DNA from: Candidatus Melainabacteria bacterium 17Bon1m
Lineage (GTDB): Bacteria; Cyanobacteriota; Vampirovibrionia; Obscuribacterales; Obscuribacteraceae
Reading direction: 5' to 3'
Assembly: GCA_032128875.1 (NCBI GenBank)
Contig: JAVLKG010000002.1
Coordinates: 1-64,000, forward strand
Length of the DNA: 64,000 bases
Below are positions 1 through 64,000 of this stretch, one piece after another; the first letter of the stretch is position 1; each line of letters starts with the position of its first letter. Made by a program: the position numbers and the translations under genes. The notes under the pieces are model-generated. The model searched no databases and was not told where the DNA came from. It worked only from the letters and a program-made list of their open reading frames with translations.

Positions 1-71
1 TTTTCTCCTCCCAGCACTATTTCCCGACAGTTGTATGTGCGTCCAGCATCACTGTCAAGACCATAGTAAGA

Positions 72-93
72 GGGGCGACGCCATGCGTCGACC
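72..93. repeat. REP-like palindrome, copy 1 (core CGACGCCATGCGTCG)
   Basis: GGGGCGACGCCATGCGTCGACC; near-identical copies at 27236-27256 (reverse), 45069-45090 and 45128-45150. Confidence 0.7.
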
Positions 94-106
94 GGTTCAA
101 ACTGAT

Positions 107-337
107 CTATCGAACAATCGCGACCATATAAATGTAGAAGACCACAATTGTTATAAGCCAGAGGACGCCCAGCACCTTATAGAAGGTGTCCGAGGCCTGC
201 AATGCGCGGTTCTGCCTGCGCGGACTGTAGCATTCCGGGTGAAGTCCTGCGGTTTGCCAGCGAGGGAGTTTGGCTACAGGAAGTTTATTTACTTTGGTTG
301 GCACGGCAAAGCCGGAGCCCGTCATAGATACTGGCAT
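107..337 (-). CDS. small hypothetical protein with one C-terminal TM helix
   Basis: ORF 107..403, likelier ATG at 337 (MPVSMTG...); ends in hydrophobic VLGVLWLITIVVFYIYMVAIV. Confidence 0.5.
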   Translation of the reverse strand: MPVSMTGSGFAVPTKVNKLPVAKLPRWQTAGLHPECYSPRRQNRALQASDTFYKVLGVLWLITIVVFYIYMVAIVR

Positions 338-497
338 AATCTTTCGTCCGGTTAGTGTTGTTTCTATTGTCAACCTCGTTTTTGAAACTTTCGTGAGAAC
401 CAAAACTGAGCGCTAACAAATGTTGCGATGCTGACATAATATGGGCGGAAACCGAAAGCCCACTTAGGTCAAGCCCCTCTGCTCAGGAAGTAGAACA

Positions 498-1784
498 TTG
501 GAGAAATTCACCGGTTTACTCGGGATCGTGACCATATTTGGCATCGCATTCCTGATGAGCAACAATAAGAAGAAGCTCAACTGGCGGCTGATTGGCAGCG
601 GTTTTCTCTTGCAGATTTTGCTTGCAGTCTTTGTTCTCAAAGTCGATTTCGGGCGGCAAATGTTCGCTGCAATAGGAGACGGTATTACCGCGTTATTGCA
701 CTGTTCTGACAAAGGAGCCGAATTTGTCTTTGGTCCCCTTGTTGCCAAAGATGTTACCGATCGTGTGTTCGGTCCAGGCTCGATGATTTTTGCATTCAAA
801 GTTGTTCCGACGATTATTTTTGTTTCCAGCCTGGTGAGCATCTCCTATTACCTTGGCATTATGCAGAAGGTTGTACAGGTGGTGGCACGGGTAGTGTCAC
901 TGATTATGGGCGCCAGCGGTGCCGAAGCTTTGTCTAATGCCGCTAGTGTCTTCGTAGGACAAGTGGAGGCGCAGCTTCTAATCCGCCCCTACGTCGCTTC
1001 GATGACTATGTCCGAGCTCCTCGCTTCTATGACCGGCTCTATGGCTTGCGTCGCTGGTGGTGTGCTTGCTGTTTATATAGGTATGGGCATCAAGGCGCAG
1101 TATCTCTTAACCGCCAGCATTATGGCTGCGCCGGGCGGGTTGGTGATTTCAAAGATTGTCTGGCCGGAAACTGAAGAGTCGAAGACTAAAGGCAAAGTAC
1201 AAATTGAGGTTCAGAAAACAAATGCCAACGTGATTGACGCTGCGGCACATGGAGCCTCAGATGGTCTACGCATCGGACTCAACGTAGTTGCTATGCTGCT
1301 TGCATTCATAGCTCTTATCTACCTTGGCGACATTTGCGTCGGCTTCGTCGGGCGAGGTTTGACCACTCTGGGCCTAAACGGTGCCGCAATTGGAGTGGAT
1401 CTCGCCAATCTTACGCTCAAAGATCTATTCGGTTTGTTCTTTGCTCCTATTGCATGGTTGCTGGGTGTACCGTGGTCGGATGCCCCGACGGTCGGAAAGC
1501 TCATGGGCGAAAAGATGGCTATCAACGAGTTTGTCGCTTATATGGACATGTCCAATTTGCTCAAGGATCCGCACGGTAATCACTTAGGACCTCAGGCTGA
1601 AACCATCGCTACGTTTGCGCTTTGCGGTTTTGCAAACCTGAGCTCAATCGCTATGCAAATCGGCGGCATTGGTGAGATTGCTCCCAGCCGACGGGCCGAC
1701 CTTGCGCGGCTTGGCGTGAAGGCGCTCATTTGCGGCACCATGGCAAGCTATCTGTCCGCTGCCCTGGCCGGGCTTTTGACGTAG
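498..1784 (+). CDS. nupC: NupC/CNT-family concentrative nucleoside transporter
   Basis: Motifs FAFKVVPTIIF, SVFVGQVEA, INEFVAY, FALCGFANLSSIAMQIGGIG; TTG start with AGGAAG RBS. Confidence 0.93.
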   Translation: MEKFTGLLGIVTIFGIAFLMSNNKKKLNWRLIGSGFLLQILLAVFVLKVDFGRQMFAAIGDGITALLHCSDKGAEFVFGPLVAKDVTDRVFGPGSMIFAFKVVPTIIFVSSLVSISYYLGIMQKVVQVVARVVSLIMGASGAEALSNAASVFVGQVEAQLLIRPYVASMTMSELLASMTGSMACVAGGVLAVYIGMGIKAQYLLTASIMAAPGGLVISKIVWPETEESKTKGKVQIEVQKTNANVIDAAAHGASDGLRIGLNVVAMLLAFIALIYLGDICVGFVGRGLTTLGLNGAAIGVDLANLTLKDLFGLFFAPIAWLLGVPWSDAPTVGKLMGEKMAINEFVAYMDMSNLLKDPHGNHLGPQAETIATFALCGFANLSSIAMQIGGIGEIAPSRRADLARLGVKALICGTMASYLSAALAGLLT

Positions 1785-1824
1785 GTGCAGGAGCTCAGTG
1801 GCTTCGATTTGGCTCTTAGTAGAT

Positions 1825-1851
1825 GGAAGATTTTCCAGAGAGAAATCTTCC
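1825..1851 (+). terminator. hairpin after nupC, probable terminator
   Basis: GGAAGATTT...AAATCTTCC 9-bp stem 41 nt after the stop. Confidence 0.45.
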
Positions 1852-1983
1852 TTGCGTAGTGGCGAGGTATCGCCAGGGTTGGGATTGGCAATGGAAATGC
1901 GCTTCAGGTAATGCAGGCGCAAGTCTGTAAATATGATGCTTGGCGCCGATAAATGCCGGAAGCTGGCAATCTAAGGCGACCAC

Positions 1984-2029
1984 TTCGTGAAACGAACACC
2001 GCGTGCAACAACTTTTCGTGGAACGAACA
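1984..2029. promoter_or_regulatory. two palindromic operator-like sites TTCGT-N3-ACGAA upstream of cstA
   Basis: TTCGTGAAACGAACA (1984-1998) and TTCGTGGAACGAACA (2015-2029), 31 bp apart. Confidence 0.5.
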
Positions 2030-2081
2030 TTTCGTAAGCCAGACTAATGCACGGGACACAGATTCTCTGGGGAAACCGCAA

Positions 2082-4214
2082 GTGAATAAGGTGATGTCAA
2101 TTGTTTTGTGGTCGCTGGTAAGCCTTCTTGGCGCCGGGTCGCTTGGGCTCATCGCCTTTTCGAACGGAGAGAAAGTCAACGCCGTTTTCTTGATCTCTGC
2201 AGCGGTTTGCACATTTGCGGTTGCATATCGCTTTTACAGCAAATTTATCGCTGAGAAAGTTTTCGCTCTCAATGACGACACTGTCACTCCCGCAATCTCG
2301 ATGGACGATGGCAAAGACTACGTGCCGACCCACAAGTGGGTTTTGTTTGGTCACCACTTCGCGGCTATCGCTGGTGCCGGACCTTTAGTTGGACCTATCC
2401 TGGCTGCACAATTTGGATATCTGCCTGGAACCATCTGGCTGATTGTAGGCGCTGTACTAGCAGGTGCCGTGCAGGATTTCGTCATCTTGTGCGCTTCCAT
2501 GAGACGCAAAGGCAAGTCTCTTGGTCAGATGGCCAAGGAAGAAATCAGCCCGCTTGCAGGTGTGGTGGCGTTGGTTGCCATTCTCCTCATTATGATGATT
2601 TTGATGGCGGTGCTCGCGCTGGTCATTGTTAATGCTCTGAAGGGCAGCCCGTGGGGCGCGTTTACCCTTCTAATGACGATTCCAATTGCGATGATTGTCG
2701 GCGTCTACATGCGTTTTATTCGAGTGGAGAAAATTCTCGAAGGGTCTCTCATTGGCGTTGTTCTCACAATTCTTGCTGTGGTCGCCGGGAAGTATGTCGC
2801 CGCCGATCCTAATCTGGCTGTGTATTTCACTTTGAAAGGGGAAGCGCTTTCCTTCTGGATTATGGCTTACGGATTTTGCGCTTCCGTTCTGCCTGTATGG
2901 GTTCTTTTGGCACCGCGCGACTACCTTTCTGCATTCCTGAAAATCGGAATCATACTGCTGCTCGCCGCGGGCATCCTAGTTTTGCACCCTGATCTTGAAA
3001 TGCCTGCTCTGACAAAATTTGCAAATGGACAGGGTCCGCTTTTTTACGGCAATATTTTTCCATTCTGTTTCATAACCATTGCTTGTGGTGCCGTCAGCGG
3101 CTTTCACTCTCTCGTATCGTCCGGGACTACGCCCAAGATGATTGCCAAAGAACCACATGCCCGCCCAATCGGCTATGCAAGCATGCTGTGCGAATCCAGC
3201 GTTGCAATCATGGCAATCATCGCTGCTTGCGTACTTGCGCCTGGAACATATTTCGCCATTAACAGCCCTAAGGGTATTGTCGGAACTGACGTAGTTCAGG
3301 CCGCTGCCACCATCACATCTTGGGGCTACGAAGTGACCCCGCAAACTATGGAGGCTCTGGCTAAAGACGTTGGCGAAGAAAGTCTCATGGGCAGAACGGG
3401 CGGTGGTCCAACACTCGCCGTTGGAATGGCTCACATATTCTCGAAAGCTGTTTCGTCGGTGGCTGGGTCCGGTGCACTCGATGTGTCCTTCTGGTATCAC
3501 TTTGCCATTATGTTCGAGGCTTTGTTTATTCTCACTTGTCTTGATGCGGGGACGCGAGTTGGGCGATTCTTGCTGCAGGATTTCTTGGGACTTTTGTGGA
3601 AACCTTTAGGGCGGACTAGCTGGTATCCATCGGTCATTTTGAGTTCTGCATTGGTAGTTGGCGGCTGGGGGTATTTCCTCTACCAGGGCGTCGTAGATCC
3701 ACTCGGTGGCATCAATAGCTTGTGGCCATTGTTCGGCATCGCCAACCAGTTGCTCGCAGTGGTGGCACTGGTAGTTGGCACAACGGTAATCATAAAAATG
3801 GGTAAGGCGAAGTACAGCTTTGTTACCTTGGTGCCGCTTGTCTGGCTACTTTGCGTCACATTCAGCGCCGGTTATCTCAAGATATTCAGCCCTGAGCCAA
3901 AACTCGGATTTCTCGCGCACGCACAGATGCTGAAAGATAAAGTCACACAAGGAAATTTGACACCGGCGGAAGTTCACACGCAGAACGTACTGATTTTCAA
4001 CGATTATCTCGATGCCACCATGGGCGGAGTGTTCTTGTTGCTGGTACTTATTATTGTTGTGGAAGCATTGAGGTGCGGGTTTGGGCATAGGCAGACAAGC
4101 TCCGCCGCCACCGGTCCGGATGAAATTACAGGGCAGACGAATATCGATGGTGCCGTAGCTTTCAGCGGACCGTCTGATATACCGCCGGATGCTCCACCAA
4201 TGCGCTGCTGCTAA
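2082..4214 (+). CDS. cstA: carbon starvation protein A (CstA/BtsT-family peptide or pyruvate transporter)
   Basis: Motifs [56 protein letters not shown]; likely GTG start at 2082 (ORF track 1953); ends PMRCC. Confidence 0.95.
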
Positions 4215-4224
4215 AATTACAACC

Positions 4225-5049
4225 ATGATTCCAGAACTCAAGGAACTAGTCGAAAACGAACTCAACTCCGGAGAACAACTTCTCTGGTGCGGGCAACCAG
4301 ACGCGGATAAATTTATCGCTTCTATTGTTCCTGCCTCTGTTGTTTGGCTTTCAGGCTTGTTCCTTTTCTGTGTCGGAGTGATGGGGCAAGCCGGCGATCG
4401 GCAAGGCAATGTTTTGCCGGGGCTGATTGGACTTCTCGTTTTAGTTGCTCTAATCGGTGTTCTCGAGATTATTTTCGTGCCGCTTCGGGCGCGCCAAACT
4501 GTCTATGCCCTGACGGATCGCAGAGCTTTTATACTTACGATACGCAGCCGTTTTACGCATGATGAATCCGGGCGTTCGCATCTGTACGGCAAGAATTTGA
4601 TCAGCGAGCAGAAGAACACTCCAGGGCAGTTTTACTTGTCCAATCTTCCTGCTCAATTGATTTTCGCTTTCCTTGCTATCGATGTTGCTATCTCGATTGT
4701 TCGGCGCTTTGACGTTTTTGTCGCTCTCGGTTTTCTCTTTGTAGTCGTTGGTTGGATTTTGCACTGGTATCAAGACCTGCGCTTGCCACTTGCAAAGTTT
4801 CGCGACACTCCCAAAGTCACTTACAGCGTCAGTGATTTGATTATTTCCATTGAAGACATTCCGTATTCGGAAATTTCTTCAACCTCGATACGCAAAGGAA
4901 AAGACGATCGCGCGGACATCTTTCTGATGTCGAACAATCGCGGTGTGCTGCGAATGAAGTGCACCACTGACGTGACTAAGGCGCTCGACGTGTTTAACAA
5001 ACACTACCCGCCGACGAGAGTCAGCGATAATTCCGAATCAGTCGGTTAA
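4225..5049 (+). CDS. hypothetical membrane protein (4 TM; bacterial PH-like ELxxGEQLLWxGQP...TVYALTDRRA family)
   Basis: ATG 10 nt after the cstA stop; two TM hairpins; motif recognised by eye. Confidence 0.65.
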   Translation: MIPELKELVENELNSGEQLLWCGQPDADKFIASIVPASVVWLSGLFLFCVGVMGQAGDRQGNVLPGLIGLLVLVALIGVLEIIFVPLRARQTVYALTDRRAFILTIRSRFTHDESGRSHLYGKNLISEQKNTPGQFYLSNLPAQLIFAFLAIDVAISIVRRFDVFVALGFLFVVVGWILHWYQDLRLPLAKFRDTPKVTYSVSDLIISIEDIPYSEISSTSIRKGKDDRADIFLMSNNRGVLRMKCTTDVTKALDVFNKHYPPTRVSDNSESVG

Positions 5050-5839
5050 AGACTTCTGCATTATGCGGCGCTCCCGCACGGCTGAATAATACTTTTCCCG
5101 ATGAATCAAGGAACACCAGATGTGGTGTTTGTGAGACACTGTATTTCGCTTTCAATTCCGTGCTGCTATCAAAGTCAATTTCTTCGAATGCGATATCACG
5201 CCACTGCGATTTTACCGCAGCATAAGTGGGTGCAAAATTTTGGCATGTCGAACACCAAGGAGCCGTGAACTCGAGAATTTTGGTAACTCGCGATCTAGTC
5301 TGATTTGTGCCTGAAGAGTTAGAGTTTGAAATTGAACTCGTTGTCGAGCTTGAGTTTGAACCCGAACCAGAATAACCCGAACTGCCAGAGCCCGAATTGG
5401 AACCAGAATTTCCAAACGGCGGAATATAGTCACCAGCCATGGGCGTACTGCCTTTAGCGGTAGAACTAGCCACATACGACTTCGTTCCGCCCATTCCCTT
5501 TAATCCTTGCAATGCCATCGCTTTCAAGCGCGCATCACCATTGGTGGCAACCCATTGGTATTCAGATCTAGCTTTGTCGAAGTGCCCGAGCGCCTGGCGT
5601 GTAAGACCCAGGTAATATCTGATCAACGCATTGGTCGGATAGGCTGCCTTAAGCGACTCAAATTCACTTGCCGCCATCGCATATTTTCCAGATGTGTAGT
5701 CCGAGACCGCTTTGTTGTAAGCGGAGTTGCCCCCAAATGCTGGGAATGCCGAGACTAGCAAAGTTGATAACAGTACTGAAATGGCTGCTGCATAAAACCT
5801 TGAAGTGAGTTTGTTTCTTGAAGCACTTGTGCAACACAT
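5021..5839 (-). CDS. secreted TPR-like + Ser/Gly linker + thioredoxin-domain protein (WCSTC)
   Basis: Signal-like N-terminus; TPR-like YNKAVSDYTSGKY...RYYLGL; C-terminal EFTAPWCSTC...TPHLVFLD thioredoxin fold. Confidence 0.85.
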   Translation of the reverse strand: MCCTSASRNKLTSRFYAAAISVLLSTLLVSAFPAFGGNSAYNKAVSDYTSGKYAMAASEFESLKAAYPTNALIRYYLGLTRQALGHFDKARSEYQWVATNGDARLKAMALQGLKGMGGTKSYVASSTAKGSTPMAGDYIPPFGNSGSNSGSGSSGYSGSGSNSSSTTSSISNSNSSGTNQTRSRVTKILEFTAPWCSTCQNFAPTYAAVKSQWRDIAFEEIDFDSSTELKAKYSVSQTPHLVFLDSSGKVLFSRAGAPHNAEVFNRLIRNYR

Positions 5840-5995
5840 CGCTGATTCTCCAACTATCTAAATAACTAACTAAAGAATTGCGTCTCTTGAGTAAAACAAA
5901 ATCGCGAGACAAACATCTCGCGATTTGCATTTTGGGCAGATTGTTGAACAATTGCGGAGAAGAGCACAACGCCTAAAAGCGTTGCTATCGTTTCC

Positions 5996-6658
5996 TTAGC
6001 GGAATCTGTTGATTGCCTCTGCAAATTGTTCTTCATCGTGGAAGGCACCGCCGTTGTATAGGACATTGCCACTTGAGTCCAGGAATACTAGTCGAGGAAT
6101 TCCTTTGACGTCGTATTTGTTACTTAAATCCTTGTCTTGATCTACATCAACGACCTGGAATTGAACATCGGAGAATTTACGTTTTGTCGCCTCAAACACG
6201 GGGGCGAATTTCTTGCAAGGCCCTCACCAGTCTGCATAAAACTCGTAAATCTTCCTGACTTTTGCACCGGCGACTGGCCTGCCACCTGCCGCTGGAGAGG
6301 CTGATGCTGTGCTCATTGAACCAGACGAAGAACTTGATGCTTTCACTCCGCTCATACGAGACAATCCTTGCGATGCAAGACCCTTCAGTCTCGCGTCTCC
6401 ATATTGCGAAGCCAACTCGTATTCTTGTTTGGCTTTGTCAAAATGCCCAAGTGCCTGGCGGCAAAGGGCGAGGTAATAATGCGTCAACGCGTTTGTCGGA
6501 TACTGCGCTTTGACGGTTTCGAACTCAGATGCTGCTTGTCCATACTTTCCTGCGTTGTAGTCAGCAACCGCTTGTGCATACAAGTTAGGTGCCGACATCG
6601 CAGGTAAAACTGCTATCAATAAGGATGCAAGCGCACCTGCCACATGATTTTTTCTCAT
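5996..6658 (-). CDS. secreted TPR-like + thioredoxin protein with in-frame TGA at the active site (W-U-G-P-C), probable 220-aa selenoprotein
   Basis: ORFs 6224..6658 and 5996..6199 are one frame joined across TGA 6226-6224: ...EFYADW*GPCKKFAPVFEATK...GIPRLVFLD; colinear with the Cys paralog at 5021..5839. Confidence 0.85.
6187..6207 (-). promoter_or_regulatory. candidate bacterial SECIS hairpin
   Basis: mRNA UCGCC-CCCGUGUUUGA-GGCGA; stem starts 16 nt 3' of the UGA. Confidence 0.5.
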
Positions 6659-6737
6659 TAGGTAAATGCCTCGACCGGTTTACTCAAGACTTATATTCTA
6701 AACCGAATGCTTGCAAAGGACTTACCTGTTGAGAGGG

Positions 6738-6941
6738 CTACAGATCCTCTAGTCGAGCTACGAAGGCAGAGTCCGTATCGGTCAAAACACGTTTGACTCC
6801 CGCAAGCTTGTTTGGCCCCCACGAGTCGGGAACGACGCCATCATTTACTCGCGGGAATGTAAGGAGCTGCGTCAGCATGCCCATCAGGGCAGTTTCACTA
6901 GCCTGAGCATGTTGCTCACGCGTCTGCAGTATTTGAGACAT
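6738..6941 (-). CDS. small hypothetical protein (67 aa)
   Basis: ORF fills an otherwise empty gap, co-oriented with the thioredoxin genes; no motif recognised. Confidence 0.4.
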   Translation of the reverse strand: MSQILQTREQHAQASETALMGMLTQLLTFPRVNDGVVPDSWGPNKLAGVKRVLTDTDSAFVARLEDL

Positions 6942-7130
6942 GTGTGATTTTCCGTGGGGGAAGTATGTTTAAGCCGTAGAGTTGTGTATCCGTTATCGCT
7001 GAGGTTTTTGACAGGATTATGGATTAAACCTGGCCTGGCCCGTCTAACTGCTTGCGGACGGGTGTCCTCCAAAAGCTGAAAACGTCGAACCCGCTTGGCT
7101 TTTGTGGTAAATCTGATGGAACGCCTGATC

Positions 7131-7167
7131 AATAGACCTCTGCAAATAGACCTCTGCAGATAGACCC
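7131..7167. repeat. 14-bp tandem repeat (2 exact copies plus a partial)
   Basis: AATAGACCTCTGCA AATAGACCTCTGCA GATAGACCC upstream of the Ntn hydrolase. Confidence 0.8.
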
Positions 7168-7198
7168 GCTACAATCTTGCCTCTCCAGGGAGGCAGTC

Positions 7199-8365
7199 AT
7201 GGCACATTTTCCGAGACAGATATTGGCTTTTCGTAGGTTTTGCTTTCGGCGCCCCTTTTTCATTCACCGCCCCTTATCCATTCAGAGTTCGTTCGCTTTC
7301 GCTTTGAGCGTCATTTTGCTTTGTGCGCTTGGGTTTCCGGCATTTGCCTGCACTGACTTTCGGGTGAACGCAACGGATGGTTCGATTGTGATTGGGCGAA
7401 GCATGGAATGGGGACTGGACTTGAAGTCTCAATTGATGAAACACCCCAGAGGCGAAAAGGTTCAATCTCTTGCCCCAGACGGAAGACCAGGGCTTGCGTG
7501 GACATCGAAGTTTGGATTCGTCGGGATAAATGCTCATGGCACAGACCTTTCCCTGGATGGACTCAACGAAAAAGGCTTTTCAATTGAGTTCTTATGGTTG
7601 CCTGGAAGCGTTTATCAAACAGTCACTGACGCAGACGTTTCCAGTGCCGTCTCGCTCTTAGACCTTGGCTCCTGGTTTTTGGGGAATTTTGAAACAGTCG
7701 AAGAGGCAAAAACAGCCGCAAAGAGAATTAAGGTCTGGGCTCCTCAATTGCCCGACTGGGGAGGTTCTCCGACCGTGCACATCGCGCTCCACGATGCAAC
7801 CGGAAAGAGCGCTGTTGTCGAGTTTACCGACGGGGCAATGAAGGTTTTCGACAATCCCAATGGCGTTTTAACCAATGCGCCCACGTTCGATTGGCAGCTC
7901 ACCAATTTGCGCAATTACATCAATCTGTCGCCCTTTTCGCAAAAGGGAAAGGCTTTCGGCTCCCTTGATTTAGAGCCCACGGGACAAGGCACCGGCCTCT
8001 GTGGAATGCCCGGTGACTTGTCGCCACCGTCGCGTTTCGTGCACACTTCTGCCTACGTGCACTTCGCGAATCCCGTTGCCGATGCGAAGTCTGCCGTGCT
8101 CTTAGCTCAACATATCCTCAACTCGGTGGACATACCGGTAGGTGTGATTCGCACCGCTGATAGTGGCAGTCTCCACTGTGATTACACACAGTGGATTGTA
8201 ATCAAGGATTTGAAAAATAAGACGTTCCACTACCGTGCTTATTCTGATATTTCGCTACACACCATTCAGCTAGATCAGATGAATTTTGCCGAGGGCAGCA
8301 AGCCCAAGTCATGCCCGATTGCTGGCGATACCTACTTTTGCGACGTCAGCAATTACCTTAAGTAA
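7199..8365 (+). CDS. choloylglycine hydrolase / penicillin V acylase family Ntn hydrolase, secreted
   Basis: Signal peptide ending AFA followed by nucleophile CTDF; GRSMEW, DGLNEKG, VLTNAP, PGDLSPPSRFV; start uncertain. Confidence 0.9.
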   Translation: MAHFPRQILAFRRFCFRRPFFIHRPLSIQSSFAFALSVILLCALGFPAFACTDFRVNATDGSIVIGRSMEWGLDLKSQLMKHPRGEKVQSLAPDGRPGLAWTSKFGFVGINAHGTDLSLDGLNEKGFSIEFLWLPGSVYQTVTDADVSSAVSLLDLGSWFLGNFETVEEAKTAAKRIKVWAPQLPDWGGSPTVHIALHDATGKSAVVEFTDGAMKVFDNPNGVLTNAPTFDWQLTNLRNYINLSPFSQKGKAFGSLDLEPTGQGTGLCGMPGDLSPPSRFVHTSAYVHFANPVADAKSAVLLAQHILNSVDIPVGVIRTADSGSLHCDYTQWIVIKDLKNKTFHYRAYSDISLHTIQLDQMNFAEGSKPKSCPIAGDTYFCDVSNYLK

Positions 8366-8535
8366 ACCCCGAAAACCCCCGCCCCTGGGAAATAAGCGGA
8401 AAATTTTCCTAGGATATACTATTCTGATGGTAGGGAATCATATATAAGTACCTATTCCGGGTCTCGTTGGTTCTATCAATAGTCTAAGCCGGTCATCGGA
8501 TTTCTTAAGTTCTAGTTCAACCGAAAGCTTAAATC

Positions 8536-9696
8536 ATGGATCTATCTTTTTTCACCCGCCGCTATGTCGATCGTTCTAAGAGCACGGGTTTTCAATTTGA
8601 ATTTTTCTGCGACAGGTGCAACAAAGGACACATGACGCCTTTTCGCATTCATGCCTTAGGTGTGGTCACGTCGATTTGGGACGCCACAGACTGGAAGAAG
8701 GAAAAAGAAAAGGATTTTGATTTCGACACACTAAAAAAGGACGTCTCCAAACTATTTTTGAAAGGGAAAGCCTGGATTGAAGCATATACAAATGCTGTGG
8801 AAGAAGCTCAGAAGTACTTCAAACACTGCGCTCGATGCTTGAAGTGGGTTTGCCCGAAAGAGTGTTATAACCCGCGCGCAAATCTTTGCCAGGGATGCGC
8901 GCCATTGACCGAGGCTGAGAAAGCTGCGCTGCAAGCTGAAGAAAGGAAGAAGTCCCGCAAAACTGCAGAACCTGCCGACGCACCGCGCATTTGTCCGCAT
9001 TGCGGCAAGAGTAATCCGGTTGCGACTTTCTGCGCTGATTGCGGCAAGAAGGTTGTTCAGGATATTTTCTGTTCGAGCTGTGGAGCGAAATGGTCTACAG
9101 AGAAGAAAATGAAGTATTGCCCAAGGTGCGGCGATGAAATGCCGGAGCTCAATTTCCGAACGAAGCCGACTGCAGTTAAGTCCGAGGCGGAGAGGCATGT
9201 CGATAAGGCAGTCGACACCTTTGTTGACCTGTCGACAGAAGTTAAGAAGGTCGCTGATGAATACAAGAAAGTAGCTGAAGACTTTCTTGGATTGTCGTCG
9301 AAGAGCAGAGAATCAGCCAGGACATCGCCACAGACGAATAGCGTCAATCCGGCTGCGGCCGAGTCCAAGCAATCGAATGCCGCTAAGCCGGCTACTGCAA
9401 AACAGGAAGATGGAGCACAACCGAGCCATACGAAGCAATCTTTTGCCTCGAACTCAGATGATTTCGAAGATTTAGGCTCTGCTGATGAAGCCTTGGATAA
9501 AGGGAATACCAACAAGCCCAACTCTGGAGCAAAAGCAAAAGGAAAATCCAGGAAAGTTACGAAGATCTCGAAAGCAAAACGACCTGTAGCGCAGAAGAAA
9601 AAAGCGCCTGCTTCAAAGAAAAGGACGACGAAGTCAAATGAGCCGAAAGGGCAATCTAAGCCAAAAGCTAAGAAGAAGCCAAAACCCAAGTCATAA
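8536..9696 (+). CDS. multi zinc-ribbon (DZR-like) protein with Lys-rich disordered tail
   Basis: GFQFEFFCDRC, CARC..WVC..C..LCQGCAP, then CPHC/CADC/CSSC/CPRC; basic low-complexity C-terminus. Confidence 0.8.
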   Translation: MDLSFFTRRYVDRSKSTGFQFEFFCDRCNKGHMTPFRIHALGVVTSIWDATDWKKEKEKDFDFDTLKKDVSKLFLKGKAWIEAYTNAVEEAQKYFKHCARCLKWVCPKECYNPRANLCQGCAPLTEAEKAALQAEERKKSRKTAEPADAPRICPHCGKSNPVATFCADCGKKVVQDIFCSSCGAKWSTEKKMKYCPRCGDEMPELNFRTKPTAVKSEAERHVDKAVDTFVDLSTEVKKVADEYKKVAEDFLGLSSKSRESARTSPQTNSVNPAAAESKQSNAAKPATAKQEDGAQPSHTKQSFASNSDDFEDLGSADEALDKGNTNKPNSGAKAKGKSRKVTKISKAKRPVAQKKKAPASKKRTTKSNEPKGQSKPKAKKKPKPKS

Positions 9697-9881
9697 GACT
9701 TGTACCTATCATTGCTCATTTTTTGATTTTAGACATAGGTGCGCGCGGACCTTGGGATTCGGGCGAATGTATATTTGCACTCGATTGTTGAGAGAGCTGT
9801 TGGGCGGCCGACCGTGGCGCGTAGTCTTCTGAAGCGGCCAGTTGCCGTACTCTTTTGAACTATTCATTGATAGGTGAAATC

Positions 9882-11276
9882 ATGCTTCTCACTCTTGCCA
9901 CTACGCATAAGCCTGCTTCTGATCTTGGATTTTTGATGTACAAAAATCCGTCTGCTGTCCAAGCATTTGATTTGCCATTCGGCAAAGCGCACGTATTTTA
10001 TCCCGAAGCCTCTGACGATTTTTGTCGAATCGCATTGCTTTTGGACGTCGATCCTGTTCGGCTGGTGCGAGGTGGGGGCGGGAAGGGAGAAGGAGCGCTC
10101 GATCAATATGTGAATGATCGACCTTACGTGGCTTCTTCTTTTATGAGCGTTGCTATTGCACAAGTCTTCGGCAGCGCATTAGCTGGAAAAAGTCGTGAGC
10201 GCCCTGAATTAGTTAACCAAGCCATTCCCCTCGAGCTAACCATTTACTGCGTGGATTGTGCTGGTGGAGAAGCTCTATTGAAACGAGTTTTCGAACCGCT
10301 TGGCTATGAGATAGAAATCCAACGATATCCGTTGGATCAAACGTTTCCAGAGTGGGGAGAAAGCCGATATCACTCAATCACATTGAGAGCTGTTACCAGG
10401 GTGCATGATATTTTGACGCATGCTTATGTGTTGATTCCTGTTCTCGACAATGAAAAGCACTATTGGGTCGGTGAAGATGAGGTTGGCAAGCTCCTCAGGC
10501 ACGGAGAAGGTTGGCTCGCCAATCATCCAGACAAGAGCTTCATTGTCGACAGGTATCTACAGCGTAAGCGCAAGCTGACTCGACTTGCTTTGGAACGCTT
10601 AACGGACGATGAAGATTCCGATCCAGACGCCACAGACGAAGCTCACGCAAAAGAGGAAGAAGCAGTCGAGCGTCCACTAAGTTTGAACGACCGAAGAATT
10701 GGCAGTGTCATCTCCGTACTTAAGAAAGCTGCGGCACGACGTGTCATAGATCTTGGATGCGGTGAAGCAAGGCTTCTGGAACGGCTTTTGGCGGACAGCG
10801 ATTTTTCTGAGATAGCTGGCGTCGATGTTTCATATCGAGCGCTGGAGGTTGCTAAATCGAAGTTGCGATATGAGCAAATGTCCGATCGCCAAAAAGAGCG
10901 CATCAAGTTGATTCAAGGTTCGCTCACGTATCGAGACAAGCGCATGTCTGGATACGACGCAGCGACCTGCATAGAAGTAATCGAGCATTTAGATCCGCCT
11001 CGACTTACCGCTTTCGAGCGCGTTGTCTTCGAGTTTGCGCGACCCAAAACCGTTGTTTTGACGACGCCAAACATTGAGTACAACGTCAAATTCGAATCTT
11101 TGCCTGCCGGCAAACTGCGCCATCGAGACCATCGTTTTGAGTGGACGCGAGCGGAGTTTCATGGTTGGGCAAATGAGGTTTGCTCGCGTCATGGTTATCG
11201 CGTCGAGTTTCTCCCTGTCGGAGATGAAGATGCAGACCTTGGTCCTCCTACTCAGATGGGGGTTTTCACACTATGA
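9882..11276 (+). CDS. hen1: 3'-terminal RNA ribose 2'-O-methyltransferase Hen1
   Basis: MLLTL..PASDLGFL, YVNDRPYVASS, LIPVLDNEKHYWV, DLGCGE, EVIEHLD, RHRDHRFEWTR; ATGA overlap with pnkp. Confidence 0.95.
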   Translation: MLLTLATTHKPASDLGFLMYKNPSAVQAFDLPFGKAHVFYPEASDDFCRIALLLDVDPVRLVRGGGGKGEGALDQYVNDRPYVASSFMSVAIAQVFGSALAGKSRERPELVNQAIPLELTIYCVDCAGGEALLKRVFEPLGYEIEIQRYPLDQTFPEWGESRYHSITLRAVTRVHDILTHAYVLIPVLDNEKHYWVGEDEVGKLLRHGEGWLANHPDKSFIVDRYLQRKRKLTRLALERLTDDEDSDPDATDEAHAKEEEAVERPLSLNDRRIGSVISVLKKAAARRVIDLGCGEARLLERLLADSDFSEIAGVDVSYRALEVAKSKLRYEQMSDRQKERIKLIQGSLTYRDKRMSGYDAATCIEVIEHLDPPRLTAFERVVFEFARPKTVVLTTPNIEYNVKFESLPAGKLRHRDHRFEWTRAEFHGWANEVCSRHGYRVEFLPVGDEDADLGPPTQMGVFTL

Positions 11277-13822
11277 AAATTCAGATTCCAGAACTAAGCA
11301 TTGTCGCTCTGATTGGACCTTCCGGCTGCGGAAAGTCAACCTTTGGAAAACAGCATTTCAAGCCGACTGAAATCATATCATCTGACTTTTGCCGTGCTCT
11401 TGTTTCTGATGATGAGAATGATCAAAGCGCAACTAAAGATGCTTTTGATGTGGTTCGATTCATCGCTGACAAACGTCTTGCATCGAGAAAGCTTTGCGTG
11501 ATTGATGCGACCAGTGTCCGACCGGAAGATAGAAAGGAAATCGTCAATACTGCGCGCGCTAACGACGTGTTTGCAGTTGCGATCGTTTTCAATTTGCCGA
11601 GGGAGGTCTGTCAGTCGCGCAACGACGTTCGTCCCGATCGCCAGTTTGGTGAACATGTCATAAGACGGCAACACATTGCGATGCGTCATTCGCTCAAAGG
11701 GTTGGAACGTGAAGGCTTTCGACATGTTTATGTTCTCGATTCAGTCGAAGACGTGGACAACGTCGTGGTCGAGCGTACAAAACTTTGGACAGACAAGCGC
11801 GATGAGAAAGGACCGTTCGACATCATCGGTGATGTACACGGCTGTTATGACGAGTTGAAAGAACTGCTTTCTCAATTAGGATATCAGCCTCGTGAAGACG
11901 GAGTTTTGCATCATGCTGAAGGAAGAAAAGCTGTATTTCTTGGGGACCTTGTTGATCGTGGACCAAAGACCCCGGAAGTACTTCAACTCGTTATGAGTAT
12001 GGTCTCCTCAGGGACTGGCTTTTGTGTGGTTGGAAATCATGACGCAAAACTATTGAAGAAACTCAAAGGGCGCGACGTAAGAATTACACACGGCTTGAAA
12101 GAATCGTTGGAACAACTTGAATCTCATCCAGTAGAGTTTAAAGCGCAGGCGTCGAAATTTATCGATAAGCTGGTTAGTCACTACGTACTCGATGAAGGTA
12201 ATCTTGTCGTTGCTCACGCAGGACTGAAAGAGCAATTTCAAGGACGTAGTTCTGGTCGAGTTCGCGAGTTTGCAATGTACGGCGAAACGACTGGTGAAAC
12301 GGATGAATACGGTTTGCCGATTCGGTACAACTGGGCGCAAGATTATCGTGGACATGCAATGGTCGTTTATGGTCACACTCCAGTTCCTGAATGTGAGTGG
12401 ATCAATAAGACTATTTGCATCGACACTGGTTGTGTATTTGGCGGGAAGCTTACTGCCTTGAGATACCCAGAGCGTGAGCTGGTTTCGGTTAAAGCGGCGT
12501 ATACATACTATGAATCGGTCAAGCCTTTTCTGCCCGAGGGTAGCGCCGCCGCTGTCGATGGTGATAGGACGCGTGATTCCGATATGCTCGACATTCAAGA
12601 TGTACTCGGAAAGCGGATAATTTCGACAAGGCTGCAACGAGCAATTACCGTTCGAGAAGAGAATGCAATAGCTGCAATTGAGGTGATGTCCAGATTTGCC
12701 GTAAATCCAAAGTGGCTTGCGTATCTGCCACCAACAATGTCTCCGTCCGAGACTACTCAAGTTGAAGGAATGCTTGAGCATCCAAGTGAAGCACTTCGTT
12801 ACTACTTGAATGCGGGTGTGCCAACCGTCGTTTGCGAAGAAAAACACATGGGATCACGTGCAGTCGTTGTCGTATGTCGCGATGAGAAGGTCGCAGAAAG
12901 TCGATTCAAAGTCTATGGTGAAGGACGTGGCATTTGTTACACGAGAACAGGTCGTCGCTTTTTCAATGACTTGCAGTTGGAGCGAGACTTTATCTTGAAG
13001 GTTCATGCGGCTATTGATGCATGCGGCTGGTGGGATGAGTTTCATTCTGACTGGTTCATTTTCGATTGCGAATTAATGCCATGGTCCGCTAAGGCGCAAG
13101 AACTCTTGCGCAAGCAGTATGCCGCTGTCGGAGCCTCTGCGCAGGTTTCGATGGCTGCCGCGGTCACTGCCCTTCAACAAACCGCAGCGCGTATCAGTGG
13201 AGCAGAAGACCTTCTGGCTAGATATTCTTCGCGTCGTGAACTTGTAGACAAATTTCGCGATTCGTACCGCCGTTATTGCTGGACTGTCAATTCTTTGGAT
13301 GATTTGAAACTTGCACCATTCCACCTTCTGGCGTCGGAAAAAAAGACCTATTTTGATAAGGATCACCGATGGCACATGGATACTCTCGCCAAGCTTGCAG
13401 GAGTAACGGAAGGAATGTTAGTCGCAACACCTTATAAAGTCATTGATGTAACCTCTCCTGAGGATACTCATGCGGCAATTGATTGGTGGGAAAAACTTAC
13501 AGAGAGTGGCGGTGAGGGGATGGTCGTTAAACCTCTGGAATTCATTGCCCGAGGACCAAAGGGATTCGTCCAACCAGCGATCAAATGTCGCGGAAAGGAG
13601 TATTTGCGGATCATTTACGGTCCGGAATATACGGCGCCTGAGAACCTCGAGCGCTTGCGTGTTCGTGGAGTTGGTGGCAAACGCGCTCTTGCAACTCGTG
13701 AATTCGCTTTGGGCGTGGAGGCCCTAGAGCGTTTTGTGCGAGACGAGCCGCTCTATCGAGTCCATGAGTGCGTATTTGGCGTTCTTGCCATGGAAACAGA
13801 GCCTGTCGATCCCAGACTCTAG
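11273..13822 (+). CDS. pnkp: polynucleotide kinase-phosphatase-ligase Pnkp
   Basis: P-loop GPSGCGKST; metallophosphoesterase GDVHG/GDLVDRG/GNHD; ligase EEKHMGSRA and EGMVVKP; C-terminal EPVDPRL. Confidence 0.96.
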   Translation: MKIQIPELSIVALIGPSGCGKSTFGKQHFKPTEIISSDFCRALVSDDENDQSATKDAFDVVRFIADKRLASRKLCVIDATSVRPEDRKEIVNTARANDVFAVAIVFNLPREVCQSRNDVRPDRQFGEHVIRRQHIAMRHSLKGLEREGFRHVYVLDSVEDVDNVVVERTKLWTDKRDEKGPFDIIGDVHGCYDELKELLSQLGYQPREDGVLHHAEGRKAVFLGDLVDRGPKTPEVLQLVMSMVSSGTGFCVVGNHDAKLLKKLKGRDVRITHGLKESLEQLESHPVEFKAQASKFIDKLVSHYVLDEGNLVVAHAGLKEQFQGRSSGRVREFAMYGETTGETDEYGLPIRYNWAQDYRGHAMVVYGHTPVPECEWINKTICIDTGCVFGGKLTALRYPERELVSVKAAYTYYESVKPFLPEGSAAAVDGDRTRDSDMLDIQDVLGKRIISTRLQRAITVREENAIAAIEVMSRFAVNPKWLAYLPPTMSPSETTQVEGMLEHPSEALRYYLNAGVPTVVCEEKHMGSRAVVVVCRDEKVAESRFKVYGEGRGICYTRTGRRFFNDLQLERDFILKVHAAIDACGWWDEFHSDWFIFDCELMPWSAKAQELLRKQYAAVGASAQVSMAAAVTALQQTAARISGAEDLLARYSSRRELVDKFRDSYRRYCWTVNSLDDLKLAPFHLLASEKKTYFDKDHRWHMDTLAKLAGVTEGMLVATPYKVIDVTSPEDTHAAIDWWEKLTESGGEGMVVKPLEFIARGPKGFVQPAIKCRGKEYLRIIYGPEYTAPENLERLRVRGVGGKRALATREFALGVEALERFVRDEPLYRVHECVFGVLAMETEPVDPRL

Positions 13823-13893
13823 GACATACCTGTTCTCTCTGCTGCAGAAGTGCAATGTGTTTACTTGCACTTACTAACAGCCTCGCGATAGCA

Positions 13894-14955
13894 CTAACCC
13901 TTGATCGCTCTTAGAAGTGCACGGGGGAGTCCTTCTGCGGCGAGCTGTTGGAACGGTTCTACGCCGACGATGTCGAAGCGCGCACCATGGTCGACCAGTC
14001 GGGTGTCGAGTTTTCGCAGTTTTTTCTCTCCTTCCTCGTCATTGCCGATTTGCAAGAACTTTATTTTGATCTCGTTCGGGTTTTGCATCATTTGCGTAGC
14101 TTGAACGATTACATCACGTAAGTCGTGGTCGTCCTGCGGCTTGCCGTCCGTGATTACGGCGATGATCAGCGGACGTGCTCGACCTGTCGCGCGGCGTTGA
14201 AAGTACTGCTGCAACTGATCGTGCATTGGTGCCGCGAGTTTTGTGCCTATGAAAAGCCCATTGCGAGCATTCGCAATAATTGAGGGCATCTGTTGAAGTC
14301 TGACATTTTGATAAACATCGTACTCGCTCGAAAAGACGACAAGCGTGAATCCGAATTTCGGCAATCGCAAAGTTTGTCTAGTGAGGTCCATGCTCTGCGA
14401 CATGCACCATCTCCATTTTGAGATTTTCTCTGTCGCCATTGGGAAGTAGTCTTTCTCACCCATCGAACTTGAGCGATCTTGCATGATCACTATGTCGTGC
14501 GTAGACAACTGTTTAAGCTCTTGATCGTTGAGATCGCCCCGTAAGCGTGTTTGCGTAACGGTTGGCGTGAAGCGCATTCGATCAGCGCCGGCATTCATTG
14601 GCTGGAAATTTGAGTCGCCCAACTCTGATTGAAGCTGCCCACCTCTATCTTGCAAGCCTGACTGAAGTGGTCCTCGGTCACGAGCATTGCCGTCGAGGCG
14701 AGCACTTCCGGCTCTTGCCTGCATTGATGTTCCGGCAAATTGCTCTGGATCTACAAGCGAACCTTCATCCTGAACTTCAACCTGACCGTTGAGAGGAAAC
14801 CGTCTGCTTGGTTGTGCTGACGCCTGAGTTGTATTGTCGTAGTTTCCCTGTTGATACCCCGGATCGCGGCTGACTCGATAGCTGTTTTTCGCGTCGCCGG
14901 CAACACTGAATGGAAGGCAACTCAACAAAAGCAGGGCGATTAAATAGGGGCGCAA
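13894..14955 (-). CDS. secreted vWA-domain protein
   Basis: Signal peptide, low-complexity linker, MIDAS DRSSSM, GTKLA, VITDGKP, FLQIG; GAGGTG RBS with TTG start. Confidence 0.85.
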   Translation of the reverse strand: MRPYLIALLLLSCLPFSVAGDAKNSYRVSRDPGYQQGNYDNTTQASAQPSRRFPLNGQVEVQDEGSLVDPEQFAGTSMQARAGSARLDGNARDRGPLQSGLQDRGGQLQSELGDSNFQPMNAGADRMRFTPTVTQTRLRGDLNDQELKQLSTHDIVIMQDRSSSMGEKDYFPMATEKISKWRWCMSQSMDLTRQTLRLPKFGFTLVVFSSEYDVYQNVRLQQMPSIIANARNGLFIGTKLAAPMHDQLQQYFQRRATGRARPLIIAVITDGKPQDDHDLRDVIVQATQMMQNPNEIKIKFLQIGNDEEGEKKLRKLDTRLVDHGARFDIVGVEPFQQLAAEGLPRALLRAIKG

Positions 14956-15242
14956 GGCAGTTCACCTCGTAATGAAATTCGCAGTAAAAACTGAATGGAG
15001 CGGAGACGCTCCACGCACATGAGACGAACGGTATCAACGCCACGCCGCCTTTACCGCTATTTCAAATATAGCGTCTGAAACGCTGCATTGGGCGGTGTTT
15101 CGGCAAATCTGTCGCGTTTCTTACACAACTGCGGAGATTGAAATGTTTGATTGTGTATTCAATTCCCTCTGCTGAGTGATATCAGATCCCGAAAACGTGC
15201 TCTACGAAATTGATTTTGGACTTGGGAATTCTCCTAACCCGC

Positions 15243-15268
15243 GGAACTTTTCCTTAAGTTTTTTGTCT
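15243..15268 (+). promoter_or_regulatory. ECF-type promoter GGAAC-N17-GTCT
   Basis: About 45 nt upstream of ATG 15312; member of a recurrent motif set. Confidence 0.6.
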
Positions 15269-15311
15269 TATCCAGCGTACAAAGAGTGTGGGTCACTTGA
15301 GGTCTAAAACC

Positions 15312-15542
15312 ATGATTCTTGAACCTACCAATGTTAGGAAGCCCAAACTATCATCTGTTTGGCTGGATCGAATAAAGGAAGAATATCCAGACGAAAAAGC
15401 CGAAGCGGAGAATGAATTCTTCAGTGCTTTTGAGTGGAAATTGGCTCACAAACGCAGACTTCGCAGAATGCAGTCGCAGGGGCACGTGGAGCGAGCCGTC
15501 ACCAACTTATTCGAGAATCTCGGCTTGAAGGACGCTGCGTAA
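15312..15542 (+). CDS. small hypothetical protein (76 aa)
   Basis: GAGG RBS + ATG; upstream ECF-type promoter; downstream terminator. Confidence 0.6.
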   Translation: MILEPTNVRKPKLSSVWLDRIKEEYPDEKAEAENEFFSAFEWKLAHKRRLRRMQSQGHVERAVTNLFENLGLKDAA

Positions 15543-15614
15543 CAACGGAATCAGATCGTCCATTTCCATAGTTAGCGAACTAGAAACGAAACCGAAAACA
15601 AGCAACAAGAAAGG

Positions 15615-15645
15615 AAAAGCGGAGGCTCTTTGGCTTCCGCTTTTT
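15615..15645. terminator. bidirectional intrinsic terminator
   Basis: AAAAGCGGAGGC-TCTTTG-GCTTCCGCTTTTT between convergent genes. Confidence 0.75.
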
Positions 15646-15701
15646 GATCCAGCTAGCATTTTACTTACATCGCTAACTAATGAACCATCCTATGGATGGT
15701 C

Positions 15702-15872
15702 TTAGCAGGTCTTTCCCTCTTTGTCCTTCTTCTCGGGTTGAGATTCGTTTTCCTGACGACCCTTTTGTTCTTGTTGTTCATCGTCTGGCTTTTTACTCTG
15801 CTTTTCAAAATCTTTGTTTTTTTGTTCTTTTTGTTCTTGGTCGTCTTGGTTCAATTGCTTATCGTCAGCCAT
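15702..15872 (-). CDS. small highly charged hydrophilic protein (56 aa)
   Basis: AGGAGTGGAG RBS before ATG (MADDKQLNQ...); Q/E/K/D-rich. Confidence 0.55.
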   Translation of the reverse strand: MADDKQLNQDDQEQKEQKNKDFEKQSKKPDDEQQEQKGRQENESQPEKKDKEGKTC

Positions 15873-15995
15873 AACTCCACTCCTTTTAGTCATTTTTATC
15901 CACTAAAGAAGACCATATGCATTTGTCTCAGTTCCTATTTCAGTAGTGAAAAAACGCTGATGGTTATTGCTGTTTGAGCGTTGTGTAAAAACCAA

Positions 15996-16023
15996 TCAGG
16001 GTAACGCGATTGCGTCACCCTGA
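15996..16023. repeat. hairpin, possibly a degenerate REP-like copy or terminator
   Basis: TCAGGGTAACGC-GATT-GCGTCACCCTGA. Confidence 0.45.
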
Positions 16024-16108
16024 AGGTACGGCCAATAAACTTTGGAGAACAAATCTTCACTGAGTTGAACAAACCTGCGCTACAACCCAATTTGATTCTG
16101 TCACGCAG

Positions 16109-16780
16109 TTAGATGGTCCCAATTGCCTGTTTGAGGCGAGATTTCAGGTCTGTATAAATCTCGTTGGCCGAGGGCGGTGTTTCTGGGCGGCCCATGTTGG
16201 ACGCGACTCGATACATCGAATTTGTTAAACCGATGAAGAAGGGATGGAAGCCGTATTTAAGCATCTCGTCATAGGCTTGAGTAGCACCCCAGTTTTGCTG
16301 AGTCAAACGGTAGATCGCTACCATGGTGCCGCAACGGTCTTGACCCTGCCGGCAGTGCATATAGATTGGCCCGTTTTTCGGATCGTTGACTATTTTGAGA
16401 AACTTGTCGATGTCTTCATCCTTAACTGATTTGAACACACTGAGAGGAATGCTCACAGATTTCATGCCCATGGATTCGACGAGTTCTTTTTCGTTGGAAA
16501 TGTCTTTCTTCCCGTCTCTCAAATTGATGACGGTCTTTACACCGGCAGCCTTGAGTGCTTCGAAGCCCTGACGTGATGGTTGTGCACCACGAAGGAGGTA
16601 GGGAGTGACAACGCCGAAGTTAGGAACGACTTGTGCCAGAACTTGTGCTGTCGCAGATGTATTTGTTGTCGGAAGAGGAGTGATTAGCTTTTCAGAATTC
16701 GCATTAGCTGGAAGCTGACCGAGAAAAAGGGAGGAGGAGACCAGTAAGGACGCCACAAAACCAAAGCATCTTGGTGCCAT
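16109..16780 (-). CDS. secreted Cys-based tyrosine/dual-specificity phosphatase-fold protein (Siw14/PFA-DSP-like)
   Basis: PNFGVV..LLRGAQP, KTVINLR, active site HCRQGQDRCG (CX5R); signal peptide. Confidence 0.88.
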   Translation of the reverse strand: MAPRCFGFVASLLVSSSLFLGQLPANANSEKLITPLPTTNTSATAQVLAQVVPNFGVVTPYLLRGAQPSRQGFEALKAAGVKTVINLRDGKKDISNEKELVESMGMKSVSIPLSVFKSVKDEDIDKFLKIVNDPKNGPIYMHCRQGQDRCGTMVAIYRLTQQNWGATQAYDEMLKYGFHPFFIGLTNSMYRVASNMGRPETPPSANEIYTDLKSRLKQAIGTI

Positions 16781-17015
16781 AGGAGAATACCCGCCGTGAG
16801 AAACGCAACTTGTTGTCATACTAGCATCGGAATACAAAACCCGCACGCTCTGACACTTTCAACGCGCATAGTGTAAATTGATGTTTCAATTTTTGAAACG
16901 GGTTGTTGAAACAGGAACCCTTGAAGTGCGGCTCTAGTCTGCCTTTTACTTCGCCGATTGTATTCAATTCGCCGCAAATGCTTTTGCAATTATCATCCGA
17001 ACGTCTCAATTATGT

Positions 17016-17041
17016 GGAACCTGGGGGCGTGGTTTTGCGTC
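17016..17041 (+). promoter_or_regulatory. ECF-type promoter GGAAC-N17-CGTC
   Basis: Upstream of the 17218 lipoprotein phosphatase gene. Confidence 0.5.
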
Positions 17042-17217
17042 CTTTTGGCACCGGTTTTGAAGGATAGTGATACTTCTTTGCTCTTGTTTCCTCGAAACGG
17101 CTGATGAATAGCGCGTCTCCGTGGATATCGTTAGCAATTGCTCTTCGTCACTCGTGAGTTCGGCGTCCCTTTATTGAAGTCTGGCTCTATGAGCCGTTTT
17201 ACAAAGGATTAACTCAG

Positions 17218-17892
17218 TTGTATATTTTTCGCCGCCCAAATTTCCAATCGATAAAAACAATTCTATCGGTAATGGCTTTGCTTGTCTGCACGAGTGTTTT
17301 GACCGGTTGCGATATCCACAAGGAAACTGACGTCATTTATCGTGGACCGAATCCTTCCAAAAAGATGATCGACCGTTTGAAAGCGATGGGAGTTAGATCG
17401 ATTGTTAGTGTGAGAAATAACCCATCAGAGCGCAAAGAGAAGTACACCGAGAAAAATGGAATGAAATGGTTTTCTGTGAAAACCTCAGTTATGCATTCCC
17501 CAAAAGAAGAAGATATTCGCCGTTTTCTCAGCATCGTCAATAATCCCGCCAATCAACCGGTCTATGTTTGCTGCGTAGGCGGAATCGATCGTTCCAAGTT
17601 TTACATAACTGCATACAAAATTGCTGTCCTGGGTGCCGATCCAAATGATGCTGTTTCCCACATGGACGGTTCTACCTGGCATAAACTTTGGCCTGGTTTT
17701 CGCTACTATGTCGATATTTTGAAAGCGGGCGCAAAAGACAAATATGGCTGGAGACCGTGGATGACTCCTGAGACAGTAAATGCAAAAGAAGGAGAGGCGC
17801 CAGCCCCCGCAAAAAAGTCTCCGGAGACGGGCCTCAATGACACTTCCACAGATAGCGATGAAACGTCTATCGTAGGTATGCCAAGCAGGTAA
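17218..17892 (+). CDS. lipoprotein with PTP/DSP fold (YVCCVGGIDR)
   Basis: Lipobox LTGC; IYRGPNP, RSIVSVR; CX5R retained with His replaced by Cys. Confidence 0.8.
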   Translation: MYIFRRPNFQSIKTILSVMALLVCTSVLTGCDIHKETDVIYRGPNPSKKMIDRLKAMGVRSIVSVRNNPSERKEKYTEKNGMKWFSVKTSVMHSPKEEDIRRFLSIVNNPANQPVYVCCVGGIDRSKFYITAYKIAVLGADPNDAVSHMDGSTWHKLWPGFRYYVDILKAGAKDKYGWRPWMTPETVNAKEGEAPAPAKKSPETGLNDTSTDSDETSIVGMPSR

Positions 17893-17930
17893 AATATTCG
17901 AGTTGCCACTCGTATATAGACTGCACCTGC

Positions 17931-19025
17931 ATGTCGCTTCCACCTATACCGGTTCGCAAAATTATTCATGTTGATATGGATGCGTTTTTCGCATCAGTAG
18001 AGCAGCGCGACAATCCTGATTTGCGTGGAAAACCGCTTGCTGTAGGCGGAAGCCCGTCGCAGCGCGGCGTGGTAGCTGCTGCCAGCTACGAAGCGCGGAA
18101 ATTTGGTGTCCATTCAGCGATGCCCTCTCGCACTGCCGTGCAGCGTTGCCCACATCTGATTTTGGTAAAACCGCGCTTTAGTGTTTATCGCGAAGTCTCA
18201 GATCAGATTCACGATATTTTCAATCGATTTACCGACCTTGTTGAACCACTGTCTTTGGACGAGGCGTACCTTGATGTCACCGAGAACAAGCTCGGCGTGC
18301 CTTCCGCCACGCTCATAGCTAAGGAAATCAAAGACCTCATTTATAAGGAAACAAATCTCACAGCCTCAGCCGGCATCTCTATAAACAAGTTTCTCGCTAA
18401 AACCGCATCTGGTATCAACAAACCTAACGGTTTAACCCTCATAACGCCTGAAAAGGCAGAAGCATTCATTGAAAAGCTGGCAATTGAGGACTTCTATGGC
18501 ATCGGCAAAGTCACAGCTCAGAAGATGCACAGCTACGGAATTTACACAGGTGCAGATCTTAAGAAATTGAGTGAAGTAGAGCTGATCACGAAGTTCGGCA
18601 AGACTGGTAGTTATTATTTCCGAATTGTGCGTGCACACGATGACCGCCCGGTAGTTGCCAATCGAATTCCAAAGTCCATTGGCGCTGAGGAGAGTTTTGC
18701 CGAAGACTTAGCTGATCGGTATTCCATGGTGGCAGCGCTGGAAGAGCTCGCTGAAACAGTCGAAAGGCGCTTGGACAGTAACGGAACCGGTGGCCGAACC
18801 GTAACATTGAAGGTCAAGTACGGTGACTACCAGCAAGTGACTCGCAGTAAAACATTGAACGAGTCCATAAAAAGCTCGCATGAAATTATGAAAGTGGTGC
18901 ATGGCTTGATGACCGCAACTGAAATTGAGCAACGCAATGTCAGGTTGCTAGGTGTTCAAGTTTCCAGCCTTGATTGCGATCGAGAAGAGCCAGAATATGT
19001 GCAGCTGACGATAGAATTCGCGTAA
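17931..19025 (+). CDS. dinB: DNA polymerase IV
   Basis: RKIIHVDMDAFFASVEQRD, SYEARKFGV, SLDEAYLD, NKFLAK, KPNG. Confidence 0.97.
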   Translation: MSLPPIPVRKIIHVDMDAFFASVEQRDNPDLRGKPLAVGGSPSQRGVVAAASYEARKFGVHSAMPSRTAVQRCPHLILVKPRFSVYREVSDQIHDIFNRFTDLVEPLSLDEAYLDVTENKLGVPSATLIAKEIKDLIYKETNLTASAGISINKFLAKTASGINKPNGLTLITPEKAEAFIEKLAIEDFYGIGKVTAQKMHSYGIYTGADLKKLSEVELITKFGKTGSYYFRIVRAHDDRPVVANRIPKSIGAEESFAEDLADRYSMVAALEELAETVERRLDSNGTGGRTVTLKVKYGDYQQVTRSKTLNESIKSSHEIMKVVHGLMTATEIEQRNVRLLGVQVSSLDCDREEPEYVQLTIEFA

Positions 19026-19038
19026 GCAGAAGCGTGGT

Positions 19039-19056
19039 GGCGTGTTGCATACGCCC
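19039..19056. repeat. short REP-like palindrome
   Basis: GGCGTGTTGCATACGCCC between convergent dinB and the kinase gene; single copy in this window. Confidence 0.35.
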
Positions 19057-19106
19057 AAATTCTTGAGTGCTAGTTTGCTCACGACTAGTATGTACCAGAC
19101 CACTCT

Positions 19107-20222
19107 CTAGCCGACGTCGCGCAACCCATAATCGTCGTAGTTGAGTTGATGCGTAACATCCATTGATTCCAGAAGTCCAGGCATTCTTTTTCGCAGTGGT
19201 TCGTCATTCCTTAAAACTTCAGCGCGTTGAGGTGGAACAAGCACTGTTACTGCCTTCGGCAGAATAGTGACACGTATCGGCGTGGTGCCGCACTCTTCGC
19301 CGTCGATCATCGCTGGCGCTTGAGAAACGCGTGCAGGATCGGGGATTTTCTTTCCTGCAAGAATGTTTCGCCAGTCTTTTGCCATTCGTTGGAATTCTGA
19401 GCGAACTCCGCGTCGCGGCAGTGCTTCCACCACGGCTTCCTTGCATCGCAAAATGCACTCTGGAGCCTTTTCATCAACGCTTCCAGCGACAAAACGGAAG
19501 CCCAGATTGACATAGTCTGTGAACTTGACCGGGTCTACGATATGTAATTCGAGGAATCCATCGCTCAAATTTGATAGGTCATTTGTTTTGCCCATACCCA
19601 GGTCTTCGACATTGGCAAGGAAAATTCCCGAGGCTTGAACCTTGAATGTCATTCCTCCAGTCGTGATTCTAAAGACGCGCGGAGGCATCGCAATCGTTTG
19701 AATCATTGCGCTGATATAAGCCAGCAGTCTAAAACGCGTCTTTAGTTCCCGCGCTGGACGCATGAATGCATCCGAAATCGGCCCCACTCCTGCCATACCT
19801 GCGAAGTATTCGCCGTTCATCATTGCCATGTCGATCTGGACAGGTCTTCCGTTAACAATATAGTCGAATGCGTGTTCTAGCGGGTTGGCTAAGATGCTTT
19901 CTCTGACGATACCGAGGTTGCGGGCCAGCACATTGCCAGTACCGAGTGGGAAAATCGCGCAGGGGATGCTAGATTTCGCTTTCGCAAGCGCGGCCAAAGC
20001 AAAGCGGACTGTTCCATCACCGCCCGCAGCAATTACCAGGTCCAGAGGCGGTTTAAACAACGGTACGAGGTGTTCTGGCCCTGTCTCTGCCGTCGTCGGA
20101 TAGAAAGACACCAGATATTCGTCGTGCTCATTGAGCTTTTCTACCAGTTTGCCGATCCAGACCTCAGTTTGCACTTGAGACTTAGCGGCGGGATTGTAAA
20201 TAACGAGTGCATGTTTTGGCAT
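19107..20222 (-). CDS. diacylglycerol/lipid kinase family protein (YegS/DgkB-like)
   Basis: IYNPAA, AAGGDGTV, PLGTGNVLARNLG, DGFLE, MIDGE. Confidence 0.9.
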   Translation of the reverse strand: MPKHALVIYNPAAKSQVQTEVWIGKLVEKLNEHDEYLVSFYPTTAETGPEHLVPLFKPPLDLVIAAGGDGTVRFALAALAKAKSSIPCAIFPLGTGNVLARNLGIVRESILANPLEHAFDYIVNGRPVQIDMAMMNGEYFAGMAGVGPISDAFMRPARELKTRFRLLAYISAMIQTIAMPPRVFRITTGGMTFKVQASGIFLANVEDLGMGKTNDLSNLSDGFLELHIVDPVKFTDYVNLGFRFVAGSVDEKAPECILRCKEAVVEALPRRGVRSEFQRMAKDWRNILAGKKIPDPARVSQAPAMIDGEECGTTPIRVTILPKAVTVLVPPQRAEVLRNDEPLRKRMPGLLESMDVTHQLNYDDYGLRDVG

Positions 20223-20377
20223 GTTTTTGGTTTCCTTTTGGACGTCGGATTAGAGCGGTCTGAAGCCCCAAAAGTTCCCGAAATCCGCCACAAATAGTAC
20301 TTAGGCGGCAGTAAAGCGGAAAAAGATGAATATCCCGGTCGAATTCGCCTACAGAATTTGCCTATATTAAGGATTCC

Positions 20378-20402
20378 GGAACTTACCGCCCTATGCCGCG
20401 TC
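20378..20402 (+). promoter_or_regulatory. ECF-type promoter GGAAC-N16-CGTC
   Basis: 32 nt upstream of the HlyD gene ATG. Confidence 0.6.
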
Positions 20403-20434
20403 ATCCCCCCAGAGCCTAAACGGAGGAGACCAGG

Positions 20435-21499
20435 ATGTCCGCAAAAGCGACGGGCGATACGCTAGATAAGGAAAATGCCGGAAGCGGATCCGTGTATTCG
20501 AAAGGCGACAAAGTCCACGAATCGGAAAACCTATTTGAACAACCATCAGGATCTTTCGCCCCCTCCAAGTTGTTTCACTTTAACGCCATCGCTTTTATCG
20601 TTGGCTTCGCAGCGCTGCTTGCGCTTATTGCCTTTGTCTCAATGCAATTTCTCAAGTCTAATGACTCCAACATTATTGAATTGAGTGGTCGTATCGAAGC
20701 CCCTGAAACACACATCTCCGCTATAGCGAACACCCGCGTTAAGTCAGTCCTGGTCAATGAAGGAGACCCGGTCAAGAAAGGCCAACTCCTTATAGAACTC
20801 GACACCGGCGTCATTCAAAAGAAAGTCGGAAATGTTCAACAATATATTTCGCAGGCATCAAGAGCCAGTCAACAAGCTGATCTTCACGCCGCCGCCGTGC
20901 AGAGCCAAGTCAATGAAGCGAAAAAGAAATCGCGTGGATTTTGGACTAGAGTCTTTACCAGTCCTAAAGGTAGAGCTAAGGAAGGCGAACGTCTGCGCGG
21001 GGAAATGTTGGAAGCTCGTATGTTGCAAATGCAGGCACGCGCCGCTGTCGCGAAAGCTCATGCTATGAACAATGCCGCTAAAGAAGCTAAGACTAACTTT
21101 AATATCACAAGTCCGATTGCAGGCATCATCGAGACCAGAAGCATCGAGCCGGGAGAATTGGTTGCGACAGGACAAGTCCTTTTGACCATCGTTGATCCGC
21201 AGGCAGTCTACATGAAAGGCTACATCCCTGAAGGTGATATCGGCAAAATCAAACTGGGGCAAGAAGCCGACGTTTACTTTGACTCGGACAGTAAGACGGC
21301 GCACAAAGCACATATCACTTCCATCGATCGCACGCCTTCGTTTACACCTGAGAATGTTTATTTCAAAGACGACAGAGTTCGCCAGGTGTTCGGCGTAAAA
21401 CTCGCGCTTGATCGCCCGGATGGGCTCGCTAAGCCCGGAATGTCGGCGGACGCGAAGATAGATTTGAAAAGCAAATACAACTCAATAGGACAAGATTAG
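20435..21499 (+). CDS. HlyD-family periplasmic adaptor (YbhG-like)
   Basis: TM anchor, LSGRIEA, lipoyl halves EGDPVKKGQLL and ITSPIAG, FTPENVYFKDDR, KPGMSAD. Confidence 0.92.
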   Translation: MSAKATGDTLDKENAGSGSVYSKGDKVHESENLFEQPSGSFAPSKLFHFNAIAFIVGFAALLALIAFVSMQFLKSNDSNIIELSGRIEAPETHISAIANTRVKSVLVNEGDPVKKGQLLIELDTGVIQKKVGNVQQYISQASRASQQADLHAAAVQSQVNEAKKKSRGFWTRVFTSPKGRAKEGERLRGEMLEARMLQMQARAAVAKAHAMNNAAKEAKTNFNITSPIAGIIETRSIEPGELVATGQVLLTIVDPQAVYMKGYIPEGDIGKIKLGQEADVYFDSDSKTAHKAHITSIDRTPSFTPENVYFKDDRVRQVFGVKLALDRPDGLAKPGMSADAKIDLKSKYNSIGQD

Positions 21500-21561
21500 T
21501 TCATATGAAAATCTAGACCAACTAATGTGTCAAGAAATCAGTTTATGGGGCAAGGTAAGCA

Positions 21562-23553
21562 GTGACGACGTCAGTGTCAACGAAGTCAGAGATCAAGCAG
21601 TCAATCGGGGCTATCATCAATGTCGATGGTCTGGTGAAGCGCTACAAAGATGGCACAGAAGCGCTCAAGAACTTGATCTTGCAAGTGCAGCCGGGTGAGC
21701 TGTTCGGTCTTGTCGGACCGGATGGCGCCGGCAAGTCGTCTGCATTGAAAATCCTTGCTGGAATCATGGAACCTACTTCCGGCAAGGTCAGCGTGCTGGA
21801 CAGAAAGCCTAGCGACGCTCGCAAATTTATCGGGTATGTTCCGCAAGGTGGTGCTCTCTATCCTGATTTGAGTATCGATGAAAATCTCAGATATGAAGCT
21901 GGAATGCATGGCATTAACCAGAGGGATTTTGAGCAACTGCGTGAAACGCATTTACGCAACATGGGTCTTTTGCAGTTTTCCGATCGGCTTGCAGGGCAAT
22001 TGTCCGGCGGGATGAAACAGAAATTGGCTCTGTGCTGTGCTCTCGTTACGCAGCCGAAGGTTATTTTTCTGGACGAACCGACCACCGGACTCGATCCGAT
22101 TTCTCGTCGCGAACTCTGGCAAGCTCTGGCTGTGCTCGGTCAAGAAGGTGTCACCACTGTGGTGGCAACACCCTTCCTCGATGAAGCTGAGCGTTGTCAC
22201 CGTGTCGCTCTCATGTATGACGGAGCGGTGCATGAAATAGGAACGCCGGCGGACTTGAAGAAGAATTTGGGTTTGAAAAAGCTCGAGATTGCCGTTAAGA
22301 ACGACCCGCAGACAATTAAAGCATTGGGTCAGCTGTCCTTCGATGATTCTGAGAATATTGCCGACATTTGCCCTTTTGGAGATCACCTAGAGGTTTTGTG
22401 CAAGGATGCGAAGCTCGCCAAAGAGGAAGTAGGCATCACTCTTTCGAAGGCCAATATTGAAGTTCGCGATATCGCCGAAACAGCACCCAATCTGGAAAAT
22501 GTCTTTATCACGAAATTGAAATCATTGACAAGTAAAGTGATGCACACTGTCCCTTTTCCTCATCTTCGAGGGGCGAGCGCAGAGACAAAGCATGGTGTTG
22601 CATTGAAAGCTGAAAAATTGAATAAGACTTTCGGGCATTTCAAAGCAGTCGACAACGTCGATATTGAGCTGCGTTTTGGTGAAATTTTCGGGTTGCTTGG
22701 TGCAAACGGCGCTGGCAAAACTACAACAATTAAAATGCTCTGCCGGTTGCTGAAACCAACATCAGGCACGGTCTCGATTCTTGGTGATTCCGGCAACGAG
22801 CGCAGTAAGGAAGTGCGCAAGAAAATCGGCTATATGAGCCAGAAGTTTACTCTGTACGATAATCTGACGGTGACGGAAAACCTTGAGTTCTACGCAGGCA
22901 TCTACGAAATTCCGCTCGATTTGCGGCAACGTCAAATTGACTGGGTTGTTGAAGCTTGCGATTTGGAGGAGATAAAAGATTCGCTGGTAAAAAATCTGCC
23001 TTTGGGTTGGAAACAGCGGATCGCGTTTGGTGCAGCAGTCATGCACGAGCCCGAAATCATCTTTCTTGATGAGCCGACGGCAGGGGTTGACCCACTCGCA
23101 AGGCGGCAGTTGTGGAAACTAATTCGGGAATTCGCTGCTAATGGTGCCGTCATTTTAGTGACGACCCATTATTTGGACGAAGCTGAATTTTGCAATCGCA
23201 TGGCTTTTATGGCTTCGAGCAAAATTGTTGCTCAAGGCTCTCCTCAAGAGCTTAAAGCCGCACCTGATGGAGAACTCTTCGAGGTAAAAACAGCCGATAC
23301 TCAGCGAGCATTCCAAATCTTGAGCGAAGAGCTGGAGCATTGGAGAGTTTCTATTTTCGGTAGCGATTTACACGTTTTGCTGGATAATTCGAAGTCCGAA
23401 TTGGAGCATGTAGAGTCAATCTTGAACTCTTCAGGTTGCGAAGTTGTTTCTATACGTCCGATTGCATTCTCGCTGGAAGATGCGTTCATCGATGTTGTTC
23501 AGCACAAAGGAAAACGGTCGAAGTTGAGCGAAGGCGGAAAAGACAGTGAATAA
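21562..23553 (+). CDS. ABC transporter ATP-binding protein with two ATPase domains (YbhF-like)
   Basis: GPDGAGKS/LSGGMKQ/LDEPT and GANGAGKT/LPLGWKQR/LDEPT. Confidence 0.95.
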   Translation: MTTSVSTKSEIKQSIGAIINVDGLVKRYKDGTEALKNLILQVQPGELFGLVGPDGAGKSSALKILAGIMEPTSGKVSVLDRKPSDARKFIGYVPQGGALYPDLSIDENLRYEAGMHGINQRDFEQLRETHLRNMGLLQFSDRLAGQLSGGMKQKLALCCALVTQPKVIFLDEPTTGLDPISRRELWQALAVLGQEGVTTVVATPFLDEAERCHRVALMYDGAVHEIGTPADLKKNLGLKKLEIAVKNDPQTIKALGQLSFDDSENIADICPFGDHLEVLCKDAKLAKEEVGITLSKANIEVRDIAETAPNLENVFITKLKSLTSKVMHTVPFPHLRGASAETKHGVALKAEKLNKTFGHFKAVDNVDIELRFGEIFGLLGANGAGKTTTIKMLCRLLKPTSGTVSILGDSGNERSKEVRKKIGYMSQKFTLYDNLTVTENLEFYAGIYEIPLDLRQRQIDWVVEACDLEEIKDSLVKNLPLGWKQRIAFGAAVMHEPEIIFLDEPTAGVDPLARRQLWKLIREFAANGAVILVTTHYLDEAEFCNRMAFMASSKIVAQGSPQELKAAPDGELFEVKTADTQRAFQILSEELEHWRVSIFGSDLHVLLDNSKSELEHVESILNSSGCEVVSIRPIAFSLEDAFIDVVQHKGKRSKLSEGGKDSE

Positions 23554-24664
23554 AGTAATGGTGCAAGCTAACAAAGAATGGTGCGAACTCAGGCGAGATC
23601 GTTTCAGTCTCGCGCTCGCATTTCTGCTGCCGCTTTTCTCTCTGCTATTGTTCGGCTTCGGCATTAGGCTTGAATCGAAAAATATTCCAATTGTGATTCG
23701 CGATTTGAGCGACTCATTCATCAGCCGGGAGTATGTCGATCGACTGTATGCCACCAATATTTTTAAACAGTCCAAAGCCGATCCCAAAGAATCGCCTGGA
23801 GATGCCATCAAAAGCGGAGAAGCTAAGGTGGCGATGATTATCCCTAAAGACTTTACTCGCCAAATTTACAGAGGCAATTCTGCGGCGCCGCAAGTAATGA
23901 TTGACGGTACGGATATTGCCAATACTCAAGTGATTTTCAACAGTATCAAAGCTGCCAACCTATATTACTTGGCAATGCTCAAGGAAGAACGCATGCCTGA
24001 CGCCGCGGTGCAGTGGGTAAAGCCGCACCTGAGGCTACTTTTCAATCCCGGGCGAGAAGAAACGCTATTCATTGTTCCTGGTGCTTTTGGTGTCATCTTG
24101 TGGATGTTTCCGGCGCTCCTAGGAGCCGTCGCAGCGTCACGTGAGAAAGAACAAGAGACAATCATTCGAGTCTACTCCGCCAACCCGCACCCGCTTCAGT
24201 TCGTACTCGGAAAAGCTTTTGTCTATTGGTCTGTCAGTTTGGTGATGGCTGCGTTGATAATGGTCACCGGATTTGCGCTATTTGGAATCAAGCCAGTCGG
24301 CGACCCAACCGCCCTGCTGATTTCCACGCCAATTTACGTCCTGGTTTCAGTCTCATTCGGTCTGATGCTAGGAACCTGGGCAAACTCTCAGACCACCGCC
24401 GTTCAAGCGACTTCGACATTGGGTTTTTTCCCTTGCCTGTTGCTCTCCGGTTTTGTCTACCCGATCAGCAATATTCCGTTTCCCCTATCGCTTTTTTCGC
24501 TGATCGTACCAGCCCGATATTTCATTGAGTTGACTAGAGACGCATTTGTCCGGGGATGCGGATGGCCTGCAGTTTGGCCGATACCTCTTATTCTATTAGG
24601 CTTTGCTATTGCTTTTATTGGTTTGAGTTGGCTCGGATTACGCCGAATGCAATTGAAGGATTGA
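23546..24664 (+). CDS. ABC-2 type permease (YbhS-like)
   Basis: KEW..LRRDR, FNP, REKE, LLSGFVYPISNIP. Confidence 0.92.
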   Translation: MNKVMVQANKEWCELRRDRFSLALAFLLPLFSLLLFGFGIRLESKNIPIVIRDLSDSFISREYVDRLYATNIFKQSKADPKESPGDAIKSGEAKVAMIIPKDFTRQIYRGNSAAPQVMIDGTDIANTQVIFNSIKAANLYYLAMLKEERMPDAAVQWVKPHLRLLFNPGREETLFIVPGAFGVILWMFPALLGAVAASREKEQETIIRVYSANPHPLQFVLGKAFVYWSVSLVMAALIMVTGFALFGIKPVGDPTALLISTPIYVLVSVSFGLMLGTWANSQTTAVQATSTLGFFPCLLLSGFVYPISNIPFPLSLFSLIVPARYFIELTRDAFVRGCGWPAVWPIPLILLGFAIAFIGLSWLGLRRMQLKD

Positions 24665-24675
24665 GGTCGATCTCA

Positions 24676-25845
24676 ATGAATATCATTCAAAGAATTAGAG
24701 CCAGTCACCTTTATTCTCTTATCCTCAAAGAGGCAAGAGAGATAATGCGCAATCCCTATTTGCTTTTCCTGATTCTGGTGCCGCCGACAATTCAATTATT
24801 GATTCTTGGTGGTGCTCTTGATCCGCAAGTTCGTCATTTGTCTCTTGCGACAGTCGATCATTCACAAACAAAGCAAAGTCGCGATCTGGTCGCGAGTTTG
24901 ACTTCGAGTGGAGTCTTTCCAAAGAACACGTATGTTGCTGATGAAGACAAACTTTTAGATAAACTCGAGCGAGGAGACTTGGATGTCGGTTTGGTAATTC
25001 CCAAAACCTTTTCGCAACAGTTAAATCGCAAACAAGCGGCTGATGTTCAGGTACTCGTCGATGGTGCCGATGCTTACACTGCGGGAATAGCGCGCGCGTA
25101 TGTTCTGCGCACGATACACGATTTCCACCCCGAAGGTATGAAAGCACCACAGTTCAAATTGCCCAGTGCAGTGCGTACAGACAAGGAAATGGATGCGTCT
25201 AAGATTATCGATCCGAAGGTGGACATTCTCTACAATCCGGACCAAGAAAGCAGTTGGTATTTCATTCCCGGGATTCTTGGTGCGTGTCTCACATTGACCG
25301 GTACTCTCGTTGCTGCGGCTACTGTGTTGAAAGAGCGCGAACGCGGCACCATGGAGCAATTGCTCATGACACCTGCGGAAGCATGGGAAATTTTGCTCGC
25401 CAAAATCATTCCGCTTGTGACCTTTTTGATGGGTGATGTGTTGCTTGCCATTTTTGCCGCGCAAATAATCTTTCACATGCCTTTCCGCGGCAATTTACTC
25501 CTTTTCTTGTTTGCTTCGGCATTGTATGCCTTCGTGGGCATTGGCTTTGGGATGTTGCTCGGCTCTGTTTGCCGCAGCCAGCGCCAGGCGCAACTTGCGT
25601 CTTTCTTCATTAATATTCCTCTGATTTTGCTGTCGGGCACCGTTGTTCCGTTGGATACTATGCCGCCTGTGATGCAAGCTATTTCGATCGTGGACCCTTT
25701 GCGCTATTACACCCTGGTCGCGCGGGGCGTAATACTCAAAGGGGCGACATTCTCGATGTTATGGCAGCAGGTCGCACTTCTTGCACTTTCTGCCATGCTC
25801 GTTTTAATGGTTAGTGCCAATCGCTTCCGCCGTCAATTGATTTAA
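24676..25845 (+). CDS. ABC-2 type permease (YbhR-like)
   Basis: LILKE, YNP, KERERGTMEQLLMTP, LLSG..P..TMP; ATG at 24676 preferred to 24556. Confidence 0.92.
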   Translation: MNIIQRIRASHLYSLILKEAREIMRNPYLLFLILVPPTIQLLILGGALDPQVRHLSLATVDHSQTKQSRDLVASLTSSGVFPKNTYVADEDKLLDKLERGDLDVGLVIPKTFSQQLNRKQAADVQVLVDGADAYTAGIARAYVLRTIHDFHPEGMKAPQFKLPSAVRTDKEMDASKIIDPKVDILYNPDQESSWYFIPGILGACLTLTGTLVAAATVLKERERGTMEQLLMTPAEAWEILLAKIIPLVTFLMGDVLLAIFAAQIIFHMPFRGNLLLFLFASALYAFVGIGFGMLLGSVCRSQRQAQLASFFINIPLILLSGTVVPLDTMPPVMQAISIVDPLRYYTLVARGVILKGATFSMLWQQVALLALSAMLVLMVSANRFRRQLI

Positions 25846-25912
25846 TCAGAGCACGTGTAGCCTGATAGGAGAATGAAATTAGAATGTTTGGTAAGGTGGC
25901 TTTAGAAAGATT

Positions 25913-26416
25913 TTGATGAAAACTATGCCTGTACGAAACCTGGAAATACCTATAACCAACTTTCATCCGGTCGCAGAGGGAATTTACCGCGGCGGCCGTC
26001 CTTCTCGTGAGGGTCTAAAGGCACTTAGCCAGAATGGTTTTAAGACCGTTTTATCCTTTCGCTGGAGAAAGGCTCCGATCGCCGTGGAAAGGACTTACGT
26101 CGAAGAGCTTGGCATGAAGTTTATAAACATTCCACTCAATTACTGGAGTCTTCCTAATAAGAGTCAAATTGACGCCTTTCTCGCAGTCATTGATGACAGG
26201 CGGAATTTCCCTATCTTTGTGCACTGTTTTCACGGTGCAGATAGGACTGGATTGCTTCTGGCTATCTATCGAGTAGTGCGATGCGGATGGTCATTTGATG
26301 AGGCTTACAAAGAAATGGTTGCCTGCGGATTTCATCGGCTTCGCACGCAGCATTATAAGTGGGCGCTCTGGAGATTGGCTCGTAAAACCGCGGCTGAAGC
26401 TGCTTCAAGAGAGTAA
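25913..26416 (+). CDS. cytoplasmic Cys-based tyrosine/dual-specificity phosphatase-fold protein
   Basis: NFHPV..IYRGGRP, active site HCFHGADRTG; no signal peptide. Confidence 0.9.
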   Translation: MMKTMPVRNLEIPITNFHPVAEGIYRGGRPSREGLKALSQNGFKTVLSFRWRKAPIAVERTYVEELGMKFINIPLNYWSLPNKSQIDAFLAVIDDRRNFPIFVHCFHGADRTGLLLAIYRVVRCGWSFDEAYKEMVACGFHRLRTQHYKWALWRLARKTAAEAASRE

Positions 26417-26513
26417 AGCCATCCTTCAATCCGGAAAGATTCTGAGAATTTGAGCTCTGGCAACAGTTTGAAACCCTAATAGGCGTACTCTTGGCGGCGC
26501 TCGAGGACGCTCG

Positions 26514-26538
26514 GGAACTTGAGGCATACGTTCGCGTC
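26514..26538 (+). promoter_or_regulatory. ECF-type promoter GGAAC-N16-CGTC
   Basis: Upstream of the 26575 lipoprotein gene. Confidence 0.6.
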
Positions 26539-26574
26539 TCCTAGGCGTCAGCTGAAACGTAATGATTATGACGT

Positions 26575-27171
26575 TTGGAGAACTCGGAGAAGGTTATGAG
26601 AAGTGTCGCGCTGGGGAAAGAATCACGAATTGCATTTAGCCAAAGAATGCCAGTTTACTTTGTTTTGATTGTATTAGCGTGTATCGCTCTCACCGGATGC
26701 CGCTCTGGTGAAGTTAATAACATGGTTTATTGGGGTCCTATTCCCAATCAGAAAAAGATGGTGGAGCTTAAAGCTCAAGGTGTTAAGTCCATCATTAACT
26801 GCCGCCTAAATCGGCTGCCAAAGCTCGAGAAGAAGGCTAATGAAATTGGTTTGAATTGGGTGCACATCCCGACCGGGTTATTCATCTCGCCCGGAGAAGA
26901 GCAGATCAAACAGTTTGTCACTGTGATGAATGATCCCAGCATGACTCCTGTCTACGTGTGCGACCAAGTTGCTCGTGATAGAACGCAATTCTACGCCGCA
27001 GTTGGTGGCATGGTAACTGAAAAATGGCCCGCTGAGAAAGCATCTAAAGCAATGTACTTGAATGGTCTGCGCCACTGGTGGCCATGGTTCTATGACTACA
27101 AGAATGTAGTTAAAGAACACGAAGCGATGATTCACGGAACTGAAGAGAAGAAGACTGCAGAGGCACTATAA
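26575..27171 (+). CDS. PTP/DSP-fold lipoprotein, probable pseudophosphatase (YVCDQVARDR)
   Basis: Lipobox LTGC; paralog of 17218; Asp occupies the aligned catalytic-Cys position; start uncertain. Confidence 0.75.
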   Translation: MENSEKVMRSVALGKESRIAFSQRMPVYFVLIVLACIALTGCRSGEVNNMVYWGPIPNQKKMVELKAQGVKSIINCRLNRLPKLEKKANEIGLNWVHIPTGLFISPGEEQIKQFVTVMNDPSMTPVYVCDQVARDRTQFYAAVGGMVTEKWPAEKASKAMYLNGLRHWWPWFYDYKNVVKEHEAMIHGTEEKKTAEAL

Positions 27172-27198
27172 CTGCGGAATTCTGCTCACGTCCGACGC

Positions 27199-27216
27199 GC
27201 CGGGAGCAATCCCGGC
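27199..27216. terminator. hairpin between convergent genes
   Basis: GCCGGGA-GCAA-TCCCGGC. Confidence 0.5.
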
Positions 27217-27235
27217 TCGTTTGGCTTTAATGTAC

Positions 27236-27256
27236 GGGCGACGCATGGCGTCGACC
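27236..27256. repeat. REP-like palindrome, copy 2
   Basis: GGGCGACGCATGGCGTCGACC preceded by GTAC; reverse complement carries the core CGACGCCATGCGTCG. Confidence 0.7.
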
Positions 27257-27261
27257 GGCCT

Positions 27262-28323
27262 TTACGACCAGCCTTTAACCTTGGCGTTGCCGTTGATCAT
27301 TGCTTGCATCGGCACGCTGAAGAACACGTATGGATGCGCTGGCTCCAAGGCACTAACTTCATCCAATTCATCTCTATGTTCTTTGCTGATCATGAAATTG
27401 AGAGCGCCGAGATTGTCTTCCAATTGCGGTAATTTTGTCGCACCGATGATCGTGGATGTAATGCCGGGCGAGGTCGCCACCCAGTTGAGCGCGATCTGCG
27501 CGGGTGTTCTTCCGATTTCTTTTGATAGCGACACAAGTTTGTCGACGATTTTCCAGTTGCGCTCGGTGAAGAGTTTTTCAAAGCTCGGGTTGCCGGTGTC
27601 TTTCATTTTTGACATTCTGCCATTGCCGGACTCGAGTTTGTCTCTCTTGTACTTTCCAGTCAGCATGCCGCTCGCCAATGGGCTCCATGGACAGATGCCG
27701 ACGCCTAATTCTTTGCACGCGGGGACGTGCTCGTTTTCGATAGTACGCTCCAAAAGTGAGTATTCTACTTGAAGCCCGATCAGTTTATGCATCCCTTTCA
27801 AGTCGGCAATTGTCTGCATCTTTGCCAGATACCATGCCGGTACATCTGACAAACCGAAGTATCTAATTTTGCCTTCTTTGACGAGGTCATTCAGAGTGAG
27901 AAGAACTTCTTCAACGGGCGTGAACATATCCCAAGCATGCAACCAATACAAGTCGATGTAGTCGGTGTTGAGCCGTTTTAGCGAACCTTCCAGAGCGCGG
28001 TAAATATTTTTTCGTCCATTGCCACCTGCATTTGGATTGCCAGGTTGTGCGCAGAACGTAAATTTGGTCGCGATAATCATTTGGTCGCGCAACTTTCTTT
28101 CTTTGACAAATTTGCCTACAAACTCTTCGCTCTTACCGTTCGTATAACCATCGGCGGTATCAACGAAATTTCCGCCTTTGTCGACATATGCATCGAAAAT
28201 CGCCTTGGCGGTTTCTTCAGAACTGCCCCATCCCCAATCCTCGCCAAATGTCATTGCACCCAGACAGAGTGGGCTTACCTTAAGTCCTGAACGTCCGAGT
28301 GTAGTGTACTGATTTAGCTTCAT
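27262..28323 (-). CDS. aldo/keto reductase
   Basis: LGRSGLKVSPLCLG, DTADGY, ATKF, SLKRLNTDYIDLY, WSPLASG. Confidence 0.95.
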   Translation of the reverse strand: MKLNQYTTLGRSGLKVSPLCLGAMTFGEDWGWGSSEETAKAIFDAYVDKGGNFVDTADGYTNGKSEEFVGKFVKERKLRDQMIIATKFTFCAQPGNPNAGGNGRKNIYRALEGSLKRLNTDYIDLYWLHAWDMFTPVEEVLLTLNDLVKEGKIRYFGLSDVPAWYLAKMQTIADLKGMHKLIGLQVEYSLLERTIENEHVPACKELGVGICPWSPLASGMLTGKYKRDKLESGNGRMSKMKDTGNPSFEKLFTERNWKIVDKLVSLSKEIGRTPAQIALNWVATSPGITSTIIGATKLPQLEDNLGALNFMISKEHRDELDEVSALEPAHPYVFFSVPMQAMINGNAKVKGWS

Positions 28324-28364
28324 CTCTTATTCCTTGTTTAAACGCGACTGGTCCGAAAAATTGA

Positions 28365-28386
28365 AGGGAGGCAGCAACGCCTCCCT
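28365..28386 (-). terminator. hairpin between the two AKR genes
   Basis: AGGGAGGC...GCCTCCCT followed on the minus strand by TCAATTTTT. Confidence 0.55.
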
Positions 28387-28392
28387 CATGAT

Positions 28393-29394
28393 TTACTTCG
28401 CTGCCGCAGTCAATTCCAGCGAGCGCAGGTGGTTGTTGATTTCGTCAATGTCTTCCTTGCTCAATTTGACGTTTTGCGCTTTGAGGTTTTCCTTGGTTTG
28501 CGCTGCGTCACGCGCCCCGACCAGTGCTGCGGTGATGCCCGGTTGAGCGATTGTCCATGCGATTACCAGCTGTCCAAGAGTCGCATCATGCTTGTCCGCG
28601 ACCGGTTTGATCTTGTCCAGGAAAGCGTTTACGCGCTTGATGTTTTCTGGTTGGAAATGCACTTGATTGGCGCGGTGGTCACCGTCTTTGAATTGGACGT
28701 CCGGCTTGAACTTGCCAGTGAGCAAACCGCGCTGAAGCGGGCTGTATACGATAGAGCCGATGTTGTGCTCGCGGCAGTAGGGCAGAACATCCTTTTCGAT
28801 ATCGCGTAGCACCATGCTGTAGGGAGGTTGGTTTGATGCAACCGGGCAAACTTTGGTTGCTTCCTGCAGGTCGCTGACCGAGAAGTTGCTCACGCCGACG
28901 GCGCGAATTTTGCCTTCTTTGAGCAGTTGTTGCATCGCTTCCATTGTTTCTTCAACCGGCGTTGAAGGGTCGCGCCAGTGGCACTGATACAGATCGATGT
29001 AGTCTGTTTCCAGTCGTTTGAGGCTGTTTTCACACTCTTGGATGATGCTTTTCTTTCGAGCATTACGGTAGATGTTGCGGTCGCCATACTCTTCATCAGA
29101 CCAATCGAAGAAGTGAGCGCCTTCTGTAGAATCCCATCTCAAGCCATATTTCGTCAGGATTTGGACTTTGTCTCTTTTGCCTTTTACAGCTTTAGCAACG
29201 ATTTCTTCGCTGCGACCGTAGCCATAAATTGCGGCTGTGTCGATGGACGTGGCGCCACCGTCGATGCTTGCGTGAATGGCTTCGATAGCGTCTTTCTCTT
29301 CCGCTCCGCCCCACATCCAGCCGGCAATGGCCCAAGCTCCGAATACGATTGCCGATACTTCTAAATCACTTGTGCCGAGTTTACGAAATTCCAT
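28393..29394 (-). CDS. aldo/keto reductase
   Basis: DTAAIYG, TKYG, SLKRLETDYIDLYQCH, GVSNF, YSPLQRGLLTGK. Confidence 0.95.
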   Translation of the reverse strand: MEFRKLGTSDLEVSAIVFGAWAIAGWMWGGAEEKDAIEAIHASIDGGATSIDTAAIYGYGRSEEIVAKAVKGKRDKVQILTKYGLRWDSTEGAHFFDWSDEEYGDRNIYRNARKKSIIQECENSLKRLETDYIDLYQCHWRDPSTPVEETMEAMQQLLKEGKIRAVGVSNFSVSDLQEATKVCPVASNQPPYSMVLRDIEKDVLPYCREHNIGSIVYSPLQRGLLTGKFKPDVQFKDGDHRANQVHFQPENIKRVNAFLDKIKPVADKHDATLGQLVIAWTIAQPGITAALVGARDAAQTKENLKAQNVKLSKEDIDEINNHLRSLELTAAAK

Positions 29395-29594
29395 GCCAGA
29401 GTCCCCCGTGGTTCACTCTTCTGAGTGGACTGACCGCGCTTTGTGGCTGAAGATCTTATCTCATTCGATCTCTTGGAAAATGGCATGAAGATAAAACCTG
29501 GACGTATATCGCGCAGGTGAGGCTTTGCCGGATTCACTTTCTTCATAAATGTGGCAAAAGGTTGACCATTCGCCGGGTTTTCACCGCTGATATC

Positions 29595-30017
29595 TCAATA
29601 GTCGCCTTTTGGCGCTCGTCGATTTTGTTTCTTCGAGGAGTTAATACGTTTTGAGTCGGTTCGTCGCTTTACCGATGCCTGAGTTGGTTTGGTCGCGCGT
29701 CTAATTGTCGGCGGCGTAATGATTTCTAAAATCATCTCTTTCAGTTTTTCGCGGCAGTCTTCAACGTTTTGCCCCTGGTCACGCGTCTTTTGACTAGTTA
29801 TGAGAATGCTGCCCTCAGCAGTCAGACGATTTGCAAACTTAGCTAGAAATCTGTTGCGTGCACCAAAAGGCAGGCTTTGGCTCGCCGTTACATTCCATCG
29901 AAGAACCGCTTTGCTGTTGACTTTGTTGACGTTCTGCCCGCCAGGACCGCCACTGCGAGCAAATGTAATTTCGAACTCTTCGTCCGGAATTTCTACTGTT
30001 TCGCTGATGGTAAGCAT
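29595..30017 (-). CDS. arfB: alternative ribosome rescue peptidyl-tRNA hydrolase ArfB
   Basis: RSGGPGGQNVNKVNSK, SQKTRDQ..N, basic tail RRATKPT...KRR. Confidence 0.95.
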   Translation of the reverse strand: MLTISETVEIPDEEFEITFARSGGPGGQNVNKVNSKAVLRWNVTASQSLPFGARNRFLAKFANRLTAEGSILITSQKTRDQGQNVEDCREKLKEMILEIITPPTIRRATKPTQASVKRRTDSKRINSSKKQNRRAPKGDY

Positions 30018-30177
30018 CGGTGCCTCGTTGTGTTGCTCTCAACATAATAACCTCAAAGCCATCAAGAGTGGCAGCCCGTGTACTAAATATGCAGTATGTG
30101 TGTGAAGCACGATAGGACGTTGCATTTGCGTCAGAGTGCCTGGCACTATATCCTGAATTGGTTCAAGGAGGACGGTT

Positions 30178-31224
30178 GTGAAGAGAACATGCCCCAGTCG
30201 CGCGCTGTTATTCGCCGCTTGCGCTCTGCTTTTGTCAAACACACTTGTTTCCGCGCAAACTGCTCAAGTAATAACGGTCGATGCGAAAAGAGCCAAGGAA
30301 GAAGCCGTAGTCAACCAGCAACTCAAAGACCTCGTAAAAAAGCGCAGAACACGTAAAGGCTGGCTTGGGGACGGAACCGTGCCAGCGAATGTTCGCGTCA
30401 TAAAAGATGTGACTTACGTCGACAAAAGTGTGAGTGCATCGCAAAAACTGGATTTGTATATTCCAACTACTACTACTACTACTACTACAAAGACCAGCTG
30501 GCCTCTCGTTGTTTGGATCCACGGAGGTGGCTGGAAGGGTGGAGATAAAAAGGGCGGACCATTCTATCCTCTTTTGGAGAACGGGTTTGCTGTCGCATCG
30601 CTCAATTATCGGTTGAGCGATGAAACGAAATGGCCTGCTCAATTTGATGATTGCCAGAGCGCGCTTGCATTTTTGCGAAAGCACGCTGCTGAATACAACA
30701 TCGATACGAAACGCCTGGGACTCTGGGGTGGCTCTGCCGGCGGGCATTTAGTTTTGATGCTCGCTTTGAGAGATAAAAGTCCTAGCGATAAACTTCTAGC
30801 TGTGTGCGATTGGTTTGGACCAACCGATCTAACTAGATTTTTGCTCAAGGGTGAAACCACGAAGATGGGCGAGGATTTGACTCGCGATTTATTTGGGCTG
30901 CAGGGCGAAGCTTTGATAGCCGCATGCCCGAGCGCAAGCCCCGTTACGTACATATCGGACGCCAAATATGTGCCACCGATTTTGATCATGCATGGAAGGT
31001 CTGACAAACTAGTTTCTATTCGTCAGTCTCAGCACTTCATGGAAAAGATGAAGGAAGCTGGCTTCAATGATGTAAGGCTTGACGAGATAAACGGCGCCCA
31101 CGGATATCCCGGATTCGGCGAGAGCACCGTGAACAACGTCGTCAAATTCTTCAAACAGCGAATGCTCACGAGTGAAACGTTGAAGAAGAGGTCGCATCGC
31201 CAGTCGAAGTCGCAAAAAAAATAA
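30178..31224 (+). CDS. secreted alpha/beta hydrolase (HSL/BD-FAE-like esterase)
   Basis: Signal peptide, LDLYIP, IHGGGW, GGSAGGHL, HG..D..V, GAHG. Confidence 0.9.
   Translation: MKRTCPSRALLFAACALLLSNTLVSAQTAQVITVDAKRAKEEAVVNQQLKDLVKKRRTRKGWLGDGTVPANVRVIKDVTYVDKSVSASQKLDLYIPTTTTTTTTKTSWPLVVWIHGGGWKGGDKKGGPFYPLLENGFAVASLNYRLSDETKWPAQFDDCQSALAFLRKHAAEYNIDTKRLGLWGGSAGGHLVLMLALRDKSPSDKLLAVCDWFGPTDLTRFLLKGETTKMGEDLTRDLFGLQGEALIAACPSASPVTYISDAKYVPPILIMHGRSDKLVSIRQSQHFMEKMKEAGFNDVRLDEINGAHGYPGFGESTVNNVVKFFKQRMLTSETLKKRSHRQSKSQKK
30466..30489 (+). repeat. in-frame (ACT)7 microsatellite encoding poly-Thr
   Basis: ACT x7 + ACA = 8 Thr in the esterase loop after LDLYIP. Confidence 0.9.
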
Positions 31225-31275
31225 AGAGAGCGCAGTGTATGCGCCCTCTTGCTTTCAGTTTGTCAATTTCAACAA

Positions 31276-31758
31276 CTAAGGTGTGTTGATTTGAGTTTCT
31301 TTTTTGATGGTGGTGGCAGATCCGTCGCCGCTTGTAGCGGAGGTCGAATCTTCTACCTTGTGCGAAGAACCGAGCGGTGTGTTTACGCTTTGTACTTTGC
31401 GCTTCGATTTTGTGACACCACCGGCAGCATTGAGTTCGGTTTTCGATGCAGCGCTGGTGGAAGCTGAGCCGCCTGCGCCGACAGCTGTGCTGCTTTCGCT
31501 TTCCGAGACGCCATCAATACCGGAGCTACGGGTCTTAGAGCTAACCTTCGAGTTGCCGTAGATGTCTGCAGATTTTTTCTTGACTTTGGTAGTGGTGCCG
31601 AGAGCATCCGATTTGGTTTCAACTTTAGTAGAAGCTGCGCCGACCGGCGTGCTGGTTTCTACAGTTGTAGAACTCGCTTCATCTGCAAAACATGCTGGAA
31701 AAGCAACGAATGAGATAAGACCGAGCGAGATCGAAAGTGTTTTAAAGGATCGCAACAT
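31276..31758 (-). CDS. secreted Ser/Thr/Lys-rich low-complexity protein
   Basis: GGAGG RBS, signal peptide, repeated beta-hairpin-like segments. Confidence 0.75.
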   Translation of the reverse strand: MLRSFKTLSISLGLISFVAFPACFADEASSTTVETSTPVGAASTKVETKSDALGTTTKVKKKSADIYGNSKVSSKTRSSGIDGVSESESSTAVGAGGSASTSAASKTELNAAGGVTKSKRKVQSVNTPLGSSHKVEDSTSATSGDGSATTIKKETQINTP

Positions 31759-31813
31759 GATTTCCTCCATTGCGGCAGTAAGCTTGCCACTTAACCCTGC
31801 AAGCCAGAGGAAC

Positions 31814-31838
31814 GACTGATCGTTATCCCTAGGGTTCC
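31814..31838 (-). promoter_or_regulatory. ECF-type promoter GGAAC-N17-GTC
   Basis: Oriented toward the 31758 gene. Confidence 0.55.
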
Positions 31839-31934
31839 CTCGTTAACGGATATTCAGAAAAATTTGTACAGGCTACCCTTGCGACGTTTTTTATTGATTA
31901 TTGGAAAACTTAAGGCAGAAAAAACCGCTTTGCG

Positions 31935-31958
31935 GGAACTCCTGGCGATTTTGCCGTC
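31935..31958 (+). promoter_or_regulatory. ECF-type promoter GGAAC-N15-CGTC
   Basis: Upstream of the M48 peptidase; spacer one nt shorter than the modal sites. Confidence 0.45.
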
Positions 31959-32039
31959 CTTAAAAATCGAAAGCTGCAAACTTTTCCGAACCAGGGAAGG
32001 GCAAGCGCGTTGTTTCCTACGTATACTTGAGGTGCAATT

Positions 32040-32903
32040 ATGGGGTTGATGACTCTAGGTAGGGGATCGGACGTGGAAACATCTTACTCGCGCCGTCCTG
32101 GGATACCCCCACGCGTGATAATCGGTTTAGTTATTGCAGCCATTTCACTGTTTTCTTACTTTGCAAGCAGCAGTTACAATCCGATAACTGACCAAAAGCA
32201 ACATATCTCAATCTCCAAGGAGCAAGAAATTGCTCTCGGATTGCAAGCGGCGCCTTCCATGGAGCGCCAGTACGGCGGTGAAAGCCGTGACCCCAGGAAG
32301 CAGGCTCTCGTAAAAGAAGTCGGCGCTGAAGTCGTCAGTAAAAGCGACGCGTCAAAAACGGAATATAGATACAACTTCCATTTACTTGCCGACCCGAGCA
32401 CGATCAATGCGTTTGCTTTGCCTGGCGGACAAGTCTTCATCACTGAAGGTCTATTCAAGCACCTAACGACGCGCGGACAATTGGCGTCGGTTTTATCCCA
32501 CGAAATTGGACACGTTGCTGCTCGACATTCAGCACAGCATCTGGCTAAACAACGTTTGACTCAAGGACTGACCGGCGCCACGGTTATCGCAACTTACGAT
32601 CCAGATAATCCGAATAGCCGAGCATCAGCTCAAGTTGCGATGATGGTAGGTCAGCTCATCAATTTAAAGTTCAATCGCAATGACGAACTCGAAGCCGACA
32701 AACTTGGCGTGAGATTCGCTTCCGATGCTGGATATGACCCACGCTCTATGATCAAAGTCATGGAAATTTTGCGCGACCAATCTCACAGCCGTCAGCCCGA
32801 ATTTTTCAACACTCACCCCAATCCCGAAAATCGCATCGAGAAGATCAATGCAGCTATCAAAGAAGAATTTCCGCAAGGTGTACCGCAAGGATTGCTGCAG
32901 TAA
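32040..32903 (+). CDS. M48 family zinc metallopeptidase
   Basis: INAFALPGG, HEIGH, ELEADKLG, GYDP, FFNTHP. Confidence 0.93.
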   Translation: MGLMTLGRGSDVETSYSRRPGIPPRVIIGLVIAAISLFSYFASSSYNPITDQKQHISISKEQEIALGLQAAPSMERQYGGESRDPRKQALVKEVGAEVVSKSDASKTEYRYNFHLLADPSTINAFALPGGQVFITEGLFKHLTTRGQLASVLSHEIGHVAARHSAQHLAKQRLTQGLTGATVIATYDPDNPNSRASAQVAMMVGQLINLKFNRNDELEADKLGVRFASDAGYDPRSMIKVMEILRDQSHSRQPEFFNTHPNPENRIEKINAAIKEEFPQGVPQGLLQ

Positions 32904-32904
32904 A

Positions 32905-33024
32905 GCAAATGCCAAAGTCAAAGTTAAGGCATACGACAACGCTCGTGTCTTCGCGAACAACAGCGCTGAAGTTGACGCCGTTGGTAGTGGTGCAAAAGAA
33001 TGCCAACGATGCGCGAGAAAGTAG
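32905..33024 (+). pseudogene. possible start-less remnant of a beta-helix-like repeat protein
   Basis: Frame reads KVKAYDNARVFANNSAEVDAVGSGA (8-residue V-x-A periodicity); no start or RBS. Confidence 0.25.
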
Positions 33025-33042
33025 CGTGATGTAAGAGATAAA

Positions 33043-33072
33043 AACGAGATCTTGTCGAAACAAGATCTCGTT
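33043..33072 (-). terminator. intrinsic terminator
   Basis: Perfect 12-bp stem AACGAGATCTTG/CAAGATCTCGTT downstream of the 33103 gene. Confidence 0.75.
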
Positions 33073-33102
33073 AAATCACAAACTCTAATCGGTCCAGCAG
33101 AA

Positions 33103-33615
33103 CTAGTCGGCCAGGATGAATTTCCAACGGAATTTCGACGAGCCATCATTAGGGCCGAATTTGCATTCTGATTGGAGCGGTGGTTGAGGAGCCACGTAAA
33201 GTGCGTCCCCATTTCTCGCAACACTCTTGATAACTATGCCGTTGTCGCCTGATTCCAAAACCATCACAGATTTGTCCGGTGCCAAAATGCAGGTCATATC
33301 AGCAACCGAAGGGTGCGGCACGAGATTGAGCTCGCCGTTTTCACCGGCTAACTTGATCGTGTAGCGGTTGGTCGGCTTATTTGTTTTGGGATCGATTTTG
33401 CGGTTGATGTCCCACTTTTGCATCCCGCTTTTGTTGTAATCGTACAAAAGGACGTTCTGCCCAGGGGTGCCACCAACAGGTTGTAAAGCCTGGTCGCAGG
33501 ACATGCTTGTAATGAAATATGTGCCTGTATTGGGGAGCGGATCGCCTTCTGCTCTGGCTGGTAACGAAGACATAGCGGCAAGAGTAACCGCGACGGCAAG
33601 AGCCAATTTTTTCAT
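33103..33615 (-). CDS. secreted ricin-B/beta-trefoil-like protein
   Basis: AGGAG RBS, signal peptide, GTYFITS...QNVLLY...MQKW (QxW-like)...FRWKF. Confidence 0.65.
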   Translation of the reverse strand: MKKLALAVAVTLAAMSSLPARAEGDPLPNTGTYFITSMSCDQALQPVGGTPGQNVLLYDYNKSGMQKWDINRKIDPKTNKPTNRYTIKLAGENGELNLVPHPSVADMTCILAPDKSVMVLESGDNGIVIKSVARNGDALYVAPQPPLQSECKFGPNDGSSKFRWKFILAD

Positions 33616-33714
33616 GATACCTACTCCTGGTGGTTTGCTTGGAAAGAGTAGATTATATTCCAAATACGAGCCGGTACAATATTGTGCATTCTTGGCGAGC
33701 AACAGGTGCATCTT

Positions 33715-33969
33715 ATGCCGCAATTACCCGTGCCCGAAAAACTGAATCAAGAGAAGGGCGTTGAGATTTTACGCGTCTGGGCAGAAGAGGGAAATCTTGC
33801 TGTCGTTACCAATACAAAGGTCAATAGTGACCCCGCGTTTTTCGGCATTGCGCTTGCCGACCTTTTGAATCACTTGTCTTTCATCTGCGCGCAGAAATCA
33901 GGCAAGTCGCAAGAAGAAAGCCGTAAAGAAATCATGGATGTTTTCTACAAAGAGTGTGGTCCTCAATGA
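33715..33969 (+). CDS. DUF5076-like protein
   Basis: EILRVWA...DPAFFGIALADLLNH...I..VFYKE pattern recognised by eye. Confidence 0.65.
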   Translation: MPQLPVPEKLNQEKGVEILRVWAEEGNLAVVTNTKVNSDPAFFGIALADLLNHLSFICAQKSGKSQEESRKEIMDVFYKECGPQ

Positions 33970-34250
33970 TCGGATTGCCGCTGCCGCAAAGTATTTCTTC
34001 CGAAGATAAAGCACGCGAATTGATTCGCATGTGGCATTCGGAAGACGGTGAATTGACCGTTACCATCGATGGTTGGCTGGATAATCCAAACGTTTGTGGT
34101 CGTCTAATTGTCGACCTCGCAGTTTTGATCGCGAAAGAGTATGTTGCCACTGATGTTTGGCGTGGAACCCTGGAAGCTGCTCTCTATCGCATTCTTTCTG
34201 CAGCCGATGTGGAAATTCAAAATCCCACTAATTCACCAGTCCTCGAATAG
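33966..34250 (+). CDS. second, divergent DUF5076-like protein
   Basis: ATGA-coupled to the previous gene; LP.P...ELIRMW...GRLIVDLA...ALYRI. Confidence 0.6.
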   Translation: MIGLPLPQSISSEDKARELIRMWHSEDGELTVTIDGWLDNPNVCGRLIVDLAVLIAKEYVATDVWRGTLEAALYRILSAADVEIQNPTNSPVLE

Positions 34251-34659
34251 CATTACTCTCTGAAGATAATTCCATTGCGTTCGAGTCCAGTCGTTTTTTT
34301 AGTTGCAGGACTTCAGCGAGACTGTTACCTTCGACTAAATCTGAAACCACATATGGTGCACCTGTTTCATCTATTCGTTTCGTAAACGGTACCGAGATGC
34401 AAGTGCGTAAGCTCTGAAGCTTTTTGCGCAGCTTTTTGAATTTCTCTGATTTGCAGACTGTCAGAAACGCGCGCCTTGAACAAGCGCAGCGTCAGGATTT
34501 TATCGACTGCTCCGTTTTTTACAGCATATGTGGTGCTGAGCGCGTCTTTTTAATGCTCCCAGAGCAAGTCATACGAATTGAACTTGCGGGGCGCATCTAC
34601 ACACGAAGAAATAAACGGGGTAAACCCTGAGACCTGAAGTCTTGGGACCAAAAAAGAAA

Positions 34660-34682
34660 CAGGGCGGAAGTTTCACGCCCTG
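34660..34682 (-). terminator. intrinsic terminator
   Basis: CAGGGCG...CGCCCTG stem with a U-rich tract on the minus strand after the 34729 gene. Confidence 0.65.
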
Positions 34683-34728
34683 CATCAATCAATTTCAACA
34701 AGTCTGCTCTACAGATATGCCGTGCTTA

Positions 34729-36126
34729 TCAATTACGCGGCGCTGGAGACAAAATTTGCTTCAACTTGCCGTTTTTTGTAGGCATAGGTTGCGGTGGTCC
34801 CAAATAATAGATATTCACGTCACCGCCCGGATTTGAAGCTGGGCGCTGAAATGAGCAGTACTGCGGGCAGGTGTTGGGATCCGGGTTTGTGCAAATCGTT
34901 CCGTTGGGTCCGCTGCATTGGGTGGGTGTGAAGCCACATACAGGCGGTCCGGTTTGGAATGAGCAATTTGTGCAGCCTTTCGGGAAAACACCGACAACGT
35001 TCAAGTTGTCCCCGGCGTAGTTTTGGAATGGCTTTTGATACGCCACGGTGCCGAAGTTTGTATTCCACTTTGCCCCACCGCCCTGGCTGAGGTCAAACTT
35101 AATCGATGCGTTATTGCCGTTGACTATGCTGAGATTCACTGTTTCTTGAGCAAATTGCGGACTTTGAGAAACATTGTTGATCGTAAATTCTGCATTGGTC
35201 ACACCGCAGTCAGGTGCGCGCTCGAAAGAGAGGATCGCTCCTTGGATGCCGGGCGGATTTGCAGGTGGACGGTATTTAAGACTTTGGTTCGGCTGGAGCG
35301 TCACGGAGCCCTGGAAGCAACCCGCGGATACGCACACCATCTGAGGAAAAATCTGTTTTACGTCAAGAATGCACTGAGAGTTGGGTGTGCAAACGGTTGG
35401 CAATGTGAGCCAGGCAACAACTGGTTGGTTGTAGTTATTCGATACCAGGACGTCCGTTGGTTGTGCAGGAGAACCTGCAGCCTTAACTTTAGGTCCGACG
35501 GGACCGGTCCCGCCACCCGCCACGGTGAAGAAGAGCGCATTCATAACCTTATTTACTTCGGCAAAATTGACGCGCACCGAGTCAACTTGCAGTTTTGATC
35601 TACCTTCAGACGGAGGGATGACTGCAATCTTTTGAATGGCGTTAAACTCAGGAAGACCCAGCTGCTGAGCGGTGAAAGAAACTTTTTTGAATCCGTCGGC
35701 AGTGGTTGAGATTACCCGTCCCGCGCTCAGCGGCACGCTTGCAGTCGCGAGGTGAGCGGCACCCTGTACACGGCTTGGCACGCGGTTATAGTTGACTACG
35801 ATATCGGAATCGGCATTGCCTTTGTATTCCAAATCGAGGGTACTTACAGTGGCTGGACTCTCTGCGGTCTCATTCTCTATGAGTAATCCGTTGTATTTGT
35901 TAGGCGATGTCTGGTTGCTCATACCTCTTAATAGATATGGCGAGCGCTTGCCGTTCGAAACGACTGCGGACACAAATTCCGGCGTATCGGGTTTGTCCGC
36001 CACGATAAATGGCTTGGAGACCATTGCCGGCATCGCTTGCGGTGTGGCATTCACCATCTGCCACAGGCTCATTGACCACACAGACAGCACTGTGCCGAAG
36101 ACAATTCCTTTCACGATTTTGCGCAT
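34729..36126 (-). CDS. secreted two-domain protein with a Cys-rich C-terminal thaumatin-like domain
   Basis: Signal peptide; GGGTGP linker; GVTNAEFTIN...ETVNLSIVNGNN resembles thaumatin T-x-AEFTL...YDVSLVDGFN; 12 Cys. Confidence 0.65.
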   Translation of the reverse strand: MRKIVKGIVFGTVLSVWSMSLWQMVNATPQAMPAMVSKPFIVADKPDTPEFVSAVVSNGKRSPYLLRGMSNQTSPNKYNGLLIENETAESPATVSTLDLEYKGNADSDIVVNYNRVPSRVQGAAHLATASVPLSAGRVISTTADGFKKVSFTAQQLGLPEFNAIQKIAVIPPSEGRSKLQVDSVRVNFAEVNKVMNALFFTVAGGGTGPVGPKVKAAGSPAQPTDVLVSNNYNQPVVAWLTLPTVCTPNSQCILDVKQIFPQMVCVSAGCFQGSVTLQPNQSLKYRPPANPPGIQGAILSFERAPDCGVTNAEFTINNVSQSPQFAQETVNLSIVNGNNASIKFDLSQGGGAKWNTNFGTVAYQKPFQNYAGDNLNVVGVFPKGCTNCSFQTGPPVCGFTPTQCSGPNGTICTNPDPNTCPQYCSFQRPASNPGGDVNIYYLGPPQPMPTKNGKLKQILSPAPRN

Positions 36127-36379
36127 GAGACACCACCTTTTGCAACGAGATTAGTGCCTGGTGGGGCTTCCAGGCGCAAACGGTTTCATATTCTGAGCAC
36201 GTGTTCTTATCATGCCACACAGGGGTTGAGTTTTGAACCTTTTGCAAGGGAACCTTTACATCCCGCGTTATCTTTCACCTATTGGTCGAAAGAGAATATG
36301 TTGTCTGCACGACAATTCTCAGCAAGAGATGCGATGCATCGCCCTGACGGGGAGTACTGCATCGCCTTTATCGTGATAG

Positions 36380-36886
36380 TTATCGAGGTACTGCTAATCC
36401 TTCGATGATTTGCGCGTTTGGCAATTTGCGATATTCGCTCGGATTCAATAAAACTTTGGTAGAGCGATTGCCACCACCCGCGATGACTTGCGGTTGTTTC
36501 ATCACTGCTGCATCTATTAAAAGAGGAATAGACTGCAAGCCAAAAGGTGTGACTCCACCAATGAGCATCCCGGTCAACTCTTTTGTTTGCTCCGGAGTGG
36601 CAAAGGAAACTTTGCGACCGTCCATTATCTCGCGCACTTTCTTGTTGGCGTCGAGTTTTGTGGTCGCGAGCACCATGCAACAGGCGAACTGAATCGGATC
36701 AGATTTCGTCGCGACAACAATTGCGTTGGACGCGTGCGCGAGCTCATATCCGTAGTGTTCGCAGAATTTGGCGGTATCCGCCAATTCCGGATCGCAGTAT
36801 AAAACCTTGTGCTCGATGCCATATTTCTGCAGGCATTCGGCAACGGCGGGATCTAACTCTGCTATTTGCTGTGTCATCGATAACAT
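36380..36886 (-). CDS. YbaK/EbsC aminoacyl-tRNA editing-domain protein
   Basis: DPELADTAKFC, KVSFA, LTGMLIGGVTPFG, GGGNRSTK. Confidence 0.9.
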   Translation of the reverse strand: MLSMTQQIAELDPAVAECLQKYGIEHKVLYCDPELADTAKFCEHYGYELAHASNAIVVATKSDPIQFACCMVLATTKLDANKKVREIMDGRKVSFATPEQTKELTGMLIGGVTPFGLQSIPLLIDAAVMKQPQVIAGGGNRSTKVLLNPSEYRKLPNAQIIEGLAVPR

Positions 36887-36963
36887 AATAGCCTCGATCT
36901 TGATTGCGTTTTTGCTTACGACTCAAAGTTCAAGAAATGTCGCGCTCAAGAAATGCCTTTGCT

Positions 36964-37464
36964 TCAAGAAATGTCGCGGTAATAGAATTTTGTGTCTACT
37001 GAAACTACGGGAAAGTTGGGCGGCAGCTCTGCCGATGAAAGTTCCACAAAGCCGTTCTTTTCGTAGAATCTATGCGCCGCAAACATTCGTTCTGTCGTGC
37101 CCAAATAGATTTGGTCGATTTCCTTTGATTGGCACCACTCAATAGCAGTACTCATCAATTGTTGCGCGATGCCTTTCTCTTTGCCTCTGTGGGAGCTGGA
37201 AACGAACATCTTCTTCAGTGCGACCTGCCTATTTCCAATATCGACAACCCCAATGGTGCCAATTACATCTGTACCGTCCAGCGCCATCCAAAAATTTCCG
37301 GCGCCTTTCTGAAACGTTCCGGCAATATCCATCAAGTCAGGTTGTTCTTCACGCGTAATTTTGACGCCGAATTCAATCTGTTGAATAGGCAGCACCAGTT
37401 TTTCGATGGCGGCTTGGTATTCGGCGCTGTATGGCTTGATGGTCACGGTCTCAATTGTATGCAT
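36964..37464 (-). CDS. GNAT N-acetyltransferase
   Basis: LPIQQIEF, QPDL, LKKMFV...RG...GIA, AHRFYEKNGF. Confidence 0.92.
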   Translation of the reverse strand: MHTIETVTIKPYSAEYQAAIEKLVLPIQQIEFGVKITREEQPDLMDIAGTFQKGAGNFWMALDGTDVIGTIGVVDIGNRQVALKKMFVSSSHRGKEKGIAQQLMSTAIEWCQSKEIDQIYLGTTERMFAAHRFYEKNGFVELSSAELPPNFPVVSVDTKFYYRDIS

Positions 37465-37564
37465 GTATGTGCTCCTCTGAGCGGTTGCCTCTATTGTCGG
37501 TCACGATGTTTAATACCGTCCAATAGTTAAATTGGGTATAATTGATAGCAAAAAGGTATCGGTT

Positions 37565-38446
37565 GTGGAGCTTCGGCAATTACGCTATTTCTTCCATATT
37601 GCTGAGCTGGAGCACTTTGGCAAGGCTGCGGAGCGTTTGCATATCGCCCAGCCCGCCCTAACCCGGCAGATCAAGCAGCTCGAGGACGAGATTGGGGTTG
37701 AACTTTTCGAGCGGCTGCCGCGCGGAGTAAAGCTGACAGCTGCCGGACATGTTTTTTTCGGTCAAACCCGCGACCTCTTGGCTCAGTGCGAAAAAATGGT
37801 GAAACTTACTCAACAGGTCAGCCGAGGACAATCCGGCTTGTTGCGGATCGGTTTTGCCGATGGTGTAACTTTCAATAAGACCTTTTCCGAGATCTTGCGC
37901 TCTTTTCGTCAGTCATATTCCGATGTCGTCTTAGACCTGGTTCCAGCTAGTTCGTTAGAACAGGCTGAACTCATTTCGCGAAGTGAGCTTGACCTCGGTT
38001 TTGTCTACTGGTTGCCCACTGGAAAATCGGTGAAGTCGATTCAGTTCGAAGAAGAGGAATTGATGTTGGCCGTATCGAAGACTAGCCCGCTGGCGAAGAG
38101 GAAAACACTGACCATCAAAGATGTTGGCGATTATCCTATTGTGTGGTTTCCGCGCGCAAACAGTCCTGGCTACTACGATTTGATTGTGTCGCGTTTTGCG
38201 CGAAATGGATGCAGCTTGAATGTCATTCAAGAAGGAAACAACGAAAGTACGATGCTGAGTTTGGTGTCTGCGGACATTGGCGCAACGTTTATTACTGAAT
38301 CGGCGTTGCATAGAAAGCCTGATGACGTGGTCTTTATTCCGATTATTGATTTGAATGCAAAACTCAGCGTTAAGGCGATGTGGAACGCGGATGATAAAAA
38401 TCCCGCCCTCAAAGAATTTGTTTCTATTATCAAGAACGTGATCTGA
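37565..38446 (+). CDS. LysR-family transcriptional regulator
   Basis: ELRQLRYF..AE..HFGKAAERLHIAQPALTRQIKQLE; divergent from the GNAT gene. Confidence 0.95.
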   Translation: MELRQLRYFFHIAELEHFGKAAERLHIAQPALTRQIKQLEDEIGVELFERLPRGVKLTAAGHVFFGQTRDLLAQCEKMVKLTQQVSRGQSGLLRIGFADGVTFNKTFSEILRSFRQSYSDVVLDLVPASSLEQAELISRSELDLGFVYWLPTGKSVKSIQFEEEELMLAVSKTSPLAKRKTLTIKDVGDYPIVWFPRANSPGYYDLIVSRFARNGCSLNVIQEGNNESTMLSLVSADIGATFITESALHRKPDDVVFIPIIDLNAKLSVKAMWNADDKNPALKEFVSIIKNVI

Positions 38447-38457
38447 ATGTCGTAGTT

Positions 38458-39018
38458 TTAAAGACACTCTGGACGAAACTGTTTTTTGCGGCTTACATGG
38501 TCGCCTGAGATCATGAAGACACCGTCGCCGGTGTAATGCACTGTTTTAGGATATTTAGGCGAAATAGCAACGTGTGCTTTCAGGATTTCAAACACGAACA
38601 AGCTGTAGTTTTTGATCAGTTTGTTGTCGTAGAGTTTGCATTCAAAATTTGCATAGCACTCTTTGATCATCGGTGCTTTGACTTTGCTAGCTTTTACTTG
38701 AGTCAGTCCAAACTCTTCGAATTTATCAATCTCTGCACCCGTGCTATTGCCTATGGCTACGACAATATCGAGCATATGAGCTTCTGGAATGTTAATCACG
38801 CATTCCTTGCTTTTGCGAATTAACTCGTAGCTATGATTTTGATCCCAGATGAACAATGTCACCAGGGATGGTTCAAACGAAATTACTGTTTGCCATCCAA
38901 GAGTCATTATGTTTGACTCGCCCTTAAATTGAGAGCTAATCAAAACAATTGGCCCCGGCTCTAAAAACCGTCGCACCGTGTCGACTGGAAAGTCTCTCTT
39001 CTTATAGTTTTTCATCAA
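38458..39018 (-). CDS. flavin reductase-like protein
   Basis: LEPGPIVLIS, NIMTLGW, ECVINIP, GAEIDKF, APMIKEC.ANFEC. Confidence 0.9.
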   Translation of the reverse strand: MMKNYKKRDFPVDTVRRFLEPGPIVLISSQFKGESNIMTLGWQTVISFEPSLVTLFIWDQNHSYELIRKSKECVINIPEAHMLDIVVAIGNSTGAEIDKFEEFGLTQVKASKVKAPMIKECYANFECKLYDNKLIKNYSLFVFEILKAHVAISPKYPKTVHYTGDGVFMISGDHVSRKKQFRPECL

Positions 39019-39075
39019 GCGTTAACTAGAGCCCTTCGCCTGGAGACTGTTTCTAAAAGTTGTTCAGCACGTCGC

Positions 39076-39663
39076 TTATGGTTTTATCGTACTGCCAAGG
39101 AGTTCTAAAAACTGACGCATCCATGCCGGATGTCCGGGCCAAGCTGCTGCAGTCACCAAGTTGCCCTGAGTGTGTGCATTGGAAAAGGTTTCATTTTGTT
39201 CGACGTATGTCCCACCGCACGAGGTGACTTCAGGTGATACCGCCGGGTAAGCCATGCTCGATCTCCCCTTCAAAACTCCTGCTGCTGCAAGCACCTGCGC
39301 TGCGTGGCAAACGGCGGCAACTGGTTTGTTCTTCTCGAAAAAGTGCCGTGTGCATTCGAGTACAAGCGAGTTCAATCGTAAATACTCCGGCGCTCTTCCA
39401 CCAGAAATCACAAGCGCATCGTATGTGGTGAAATCAATTTTGTCGAATTCAGCATCAATGCCAAAATTGTGCCCGGGCTTTTCAGTGTATGTTTGGTCGC
39501 CCTCGAAGTCATGAATTGCAGTTTTGACTTTGTCACCTTTCTTTTTGCCGGGGCATACTGCGTGTACTTCGTGACCCACCATGAGCAGCATTTGATATGG
39601 CACCATAGCCTCATAATCTTCGACGAAATCACCCACCAGCTGAAGTATTTTTGCCATTGTCAA
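39076..39663 (-). CDS. DJ-1/PfpI family protein
   Basis: [40 protein letters not shown]. Confidence 0.93.
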
Positions 39664-39749
39664 TCCTCACTGCTGACTTTACTGCCGACTTTGCCCGACA
39701 CGGCTATGTTTTTACCACGATGAATCTTTTATAGCTATCTATTTGAATT

Positions 39750-39774
39750 GGAACTATTGGCTACTTCGACCGTC
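39750..39774 (+). promoter_or_regulatory. ECF-type promoter GGAAC-N16-CGTC
   Basis: 31 nt upstream of the LigD-PE ATG. Confidence 0.62.
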
Positions 39775-39805
39775 GGATCCGTGTTGCCGCGGTAGGGTTA
39801 ATCAT

Positions 39806-40699
39806 ATGCTCGAAGAATACAAGCGTAAGCGCGATTTCAAAATAACGTCCGAACCGTCAGGGGATACAAAACCAAAAGCCACAAAAGGTGGCAAGAAATC
39901 TGCTGCGTCGAAGAAGAAGAAACAAGCACTAAGTTTCGTTATTCAGAAGCATGATGCCAGCAGGCTGCATTATGATTTTCGCTTGGAAATTGATGGAGTG
40001 ATGGTATCTTGGGCGGTGCCTAAAGGTCCGTCTATGAATTCAGCCGACAAACGCTTTGCTGCGATGACTGAAGATCATCCTATGGAATATTCAGATTTTG
40101 AGGGCATTATTCCAGAGCATCAGTACGGTGCAGGAGAAGTGATTATCTGGGATCGTGGCGTGTATTCGCCGGACGAGGATGGTAAGTATTCTTGGGACGA
40201 TAAAGAAGAAGCCAACGCGAGAATGCGCAAGGGACTGCGGAAGGGCAAGCTATCCTTTTACCTAAAGGGGGAAAAGTTAGAGGGTTCCTGGACGCTCGTC
40301 CGTTTTGGACGTGGCAAAGAAGGCAAGGAAAAAGACTGGTTGCTAATCAAGCATCACGACGAGTTTGAAGACGCAGAGCGTGATGTTACTGAGGAAGATT
40401 CATCAGTTGTATCCGGTCAAACAATTGAAGATCTGCAAAAGCATGGTGCAAAGAAGATCTGGACGCGCAGTGGCGCCAAGAAGGCGAATCCAAAAACCAC
40501 TGGCAAGAGTTCTAAAGCACCAGCTAAGAGAACTCGCCGTTCGAGTCAGTCATTGGTCAAATCTGAAGTTGTCGATGAAGACAAACTTTCAGATGCCGAG
40601 CAAGAAGCTTTGAGAAAACATCGCTCAGAGAAGATTCGCCAGGGGCGTGCTGCTGCTGACAAGATTACCGCTTCGAAGGCTAAACGCAAGGTTGGTTAG
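39806..40699 (+). CDS. stand-alone LigD 3'-phosphoesterase domain protein with basic tail
   Basis: LEEYKRKRDF..T.EP, FVIQKHDASRLHYDFRLE, SWAVPKGPS, TEDHP.EY, YGAGEV; no ligase or polymerase domain. Confidence 0.92.
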   Translation: MLEEYKRKRDFKITSEPSGDTKPKATKGGKKSAASKKKKQALSFVIQKHDASRLHYDFRLEIDGVMVSWAVPKGPSMNSADKRFAAMTEDHPMEYSDFEGIIPEHQYGAGEVIIWDRGVYSPDEDGKYSWDDKEEANARMRKGLRKGKLSFYLKGEKLEGSWTLVRFGRGKEGKEKDWLLIKHHDEFEDAERDVTEEDSSVVSGQTIEDLQKHGAKKIWTRSGAKKANPKTTGKSSKAPAKRTRRSSQSLVKSEVVDEDKLSDAEQEALRKHRSEKIRQGRAAADKITASKAKRKVG

Positions 40700-40753
40700 G
40701 ATTTAATCCTAGATTAGGAACCTTAAATCACCGAAGGCAAGTGACTCGTCACG

Positions 40754-40779
40754 GGAACCAGACAATTGAGCGCCCAGTC
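40754..40779 (+). promoter_or_regulatory. ECF-type promoter GGAAC-N18-GTC
   Basis: 35 nt upstream of ATG 40815. Confidence 0.5.
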
Positions 40780-40814
40780 CTTGCCAGCAAGTTGACGTTT
40801 GCCGGAGTCTATCA

Positions 40815-41906
40815 ATGAAAAACTTGGAAGGAGTGAATGCGATTGTTTTGGCTGCTGGAGTGGGCTCCAGGCTGGACCCCCTCACCAGTCAAGTGCCGAA
40901 ACCTCTTGTACCGATTGCCAATGTGCCGGTAATGGAGCACATCATCAGGCTTTTAAAGAAGCACCAGATCAAGAATATCCATGCCAACCTTCATTACATG
41001 CCGGAGAAAATCGCAGACTATTTTGGCGATGGATCTCAATTGGGCGTTAACCTGCAGTTTAAATATGAGCCGCAGCTTTCAGGCGATGCGGGCGGCGTGA
41101 GAGCTTGCCGTCAATTTTTGATGGGCGGTACATTCGTTGTGCTGATGGGCGACTTGCTTACTGACGCCGATCTCACAAGAATCGTGCGCGAACATAAAGA
41201 GAAAAAAGCGATCGCAAGTATCGCCGTCAAGCAAATGCCGCAGGAAGAGTTGAATCGTTTTGGCGTTGTAGTAACCGACAATCAAGGATTCATCAAAGGC
41301 TTTCAGGAAAAACCCGAAGCAAAAGATGCGCTGTCGGACAGAGTTTCCACTGGCATCTATGTTCTTGAGCCGGAAGTTTTTCATCATATGCCGGCAACGG
41401 GAGAGTATGGTTTTGGACGTCAATTGTTTCCAGAACTGATTGAAAAAGGTCTCCCTGTATTGGGCATTGACGTTGAAGGCTATTGGTCTGATGTCGGTAC
41501 CATCGAACAGTACAGACAAGCCAACTTCGACGCAGCGCGCAGAAGAGTAAATCTTGGCTTGCCTGATGCGAAAACTTATCGTCAAAACGGAAAGTTGACG
41601 GTCGGCGAGCGCAGCGTCATTGAATATGGGTGCGACATCGATGGTTCGCTTGTGATGGGCACCAACAGCAGATTAGGCGCTGGAAGCGTTGTGCTGGGCA
41701 ATGTCATTGTCGGCGACAATTGCATAATTGAGCCGGGAACAGTGCTGAAAGATTGCGTTATCTGGTCGAACGCAGTAGTTCGCAGCGGCGCTCACGTCGA
41801 ACACAGCGTGATCTGCTCCGGCAGTGTCGTTCCCAACGAGACGAGGCACTTCGAAGTAAATTACGTGAGTGCAGAAGAAGCCGCAGAAGAAATGCAAGCA
41901 GCGTAA
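40815..41906 (+). CDS. NDP-sugar pyrophosphorylase (mannose-1-phosphate guanylyltransferase-like) with LbH domain
   Basis: LAAGVGSRL.PLT..VPKPL, GDAGG, FQEKP, YWSDVG, hexapeptide repeats. Confidence 0.92.
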   Translation: MKNLEGVNAIVLAAGVGSRLDPLTSQVPKPLVPIANVPVMEHIIRLLKKHQIKNIHANLHYMPEKIADYFGDGSQLGVNLQFKYEPQLSGDAGGVRACRQFLMGGTFVVLMGDLLTDADLTRIVREHKEKKAIASIAVKQMPQEELNRFGVVVTDNQGFIKGFQEKPEAKDALSDRVSTGIYVLEPEVFHHMPATGEYGFGRQLFPELIEKGLPVLGIDVEGYWSDVGTIEQYRQANFDAARRRVNLGLPDAKTYRQNGKLTVGERSVIEYGCDIDGSLVMGTNSRLGAGSVVLGNVIVGDNCIIEPGTVLKDCVIWSNAVVRSGAHVEHSVICSGSVVPNETRHFEVNYVSAEEAAEEMQAA

Positions 41907-41960
41907 CTGCCTGCTGACTAACATTGTATTGATATGAATAACAGCTTGATTCGGAAGGAA

Positions 41961-42563
41961 TCAAGCTGTCTGCGTTTGAGATTCCGTTGGCCGGTAGCGT
42001 TCTTTCACTGTTCGCAGAGTGAGCGAAAATCTTTGCTCTTTCACTGGTGCGAGACTGTGCTGCCAGACTGAACGAGCCGGTCCGCTAAGAACGTACAGAG
42101 ATCTACGCTCGAGTGGTTGTTTGTAGTGTTCGAATGCGTCTGCCATTGTTCGGCGAAAACGCATTATGTCATTGCTTGCTAGTGAAACTCCAACCACTGT
42201 CGGACCGAATGCAGGTGCATCGCGATGCCATCCGATACCCGCGCCTGGATCGTATTTTGCCACAAGTGCTTGCTCAAGACTTTCTGATTTTAAACCAGCA
42301 AAAGGCGCAGCTCGATCGCGAATTTCCCTCAGCCAATCAGGGAATTCTTCTATTGCTTCAACATGCTGCGAATAAAATTCATAGCGATATCCGAAATGGT
42401 GCACCTTTCGTTTTGCCGCCTGTCCTTGCAAAACAAAGTCATAAAACTCGAGCTGCTGAAAGCGTGCGATTAGTGCCTCTTCCTCAGCTTCAGTGAGGAA
42501 GTTCGGGATATAGACTAAGCCTTGAGGTGCTTCAAGTACTCGTTTTATCTTGCGACTTGCCAT
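41961..42563 (-). CDS. AlkB-family 2OG-Fe(II) dioxygenase
   Basis: GL.YIPNFLT..EE, Y.PGAGIGWHRD, WQHS, RFSLTLR. Confidence 0.9.
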   Translation of the reverse strand: MASRKIKRVLEAPQGLVYIPNFLTEAEEEALIARFQQLEFYDFVLQGQAAKRKVHHFGYRYEFYSQHVEAIEEFPDWLREIRDRAAPFAGLKSESLEQALVAKYDPGAGIGWHRDAPAFGPTVVGVSLASNDIMRFRRTMADAFEHYKQPLERRSLYVLSGPARSVWQHSLAPVKEQRFSLTLRTVKERYRPTESQTQTA

Positions 42564-42665
42564 TTATCAAAGCACTATGTCCAAAATGTACGTCTTGGCG
42601 AAGCCACTCCGCCCTAACTATCATTATTGCAATTTCCATGAGAAGTCGCCCGGCTGCGGAAATTT

Positions 42666-43331
42666 CTACGCAGACCGCTCTTCCTGTGTTTCGATAAATT
42701 GTTGCAATCCGTGTGGATTGATGTCCGGCTCTATCAGCTGATAGACACCAGATTGGGTAAATCCGCACTTCACATTGCTAGCCAAACTTGGACGACAGCG
42801 CAGCGCTTGCGAATCGGTCATTGACGGACGTGCTTTTAGAATTTGCGAATCAGTCATTGCCGGTCTCGCTCTCAAAATTTGCGAATCACTCAATGACGGC
42901 GATGGTAAGTAGACGACGTTGTTGCATTGCAGTTCTTCTATCTCATCAATCAATTGCAGTTGCGGTACTTGCTCTTCTGGCTGAGTAGCTGTTGCGATTG
43001 TTTTGAAAGTGCCAGACTGGCAGGCTTGCAAATTGTCGTAGGTTTTTCTTGGATCGAGCTTTACAGCAGCCGGCTTGTTCCGAAGCTTTTGCGAGCAAAC
43101 TGTTATGTATGTTTCGTTTAGACTTTGCTTGAATTTCGCATTCAAATCTTCGACTACGATTTTGTCTTGGCGGGAGTTTGGTCGATAGAAAATTCTTTGA
43201 ACAAGCTCAACTGGAGCCATAACTATTTCTGTGACGTACTTAACTGCAGGACGTGCGGCATTTGCAGCCCGCTGTGTCCATTTTTGGTTTTCCGTTGCTA
43301 AATCAATATTTGTATTCGAGGCGGCGCACAT
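42666..43331 (-). CDS. hypothetical protein with three 12-aa tandem repeats
   Basis: GGAGG RBS; SDSQILRARPAM/TDSQILKARPSM/TDSQALRCRPSL. Confidence 0.65.
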   Translation of the reverse strand: MCAASNTNIDLATENQKWTQRAANAARPAVKYVTEIVMAPVELVQRIFYRPNSRQDKIVVEDLNAKFKQSLNETYITVCSQKLRNKPAAVKLDPRKTYDNLQACQSGTFKTIATATQPEEQVPQLQLIDEIEELQCNNVVYLPSPSLSDSQILRARPAMTDSQILKARPSMTDSQALRCRPSLASNVKCGFTQSGVYQLIEPDINPHGLQQFIETQEERSA

Positions 43332-43365
43332 TTTCCTTTCCTCCAGGGCGATTACAATGCGCATC

Positions 43366-43390
43366 GACCGTTAACTGTGTCTAAGGTTCC
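43366..43390 (-). promoter_or_regulatory. ECF-type promoter GGAAC-N17-GTC
   Basis: 34 nt upstream of ATG 43331; adjacent imperfect palindrome at 43392-43412. Confidence 0.58.
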
Positions 43391-43697
43391 GCGAATTCCC
43401 GCGGGAAATTCGATTAAATTGCGGCTTTCGCTGGTAACTCAGCGAACACAACCGTCACTTTTTTGCGCAGATTTTTTTGACGCGAATCCGAAAGCAGTTG
43501 AAGAGACTACTAAGTAGTCAATGTCAATTCACGTTCTACGTTCCTTAATTCCGACCGAAAAGGCAGATTAAATCAGAACTTCGGGGGAAAGTCTGATATC
43601 TTACCGAGTGATGTTCTGTCGAGAACTTGACAGCTGCGCCTTTTGGCACAGCTAAAGCTTTCATCTGAAAAAATCACATGCAATCTGGGGGAGCAAC

Positions 43698-45056
43698 ATG
43701 GGAACGACTCTGGCGCAAGCACGCAACACCACGCTTACCGAAAAGGAAGCGTATGAGTTGAGCAAGGAAGCTTACATCTACTTCTATTCGCTGATGAGCA
43801 TGGAAATCACTCGGCTTCAATGCACAAACCTGAAGGCAGGAGAAAAGCCGGGGCATGGTCCTGCAAATACGTTTGCTCACATACGCGCTTACCCCGATGC
43901 CGATTTCAGAACGGTTGTACGCCCAAACTTCGACACTTTGTATTCGTCGGCATGGCTCGACCTGACGGCAGAACCGATGATTGTGTCCATTCCGGATGCG
44001 GACAATCGCTACTACCTGCTTCCTCTATTGGACATGTGGTCTGATGTTTTCGCTTCCCCAGGTTGGCGGACTTCCGGCACACATGAGCAGCACTATGCAG
44101 TGGTGCCAAAAGGCTGGAGTGGAAAGTTGCCTGATGGTGTCGAGAGAATCGATGCGCCGACTCCTTTTGTATGGATCATTGGTCGCACAAAAACAGACGG
44201 ACCCGATGACTATGCCGCCGTGCATAAATTCCAAGACGGCATGAAGATTACGCCGCTTTCGCAGTGGGGTAAAAGTATTTCTTTGCCCGAGTTCAAGTCC
44301 AACCCGGATGTCGACATGAAGACGCCACCACTTGAGCAAGTGAACAAAATGTCCGCTGAGAAATATTTCTCTATGGCGTGCGAACTGATGGCGCGCTACT
44401 CTCCGCACTTGACTGATTGGTCGACAACAGAGCGACTGAAAAAGATCGGCATAGAGAGTGGCAAGAAATTTGATATGTCGAGTTTTGAGAAGAACATTCA
44501 AGAGTCAATTTCGAAAGGCGTTACAGATGCGCTCAAGCAGATGGTCGAGAAAATCAAGTTCATGGGACGTCCGGTCAACGGCTGGAACATGAACACAGAC
44601 AGCATGGGCGTGTATGGTTCATATTATTTGAAACGCGCCATCGTTGCGATGGTTGGCTTAGGTGCCAACCAACCGGAAGACGCTGTTTATCCACTCAATA
44701 TCGCAGACTCCAATGTAGAACCGTTGCATGGTGAAAACAAATACGTGCTCCATTTTGAAGCCGATGAAATTCCTCCCGTTGATGCTTTCTGGTCATTGAC
44801 CATGTATGACAAAGATGGCTTCCAATCCGCTAATGCGATAAACAGATTTGCTATTAGCTCATGGATGCCATTGAAAAAGAATGCCGACGGATCGTTGGAC
44901 ATCTACATTCAGAACGAGAATCCTGGTGCCGACAAAGAATCGAATTGGCTTCCCGCGCCAAAAACGCAATTAGGAGTTACGATGCGATTGTATGCTCCGC
45001 AGCCGATTGTCTTGACCGGCGACTGGAATCCGCCTGCAATCGACAAAATTAAGTAG
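43698..45056 (+). CDS. DUF1254/DUF1214 protein
   Basis: VVRPNFDTLYSSAWLDL, RYYL...DMW, WIIGRT, GLGAN.PEDAVY, FWSLTMY, NWLPAP. Confidence 0.92.
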   Translation: MGTTLAQARNTTLTEKEAYELSKEAYIYFYSLMSMEITRLQCTNLKAGEKPGHGPANTFAHIRAYPDADFRTVVRPNFDTLYSSAWLDLTAEPMIVSIPDADNRYYLLPLLDMWSDVFASPGWRTSGTHEQHYAVVPKGWSGKLPDGVERIDAPTPFVWIIGRTKTDGPDDYAAVHKFQDGMKITPLSQWGKSISLPEFKSNPDVDMKTPPLEQVNKMSAEKYFSMACELMARYSPHLTDWSTTERLKKIGIESGKKFDMSSFEKNIQESISKGVTDALKQMVEKIKFMGRPVNGWNMNTDSMGVYGSYYLKRAIVAMVGLGANQPEDAVYPLNIADSNVEPLHGENKYVLHFEADEIPPVDAFWSLTMYDKDGFQSANAINRFAISSWMPLKKNADGSLDIYIQNENPGADKESNWLPAPKTQLGVTMRLYAPQPIVLTGDWNPPAIDKIK

Positions 45057-45068
45057 TATCGCCGGTTT

Positions 45069-45150
45069 GGGGCTACGTCATGCGTCGCCCGGTTCTATTA
45101 CCTAATCGAGCGGTTCTAATATAGTGTGGGGTCGACGCCATGCGTCGACC
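45069..45150. repeat. REP-like palindrome doublet (copies 3 and 4)
   Basis: GGGGCTACGTCATGCGTCGCCC (45069-45090) and GGGGTCGACGCCATGCGTCGACC (45128-45150) between convergent genes. Confidence 0.72.
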
Positions 45151-45155
45151 TTTCT

Positions 45156-46178
45156 TTATCCGTGCTCTGCAAGCCAATTTTCGATGGTGCGCAACACCAG
45201 CGGTTTGATAAAGGACGTCCCCACAAGAATGTGCCCTGACCCATTCACGGCAACAAACTTTTTGTCGCGTGCTCGTACAGCTAGAAAGACTGGTTCTGCT
45301 GAAGCCGGAAGAACAATTTGATCTGCCGTGCCTTGTATTACGAGCACAGGAATCGACGAAGGAAGCTTTGCGGCGCGAACAGGCATTTCCTTGATGAAGC
45401 TCATCGTGCCGAGCAGTTGTGATGCGGACTGCGTTTTTTTCGCCAGCGGATCGTTGATCATCTCCTGTGCGACTCTATCGTCGTCCGAGAGATAGTGTTG
45501 AAGATAAGGTCTGATGTCTACTTGCGTCACAAATGTCGCCATGCCCTTTATGAACTTCGAGCCCATCACCGCCGGATTGTGGAAGCTGGGCTGCGACCCC
45601 GCAGCGCAGAGAATGATTCCACGCACGCCCTCCGATTGTTTTGCAATAGCACTCATCACTACGCCGCTTCCGGTGCTCTCTCCAAGACAATAAATATTCG
45701 CCTTCTTATATTTCTTATGCAGCAACGAAAGTATTTTTGCGAGATCATCACAGCTGTTTTGTAGGTTTTCTTCCATGCTCGCGTCTGTTTCTTCCCAACG
45801 TCCATGACCACGTAAGTCCGGCGCGACTACTAAATATCCTTGTTTCGCAAAAGTTTGTCCGATAGATGTCATCGCACCAGCATCCTGGGCAAAACCATGA
45901 ACAGCGACAACAATGCCCTTGGGTTGGTCAACTGAGTCGTCTTTCCATTCGTAGATCGGAACACCTGCTGATTGCGAGACTTTCGATCTGTCGTCCTTCA
46001 CGACTTCTGCAAGCGCGGGTTTCATTGTGTCACAAGCCACTGACGTGACCAGAAGCAAAACTATCGCGGGCAGCGAAGCAGCCAGTCTGGTGTTATAGAA
46101 CCTGGGTATTCTTCCCGCAAACATCGATTTTCCAGAGGTATGTTCAGACGGCCAATAAATCTTCTGACGTTTCGCCAT
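45156..46178 (-). CDS. alpha/beta hydrolase, lysophospholipase/monoglyceride lipase-like
   Basis: VHGF, DLRGHG, GESTG nucleophile elbow, QG..D..V, SGH; start uncertain. Confidence 0.88.
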   Translation of the reverse strand: MAKRQKIYWPSEHTSGKSMFAGRIPRFYNTRLAASLPAIVLLLVTSVACDTMKPALAEVVKDDRSKVSQSAGVPIYEWKDDSVDQPKGIVVAVHGFAQDAGAMTSIGQTFAKQGYLVVAPDLRGHGRWEETDASMEENLQNSCDDLAKILSLLHKKYKKANIYCLGESTGSGVVMSAIAKQSEGVRGIILCAAGSQPSFHNPAVMGSKFIKGMATFVTQVDIRPYLQHYLSDDDRVAQEMINDPLAKKTQSASQLLGTMSFIKEMPVRAAKLPSSIPVLVIQGTADQIVLPASAEPVFLAVRARDKKFVAVNGSGHILVGTSFIKPLVLRTIENWLAEHG

Positions 46179-46275
46179 CAGTTTTGAGCCAATGACAGCC
46201 CCTACCGAGGGGCGGCCGTAACTTTGAGCTTTGATATGATCTCTTGCCTTGAGATTAAGTGCCGGAGACAAAAAA

Positions 46276-47073
46276 TTGAAAATTCTGCTGACGATTGCGC
46301 TACTGATGCTGGCTTGTACACCTGCGTTCGCACAGGAATGGGCGAAGAAAAAGTTGGAGAGCTCTCCACGGCATTCAGAGTGGGTTACCGTGAAACACGG
46401 CGGCAGAGAGGTGAAGTCGTTCGTTGTCTATCCTGAGAAGAAAGAGCGGGCAGCGACGATTTTGCTCATCCACGAGATATTCGGGCTTACTGATTGGGTC
46501 CGCCTGGTGGCAGATGAGCTTGCTGCCAATGGCTACATCGCCATTGCGCCGGATTTGCTATCCGGGATGGCTCAGAATAAAGGTGGAACAGAGTCTTTTG
46601 GCGGTGACGACAATGCGAGAAAAGCTGTTTCCCAACTGCCCCCTGACCAAGTGACCAATGATCTCAACGCCGTTCTTAGTTACATTGTAAAAGTGCCAGC
46701 TGCCAACGGAAAGACGGCAGTTGCCGGCTTTTGCTGGGGTGGAACTCAAACATTCCGGTATGCCACCAACTGTGACGACATCAAGGCTTTTCACGTTTTC
46801 TATGGGGCCGCGCCCTCCGATGAAAGCGCTCTTTCTAAGATAAACGCGCCCATCTATGGGTATTATGCGGAGAACGATGCCCGCATCGGCGCGACTTTGG
46901 ACGCAACCGCAAATCAGATGAGTAAGTTGAAGAAGACTTTCATTCCAGTGACTTACAAAGGTGCAGGTCATGGTTATATGCGCGCCGGTGAAGCTCCCGA
47001 TGCTACAGACGCCAATAAGGCGGCTCGCGCCGCCTCATGGGAGAGAATGATGAAATTGCTGAAGGCAATTTAG
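46276..47073 (+). CDS. secreted dienelactone hydrolase family protein
   Basis: SPRHSEWV, IHEIFGL, APDLLSG, GFCWGG, FYG, GAGHGY; GGAG RBS + TTG. Confidence 0.93.
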   Translation: MKILLTIALLMLACTPAFAQEWAKKKLESSPRHSEWVTVKHGGREVKSFVVYPEKKERAATILLIHEIFGLTDWVRLVADELAANGYIAIAPDLLSGMAQNKGGTESFGGDDNARKAVSQLPPDQVTNDLNAVLSYIVKVPAANGKTAVAGFCWGGTQTFRYATNCDDIKAFHVFYGAAPSDESALSKINAPIYGYYAENDARIGATLDATANQMSKLKKTFIPVTYKGAGHGYMRAGEAPDATDANKAARAASWERMMKLLKAI

Positions 47074-47087
47074 AATGCAAAACACGC

Positions 47088-47654
47088 TTAGAATACGCGG
47101 TTGAGCAATCTTCCAACTGTGGATTGTGAGTATCCGAAGTTGTTGTTGTACGGATTGTAGTTATTGCCGAATATTCCGTTGCGGACGTTATTCAGAAATC
47201 CACCGTTGTTATAGCCGGCGTTATTGAAGTAGCCGTTGTTGTACGCGCTGTTGAAGCCATTTCCACATTGGTTGCCGTTGAGGAAATTATTGGCGTTATT
47301 GAAGAAGCCATTGTTATTGCGTCTGTGTTTGCGCTTGTGATGACCGTATGCATTGCCATTACCATTGCATCTGCCATTGTTGAAATTCGCATTGTTAGCC
47401 AGCTGATTGTTGTAGAGCTGGTTTAAATAGGCGTTGTTGAGATTTTGGTTGTTGAAATTATATGGATTGTTGCCATAAAACTGCTGCTGCGCCGCCAAAT
47501 TCTGGTTGTTTGCCATGTTCTGCATGTACATTTGCATAGCCATCTGATTCAACTGTTGTTTGTTATCTTTAGCCTGGGCTTCAGTAGGCGCGAAGGCAGT
47601 GCTCGCAAGCGCAATAACACCAGCGACGAGACCGAGGGCGATTTGTTTTTTCAT
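47088..47654 (-). CDS. secreted Asn/Gln/Gly/aromatic-rich low-complexity protein
   Basis: Signal peptide ending AQA; mature part dominated by N, with GNAYGHHKRKH. Confidence 0.75.
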   Translation of the reverse strand: MKKQIALGLVAGVIALASTAFAPTEAQAKDNKQQLNQMAMQMYMQNMANNQNLAAQQQFYGNNPYNFNNQNLNNAYLNQLYNNQLANNANFNNGRCNGNGNAYGHHKRKHRRNNNGFFNNANNFLNGNQCGNGFNSAYNNGYFNNAGYNNGGFLNNVRNGIFGNNYNPYNNNFGYSQSTVGRLLNRVF

Positions 47655-47835
47655 TGGGGGGCTCCTTGGGCACACCTTGCATTCACAAGACCCAGTGACG
47701 CTGGTCCTAAAAAAATGTGTCCGGGCTGTCAAGATTTAATGAAACACGCCTGGGCGGGGAAGGAAATAGGTAGGGGAGTTCTCGGAAGAAGGCTGGGAAG
47801 CCCCAATATATGACACTTGTTTGGAATCCGATGCG

Positions 47836-48387
47836 ATGAAAACTCAGTATTACACTGCGACTAGTCTTGACGGATATATCGCCGACGCGGATAACTCGTT
47901 GGATTGGCTGATGCAGCTTGGTGAGCCGGGCGAGAGTTATCCACCGTTTATCGCAGCGGTCGGCGCCATTGCAATGGGCTCGACAACCTATGAGTGGTTA
48001 TTGGAGCACGAAATCTATAAGGATAGAGAGAACCCAAAACCTTGGCCTTATGAGCAGCCATCATGGGTTTTCACAAGTAGAACTTTGCGGACCATTCCAA
48101 ACGCAAACATACACTTTTGTAAGGGCGATGTTGAGCCGATTCATACCGAGATGGTAGCAGCCGCAAAAGGTAAGAATGTTTGGATTGTCGGCGGCGGAGA
48201 ATTGGCTGGTCAATTCTACGACAAAGGTTTGTTGGACGAACTGATAATTACTATCACCCCTGTAACCCTCGGTGGTGGCGCACCACTTTTGCCACGAAAA
48301 ATTGCTGCACCGCCACTAAATCTGGTGGCAGTACAGCAATACGGAAAGCACTACGTTGAAGTGCGTTATGCGGTGCCTAAAGTGTGA
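47836..48387 (+). CDS. dihydrofolate reductase / RibD C-terminal family protein
   Basis: ATSLDGYIA, MGSTTYE, WIVGGGELA, LLDEL, LGGG.PL. Confidence 0.92.
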   Translation: MKTQYYTATSLDGYIADADNSLDWLMQLGEPGESYPPFIAAVGAIAMGSTTYEWLLEHEIYKDRENPKPWPYEQPSWVFTSRTLRTIPNANIHFCKGDVEPIHTEMVAAAKGKNVWIVGGGELAGQFYDKGLLDELIITITPVTLGGGAPLLPRKIAAPPLNLVAVQQYGKHYVEVRYAVPKV

Positions 48388-48442
48388 TACTGCTGAGCAC
48401 GTCTACGCGCCCCCACAGCTTCGCTTCGGCTATGGAGCGATA

Positions 48443-48805
48443 TTAGAAGTGACGTCCGTAATGTCGATTTCTATAGCGATTATCGAAGTCGTTCAACTGA
48501 ATGTTGATATCATTGCTGATTCTGGATAGTTCGCCATTCAGACGAGCACGTTCTCTAAAAGAGAGGTTTCCAGAACTTCTAAATTGGGCTTCCAGAGAGT
48601 TCAGTCTACGCATTTTTGTTCTTAGATTGAATGCTTCAGAGCGAGTCAGTCTGCCACTTCGAACACCTGCATTTATTCGTTGCTCAAGTTTTGCTTGAGC
48701 TTGGTTGATATTGCCGAAACCTGCAAACATTTGAGCTTGTGCGGGTGTGATCAAAGTCGTTGTAGCGATAAGACCGAGTGCGGCAATAGACAAAAGACGT
48801 TTCAT
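48443..48805 (-). CDS. small secreted helical protein
   Basis: AGGAGG RBS; signal peptide; RINAGVRSGRLTRSEA...LSFRERARL repeat pattern. Confidence 0.8.
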   Translation of the reverse strand: MKRLLSIAALGLIATTTLITPAQAQMFAGFGNINQAQAKLEQRINAGVRSGRLTRSEAFNLRTKMRRLNSLEAQFRSSGNLSFRERARLNGELSRISNDINIQLNDFDNRYRNRHYGRHF

Positions 48806-48890
48806 AATGCCTCCTTTATTGGTAATCCAGAGCGCGCCAGCGCCCTAAAGATTTGGGTTGCAGCTGGCGCCTTGCGCTTCTGCTGAAAAG

Positions 48891-48919
48891 TTAGACGCGA
48901 TCGAGGGCGGTTTGATTCC
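48891..48919 (-). promoter_or_regulatory. ECF-type promoter GGAAT-N17-CGTCTAA
   Basis: Oriented toward the 48805 gene; one mismatch in the -35 element. Confidence 0.5.
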
Positions 48920-49142
48920 GTATTCGCGAAATCGTGAATGAGCTTTACATCAGCTTCTTGAAGGGAACAAACATTTATCCCTCAGGTAAGTTAATTGATA
49001 AAAATTACCTGCGGCAGGTCCAGCCATTGGAGATTAATTGCAGGCGGGAGAAGCCTACAACTACGTAATTTCCCCACTGATTTTAATGAATTAGACCGCT
49101 AGTATAGGCCTTTGATCGATACCTTGCGTGATTTAGATAGAC

Positions 49143-51587
49143 ATGGACAGCGGCGCTGACATATGCCCAGCCGACCAGCCTCGCGCGGCTTCGGAAGGTA
49201 CCTGGCTTCAAGAAAATGTCTGGAAACCTATGGTTGCCGGAAGCGGTGTTCTGCAGGTTTACAACACGTTTGCTAGCGAGAATCATAAGGCTGAAATCCC
49301 CCAAGTTCATCATGCTCAGGTCGGCACAGTCGACTGGATGACGCAAAATGTTTCGTCGGCGGCTGGCGCGATCCTTCCCTATGTTCTAGCCGGTAAGGCT
49401 ATGGGCGCAGGTATGCGCGGAGTCGGTGCAAAACTTGGCGCAGAGGGCGCTCTAGGAAGAGCTCTTGCCAGTGATCGCGCCGCGCTGGTTTTGGGTGCTG
49501 GGGCTTACGACTTCACCAAGGCGCCAAACCTGGGTGAAACTCGAGTTGGTAATGCCATTGGTACTATGACAGCGTTCACCTTGTTCGAAGTTGGCAATTC
49601 CAAGTTGGGACTAAACAAAGGTTTGCCGATGATGACTTCGAGCGTGAAGGAGTTTACTAAGCAAGTTGCCGGGCGCTCTTTTGTTGGTGCGGTTGGCGCT
49701 GCGTCTGGTCTTGAAGCCTCACATTTGTATAGTACTGGAAGATTTGCAGATGCCAAAGACGCATACAATGCAATGGCAACTGGTGCCTTCCTCAACACTG
49801 CACTACCTGCGGTGCAGCACGGCGCTGGCAAGGCGATAGACGGCTTTAATAATGCCACCGGTCGTGGTGTGCCAGTAAATCGTTATTTGCAGAATCGCGG
49901 CTGGGACAATGTTCCTGAATTGCAAGACGTCGCGAAAAACCACCTCTTCGCGAGAGTTCTCGATGTGAAACCCGACCAGCCAATCAAGCCGGGTACCAAC
50001 AGAGTTGAAATGTCTCCTCACGACTCCCCTGCATCTCTAGCGGCTAAGCTTTCTGAGTTGAAGAAGCCATACGAGGTTGCTAATACCGGCGAAGGTGGAA
50101 AAACAAACGAAGTTGCCAAACCTGTCGAGCGTGTTGCACTAAGCGAAGAGCAATCAATGACTCTCCGCAGCGCTGCCGATTTCGCCCATGAGTTGACCGC
50201 AAAATTTCCTCAAGTCGATGCGAACGGCAATATCAATTATTACCTTGCCGGTTCGCTTGCAACGATGTTGCTGATCGAAGGCGGCGGAAGAATGGTTCCG
50301 ACAAAAGGCACAGCACTTCCATCATTCGAACCTGCGAATGCTGTTTCGATACCAGAAGCCGGCATGAATCATCTTTCGACCTTCATTCGAAAGATTGGTG
50401 ACTTAGATTACCTGCCTCTGAAAGACTACGCAAAGCAGGACGTGAAGCTTGGTAAGGGTGGTGCGGGTCCAGCGTTTGACGAACTCACTCCATCAGCACG
50501 TGACGTGTTTAAAGAGTCCCGCGATGGCAGCAAAGTTATGGCCGATCCGGTTGCGTCAAAAGGCGATCACACAGGTGTTGCGATAGAAATTGGCGGTAAG
50601 ACCTTTTACATCGCCAACCCCGTTGATGCGCTCGCATACAAACTCATTCATGCGGCCGAATCGTTTGGCTCCAATGAATCAAAAGTTCCCACTATGAACA
50701 AGGATTTTTCAGCCCTGCTCAATGGTCTGGAGAGTGTTTATCCTCGCGAAACTCTAGTTAATGCAGTGTCTGATGCAATGAATCAGTACAACAAGAACAG
50801 CCCAAATGGACTTTATCTGCGGGACTATCATCCAGGCTTGTCTCCCGAACTGAAGTCCTTTTTCAACGACGTCATCGCCAAAGACCCTAATGCTAGTTAT
50901 CTATCTGGACTGAAGTTTGGGCAAGAACGCAGCATAGGTATCCTGCGTATCTTAGGCAGAATGGAGTCGGATGCCTCCAAGCGTCAACTGATTGATTTCA
51001 TCAATAGCAACAAAGACGCGGTTGATTTGTGGCAACCAACTGAGTCTCTGCACAATCGCATGACTGTTGCTGCTGAAATTTTGAAGAATCCAGAACTACT
51101 GAAGAAGATTGAATCGCAAGTAAAAGGCGCGCCGACACAAGAATCTATTGCAGAAGCACTAAAGACATACAGTGGAATGATGCGAGAAGTCGGAAACACC
51201 TTGCCCGTCGGTAGTATGGAGCGGACACCTGTAACCAGCTATGTGCTGGATAACCTGATGCGCGTGAGTGAGTCAAATTTGGCTGTAGAACTCAACATGA
51301 TGAATTCACTTATGCAGAAAAGTGCAGACCCATTTTCTATATACATGATTATGGATTCTGGCTATTTCAAAGGACAATCGCGTTCTTCAGTCTTAAGCGA
51401 TTTGCAGAATGCTGCGTCAACTCTAGCCCCTGAGCAATTAGGCAAGTTTTTGTATGAGTACAAGAAGGCGATAGCGGAAACAAGTGAATACGACCGCTCT
51501 AACAATAGGTGGATAGATATAACCGATGTGGATCGACCAGCCCGTGCCCAATCTGTAATGTCCGAATTCGGACTTTTGCATCAATAA
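49143..51587 (+). CDS. 814-aa hypothetical protein: Gly/Ala-rich hydrophobic N-region plus C-terminal nucleotidyltransferase-like domain
   Basis: Long ORF; YYLAGSLA...RKIGDLDY...YIANPVDALAYKL fits the Pol-beta superfamily GS/DxD pattern. Confidence 0.7.
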   Translation: MDSGADICPADQPRAASEGTWLQENVWKPMVAGSGVLQVYNTFASENHKAEIPQVHHAQVGTVDWMTQNVSSAAGAILPYVLAGKAMGAGMRGVGAKLGAEGALGRALASDRAALVLGAGAYDFTKAPNLGETRVGNAIGTMTAFTLFEVGNSKLGLNKGLPMMTSSVKEFTKQVAGRSFVGAVGAASGLEASHLYSTGRFADAKDAYNAMATGAFLNTALPAVQHGAGKAIDGFNNATGRGVPVNRYLQNRGWDNVPELQDVAKNHLFARVLDVKPDQPIKPGTNRVEMSPHDSPASLAAKLSELKKPYEVANTGEGGKTNEVAKPVERVALSEEQSMTLRSAADFAHELTAKFPQVDANGNINYYLAGSLATMLLIEGGGRMVPTKGTALPSFEPANAVSIPEAGMNHLSTFIRKIGDLDYLPLKDYAKQDVKLGKGGAGPAFDELTPSARDVFKESRDGSKVMADPVASKGDHTGVAIEIGGKTFYIANPVDALAYKLIHAAESFGSNESKVPTMNKDFSALLNGLESVYPRETLVNAVSDAMNQYNKNSPNGLYLRDYHPGLSPELKSFFNDVIAKDPNASYLSGLKFGQERSIGILRILGRMESDASKRQLIDFINSNKDAVDLWQPTESLHNRMTVAAEILKNPELLKKIESQVKGAPTQESIAEALKTYSGMMREVGNTLPVGSMERTPVTSYVLDNLMRVSESNLAVELNMMNSLMQKSADPFSIYMIMDSGYFKGQSRSSVLSDLQNAASTLAPEQLGKFLYEYKKAIAETSEYDRSNNRWIDITDVDRPARAQSVMSEFGLLHQ

Positions 51588-52033
51588 TTGGACGATTCTA
51601 AAGTTGAAATTCAGACAATCGTTAGTTTGAGGTATGGACAAAACCTGGCGATTGTTGGATAAAGTAATTTCAGACCTGACAATCGTGACGAAACGTATTT
51701 GAGACACGTCTTGAAGAAGATCATTGGCAAAATGAAGCAGTTATGGTGGTTCTTGGGCGAACGCCAACATCTGTGGTAGTCACTTCACTGCGATGCAGCA
51801 CATCTAGCTTAGCGCTGTCGTAATGTTGTGCAATCGGCGAAACAAGAACTAAGTCAGGTAATTCTTATGATTTCGATTTTTGACTTTGGGGATTCGGCAT
51901 CCTTTGTATAAAGGCTGCTAACACAAGCATTTTGTGCCCCATGACATCTGCTTGCGGATTTGTTGGTACATTGTATGAGAATTACAAGTACGGTAATTCC
52001 AAATCCAGTTGGCGTCTTCCCATGGTGACCTAG

Positions 52034-52768
52034 ATGTTGAAGAAGTTCGTTTCGCCCCGCAAAAATCTCTCAGCTCCTTTGACCGCGAGCCTGCAGAGCG
52101 CGGTCGAGCAGGTTAAGGCGGATATTTGGGCGGTTCGGGCTTCTGACGAGCACTACAAGCGCCGCAATGCCCTTGTAATCTGCAGGCACACTGAACTGGC
52201 TAAGATTTCGATTCCGGACGCTTTCAAGGGCACCGATATCTTTTGGCTGGACTGGAAGGGCGAAGTCCTTACCAAGCAACGATGCATAGAACAAATCGTT
52301 AAGCCGCTTGCTCAAGGGGCAAAGATCAAAACCGTAATTGTTTTCGATGCCGAGTTGATGGACGCAGAAAAACTGGAGTATATGTCCTATTGTTTGGACA
52401 CTGTCGACCCATCCACTGCTTTTGTTTTTGTCGTGATGGCTTCTACCGTTGTGCCATTCTTGCGGCGTCGATGCGAAGTCAGTCTTGATTTCAAAGAAGC
52501 TGGTCCCACTGAGCAATATGTAGCAGAGGCAGTCAGGTATTTCCGAGAGATGTTCAAGCAGCTCGCCGACATGACGCTGAGCGACGCCTTCATGAGCGAG
52601 GTAAAATTGCACATCTCAACGATGTCACCAGATGCAGTGGCATTGTTGCTGGATGCGTTTTGGTATCAATACACCGAAGCACGATTCGCCGGCGTTTATC
52701 TCAATACCGATGAGTTTCGGCTGTCGCTTTTTCAAAAGGCGATGCAACCAAAGCACACGAACAATTAA
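52034..52768 (+). CDS. hypothetical protein resembling a degenerate clamp-loader AAA+ (delta-prime/RFC-like) module
   Basis: TVIVFDAELM...LDTVDPSTAFVFV...VVPFLRRRC...F parallels the HolB V-I-I-x-x-AE-x-M...LEEP...F-I-L...LPTIxSRC pattern; no Walker A. Confidence 0.55.
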   Translation: MLKKFVSPRKNLSAPLTASLQSAVEQVKADIWAVRASDEHYKRRNALVICRHTELAKISIPDAFKGTDIFWLDWKGEVLTKQRCIEQIVKPLAQGAKIKTVIVFDAELMDAEKLEYMSYCLDTVDPSTAFVFVVMASTVVPFLRRRCEVSLDFKEAGPTEQYVAEAVRYFREMFKQLADMTLSDAFMSEVKLHISTMSPDAVALLLDAFWYQYTEARFAGVYLNTDEFRLSLFQKAMQPKHTNN

Positions 52769-52774
52769 TTGGCG

Positions 52775-53089
52775 CTATACAGTGATTCCGATTTGAGCGC
52801 TTCTGATTTCGTCTACCTTGCGTCCTTTGAAGCAGGTGTTGCAATAAACCGGTTTGTATCCCTGTGGTCTAAAAGGAATTACAAAATCAGTTCGGCACTC
52901 TTCGCAAGTCACTTTCGATATAACATCAGTGCTTTTGCCTGCGCGGTAGAGGCGGTTGAAAATTCGGCAGTTTTCGCAGCGTTTGGGTGTATTCGTCAAC
53001 CCCTTGTTGCTGAAAAACTCTTGCTCTCCGGCTCTAAAAATAAACGGTTTTGCGCATTGGATACAGTTCAATTCTTTATCGTTAAACAT
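52775..53089 (-). CDS. zinc-ribbon + CxxC-x17-CxxC domain protein
   Basis: DKELNCIQC..F.F..GEQEFF..KG..N.PKRC..CR and CEEC...PF.P...KPVYC..CF. Confidence 0.9.
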   Translation of the reverse strand: MFNDKELNCIQCAKPFIFRAGEQEFFSNKGLTNTPKRCENCRIFNRLYRAGKSTDVISKVTCEECRTDFVIPFRPQGYKPVYCNTCFKGRKVDEIRSAQIGITV

Positions 53090-53332
53090 ATTCGAACTCC
53101 GGTCTCCAAGGTCACCACGCCCACCTCAGTAGGACCTCTTGGGTGCTAGTTATTCGAATATAGGCACTTTTCCCTATATTGGCATGCTGGGGTAGCGCAT
53201 ATTTATGTCATCAAAACCCAACAAAACTGCGGCTTTGTAACGCAAGTGAGGGATGTTTTGCGTCTGAAACACCCTCGGCATAACGCTTTTGTGGGATTTA
53301 TGCCTTTGCGTAAACGGCGGAACTGATATTCT

Positions 53333-53358
53333 GGAACCATACCCCTACCTCTAACGTC
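53333..53358 (+). promoter_or_regulatory. ECF-type promoter GGAAC-N17-CGTC
   Basis: Upstream of the GGDEF-like gene. Confidence 0.58.
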
Positions 53359-53408
53359 CACTACCTAACGTGCCCGAAAAGTGTAATACCGAAGGTTTTA
53401 GGACTCTT

Positions 53409-54050
53409 ATGACTGACCACGATCGAGGCTGGAGAAATGACAGCGGGATATTTCGCGCTATCAGTGGTGCGGGCAAGAAGCCGCGTAGTACGTCCAGCAA
53501 TGAGCTAAATCAGCCTAACCTCGATGGTGTCGCGCGGATGCCGGACGAACTTTGGAATTTTGGCGACATGCGTGGAATGATCCACACCGCTTGCCTCGAG
53601 GCTTATGAGAGGTCGCGACCCGTCAGTTTGTTTCTCATTGCGGTCGATGAATTAGAGGGTTTGAAGCGCAATTTTGGCGAACTATTTGTCGAGTCAGCGA
53701 ATATCTTTGTAGTGAGAGCACTTGTAGACACTAGAAATGAAATCTTCGGAACGTTTAGCAAAATCGTTGTCGGCGAGTATGTTCCAGGTCGGTATCTGAT
53801 GTTGCTGCCCGGTGTGCTCGGCGCGACGGCGGCGGAATTTGCAGAAGTGCTGCGCAAGTCGGTCAACGATAAGGACTTCATTTGGAATAAACGGCCGATG
53901 CGGCTAACCATCAGTATTGGAATTTCGCACAAGCCAGGGCACGCCGGTGACCAAGATTACATGATTATGCAAGCGGACCAGGCGTGTTCGCAGACTATGT
54001 CCGTTGGCGGCAACAAAGTCACTATTGCGCGCATGACTGAAGGATTTTAG
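53409..54050 (+). CDS. degenerate GGDEF-domain protein
   Basis: PVSLFLIAVD.L....FG, FAEVLR, LTISIGIS, ADQA....GGNKV; signature replaced by GEYVPGRY. Confidence 0.8.
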   Translation: MTDHDRGWRNDSGIFRAISGAGKKPRSTSSNELNQPNLDGVARMPDELWNFGDMRGMIHTACLEAYERSRPVSLFLIAVDELEGLKRNFGELFVESANIFVVRALVDTRNEIFGTFSKIVVGEYVPGRYLMLLPGVLGATAAEFAEVLRKSVNDKDFIWNKRPMRLTISIGISHKPGHAGDQDYMIMQADQACSQTMSVGGNKVTIARMTEGF

Positions 54051-54078
54051 ACGCAGTCACTTTCGGATACGCGTATCA

Positions 54079-54104
54079 GGAACTGTCTTAACCATCTGAA
54101 GTCT
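54079..54104 (+). promoter_or_regulatory. ECF-type promoter GGAAC-N17-GTCT
   Basis: 34 nt upstream of GTG 54139. Confidence 0.58.
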
Positions 54105-54138
54105 GTATTTGATGTGGAGTGGTTTAGGGTAGGAAGAA

Positions 54139-54231
54139 GTGGAAATTCTTTGGGGACCAAGCATTTTGCTTAGTATCGTGTTGAGCGTCGCGCTCACTGT
54201 GATACTCAACTTGATGTTCAACAGAAAATAA
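54139..54231 (+). CDS. 30-aa single-TM small protein (not in ORF track)
   Basis: AGGA RBS, GTG start, MEILWGPSILLSIVLSVALTVILNLMFNRK*, own ECF-type promoter. Confidence 0.65.
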   Translation: MEILWGPSILLSIVLSVALTVILNLMFNRK

Positions 54232-54270
54232 ACTCGGCATACAGAAATTTAGCGAGCTGTGCAAAGCGAA

Positions 54271-55527
54271 CTACGTAGTTGGCTCGGGCTCTTTGTACAG
54301 CTCATGAATGTGTAGATTGCGAAGTTTTGGTGCGCGAATGCTGGTAACCAAAACAACCAACAACGTCATGACACCTCCGAATACAACAGATGGCACCAGT
54401 CCCATAAGCTTTGCAGCTGTGCCTGATTCAAATTCTCCAATTTCATTGGACGATCCGATGAACATGCTATTTACTGCAGCAACTCGACCTTTCATATCAT
54501 TAGGTGTTACCAGCTGAAAAATTGTGCTGCGCACCCAGACGCTGATGCCGTCCAACGCTCCACTGATTGCGAGTAAAACCAGTGAAAGATAGAGATTGGT
54601 CGATAGCCCAAATCCAATGATACAGAGCCCGAATCCGGCAGCTGCGAGCATAAAGACTTTGCCGGAATTGTGTGTGATTGGATGGCGAGTTAACACAACC
54701 GCTGTTATTACGCTTCCTACTGATGGTGCTGCACGGAGAACTCCCAGCACTTGCGGCCCGCAATGGAAAACATCTTTAGCGAAGATTGGCATAAGGGCTA
54801 CGGCTCCTCCAAAGAGCACTGCGAACAGGTCCATCGCCATCGCGCCGAGGATAATCTGATTTGAGAATACGAACTGTAATCCTTCCTTGATGTTTTCTAG
54901 TATGGTGTCGTGCTTGTTGGGATTTATGTCCGACTTCGATTTGATCAGTGAAAAGCTAACGAAAGCGCAAGCTAACAATATTGTCGAAAACATATATGTA
55001 TTTGCGGCTTGCACCCAGCCGTACAGAAGACCTCCGAAAATAGGGCCGATGACTGCCGATGCTTGCCAGACCGTACTGTTCCACGCTGCGGCGTTGCCCA
55101 TCAAGTGCCGCGGCACGATATCTGAGACGGTTCCAAAAATGGCAGGCGCGTAAAATCCGCGCGCCACGCCTGAAATGGCAATCACTATAAACAAACAAGT
55201 AACTAACGACCAATTTGCAGGCATTGCCAACGTACAGCCACAGAGCAGGGCCAAGCTAAGGACGAGTGTTCCAACTGCCCAGAGTACAATCTTTTTTCGA
55301 TCAACCACGTCAGCTACGTGTCCGGCGTAGAGGGCGACACCGATAGCAGGAATCGCCTCCGCCAGTCCGGCGAATCCAAGCATCAAGGGATTATTGGTGA
55401 TGGCGTAAATCTGCCAGCCAACTGCAATTGCTTGGACTTGAACGGCAACGGTTACCATCAGCCTACTTATCAACAAGCGTCTGTAATCTGCAATTTCTAA
55501 GACGGCGTAAGCGTTTTCTTCAGCCAA
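54271..55527 (-). CDS. MFS transporter
   Basis: About 12 hydrophobic segments, GHVADVVDRKK, DLFAVLFGGA, GRVAAV, SNEIGEFESG. Confidence 0.93.
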   Translation of the reverse strand: MAEENAYAVLEIADYRRLLISRLMVTVAVQVQAIAVGWQIYAITNNPLMLGFAGLAEAIPAIGVALYAGHVADVVDRKKIVLWAVGTLVLSLALLCGCTLAMPANWSLVTCLFIVIAISGVARGFYAPAIFGTVSDIVPRHLMGNAAAWNSTVWQASAVIGPIFGGLLYGWVQAANTYMFSTILLACAFVSFSLIKSKSDINPNKHDTILENIKEGLQFVFSNQIILGAMAMDLFAVLFGGAVALMPIFAKDVFHCGPQVLGVLRAAPSVGSVITAVVLTRHPITHNSGKVFMLAAAGFGLCIIGFGLSTNLYLSLVLLAISGALDGISVWVRSTIFQLVTPNDMKGRVAAVNSMFIGSSNEIGEFESGTAAKLMGLVPSVVFGGVMTLLVVLVTSIRAPKLRNLHIHELYKEPEPTT

Positions 55528-55631
55528 CGGGGAATCCTTTTACGGTGCTGCGGCAATCGATATCAGCGAACCAAAGACTGGATGGTTCCCGCAACGCATA
55601 CCATTATAGATTACCGATTTTGTTGCCTGAA

Positions 55632-56021
55632 CTACGCGCTGCGTTGTTCTACTGACCACTTGTTGACGATCGACTCTAAATCGGATAGTGAGTGTGGTTT
55701 AAACAGATAATCGTCCATACCCGCATCAAAGCATTGTTTGCGATTTGGATTGGCGGTCATCGCGATGATTGGTGTGCGTTTGCGAGACGCTTTTTTCTCC
55801 CATTTGCGAATTTCTTCTGTTGCTTCAAGACCACTGTAAATGGGCATTTGCACATCCATCAAAATCAGATCGTATTCCTCAGTTTTGATTGCGGTCAATG
55901 CTTCCTTTCCATTGACTATCGCTACGCCACTGCACTTAAGTCTCTGCAATTGAGAGAGAACTGTTAGTCTGAGGATTTTGTCATCCTCAACCACGAGTAT
56001 TTTTCTTTCAGGTTTAGGCAT
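55632..56021 (-). CDS. single-domain response regulator
   Basis: ILVVEDD, DLILMDVQMP..G, IIAMTA, GMDDYL.KP. Confidence 0.95.
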   Translation of the reverse strand: MPKPERKILVVEDDKILRLTVLSQLQRLKCSGVAIVNGKEALTAIKTEEYDLILMDVQMPIYSGLEATEEIRKWEKKASRKRTPIIAMTANPNRKQCFDAGMDDYLFKPHSLSDLESIVNKWSVEQRSA

Positions 56022-57447
56022 TTTCGTTTAGCCTCAGCGGGACGGTAAACCAAAATAGAGAACCGGAATTTTCTTCGCTTTGAACGCCCACGGCACCCAG
56101 CATCAATTCCACAAAACGTTTTACGATTGAAAGTCCTAAACCAGTGCCACCATACTTGCGCGTTGTTGTTCCGTCGCCTTGAACAAACGGTTCAAACAGG
56201 CGAGATTGTGTTTCTGCATTGACACCAATTCCGGTATCTTTAACTGAAAAGCGGACCACTGCCAAATCATCAGTTTTCGACTGAATATCAGCGCGAATTT
56301 CAACACTTCCGACTTCGGTGAACTTAATGGCGTTGAGAGCAATGTTGTGAAGCGCCTGTCGAATGCGGATAGGATCTCCGTAAAGAGTTGAAGGTATTGA
56401 GGAGTCTACAGCAAATTTCAGTTGAAGTTCTTTTGCATTCGCCAATGGTGCAATCCCGGCAACGACATCATCGACAATTTTTGATACAGATAATGGAATA
56501 CTTTCGATTTCCATTTTTCCTGCTTCGAGTTTTGAGAAGTCGAGCAAGTCGTTTACTATGAGCATCAGGTTTTGCCCTGCTTCTTTGATGTTCTCAGCTA
56601 ATTCTCGCGACGATTCAGGAATGCCTTCTTCAGTGGCGAGCAGTTCTGCTAGTCCGAGAATCCCGGCCATGGGCGTGCGAATCTCATGGCTGATATTGCC
56701 TACAAATTGGCTCTTCAACGCACTTGCTAAAACGGCTTCATCTCTGGCGCTTTTCAGAAACTGGTTGGCTTCCAGCAACTCGTCCGTGCGTTCTAACACC
56801 TTTGCCTCCAAAGAATCATTGAGGCGCACCATCTCCTTATTGAGTTCACGAAGGCTCTTATTCTTCTCCTCCAGCTCGGCGTTCAACCCATCCAACAGTG
56901 CTTGTTTCTTTGACAATTGTTCGAGCGCGTGGAGCAATTCCTGGTTTTGTTGGTGAACTTCATCGAGAGGGCTCGCGGCAGCCATTTTTGTAAGTGAGTT
57001 TGCGAGTTCGTTGATTTCGTTGGCAGTAAATGGAAGACGCGGAGCAAGGTTCTTGTATAAGCGAACAACTGTGCCGTTACTCGATGTATCAATCAAGAAG
57101 TTGTCTACAAGCCTGCTTGCCCCGACCAAACCAGTGGTTTCTGTTCGTCTGGCGAGAATTTCGTCCTTGTTGTCGATGCCTGGTCCTTGATCTGCAATAA
57201 CCGCAACAAAGGTAAATGGATTTCCTGAATCATCGAGCATGAAAGAAATCTTGCCACCCTTTGCGTGAACAACAGCGTTGCGAGAAATTTCGCTCACGGC
57301 TGTGCTGATACGAGTTTGATCTTGTCTGTCAAAACCTAGCAACAAAGCTATTTGACGAGCCCTTCTTCTCGCCAGAACGACGTCACCCTCGTTGTGCACG
57401 ATCAAGCTGACTAGCGGCTTCTCTTTGGATTCGGAAAGGCTCTTCAT
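56014..57447 (-). CDS. histidine kinase with N-terminal RsbT-like HATPase domain, coiled coil, HisKA and HATPase_c
   Basis: DQTRISTAVSEISRNA..H..GG, DQGPGI; SHEIRTPM; NAIKFT, DTGIG, GGTGLGL. Confidence 0.93.
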   Translation of the reverse strand: MKSLSESKEKPLVSLIVHNEGDVVLARRRARQIALLLGFDRQDQTRISTAVSEISRNAVVHAKGGKISFMLDDSGNPFTFVAVIADQGPGIDNKDEILARRTETTGLVGASRLVDNFLIDTSSNGTVVRLYKNLAPRLPFTANEINELANSLTKMAAASPLDEVHQQNQELLHALEQLSKKQALLDGLNAELEEKNKSLRELNKEMVRLNDSLEAKVLERTDELLEANQFLKSARDEAVLASALKSQFVGNISHEIRTPMAGILGLAELLATEEGIPESSRELAENIKEAGQNLMLIVNDLLDFSKLEAGKMEIESIPLSVSKIVDDVVAGIAPLANAKELQLKFAVDSSIPSTLYGDPIRIRQALHNIALNAIKFTEVGSVEIRADIQSKTDDLAVVRFSVKDTGIGVNAETQSRLFEPFVQGDGTTTRKYGGTGLGLSIVKRFVELMLGAVGVQSEENSGSLFWFTVPLRLNENA

Positions 57448-58442
57448 TGCGCGTGCGCCCCCTTAAATATAAGTACTGTCGCGTCGTCACTTTTCTTACC
57501 GTAGTTTTGGTATATCCAGGCTGCCATTAAAGCTGGTGAATTCTCCATGGACTCCAATGCGGAGTCGGCTGCCGATGCGATTCCGTCAGAGTGCATCATT
57601 AAAGTACAGCTTTCGTTCCACGGCATAGAAACTTCCATGAATTTTCGCGCTTCATAGCCAAGCGTTCCATTCAAGGAGGTCATATGTTTTTTCTTTTCAC
57701 TGGAGATGTAGACTCCAGCGATATTTCCTAAACCGCAGTAGGATAACTTTTCACTGTTGAAATCGATTTTAGCAACAGCGCCAACACCGCCTCTGCTGCC
57801 TCTCAGAGATAAGTGGATTATCTTCAAACATTCAGCAGGCGGGAGATGCAGATTTTCGGTAAACCGTCGGCGAGCCAGATTAGCTGCTTCGTTCGCTTCA
57901 AAGCCGTGACCTAAACCGTCCACAAGCATGCAGTAGACGCCTTCACTAGTCGAGGCTATGCACCATTTGTCTCCTGAAAGATCCTCGCCTGGTTTTGGCA
58001 CAGAAATACCGCCACCATATTGTTTTGGTTTGACCCCCTTGTTCCAAAACCTTACCTTTACAGCTGAGCCGATTCCTTCTTGAGAGTAAATGTCGAATTC
58101 ATCCGAATTTCGTTTGGCGGCGCCAAGCCCGTTGCCTAATGTCTCTGTTGTAGAAAAACCATCCTGCAGACAACTTTTCACGTCCATTCCGGGTCCGTTA
58201 TCCAGGGAAAATATCTCCAGACCTTGAGCATCCGAATTCAGCAATCCTTGCACGAGAAACTTTCCACCGCGTGGACTGTGCTTGATCAGGTTTGTCCCCA
58301 GCTCCGTCACTACAAGCGAGACTCTGTCCTGCGCTTTTTGATCAAGCCCATATTCGACCGACATCTTCAAAATCCGTCTGCGAGCCTCGCTTATCTGGCT
58401 GCGTTCGGCTACCTCAAGCTCGATTGTGTCAGTCACATCCAT
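57444..58442 (-). CDS. RsbX-like PP2C/SpoIIE phosphatase fused to an N-terminal HATPase domain
   Basis: ELGTNLIKH, DNGPG, GNGLG; SGD, VDGLGHG, GLGNI, HSDG, DDAT. Confidence 0.88.
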   Translation of the reverse strand: MDVTDTIELEVAERSQISEARRRILKMSVEYGLDQKAQDRVSLVVTELGTNLIKHSPRGGKFLVQGLLNSDAQGLEIFSLDNGPGMDVKSCLQDGFSTTETLGNGLGAAKRNSDEFDIYSQEGIGSAVKVRFWNKGVKPKQYGGGISVPKPGEDLSGDKWCIASTSEGVYCMLVDGLGHGFEANEAANLARRRFTENLHLPPAECLKIIHLSLRGSRGGVGAVAKIDFNSEKLSYCGLGNIAGVYISSEKKKHMTSLNGTLGYEARKFMEVSMPWNESCTLMMHSDGIASAADSALESMENSPALMAAWIYQNYGKKSDDATVLIFKGAHAQ

Positions 58443-58831
58443 TTGGTTACCATTACCGTAGTGCCTGGTGGAGAGATTAATTCGAATTCGTCCATCAGTC
58501 TTTTGGAACCGCTCAACCCTAAGCCCATGCCTTTCTTGGACGTGTATCCATCCGAAAGTGCAAGGCGTGCGTCTGCAATTCCCGGGCCTTCGTCTTTAAA
58601 GGTAAGGCGTATGCCATCACGGTCAAGTTCCCGAAGATGTTCAATTTGGACGCTACCGCCGTGACCGTGCTCAATGGCATTGCGACCTAGTTCGCTCGCC
58701 GCTGTCATAATTTTGGTTTGATTTAGGGAGGAGAATCCCATGTCTGCAGCATGCCTTTTGACAGCCGATCGCATCTCGATAAGGTCATCTTCGGTTTTCA
58801 ATTCTTGAAACCCAAGCAAAAGTGCTGTCAC
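58433..58831 (-). CDS. rsbT: RsbT-like serine kinase, copy 2
   Basis: QTKIMTAASELGRNA..HG.GG, FKDEGPGI.D..LAL.DGYTS..GMGLGLSGSKRLMDEF; GTG 58831 preferred. Confidence 0.9.
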   Translation of the reverse strand: MTALLLGFQELKTEDDLIEMRSAVKRHAADMGFSSLNQTKIMTAASELGRNAIEHGHGGSVQIEHLRELDRDGIRLTFKDEGPGIADARLALSDGYTSKKGMGLGLSGSKRLMDEFELISPPGTTVMVTKWM

Positions 58832-58833
58832 GA

Positions 58834-59247
58834 TCAATTTTTCTCGGTCCACTTCGTTACAGTGACTCTTGTCCCTTCATTTTCCTTAGATTCAATATCG
58901 AAGTCATCCATGAGGCGTTTTGCGCCTCCTAGCCCAAGCCCCATGCCTCTGCCTGTGCTAAAACCATCTTCAAGCGCTCGCGCTAGGTCCGGGATGCCTG
59001 GTCCAGTGTCTTCGAAAATGAGGCGGATGCCAATGCGCTCAGGCTCGGTTACAAGCTGAATAATTGACTTGCCACCTTTCCCATGCTCGAGCGTATTTCG
59101 CGCCAACTCGCTTGCTGCACTGATAATCTTCGTTTGATTGACCAAACTAAAATTGAGAAGCGCAGTCACTCTCTTCACGCTATTTCGCACATCGAGGATG
59201 TCGTCTTCGTTGGCAATCGAGCGTTCTTCTTGCGACTTTACCGCCAT
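58834..59247 (-). CDS. rsbT: RsbT-like serine kinase, copy 1
   Basis: QTKIISAASELARNT..HG.GG, FEDTGPGIPD..RALEDGFST..GMGLGLGGAKRLMDDF. Confidence 0.92.
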   Translation of the reverse strand: MAVKSQEERSIANEDDILDVRNSVKRVTALLNFSLVNQTKIISAASELARNTLEHGKGGKSIIQLVTEPERIGIRLIFEDTGPGIPDLARALEDGFSTGRGMGLGLGGAKRLMDDFDIESKENEGTRVTVTKWTEKN

Positions 59248-59645
59248 TTTGCCTCTTGCTTCTTTGCATTTGCTTTTCCATTGGCTTTAGCTTTGACCAT
59301 ATCAGTCAGAAGCTTCATGCCGTCTTCTGCGGTCAAAGCTGTGTAAATACCGGGAAGTGTAATTCCAAGCTCAGTGATAGTTATTGCGATTGCCGGCTGC
59401 ATGCCGACGAGTACACAATGGCAATCGAGCAACTTGGCCGTCTTGGAGATGTTGCCCAAAATTCTTCCCATAAATGAATCAACCATCTCCAGCGCGGAAA
59501 TGTCGATTAATACACCTTTGGCTGAATTGTCAACTATCTTTTCCGACAAATCCTCAAGCAGTGCTATAGCGATACGATCGTGAAAGTCGACTTGAATGGT
59601 GACGAGTAGTACGTCCCCAATCTTCAAAATTGGAATACGATCCAT
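59238..59645 (-). CDS. rsbS: stressosome STAS protein RsbS
   Basis: RIPILK, GVLIDIS.LE.VDSF, VGMQP..AIT..ELG. Confidence 0.93.
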   Translation of the reverse strand: MDRIPILKIGDVLLVTIQVDFHDRIAIALLEDLSEKIVDNSAKGVLIDISALEMVDSFMGRILGNISKTAKLLDCHCVLVGMQPAIAITITELGITLPGIYTALTAEDGMKLLTDMVKAKANGKANAKKQEAKWR

Positions 59646-59662
59646 TTTCTATTTCCCTTTGA

Positions 59663-60529
59663 TTAGACAGTTTCGAGATGTCTTTCGAATGACCAACCAC
59701 CGCGGGCAAGTGCTTCCTTTATTGCGTCTGCCATTGTTGCCTTGGTTACTATGTCATTGATGTCTATACCGAGATGCACGATGGTCTGCGCAATTTGCGG
59801 TCTGATACCACTGATGATGCATTCGGCTCCCATCAGGCGAGTAGCCGAGACCGTCTTCATCAAATGCTGTGCCGTTTGTGTATCTACAGTCGGAACACCG
59901 GTGATGTCCAAAATCGCGATGCGCGAGCCTGTATCAACGATTTTTTGCAGCAGTGTTTCCATCACGATCTGCGTGCGAGCACTGTCGAGCGTTCCAATCA
60001 AAGGAACAGCAACAACCCCATCCCAAACCTTAATTACTGGCGTGGACATTTCCAGCATTTCTTTTTGCTGGCGTCGAATAATTGCTTCGCGTGTTCTCTG
60101 GAAAGTTTCGGCAGTATACAGTCCAAGTTTGTCGAGCAAAAGTGACAATTGCCAAACCCCCGCCGAAGCTTCGGTATTACCCTGTCCTTTTTCGGAAGTA
60201 AGCCGTGCAAACAAGGGTTCTTTCATTGAGAAAATGAATTTAGCGGTTTCTGATGGCGTAGAGCCTTGGGAAGCGCGGCTTGCCGAGAGTTCCGCAAGCA
60301 TGTGTCTCATTTCTTCCCATTCTGGCTTTTCAATGTCATCGACATTGCCCTTGGCTATGGCTTCTTCAAAGAGACGGAAAAATTCTGATGAACTGGCTCG
60401 AAGCGATGCCTCTGGAACACTCTTCGACCGTGATTTGTCACTCAGTTGATTTTTTATCCACTCTGTAAGAATTTCTTCCTTAGAGCCGCTGATGATCTGG
60501 TGGAGAGGTACTGCTGTTTCTCTTGTCAT
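59663..60529 (-). CDS. rsbR: stressosome protein RsbR (N-terminal helical sensor + STAS)
   Basis: RA.QG.TPSETA.F, EMSTPVIK, PLIGTLDS.R, DITGVPTVDT..A.HL, ISGIRP.IAQT. Confidence 0.93.
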   Translation of the reverse strand: MTRETAVPLHQIISGSKEEILTEWIKNQLSDKSRSKSVPEASLRASSSEFFRLFEEAIAKGNVDDIEKPEWEEMRHMLAELSASRASQGSTPSETAKFIFSMKEPLFARLTSEKGQGNTEASAGVWQLSLLLDKLGLYTAETFQRTREAIIRRQQKEMLEMSTPVIKVWDGVVAVPLIGTLDSARTQIVMETLLQKIVDTGSRIAILDITGVPTVDTQTAQHLMKTVSATRLMGAECIISGIRPQIAQTIVHLGIDINDIVTKATMADAIKEALARGGWSFERHLETV

Positions 60530-60784
60530 GTCTGCGTGAGCCCCATAAATCGCTGTGAGACCATCATTATCAGTTATATTTATTCAAAATGGGGGTATTA
60601 GATGTATTTTCCATATCGCCCGTGGTGTGAATTGTATCCGATTGGATGCTTGACAAGAGTTCAAAGGCAGTCCTACCTTTGAACTCTGGAAATAGCAAAA
60701 ATTTTGTCGTTTTTGTACATGATTGAACATTATGCGGATTCATTCCACTTTCGAATGTCACTTTTATGCGATTCTTCAAAAGAA

Positions 60785-60808
60785 AGACGCCAGGTTGCCC
60801 TGGCGTCT
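60785..60808 (-). terminator. intrinsic terminator after the VIT gene
   Basis: AGACGCCAGG-TTGC-CCTGGCGTCT with a U-rich tract on the minus strand. Confidence 0.75.
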
Positions 60809-60833
60809 CCCTCCTGGCGCGTGGCGAAAACTC

Positions 60834-63815
60834 TTATAGTCCTCCTCCGAGTCCTCCGAAGTTGTTGATGAAGTTAGTGCCTACGATGTGAATCGTGAGC
60901 GGTACAAACAGCACCATTGCGGATGCTTTGGCAATAACGACCTTTGTCATTTGTCTCTGCCCGCGGACGTAAATACTCGCGACAACTAAGGCAATTACTC
61001 CGGCGATCAGAGTCAGCAGTCTGACAATGTCCCGCGCTGTGTCATATCCGAAGTCCGCGAGTTGTCCCACTTCATTCGATTGTCCATAGCGAGGATCGAC
61101 AGGAGCACCGACGAGACCACCGCCAGTATTCACGAGAGCCGGAGAAATGGTTCCAAGCCCATCCCTATACTGACCAGGGTCAAGCCCCGCGCTCTTGTAC
61201 TCTTCAAAAGTTTGAAGAATGACAGCACCCGTCACAGGACTAACGATGCGATATTTCGCGCCGATCAATTTCGCTTGGTGACCTTCGCTTAAAGACATTA
61301 GTCTGGCAACTTCATCGCGCGCCCAGAGACATGTAACTTCTGCAGATGAAGCCTTGTCCGTGAAAATCTTGGTCTTTGGTTTTGTCTGCGAGTAGGTCTT
61401 CACTAAAGCCAGCCGCTTTGTTCCTCGTGCCCAAGTTGTTGCAAGGACTTTTACATCGTCAGCAAGCGAGCTAGATTTGATTGACGACAGTTTTTTTCTT
61501 TCATCTTCCTTTCGCGCAACCGTTTCACAGGTCACGTAATTGGTCACATCTTCTTGCTTTAGCTTTTGCAAAGCCGTATTTGGACCAGCCCCAATTTGTA
61601 AATCATTCAAAGTAACTCTATTGACTAAATCAAGAGCCTTTGAATCGCCCAGCGCTGGTGAAAGCGGTTGTGGACCGTGAATCCAAAGCACGCTGCAATT
61701 TGGTTCTTCCGCTGCTGTCTCAAGAGCTTCGCGTAGGGTTTTATAGTTTTCCTGTCCTCCGACGAAAACATCAGGAGTTAATGCCTTCAGCGCATCAGCT
61801 TTGTCTATCATGATTGGCGTTTTGTCGGCAGCTGCTTCTTCATTTTGCGTTTCGAATTCTGCTACCGATTCGCCTTGTGATTCACTAACTGCAACTTGTT
61901 CTCGCAGATTTTTTTCGCTCGCTACAAACACCATCGGTTTTAAACCAGCGGGAATGCTCTCGATCGCTTCCTTTATCTGAGGCAGCTCTGTTTTGAGAGA
62001 TGCGGAGCCATCAACAACTACAAACACTCGTTTTATTGCTGGTGTGGTTACATTCTGAAGACGGGCGACAATATAGCGCGCGTCTTTTGCGAACCAATCA
62101 AGTGTTGCAAACTCTCTCAAAAAGTCGGTTCTTTGGACGATAACAGTGCCTATAGATTTACTTTTGTCGCTCGTCTTTATAATTCCGCTCAATTCATATC
62201 CGTTGTCCTTTTTCGTTGCCACTACACCGGCCAAATCGTTGATTGGTTTGTTTTGGGAGTGAAGAGTGACACGGTGACGTTTGGGCTGCATGAAATTACT
62301 GCTCAGCAATTTCGGAAGTTCCATCGAGCATGTTTTACCGTCTTTTGTTTCGAGCGGAATCTTAAAGCCAATGCGAATTTTTTGTTCACTTGCGACCGGC
62401 ACTGGGAATGATTGCACAAGAATATGATCAGGTGCCGACATAGTGACCAGCAGTGGATCTCGTCTTTGACCGACTATGTTTTCGTAAGCTGCTCGGACTT
62501 TCATAGAAGCGTCGAAGGCGCCATCCCTTGGTTCGCCATCTATCCATAGTGTCGCTCGTGATACCACGGCGCCTTTTGGCAAGGCAATTTCGCATCGAGA
62601 TTCTTGTGCTGAAGATGTTGAATTGTGGAAAGTAAGTGTCCAGTCTATTGAACTGGAGAGAGTTTCGGTATTGATATTGCCTGCTATTTGAGATTTTGTC
62701 AGCGACAAACCTGTAACAACATCTCCTACCGCTGGGTTTTGTATTATTGTTTCGAGGCTGGGAGCGTCGCCTGTGTTCTTACCAGTATCGAAAAACGATT
62801 TCCCTGTAATTTTGAAATAAAGATCACGATCCAATTGATTGGGGGCAGCAAGTCCACGATTTGGTATCAGTAATTCGCCCAACGCAAAACCACCGATCGG
62901 AAACTTCCATGGACGCAAGTCTTCTTCTGTTGCAACCGAACGCAGCGTTGTTATTGCCTCCGTTTTTCTTGATAGCGAACCACTGCGCGCGGTATCGAGC
63001 TGTGATTGAACGAACATACCTCGAGCCATTGGTGTGAATACAAACAGGAAAGACAATGCTATTCCCATTGCGGAAAATGTCGTTGTTATGCGCTTTATGT
63101 TTGCGTCTGTCTTGTGCCAAAGATCCATTGCTAGGCACGCTGCTGCGAAGAGCAAAAATGGAGATGTGCACAGCAGGAGCATCCACCCTAACTTGCAGGA
63201 GACGCCACTCGCCGGAAAGAACACCGCCTTCATCCAGATGGCTGTCCAACATGCCGACAAGCCTAAAGCGAAACCATTCATGACGCCCGCAAGGCGTGGA
63301 CGCGCTAGGTAGCCTCGGCGCAATGCGGACCAGACTCCAAAATTGAAGAGTGGAACAATGACCAGCAATGCCAATTTCCCAAGTTCTTGCGGTATGTTCG
63401 TCGGTGCTGCGGAGAACAGCGAGCTAATTCCATAAGCCAGGAGACCTATTCCCGGAAGAATTGCTCCGAATGTGACAACAAACATGCCCTCAAAAGGCGC
63501 GGCGAACACATCAAATTCTTTCTTCCCCCGGAAAATTCGACGTTCTGCAAGTATGTGGAATATGACAGCTACCAAGCTGAGCACGCCGAAGGAAATCGCA
63601 GCAACACCCGGTGTTTTATTGAGACAAACAATAGTTGCAACACCGATAATCGCGATTGACAGATACAGTGAAGGCTCTTTGAGTACATGCCTTGTACCAC
63701 CATCAAAGCCGCTAATCTTGGGCTTTGTTATTGTTTCGGGGTGAAGTTGCTGTGTGATTTCTTGTTCTGCCTGATCACGATCGTGATCAAGCGACGACTG
63801 TTCTAGGGTGTTCAT
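60834..63815 (-). CDS. membrane-anchored VIT-domain protein (N-terminal multi-TM region, VIT, vWA-like, C-terminal TM hairpin)
   Basis: WTLTFHN...ESR.EIALP.GAVVSR.TLWIDG..R, AYE.IV...RDPLLV, VVVDGSAS, YRIVSPVTGAVIL. Confidence 0.85.
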   Translation of the reverse strand: MNTLEQSSLDHDRDQAEQEITQQLHPETITKPKISGFDGGTRHVLKEPSLYLSIAIIGVATIVCLNKTPGVAAISFGVLSLVAVIFHILAERRIFRGKKEFDVFAAPFEGMFVVTFGAILPGIGLLAYGISSLFSAAPTNIPQELGKLALLVIVPLFNFGVWSALRRGYLARPRLAGVMNGFALGLSACWTAIWMKAVFFPASGVSCKLGWMLLLCTSPFLLFAAACLAMDLWHKTDANIKRITTTFSAMGIALSFLFVFTPMARGMFVQSQLDTARSGSLSRKTEAITTLRSVATEEDLRPWKFPIGGFALGELLIPNRGLAAPNQLDRDLYFKITGKSFFDTGKNTGDAPSLETIIQNPAVGDVVTGLSLTKSQIAGNINTETLSSSIDWTLTFHNSTSSAQESRCEIALPKGAVVSRATLWIDGEPRDGAFDASMKVRAAYENIVGQRRDPLLVTMSAPDHILVQSFPVPVASEQKIRIGFKIPLETKDGKTCSMELPKLLSSNFMQPKRHRVTLHSQNKPINDLAGVVATKKDNGYELSGIIKTSDKSKSIGTVIVQRTDFLREFATLDWFAKDARYIVARLQNVTTPAIKRVFVVVDGSASLKTELPQIKEAIESIPAGLKPMVFVASEKNLREQVAVSESQGESVAEFETQNEEAAADKTPIMIDKADALKALTPDVFVGGQENYKTLREALETAAEEPNCSVLWIHGPQPLSPALGDSKALDLVNRVTLNDLQIGAGPNTALQKLKQEDVTNYVTCETVARKEDERKKLSSIKSSSLADDVKVLATTWARGTKRLALVKTYSQTKPKTKIFTDKASSAEVTCLWARDEVARLMSLSEGHQAKLIGAKYRIVSPVTGAVILQTFEEYKSAGLDPGQYRDGLGTISPALVNTGGGLVGAPVDPRYGQSNEVGQLADFGYDTARDIVRLLTLIAGVIALVVASIYVRGQRQMTKVVIAKASAMVLFVPLTIHIVGTNFINNFGGLGGGL

Positions 63816-64000
63816 GACGAAAACCTCTGCTACGTATATAGTGAAAAATTTGACGTTAAGTAGCGGCCGCGCAAGGCGTCGCGCGGCAAATCAACAAGCC
63901 AGCTGTATGTTCTACTTAAGCTGTTTATTTAACTAATCTGAACTCGGCGTGGCGGTCCGAGCACACGTGGCGTGTTAGCGTTCACGCATTATGTACCCGC

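Follow-up and report, generated by a model that had tools for sequence, protein, structure and literature searches.

The stretch of DNA analysed here (the window, 64,000 nucleotides) comes from a member of the Obscuribacterales, a non-photosynthetic relative of cyanobacteria. On its minus strand, translation of positions 5996..6658 gives a single frame of 220 codons followed by a TAA stop, with one internal stop, a TGA at 6224..6226 (codon 145), in the context TGG TGA GGG CCT TGC. Read as selenocysteine (Sec145), this codon would hold the first position of a U-G-P-C redox motif, here W-U-G-P-C, and the locus would be a complete selenoprotein gene with a single UGA read through. In the list of open reading frames it appears as two entries, one of 144 aa at 6224-6658 and one of 67 aa at 5996-6199. 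An earlier note, made from the sequence without database searches, had joined the two halves into one gene, and the lone TGA at 6226-6224 and the 75 codons 3' of it, including the K-G-I-P segment with the cis-Pro position, lie where it placed them. Its statement that the genetic code is not reassigned also stands, as TGA is an ordinary stop elsewhere: it terminates 901 of the 3546 genomic frames with an open length of 300 codons or more, and 13 of the 49 frames in the window with 200 codons or more.

The architecture proposed in that note, signal peptide-TPR-linker-thioredoxin, is backed by Pfam and AlphaFold2, with the signal peptide judged by eye. Residues 1-23 (6590..6658, minus strand) resemble a signal peptide or signal anchor by inspection, with a basic MRKNH start, a hydrophobic core and A-M-S-A; a comparison of orthologous N-termini by eye and low pLDDT at residues 1-20 are consistent with this, while the Pro that comes after A-M-S-A leaves the cleavage site uncertain. 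Judging from this N-terminus, the product is probably exported. A TPR domain at residues 26-103 (6350..6583, minus strand) is matched by Pfam TPR_19 (residues 36-96, E 2.9e-06) as well as TPR_2, and is modelled as five helices (26-35, 39-52, 57-70, 73-86 and 89-103) in a block with pLDDT of 94-98. It is followed by a disordered linker rich in Ser, Gly and Ala (residues 104-135; 6254..6349, minus strand; pLDDT <50 at 107-123), whose length differs between orthologs.

The C-terminal part is a minimal thioredoxin domain (residues 136-220; 5999..6253, minus strand) with U145-G-P-C148 and the cis-Pro P188, and the alignment columns of residue 145 (Sec or Cys), C148 and P188 are invariant. Pfam Thioredoxin (PF00085) matches residues 135-216 with E 3.8e-19, scoring 69 bits where the cut-off is 23.5. 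The AlphaFold2 model (mean pLDDT 84.7, two confident domains) shows a thioredoxin fold in the order beta-alpha-beta-alpha-beta-beta-alpha, and the best matches in a Foldseek search of the PDB are canonical thioredoxins, with a TM-score to the target of up to 0.91.

Downstream on the same strand lies a tandem Cys paralog (5021..5839, minus strand) with a signal peptide, TPR, a longer linker and a thioredoxin domain bearing W-C-S-T-C. In the tree it nests within the genus-level Sec clade, and it is without a SECIS-type stem; it is related to the selenoprotein but independent of selenium, and has another dipeptide in its CxxC motif. A terminator-like hairpin from a consensus scan (5899..5926, minus strand), whose 12-bp stem runs into a T-rich tail, lies about 70 nt past the stop codon of the selenoprotein gene and ahead of the next gene. 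Across 49 loci the only conserved neighbours are further copies of the family itself, the next commonest cluster occurring in 15 of the 49, which makes operon-based functional inference impossible.

Conservation of the TGA and the Sec machinery

At the same codon, TGA is present in 20 loci from 19 of 61 related genomes (19/37 within the family and 0/24 outside), in proteins whose identity to that of the window ranges from 87% down to 34%. The frame continues across the TGA, with no disruption in any of the 20 Sec-form loci. In 20 Cys-form homologs, which include paralogs and some orthologs, the residue aligned to the TGA is the first Cys of CxxC, and the alternation of TGA with Cys that the earlier note had suggested looking for is thus observed. 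A DNA pattern scan found the TGA form in 49 stretches of a public genome collection, and contigs from two independent DNA studies carry 5 and 15 differences, none of them at the TGA or the hairpin described below; the TGA therefore occurs beyond this assembly. In three RNA-library runs on the probable source sample, the stretch lies in contigs of 16-42 kb, which document its presence and do not show its transcription.

The sequence 3' of the TGA is under strong purifying selection. Across its 74 codons, dN/dS has a median of 0.10 and a maximum of 0.234 among 23 unsaturated pairs, a further 5 pairs having been left out for saturated dS, and synonymous sites are saturated even inside the genus.

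The genome encodes the machinery for selenocysteine, with selA (496.8 bits), selB (285.8) and selD (370.2) all above curated cut-offs, together with a tRNA-Sec (selC) of 67.5 bits, also above its curated cut-off, with the anticodon TCA (UCA). The MAG is 93.22% complete with 4.49% contamination, and these genes are located on other contigs than the TPR-thioredoxin gene. Among the 19 genomes with the TGA form, selB exceeds the cut-off in 18, the 19th (G017) having a 708-aa frame that contains a 170-bit piece, while selA is found in 16, the three misses being MAGs that are 82-93% complete. Of the five family genomes with neither selA nor selB, none has the TGA form, and three have Cys forms. The earlier note had named three findings that would speak against selenocysteine, namely a genome without Sec machinery, a TGA confined to this assembly with Cys in all close orthologs, and relaxed selection after the TGA; none of these was found.

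A 2022 review states that Cyanobacteria appeared to lack Sec (PMC9312934), whereas both selA and selB occur commonly in this non-photosynthetic branch. Among 300 other genomes sampled from the phylum, selA was found in 23. A PF00384 search of the genome for proteins of the formate dehydrogenase type gave two matches, neither with a TGA, and a literature search on selenocysteine or selenoproteins in Obscuribacter, Melainabacteria and Vampirovibrionia returned nothing relevant.

A hairpin 3' of the TGA

The hairpin UCGCC/GGCGA described in the earlier note is present at 6187..6207 (minus strand), within the codons for F-A-P-V-F-E-A-T, as UCGCC(C)-CCGUGUUU-G(A)GGCGA. It begins exactly 16 nt 3' of the UGA and has a 6-bp stem and an 8-nt apical loop that contains G-U and lies 22 nt away from the UGA. 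The fold of the 73 nt after the UGA, taken as a single sequence, is unremarkable (z = +1.43, with 188 of 200 shuffles folding equally well or better), so the significance of the hairpin comes only from comparison across genomes. With permissive thresholds, the only Rfam match was to a snoRNA and attributable to chance (E 4.6); none was to a SECIS family.

Across the 20 Sec forms, 97.5% of cells in the stem columns are paired, a level reached by 0 of 500 shuffles; in the same columns of 20 Cys forms, 61.7% are paired, as reached by 476 of 500 shuffles. Three stem pairs vary on both sides in the Sec forms through synonymous changes at third-codon positions, including pair 27-45 (U-A in 12 and C-G in 8) and pair 30-42 (G-C in 12, C-G in 6 and U-A in 1). 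All five core pairs are kept in 19/20 Sec forms, the exception without the same stem being G031, against 2/20 of the Cys forms encoding the same peptide. The loop codons differ in the same way: CCC and GTG are each used in 20/20 Sec forms, against CCC for 8/19 of the Pro codons and GTG for 4/10 of the Val codons in the Cys forms. This invariance in the Sec forms holds despite the saturation of synonymous sites.

The published bSECIS model allows a loop of 3-9 nt, a stem of 4-16 bp and a spacing of 16-37 nt, and asks for a G at loop position 1 or 2 and an MFE <= -7.5 kcal/mol (PMC13188914). The hairpin agrees with this model in being an intragenic stem-loop just 3' of the UGA and in its spacing (22 nt), stem (6 bp) and loop (8 nt). 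It differs in that the first G comes third in the loop, or second only if the C.U mismatch is counted as closing the loop; the energy of the hairpin alone is about -6.5 kcal/mol, weaker than the limit, and that of the enclosing 66-nt fold is -10.2.

In four other genes of the genome, a stem-loop lies 16-20 nt past an in-frame UGA; its loop is of the C(C)GUGU type, or CGGGU in one of them. The covariation, the contrast between Sec and Cys forms and the loop common to these four genes argue that the hairpin acts as a SECIS element, as the earlier note had suggested.

Decoding of the UGA

The mid-gene TGA almost certainly encodes selenocysteine, and with TGA as a Sec codon the whole gene would give one TPR-thioredoxin protein, predicted to be exported. 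It is very likely that the locus is one 220-residue selenoprotein gene, in which UGA145 is decoded as Sec via SelB and tRNA-Sec under the direction of the intragenic hairpin; expression of the gene and Sec insertion at codon 145 are predictions from sequence comparison.

Alternatively, the UGA could be a true stop that leaves a 144-residue exported TPR protein, with translation of the thioredoxin half either absent or starting independently at the GTG at 6199. In bacteria, Sec is usually inserted with low efficiency, so that some of this shortened product is expected anyway, and a GTG-start ORF does exist at 5996-6199. However, the 67-aa product of that ORF would be without the entire CxxC motif and the first strand and first helix of the fold, and termination would deprive the covarying hairpin and the invariant loop codons of a role. 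Given also that the frame is retained across the TGA in 20/20 loci and that TGA forms are found together with selB and selA, a true stop is highly improbable. Read-through without Sec, whether by near-cognate insertion of Trp or Cys or by a suppressor tRNA, has very little to recommend it either, in a genome with a complete Sec system and with TGA as a frequent stop. Such read-through is also at odds with the alignment of the TGA to a redox Cys, with a SECIS-type hairpin at the canonical distance that is common to other conserved-TGA genes, and with the absence of TGA forms (0/5) from genomes without selA and selB. A nonsense mutation or assembly error in a pseudogene, which would fit gene callers ending at the TGA and database products of 124-149 aa, can be set aside in view of the same-codon TGA in 19 genomes, 49 collection stretches and two independent studies, the downstream median dN/dS of 0.10 and the 20 Sec-form loci free of frame disruptions.

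A selenoprotein so read is poorly served by current annotation. Of 75 database homologs found, 29 are pieces of 124-155 aa that cover the N-terminal 55-65% of the query, and the two that were inspected end exactly at the W preceding the TGA. With entries cut at this point, the thioredoxin half and its active site are invisible to annotation-based analysis, and an entire protein family is wrongly recorded in public databases.

Proposed function and place among known selenoproteins

On balance, the selenoprotein is likely to be a cell-envelope thiol-disulfide reductase, most likely periplasmic, the direction of the redox reaction being suggested by the likeness of its motif to that of thioredoxin. 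In the W-U-G-P-C-K active site, Sec would take the attacking position of the otherwise classical thioredoxin motif, and the selenolate would attack disulfides or other oxidised sulfur of client proteins. The TPR domain would recruit these putative clients or a partner, and re-reduction could proceed through a membrane electron transporter of the DsbD/CcdA type; a DsbD_TM protein is encoded at C9:165738-166373.

A less probable reading, although one to be taken seriously, accepts the selenoprotein and changes its function, to an oxidase or isomerase (DsbA/DsbC-like), a peroxidase-type scavenger, or a protein of selenium or metal handling. The presumed location in an oxidising compartment would suit such a role, and protein disulfide isomerase domains are among the best profile matches in the PDB (for example a TXNDC5 chain, E 4.8e-31). 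Additionally, the CxxC dipeptides of the Cys paralogs vary (CSTC, CGVC and CAVC), which suggests tuned redox potentials. On the other hand, W-U-G-P-C, a reducing thioredoxin-type motif, is found in 12/20 Sec forms, the nearest folds are reducing thioredoxins, and the DsbD_TM protein would supply an electron importer.

The earlier note did not recognise the protein as belonging to a characterised family, and this assessment is borne out: no NCBIfam model exceeds its cut-off, and the Sec forms in databases end at the TGA. Among the NCBIfam selenoprotein models, none of which is over its cut-off, the best is seleno_TsoB (33.5 against 805), and PDO_seleno_TRX gives 18.6 against 185. The TrxA equivalog TIGR01068 scores 67.4 bits against a cut-off of 96.8, so the domain is of the thioredoxin family and not that of a TrxA ortholog. 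The known Sec-containing thioredoxin, from Treponema denticola, is cytoplasmic and has a single domain. Tables in two sources list the selenoprotein thioredoxin (PF00085, UxxC) as experimentally verified, citing Kim et al. 2015 (PMC9312934; PMC13188914). The protein described here is alike in PF00085 and in Sec at the first UxxC position. It differs in adding a signal peptide, TPR and linker ahead of a shortened thioredoxin domain, and in being confined to one Obscuribacterales family among the genomes searched.

In the same tables, predicted envelope selenoproteins include a 'Thiol:disulfide interchange protein' (PF13098, UxxC), a 'Prx-like thiol:disulfide oxidoreductase' (PF00578, UxxC) and a 'UGC-containing TlpA family' (PMC9312934; PMC13188914). 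These resemble the TPR-thioredoxin as exported thioredoxin-fold oxidoreductases with Sec at the attacking position. NCBIfam scores for TlpA (NF047696, 24.2 against 230), ResA (NF002854, 25.1 against 170) and DsbE (TIGR00385, 18 against 123.15) are far below their cut-offs; the TPR-thioredoxin is not a member of these families and may work alike. Unlike TlpA and ResA, its domain is of the classical thioredoxin type (WxGPCK), without their insertions and with TPR.

The combination of thioredoxin and TPR is shared with E. coli CnoX/YbbN and plant TDX (tetratricoredoxin), compared here by their general descriptions, and a thioredoxin joined to a TPR interaction module suggests client targeting. 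In CnoX the thioredoxin domain comes first and is without a full CxxC, and TDX is a cytosolic eukaryotic protein; neither is known to be exported or to contain Sec. A literature search on exported TPR-thioredoxins found nothing relevant. With the Cys paralog as query, the ESM Atlas returned the family's own cluster at 0.96 and all others at <=0.90. Clusters there that combine thioredoxin and TPR in other phyla all score below 0.9 and are leads only. Although the family is new, its mechanism is not: UxxC selenoproteins of the thioredoxin fold are well known, as is the way they are decoded.

The genome has at least five genes for exported or anchored proteins in which an in-frame TGA is conserved, the TPR-thioredoxin gene included. 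The others are a TlpA-like lipoprotein (L121:794-1810), two to three genes of a family that Pfam and NCBIfam match weakly or not at all, and a Sec-type MsrA that is broken in this strain; the TGA of such genes is retained in relatives in 8/8, 16/17 and 51/52 matches. A scan of the genome for the loop motif C[CT]GTG[TC] was too narrow and gave no other convincing gene, the relaxed motif CCGTG recovering the other Sec genes. A genome-wide scan for split frames that combined a codon-usage score with redox motifs was too noisy, the present gene scoring 0.02 upstream of its TGA.

The C(C)GUGU-type loop 16-20 nt past the UGA is a well-supported SECIS signature for this lineage, and since it found more Sec genes in the genome when used as a search key, it could chart the selenoproteome of the group. 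More speculatively, and with rather little confidence, the Obscuribacterales may have an extracytoplasmic selenium redox network with one lineage-specific SECIS loop, in which the TPR-thioredoxin would act as a TPR-targeted reductase and its UGA as a selenium gauge. If so, scarce selenium would lead to termination at the UGA and to a TPR-only protein that still binds clients, and the separately transcribed tandem Cys paralog would take over under these conditions.

Gene structure, Sec machinery and conservation of the in-frame TGA

The study gene lies on the reverse strand at window positions 5996-6658 and forms one frame of 220 codons followed by TAA. Its sole in-frame stop is a TGA at 6226-6224 (codon 145), which sits in TGG TGA GGG CCT TGC (W-U-G-P-C) with 75 codons 3' of it. 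A mechanical ORF list cuts this frame into pieces of 144 and 67 amino acids, and the split gene with an in-frame TGA in W-*-G-P-C described in the earlier note agrees in every detail with the translation, ORF list and coordinates. The hidden selenoprotein proposed there is supported by the Sec machinery, the conserved TGA, purifying selection and a covarying hairpin, and the gene very probably encodes a selenoprotein with Sec at codon 145; the gene structure and the Sec-decoding signals are directly observed. A tandem paralog with Cys at the site lies at 5021-5839, with a terminator-like hairpin (5926-5899) between the two genes.

The source genome, an Obscuribacterales MAG (G000; 7.55 Mb, 35 contigs, 93.22% complete, 4.49% contamination), contains all four machinery genes for which a search had been proposed: selA (496.8 bits), selB (285.8 bits), selD (370.2 bits) and a tRNA-Sec with anticodon TCA (67.5 bits). 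In this genome, 901 of the 3546 frames with 300 or more open codons end in TGA, as do 13 of the 49 frames in the window with 200 or more, bearing out the view that the code is not reassigned. Among 19 genomes with the TGA form, selB is over cut-off in 18, the other (G017) having a selB piece of 170 bits in a 708-aa frame, and selA in 16, the misses being 93, 84 and 82% complete (G002, G003 and G005, respectively). Five genomes of the family Obscuribacteraceae are without selA and selB (G013, G016, G024, G029 and G036; 58-96% complete). A stop-tolerant search found the TGA form in none of these five, and three (G024, G029 and G036) carry Cys forms.

Orthologs were sought in 61 related genomes, reading through stops, and 20 Sec-form loci were read. 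The same frame with one TGA occurs in 19 of the 61 genomes, all from Obscuribacteraceae (19/37), and in none of the 24 outside it. These homologs are 34-87% identical to the window protein, and in each of the 20 loci the TGA supplies the U of an x-U-x-x-C motif. Cys takes the equivalent place in 20 more homologs, comprising tandem paralogs and some orthologs, so that the TGA is both conserved and alternates with Cys in relatives, the two patterns that the earlier note had suggested looking for. In a maximum-likelihood tree of 42 rows, Sec forms occupy the family backbone, the genus's tandem Cys paralogs fall within the genus-level Sec clade, and well-supported branches force at least three switches. 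Relaxed selection past the TGA, which would point to a simple nonsense mutation, was not found; instead, purifying selection acts strongly on the 74 codons that follow it, as measured among eight genus-level orthologs (median dN/dS 0.10, maximum 0.234, 23 pairs, with five additional pairs having saturated dS).

An assembly error as the source of the TGA is ruled out by the recurrence of a Sec-specific DNA signature in 49 stretches on 47 contigs of the genome collection, each preceded by the N-terminal half of the family, and by contigs from two independent studies, which span the stretch in full, carry 5 and 15 differences and leave both TGA and hairpin unchanged. Contigs with the stretch also occur in RNA libraries; with lengths of 16-42 kb and an origin in the probable source sample, they are not read as transcription. 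By record label, the 49 loci comprise 23 Obscuribacter, Obscuribacterales or Obscuribacteraceae, 9 Melainabacteria, 8 unspecified Cyanobacteria, 4 "bacterium" and 5 others. The last are MAG loci labelled Flavobacterium psychrophilum, Bryobacterales, Proteobacteria, Planktothrix and Oculatellaceae (L083, L088, L091, L105 and L115), which may reflect mislabelled or mixed bins, or gene transfer. Some relatives have tandem Sec-form copies (L041:955-1227 and L041:1501-2118; also L078/L079, L100, L105 and L107/L108), seen as paired pattern matches 540-690 nt apart, and a second copy in the relative G018 is a Sec-thioredoxin half with no recognisable TPR part.

The hairpin downstream of the UGA

The UCGCC/GGCGA hairpin that the earlier note placed 16 nt past the UGA is present at 6207-6187, at exactly that distance. 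Taken in isolation, the fold of this region does not stand out (z = +1.43), and no Rfam family matches it; on the comparative reading, the question is decided across genomes rather than by a single-sequence fold. The block TTY GCN CCC GTG TTT GAN GCR AC is near-invariant across the 20 Sec forms, and third-codon positions covary in the stem, with TTC accompanying GCG at 8 loci and TTT accompanying GCA at 11, and likewise GCC with GAG (6 loci), GCG with GAC or GGC (12) and GCT with GAA (1). In the Sec forms, 97.5% of the cells of the named structure are paired (matched by 0/500 shuffles), both-sided changes occur at three of six stem pairs, and sliding the partner by 1-3 columns leaves only 16-58% pairing. 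The same columns in 20 Cys forms, most of which also encode the F-A-P-V/I-F/Y peptide there, are 61.7% paired, and 476 of 500 shuffles do as well. All five core pairs form in 19/20 Sec forms versus 2/20 Cys forms; the one Sec form without the stem (G031) has a different peptide at that place. Each of the loop codons CCC and GTG is found in 20/20 Sec forms, and in Cys forms CCC accounts for 8 of 19 Pro codons and GTG for 4 of 10 Val codons at these columns. Shared ancestry or codon bias as the cause of this invariance is contradicted by synonymous sites that are saturated even within the genus, which argues for an RNA constraint.

A published bSECIS model asks for a G at loop position 1-2 and sets an MFE limit of -7.5 kcal/mol (PMC13188914). 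The study hairpin fits this model in loop size, stem length and spacing, but has its G at loop position 3 and, taken alone, is slightly weaker than that limit.

Protein architecture, family membership and proposed activity

Pfam models place TPR_19 at residues 36-96 and Thioredoxin at residues 135-216 (E 3.8e-19, 69 bits) of the study protein. An AlphaFold2 model, built from 29 aligned sequences with C substituted for U (mean pLDDT 84.7, pTM 0.46), predicts five TPR helices (residues 26-103) behind an N-terminus of low confidence; a Ser/Gly/Ala linker, disordered with pLDDT <50 at residues 107-123, joins them to a minimal beta-alpha-beta-alpha-beta-beta-alpha thioredoxin fold (residues 136-218). 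Given the low pTM, the two domains have no fixed mutual orientation. Canonical thioredoxins are the best structural matches in the PDB (22-35% identity, TM to target up to 0.91), and PDI-type and thioredoxin domains the best profile matches. At the N-terminus, MRKNH, a hydrophobic run and A-M-S-A together resemble a Sec-type signal peptide with an uncertain cleavage site, and the ortholog N-termini do likewise. The signal peptide-TPR-linker-Trx order proposed earlier is thus upheld by Pfam and AlphaFold2 for the two domains, and by sequence likeness for the signal peptide.

The protein satisfies the Pfam Thioredoxin definition but stays below the NCBIfam TrxA equivalog cut-off and matches none of the TlpA/ResA/DsbE or curated selenoprotein models, in keeping with the earlier impression of an uncharacterised family. 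TPR and thioredoxin combinations are known from CnoX/YbbN and plant TDX, and Atlas contains TPR-thioredoxin clusters in other phyla, taken as leads only. In tables of two publications, Thioredoxin (PF00085, UxxC) and several exported thioredoxin-fold families are already listed as bacterial selenoproteins (PMC9312934, PMC13188914); listing of the present family under another name is conceivable, because the review table gives families rather than taxa.

Among 75 database homologs (E <= 1e-10), 29 are pieces of 124-155 aa over the N-terminal 55-65% of the query, named, where at all, "tetratricopeptide repeat protein", "hypothetical protein", "BamD" or "TolA-binding"; two that were examined stop at ...ADW and ...ASW, the residue preceding the TGA. 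Full-text searches, judged by title and abstract, returned nothing relevant on selenoproteins or selenocysteine in Melainabacteria, Obscuribacter or Vampirovibrionia.

In the proposed mechanism, SelB loaded with Sec-tRNA would bind the hairpin 16 nt past the UGA and insert Sec145, with export of the protein to follow. Once in the envelope, the protein would attack oxidised thiols of clients through the selenolate of W-U-G-P-C-K, Cys148 would resolve the selenenylsulfide, and a DsbD_TM protein (G000 C9:165738-166373) could re-reduce the enzyme, with the flexibly tethered TPR domain selecting clients or a partner. A reductase role is somewhat favoured. Across 49 related loci, no conserved neighbour points to a client. 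The flanking genes encode a member of the choloylglycine-hydrolase family (CBAH; window 7199-8365, forward strand; E 4.6e-62), whose N-terminus is signal-like, and a protein of 286 aa without a Pfam match (4189-5049, forward strand); 6 of the 49 loci also have a CBAH-like ORF close to the Sec gene. Further along (9855-13822, forward strand) is a bacterial RNA-repair pair with overlapping stop and start, made up of Hen1 (E 8.2e-109; Hen1_L and methyltransferase domain) and, after it, Pnkp (E 9.7e-177; kinase, phosphoesterase and ligase domains).

Other TGA-containing genes and the Sec trait in the lineage

The source genome was scanned for in-frame TGA codons that have open frame to either side and are followed, 10-24 nt on, by a stem of 5 bp or more whose loop begins CCGUG. 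This gave 38 hits. The study gene, a TlpA-like gene and genes for signal-peptide proteins on contigs C6 and C4 account for four of the five longest-framed hits, the last two each having a 6-bp stem exactly 16 nt past the TGA. The TlpA/ResA-like lipoprotein (L121:794-1810; G000:C5:51293-52306), the second TGA frame found, surfaced in a Pfam AhpC/TSA search (AhpC-TSA, E 3.7e-11). It has W-S-M-T-U-H-S-C, an L-M-G-C lipobox by eye and a hairpin UCCCU-CCGUGAA-AGGGA 20 nt past the UGA, and its TGA is conserved in 8/8 matches from 7 genomes. The exported C6 protein (L122:296-1660; G000:C6:272795-274159), with R-F-C-U-T-N-A-R, shows weak likeness to VPGUxxT thioredoxin-like (seleno)protein models (E 6.5e-4, far under cut-off) and to DUF255, and resembles the C4 family around the Sec site; its TGA is conserved in 16 of 17 matches. 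The exported C4 protein of about 356 aa (L123:337-1407; G000:C4:97536-98603) has a signal peptide, a TGA in G-A-T-U-S-A-G-N, a hairpin with the loop CCGUGUCG and no Pfam or NCBIfam match at E <= 0.01. Its TGA is conserved in 51 of 52 matches from 24/37 related genomes, with up to four copies per genome and no Cys form among the 52, and this may be the most widespread selenoprotein family of the lineage. The single TGA-less match in each of these two sets is a fragment that does not reach the site. A paralog of the C4 gene (G000:C11:87521-88387) has CGGGU in its loop. Unrelated genes with conserved TGA codons in one genome share a hairpin type, as expected for a SelB-binding SECIS. Additionally, a Sec-type MsrA (PMSR) domain with one in-frame TGA (L126/L127; G000:C1:605245-605728) is split into two pieces in this strain.

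According to a 2022 review, Cyanobacteria appeared to be without Sec (PMC9312934). In 300 other genomes sampled across the phylum, selA is over cut-off in 23 (7/8 in family code f10, 7/8 in f22, 4/6 in f16, 4/10 in f24, 1/1 in f36 and 0/123 in f6), indicating that the Sec trait is not confined to Obscuribacterales. The TPR-thioredoxin family occurs in 0/300 of these genomes at E <= 1e-18, and the 61-genome search gave only weak thioredoxin-level matches in the other families of the class. The comparative evidence for the study selenoprotein is strong, and its chemistry and decoding would be of an already familiar kind. The study gene is very probably a real selenoprotein gene that annotation has missed. 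It would found a family of exported TPR-thioredoxins particular to this lineage, and the wider set of exported Sec genes there adds somewhat to its interest.
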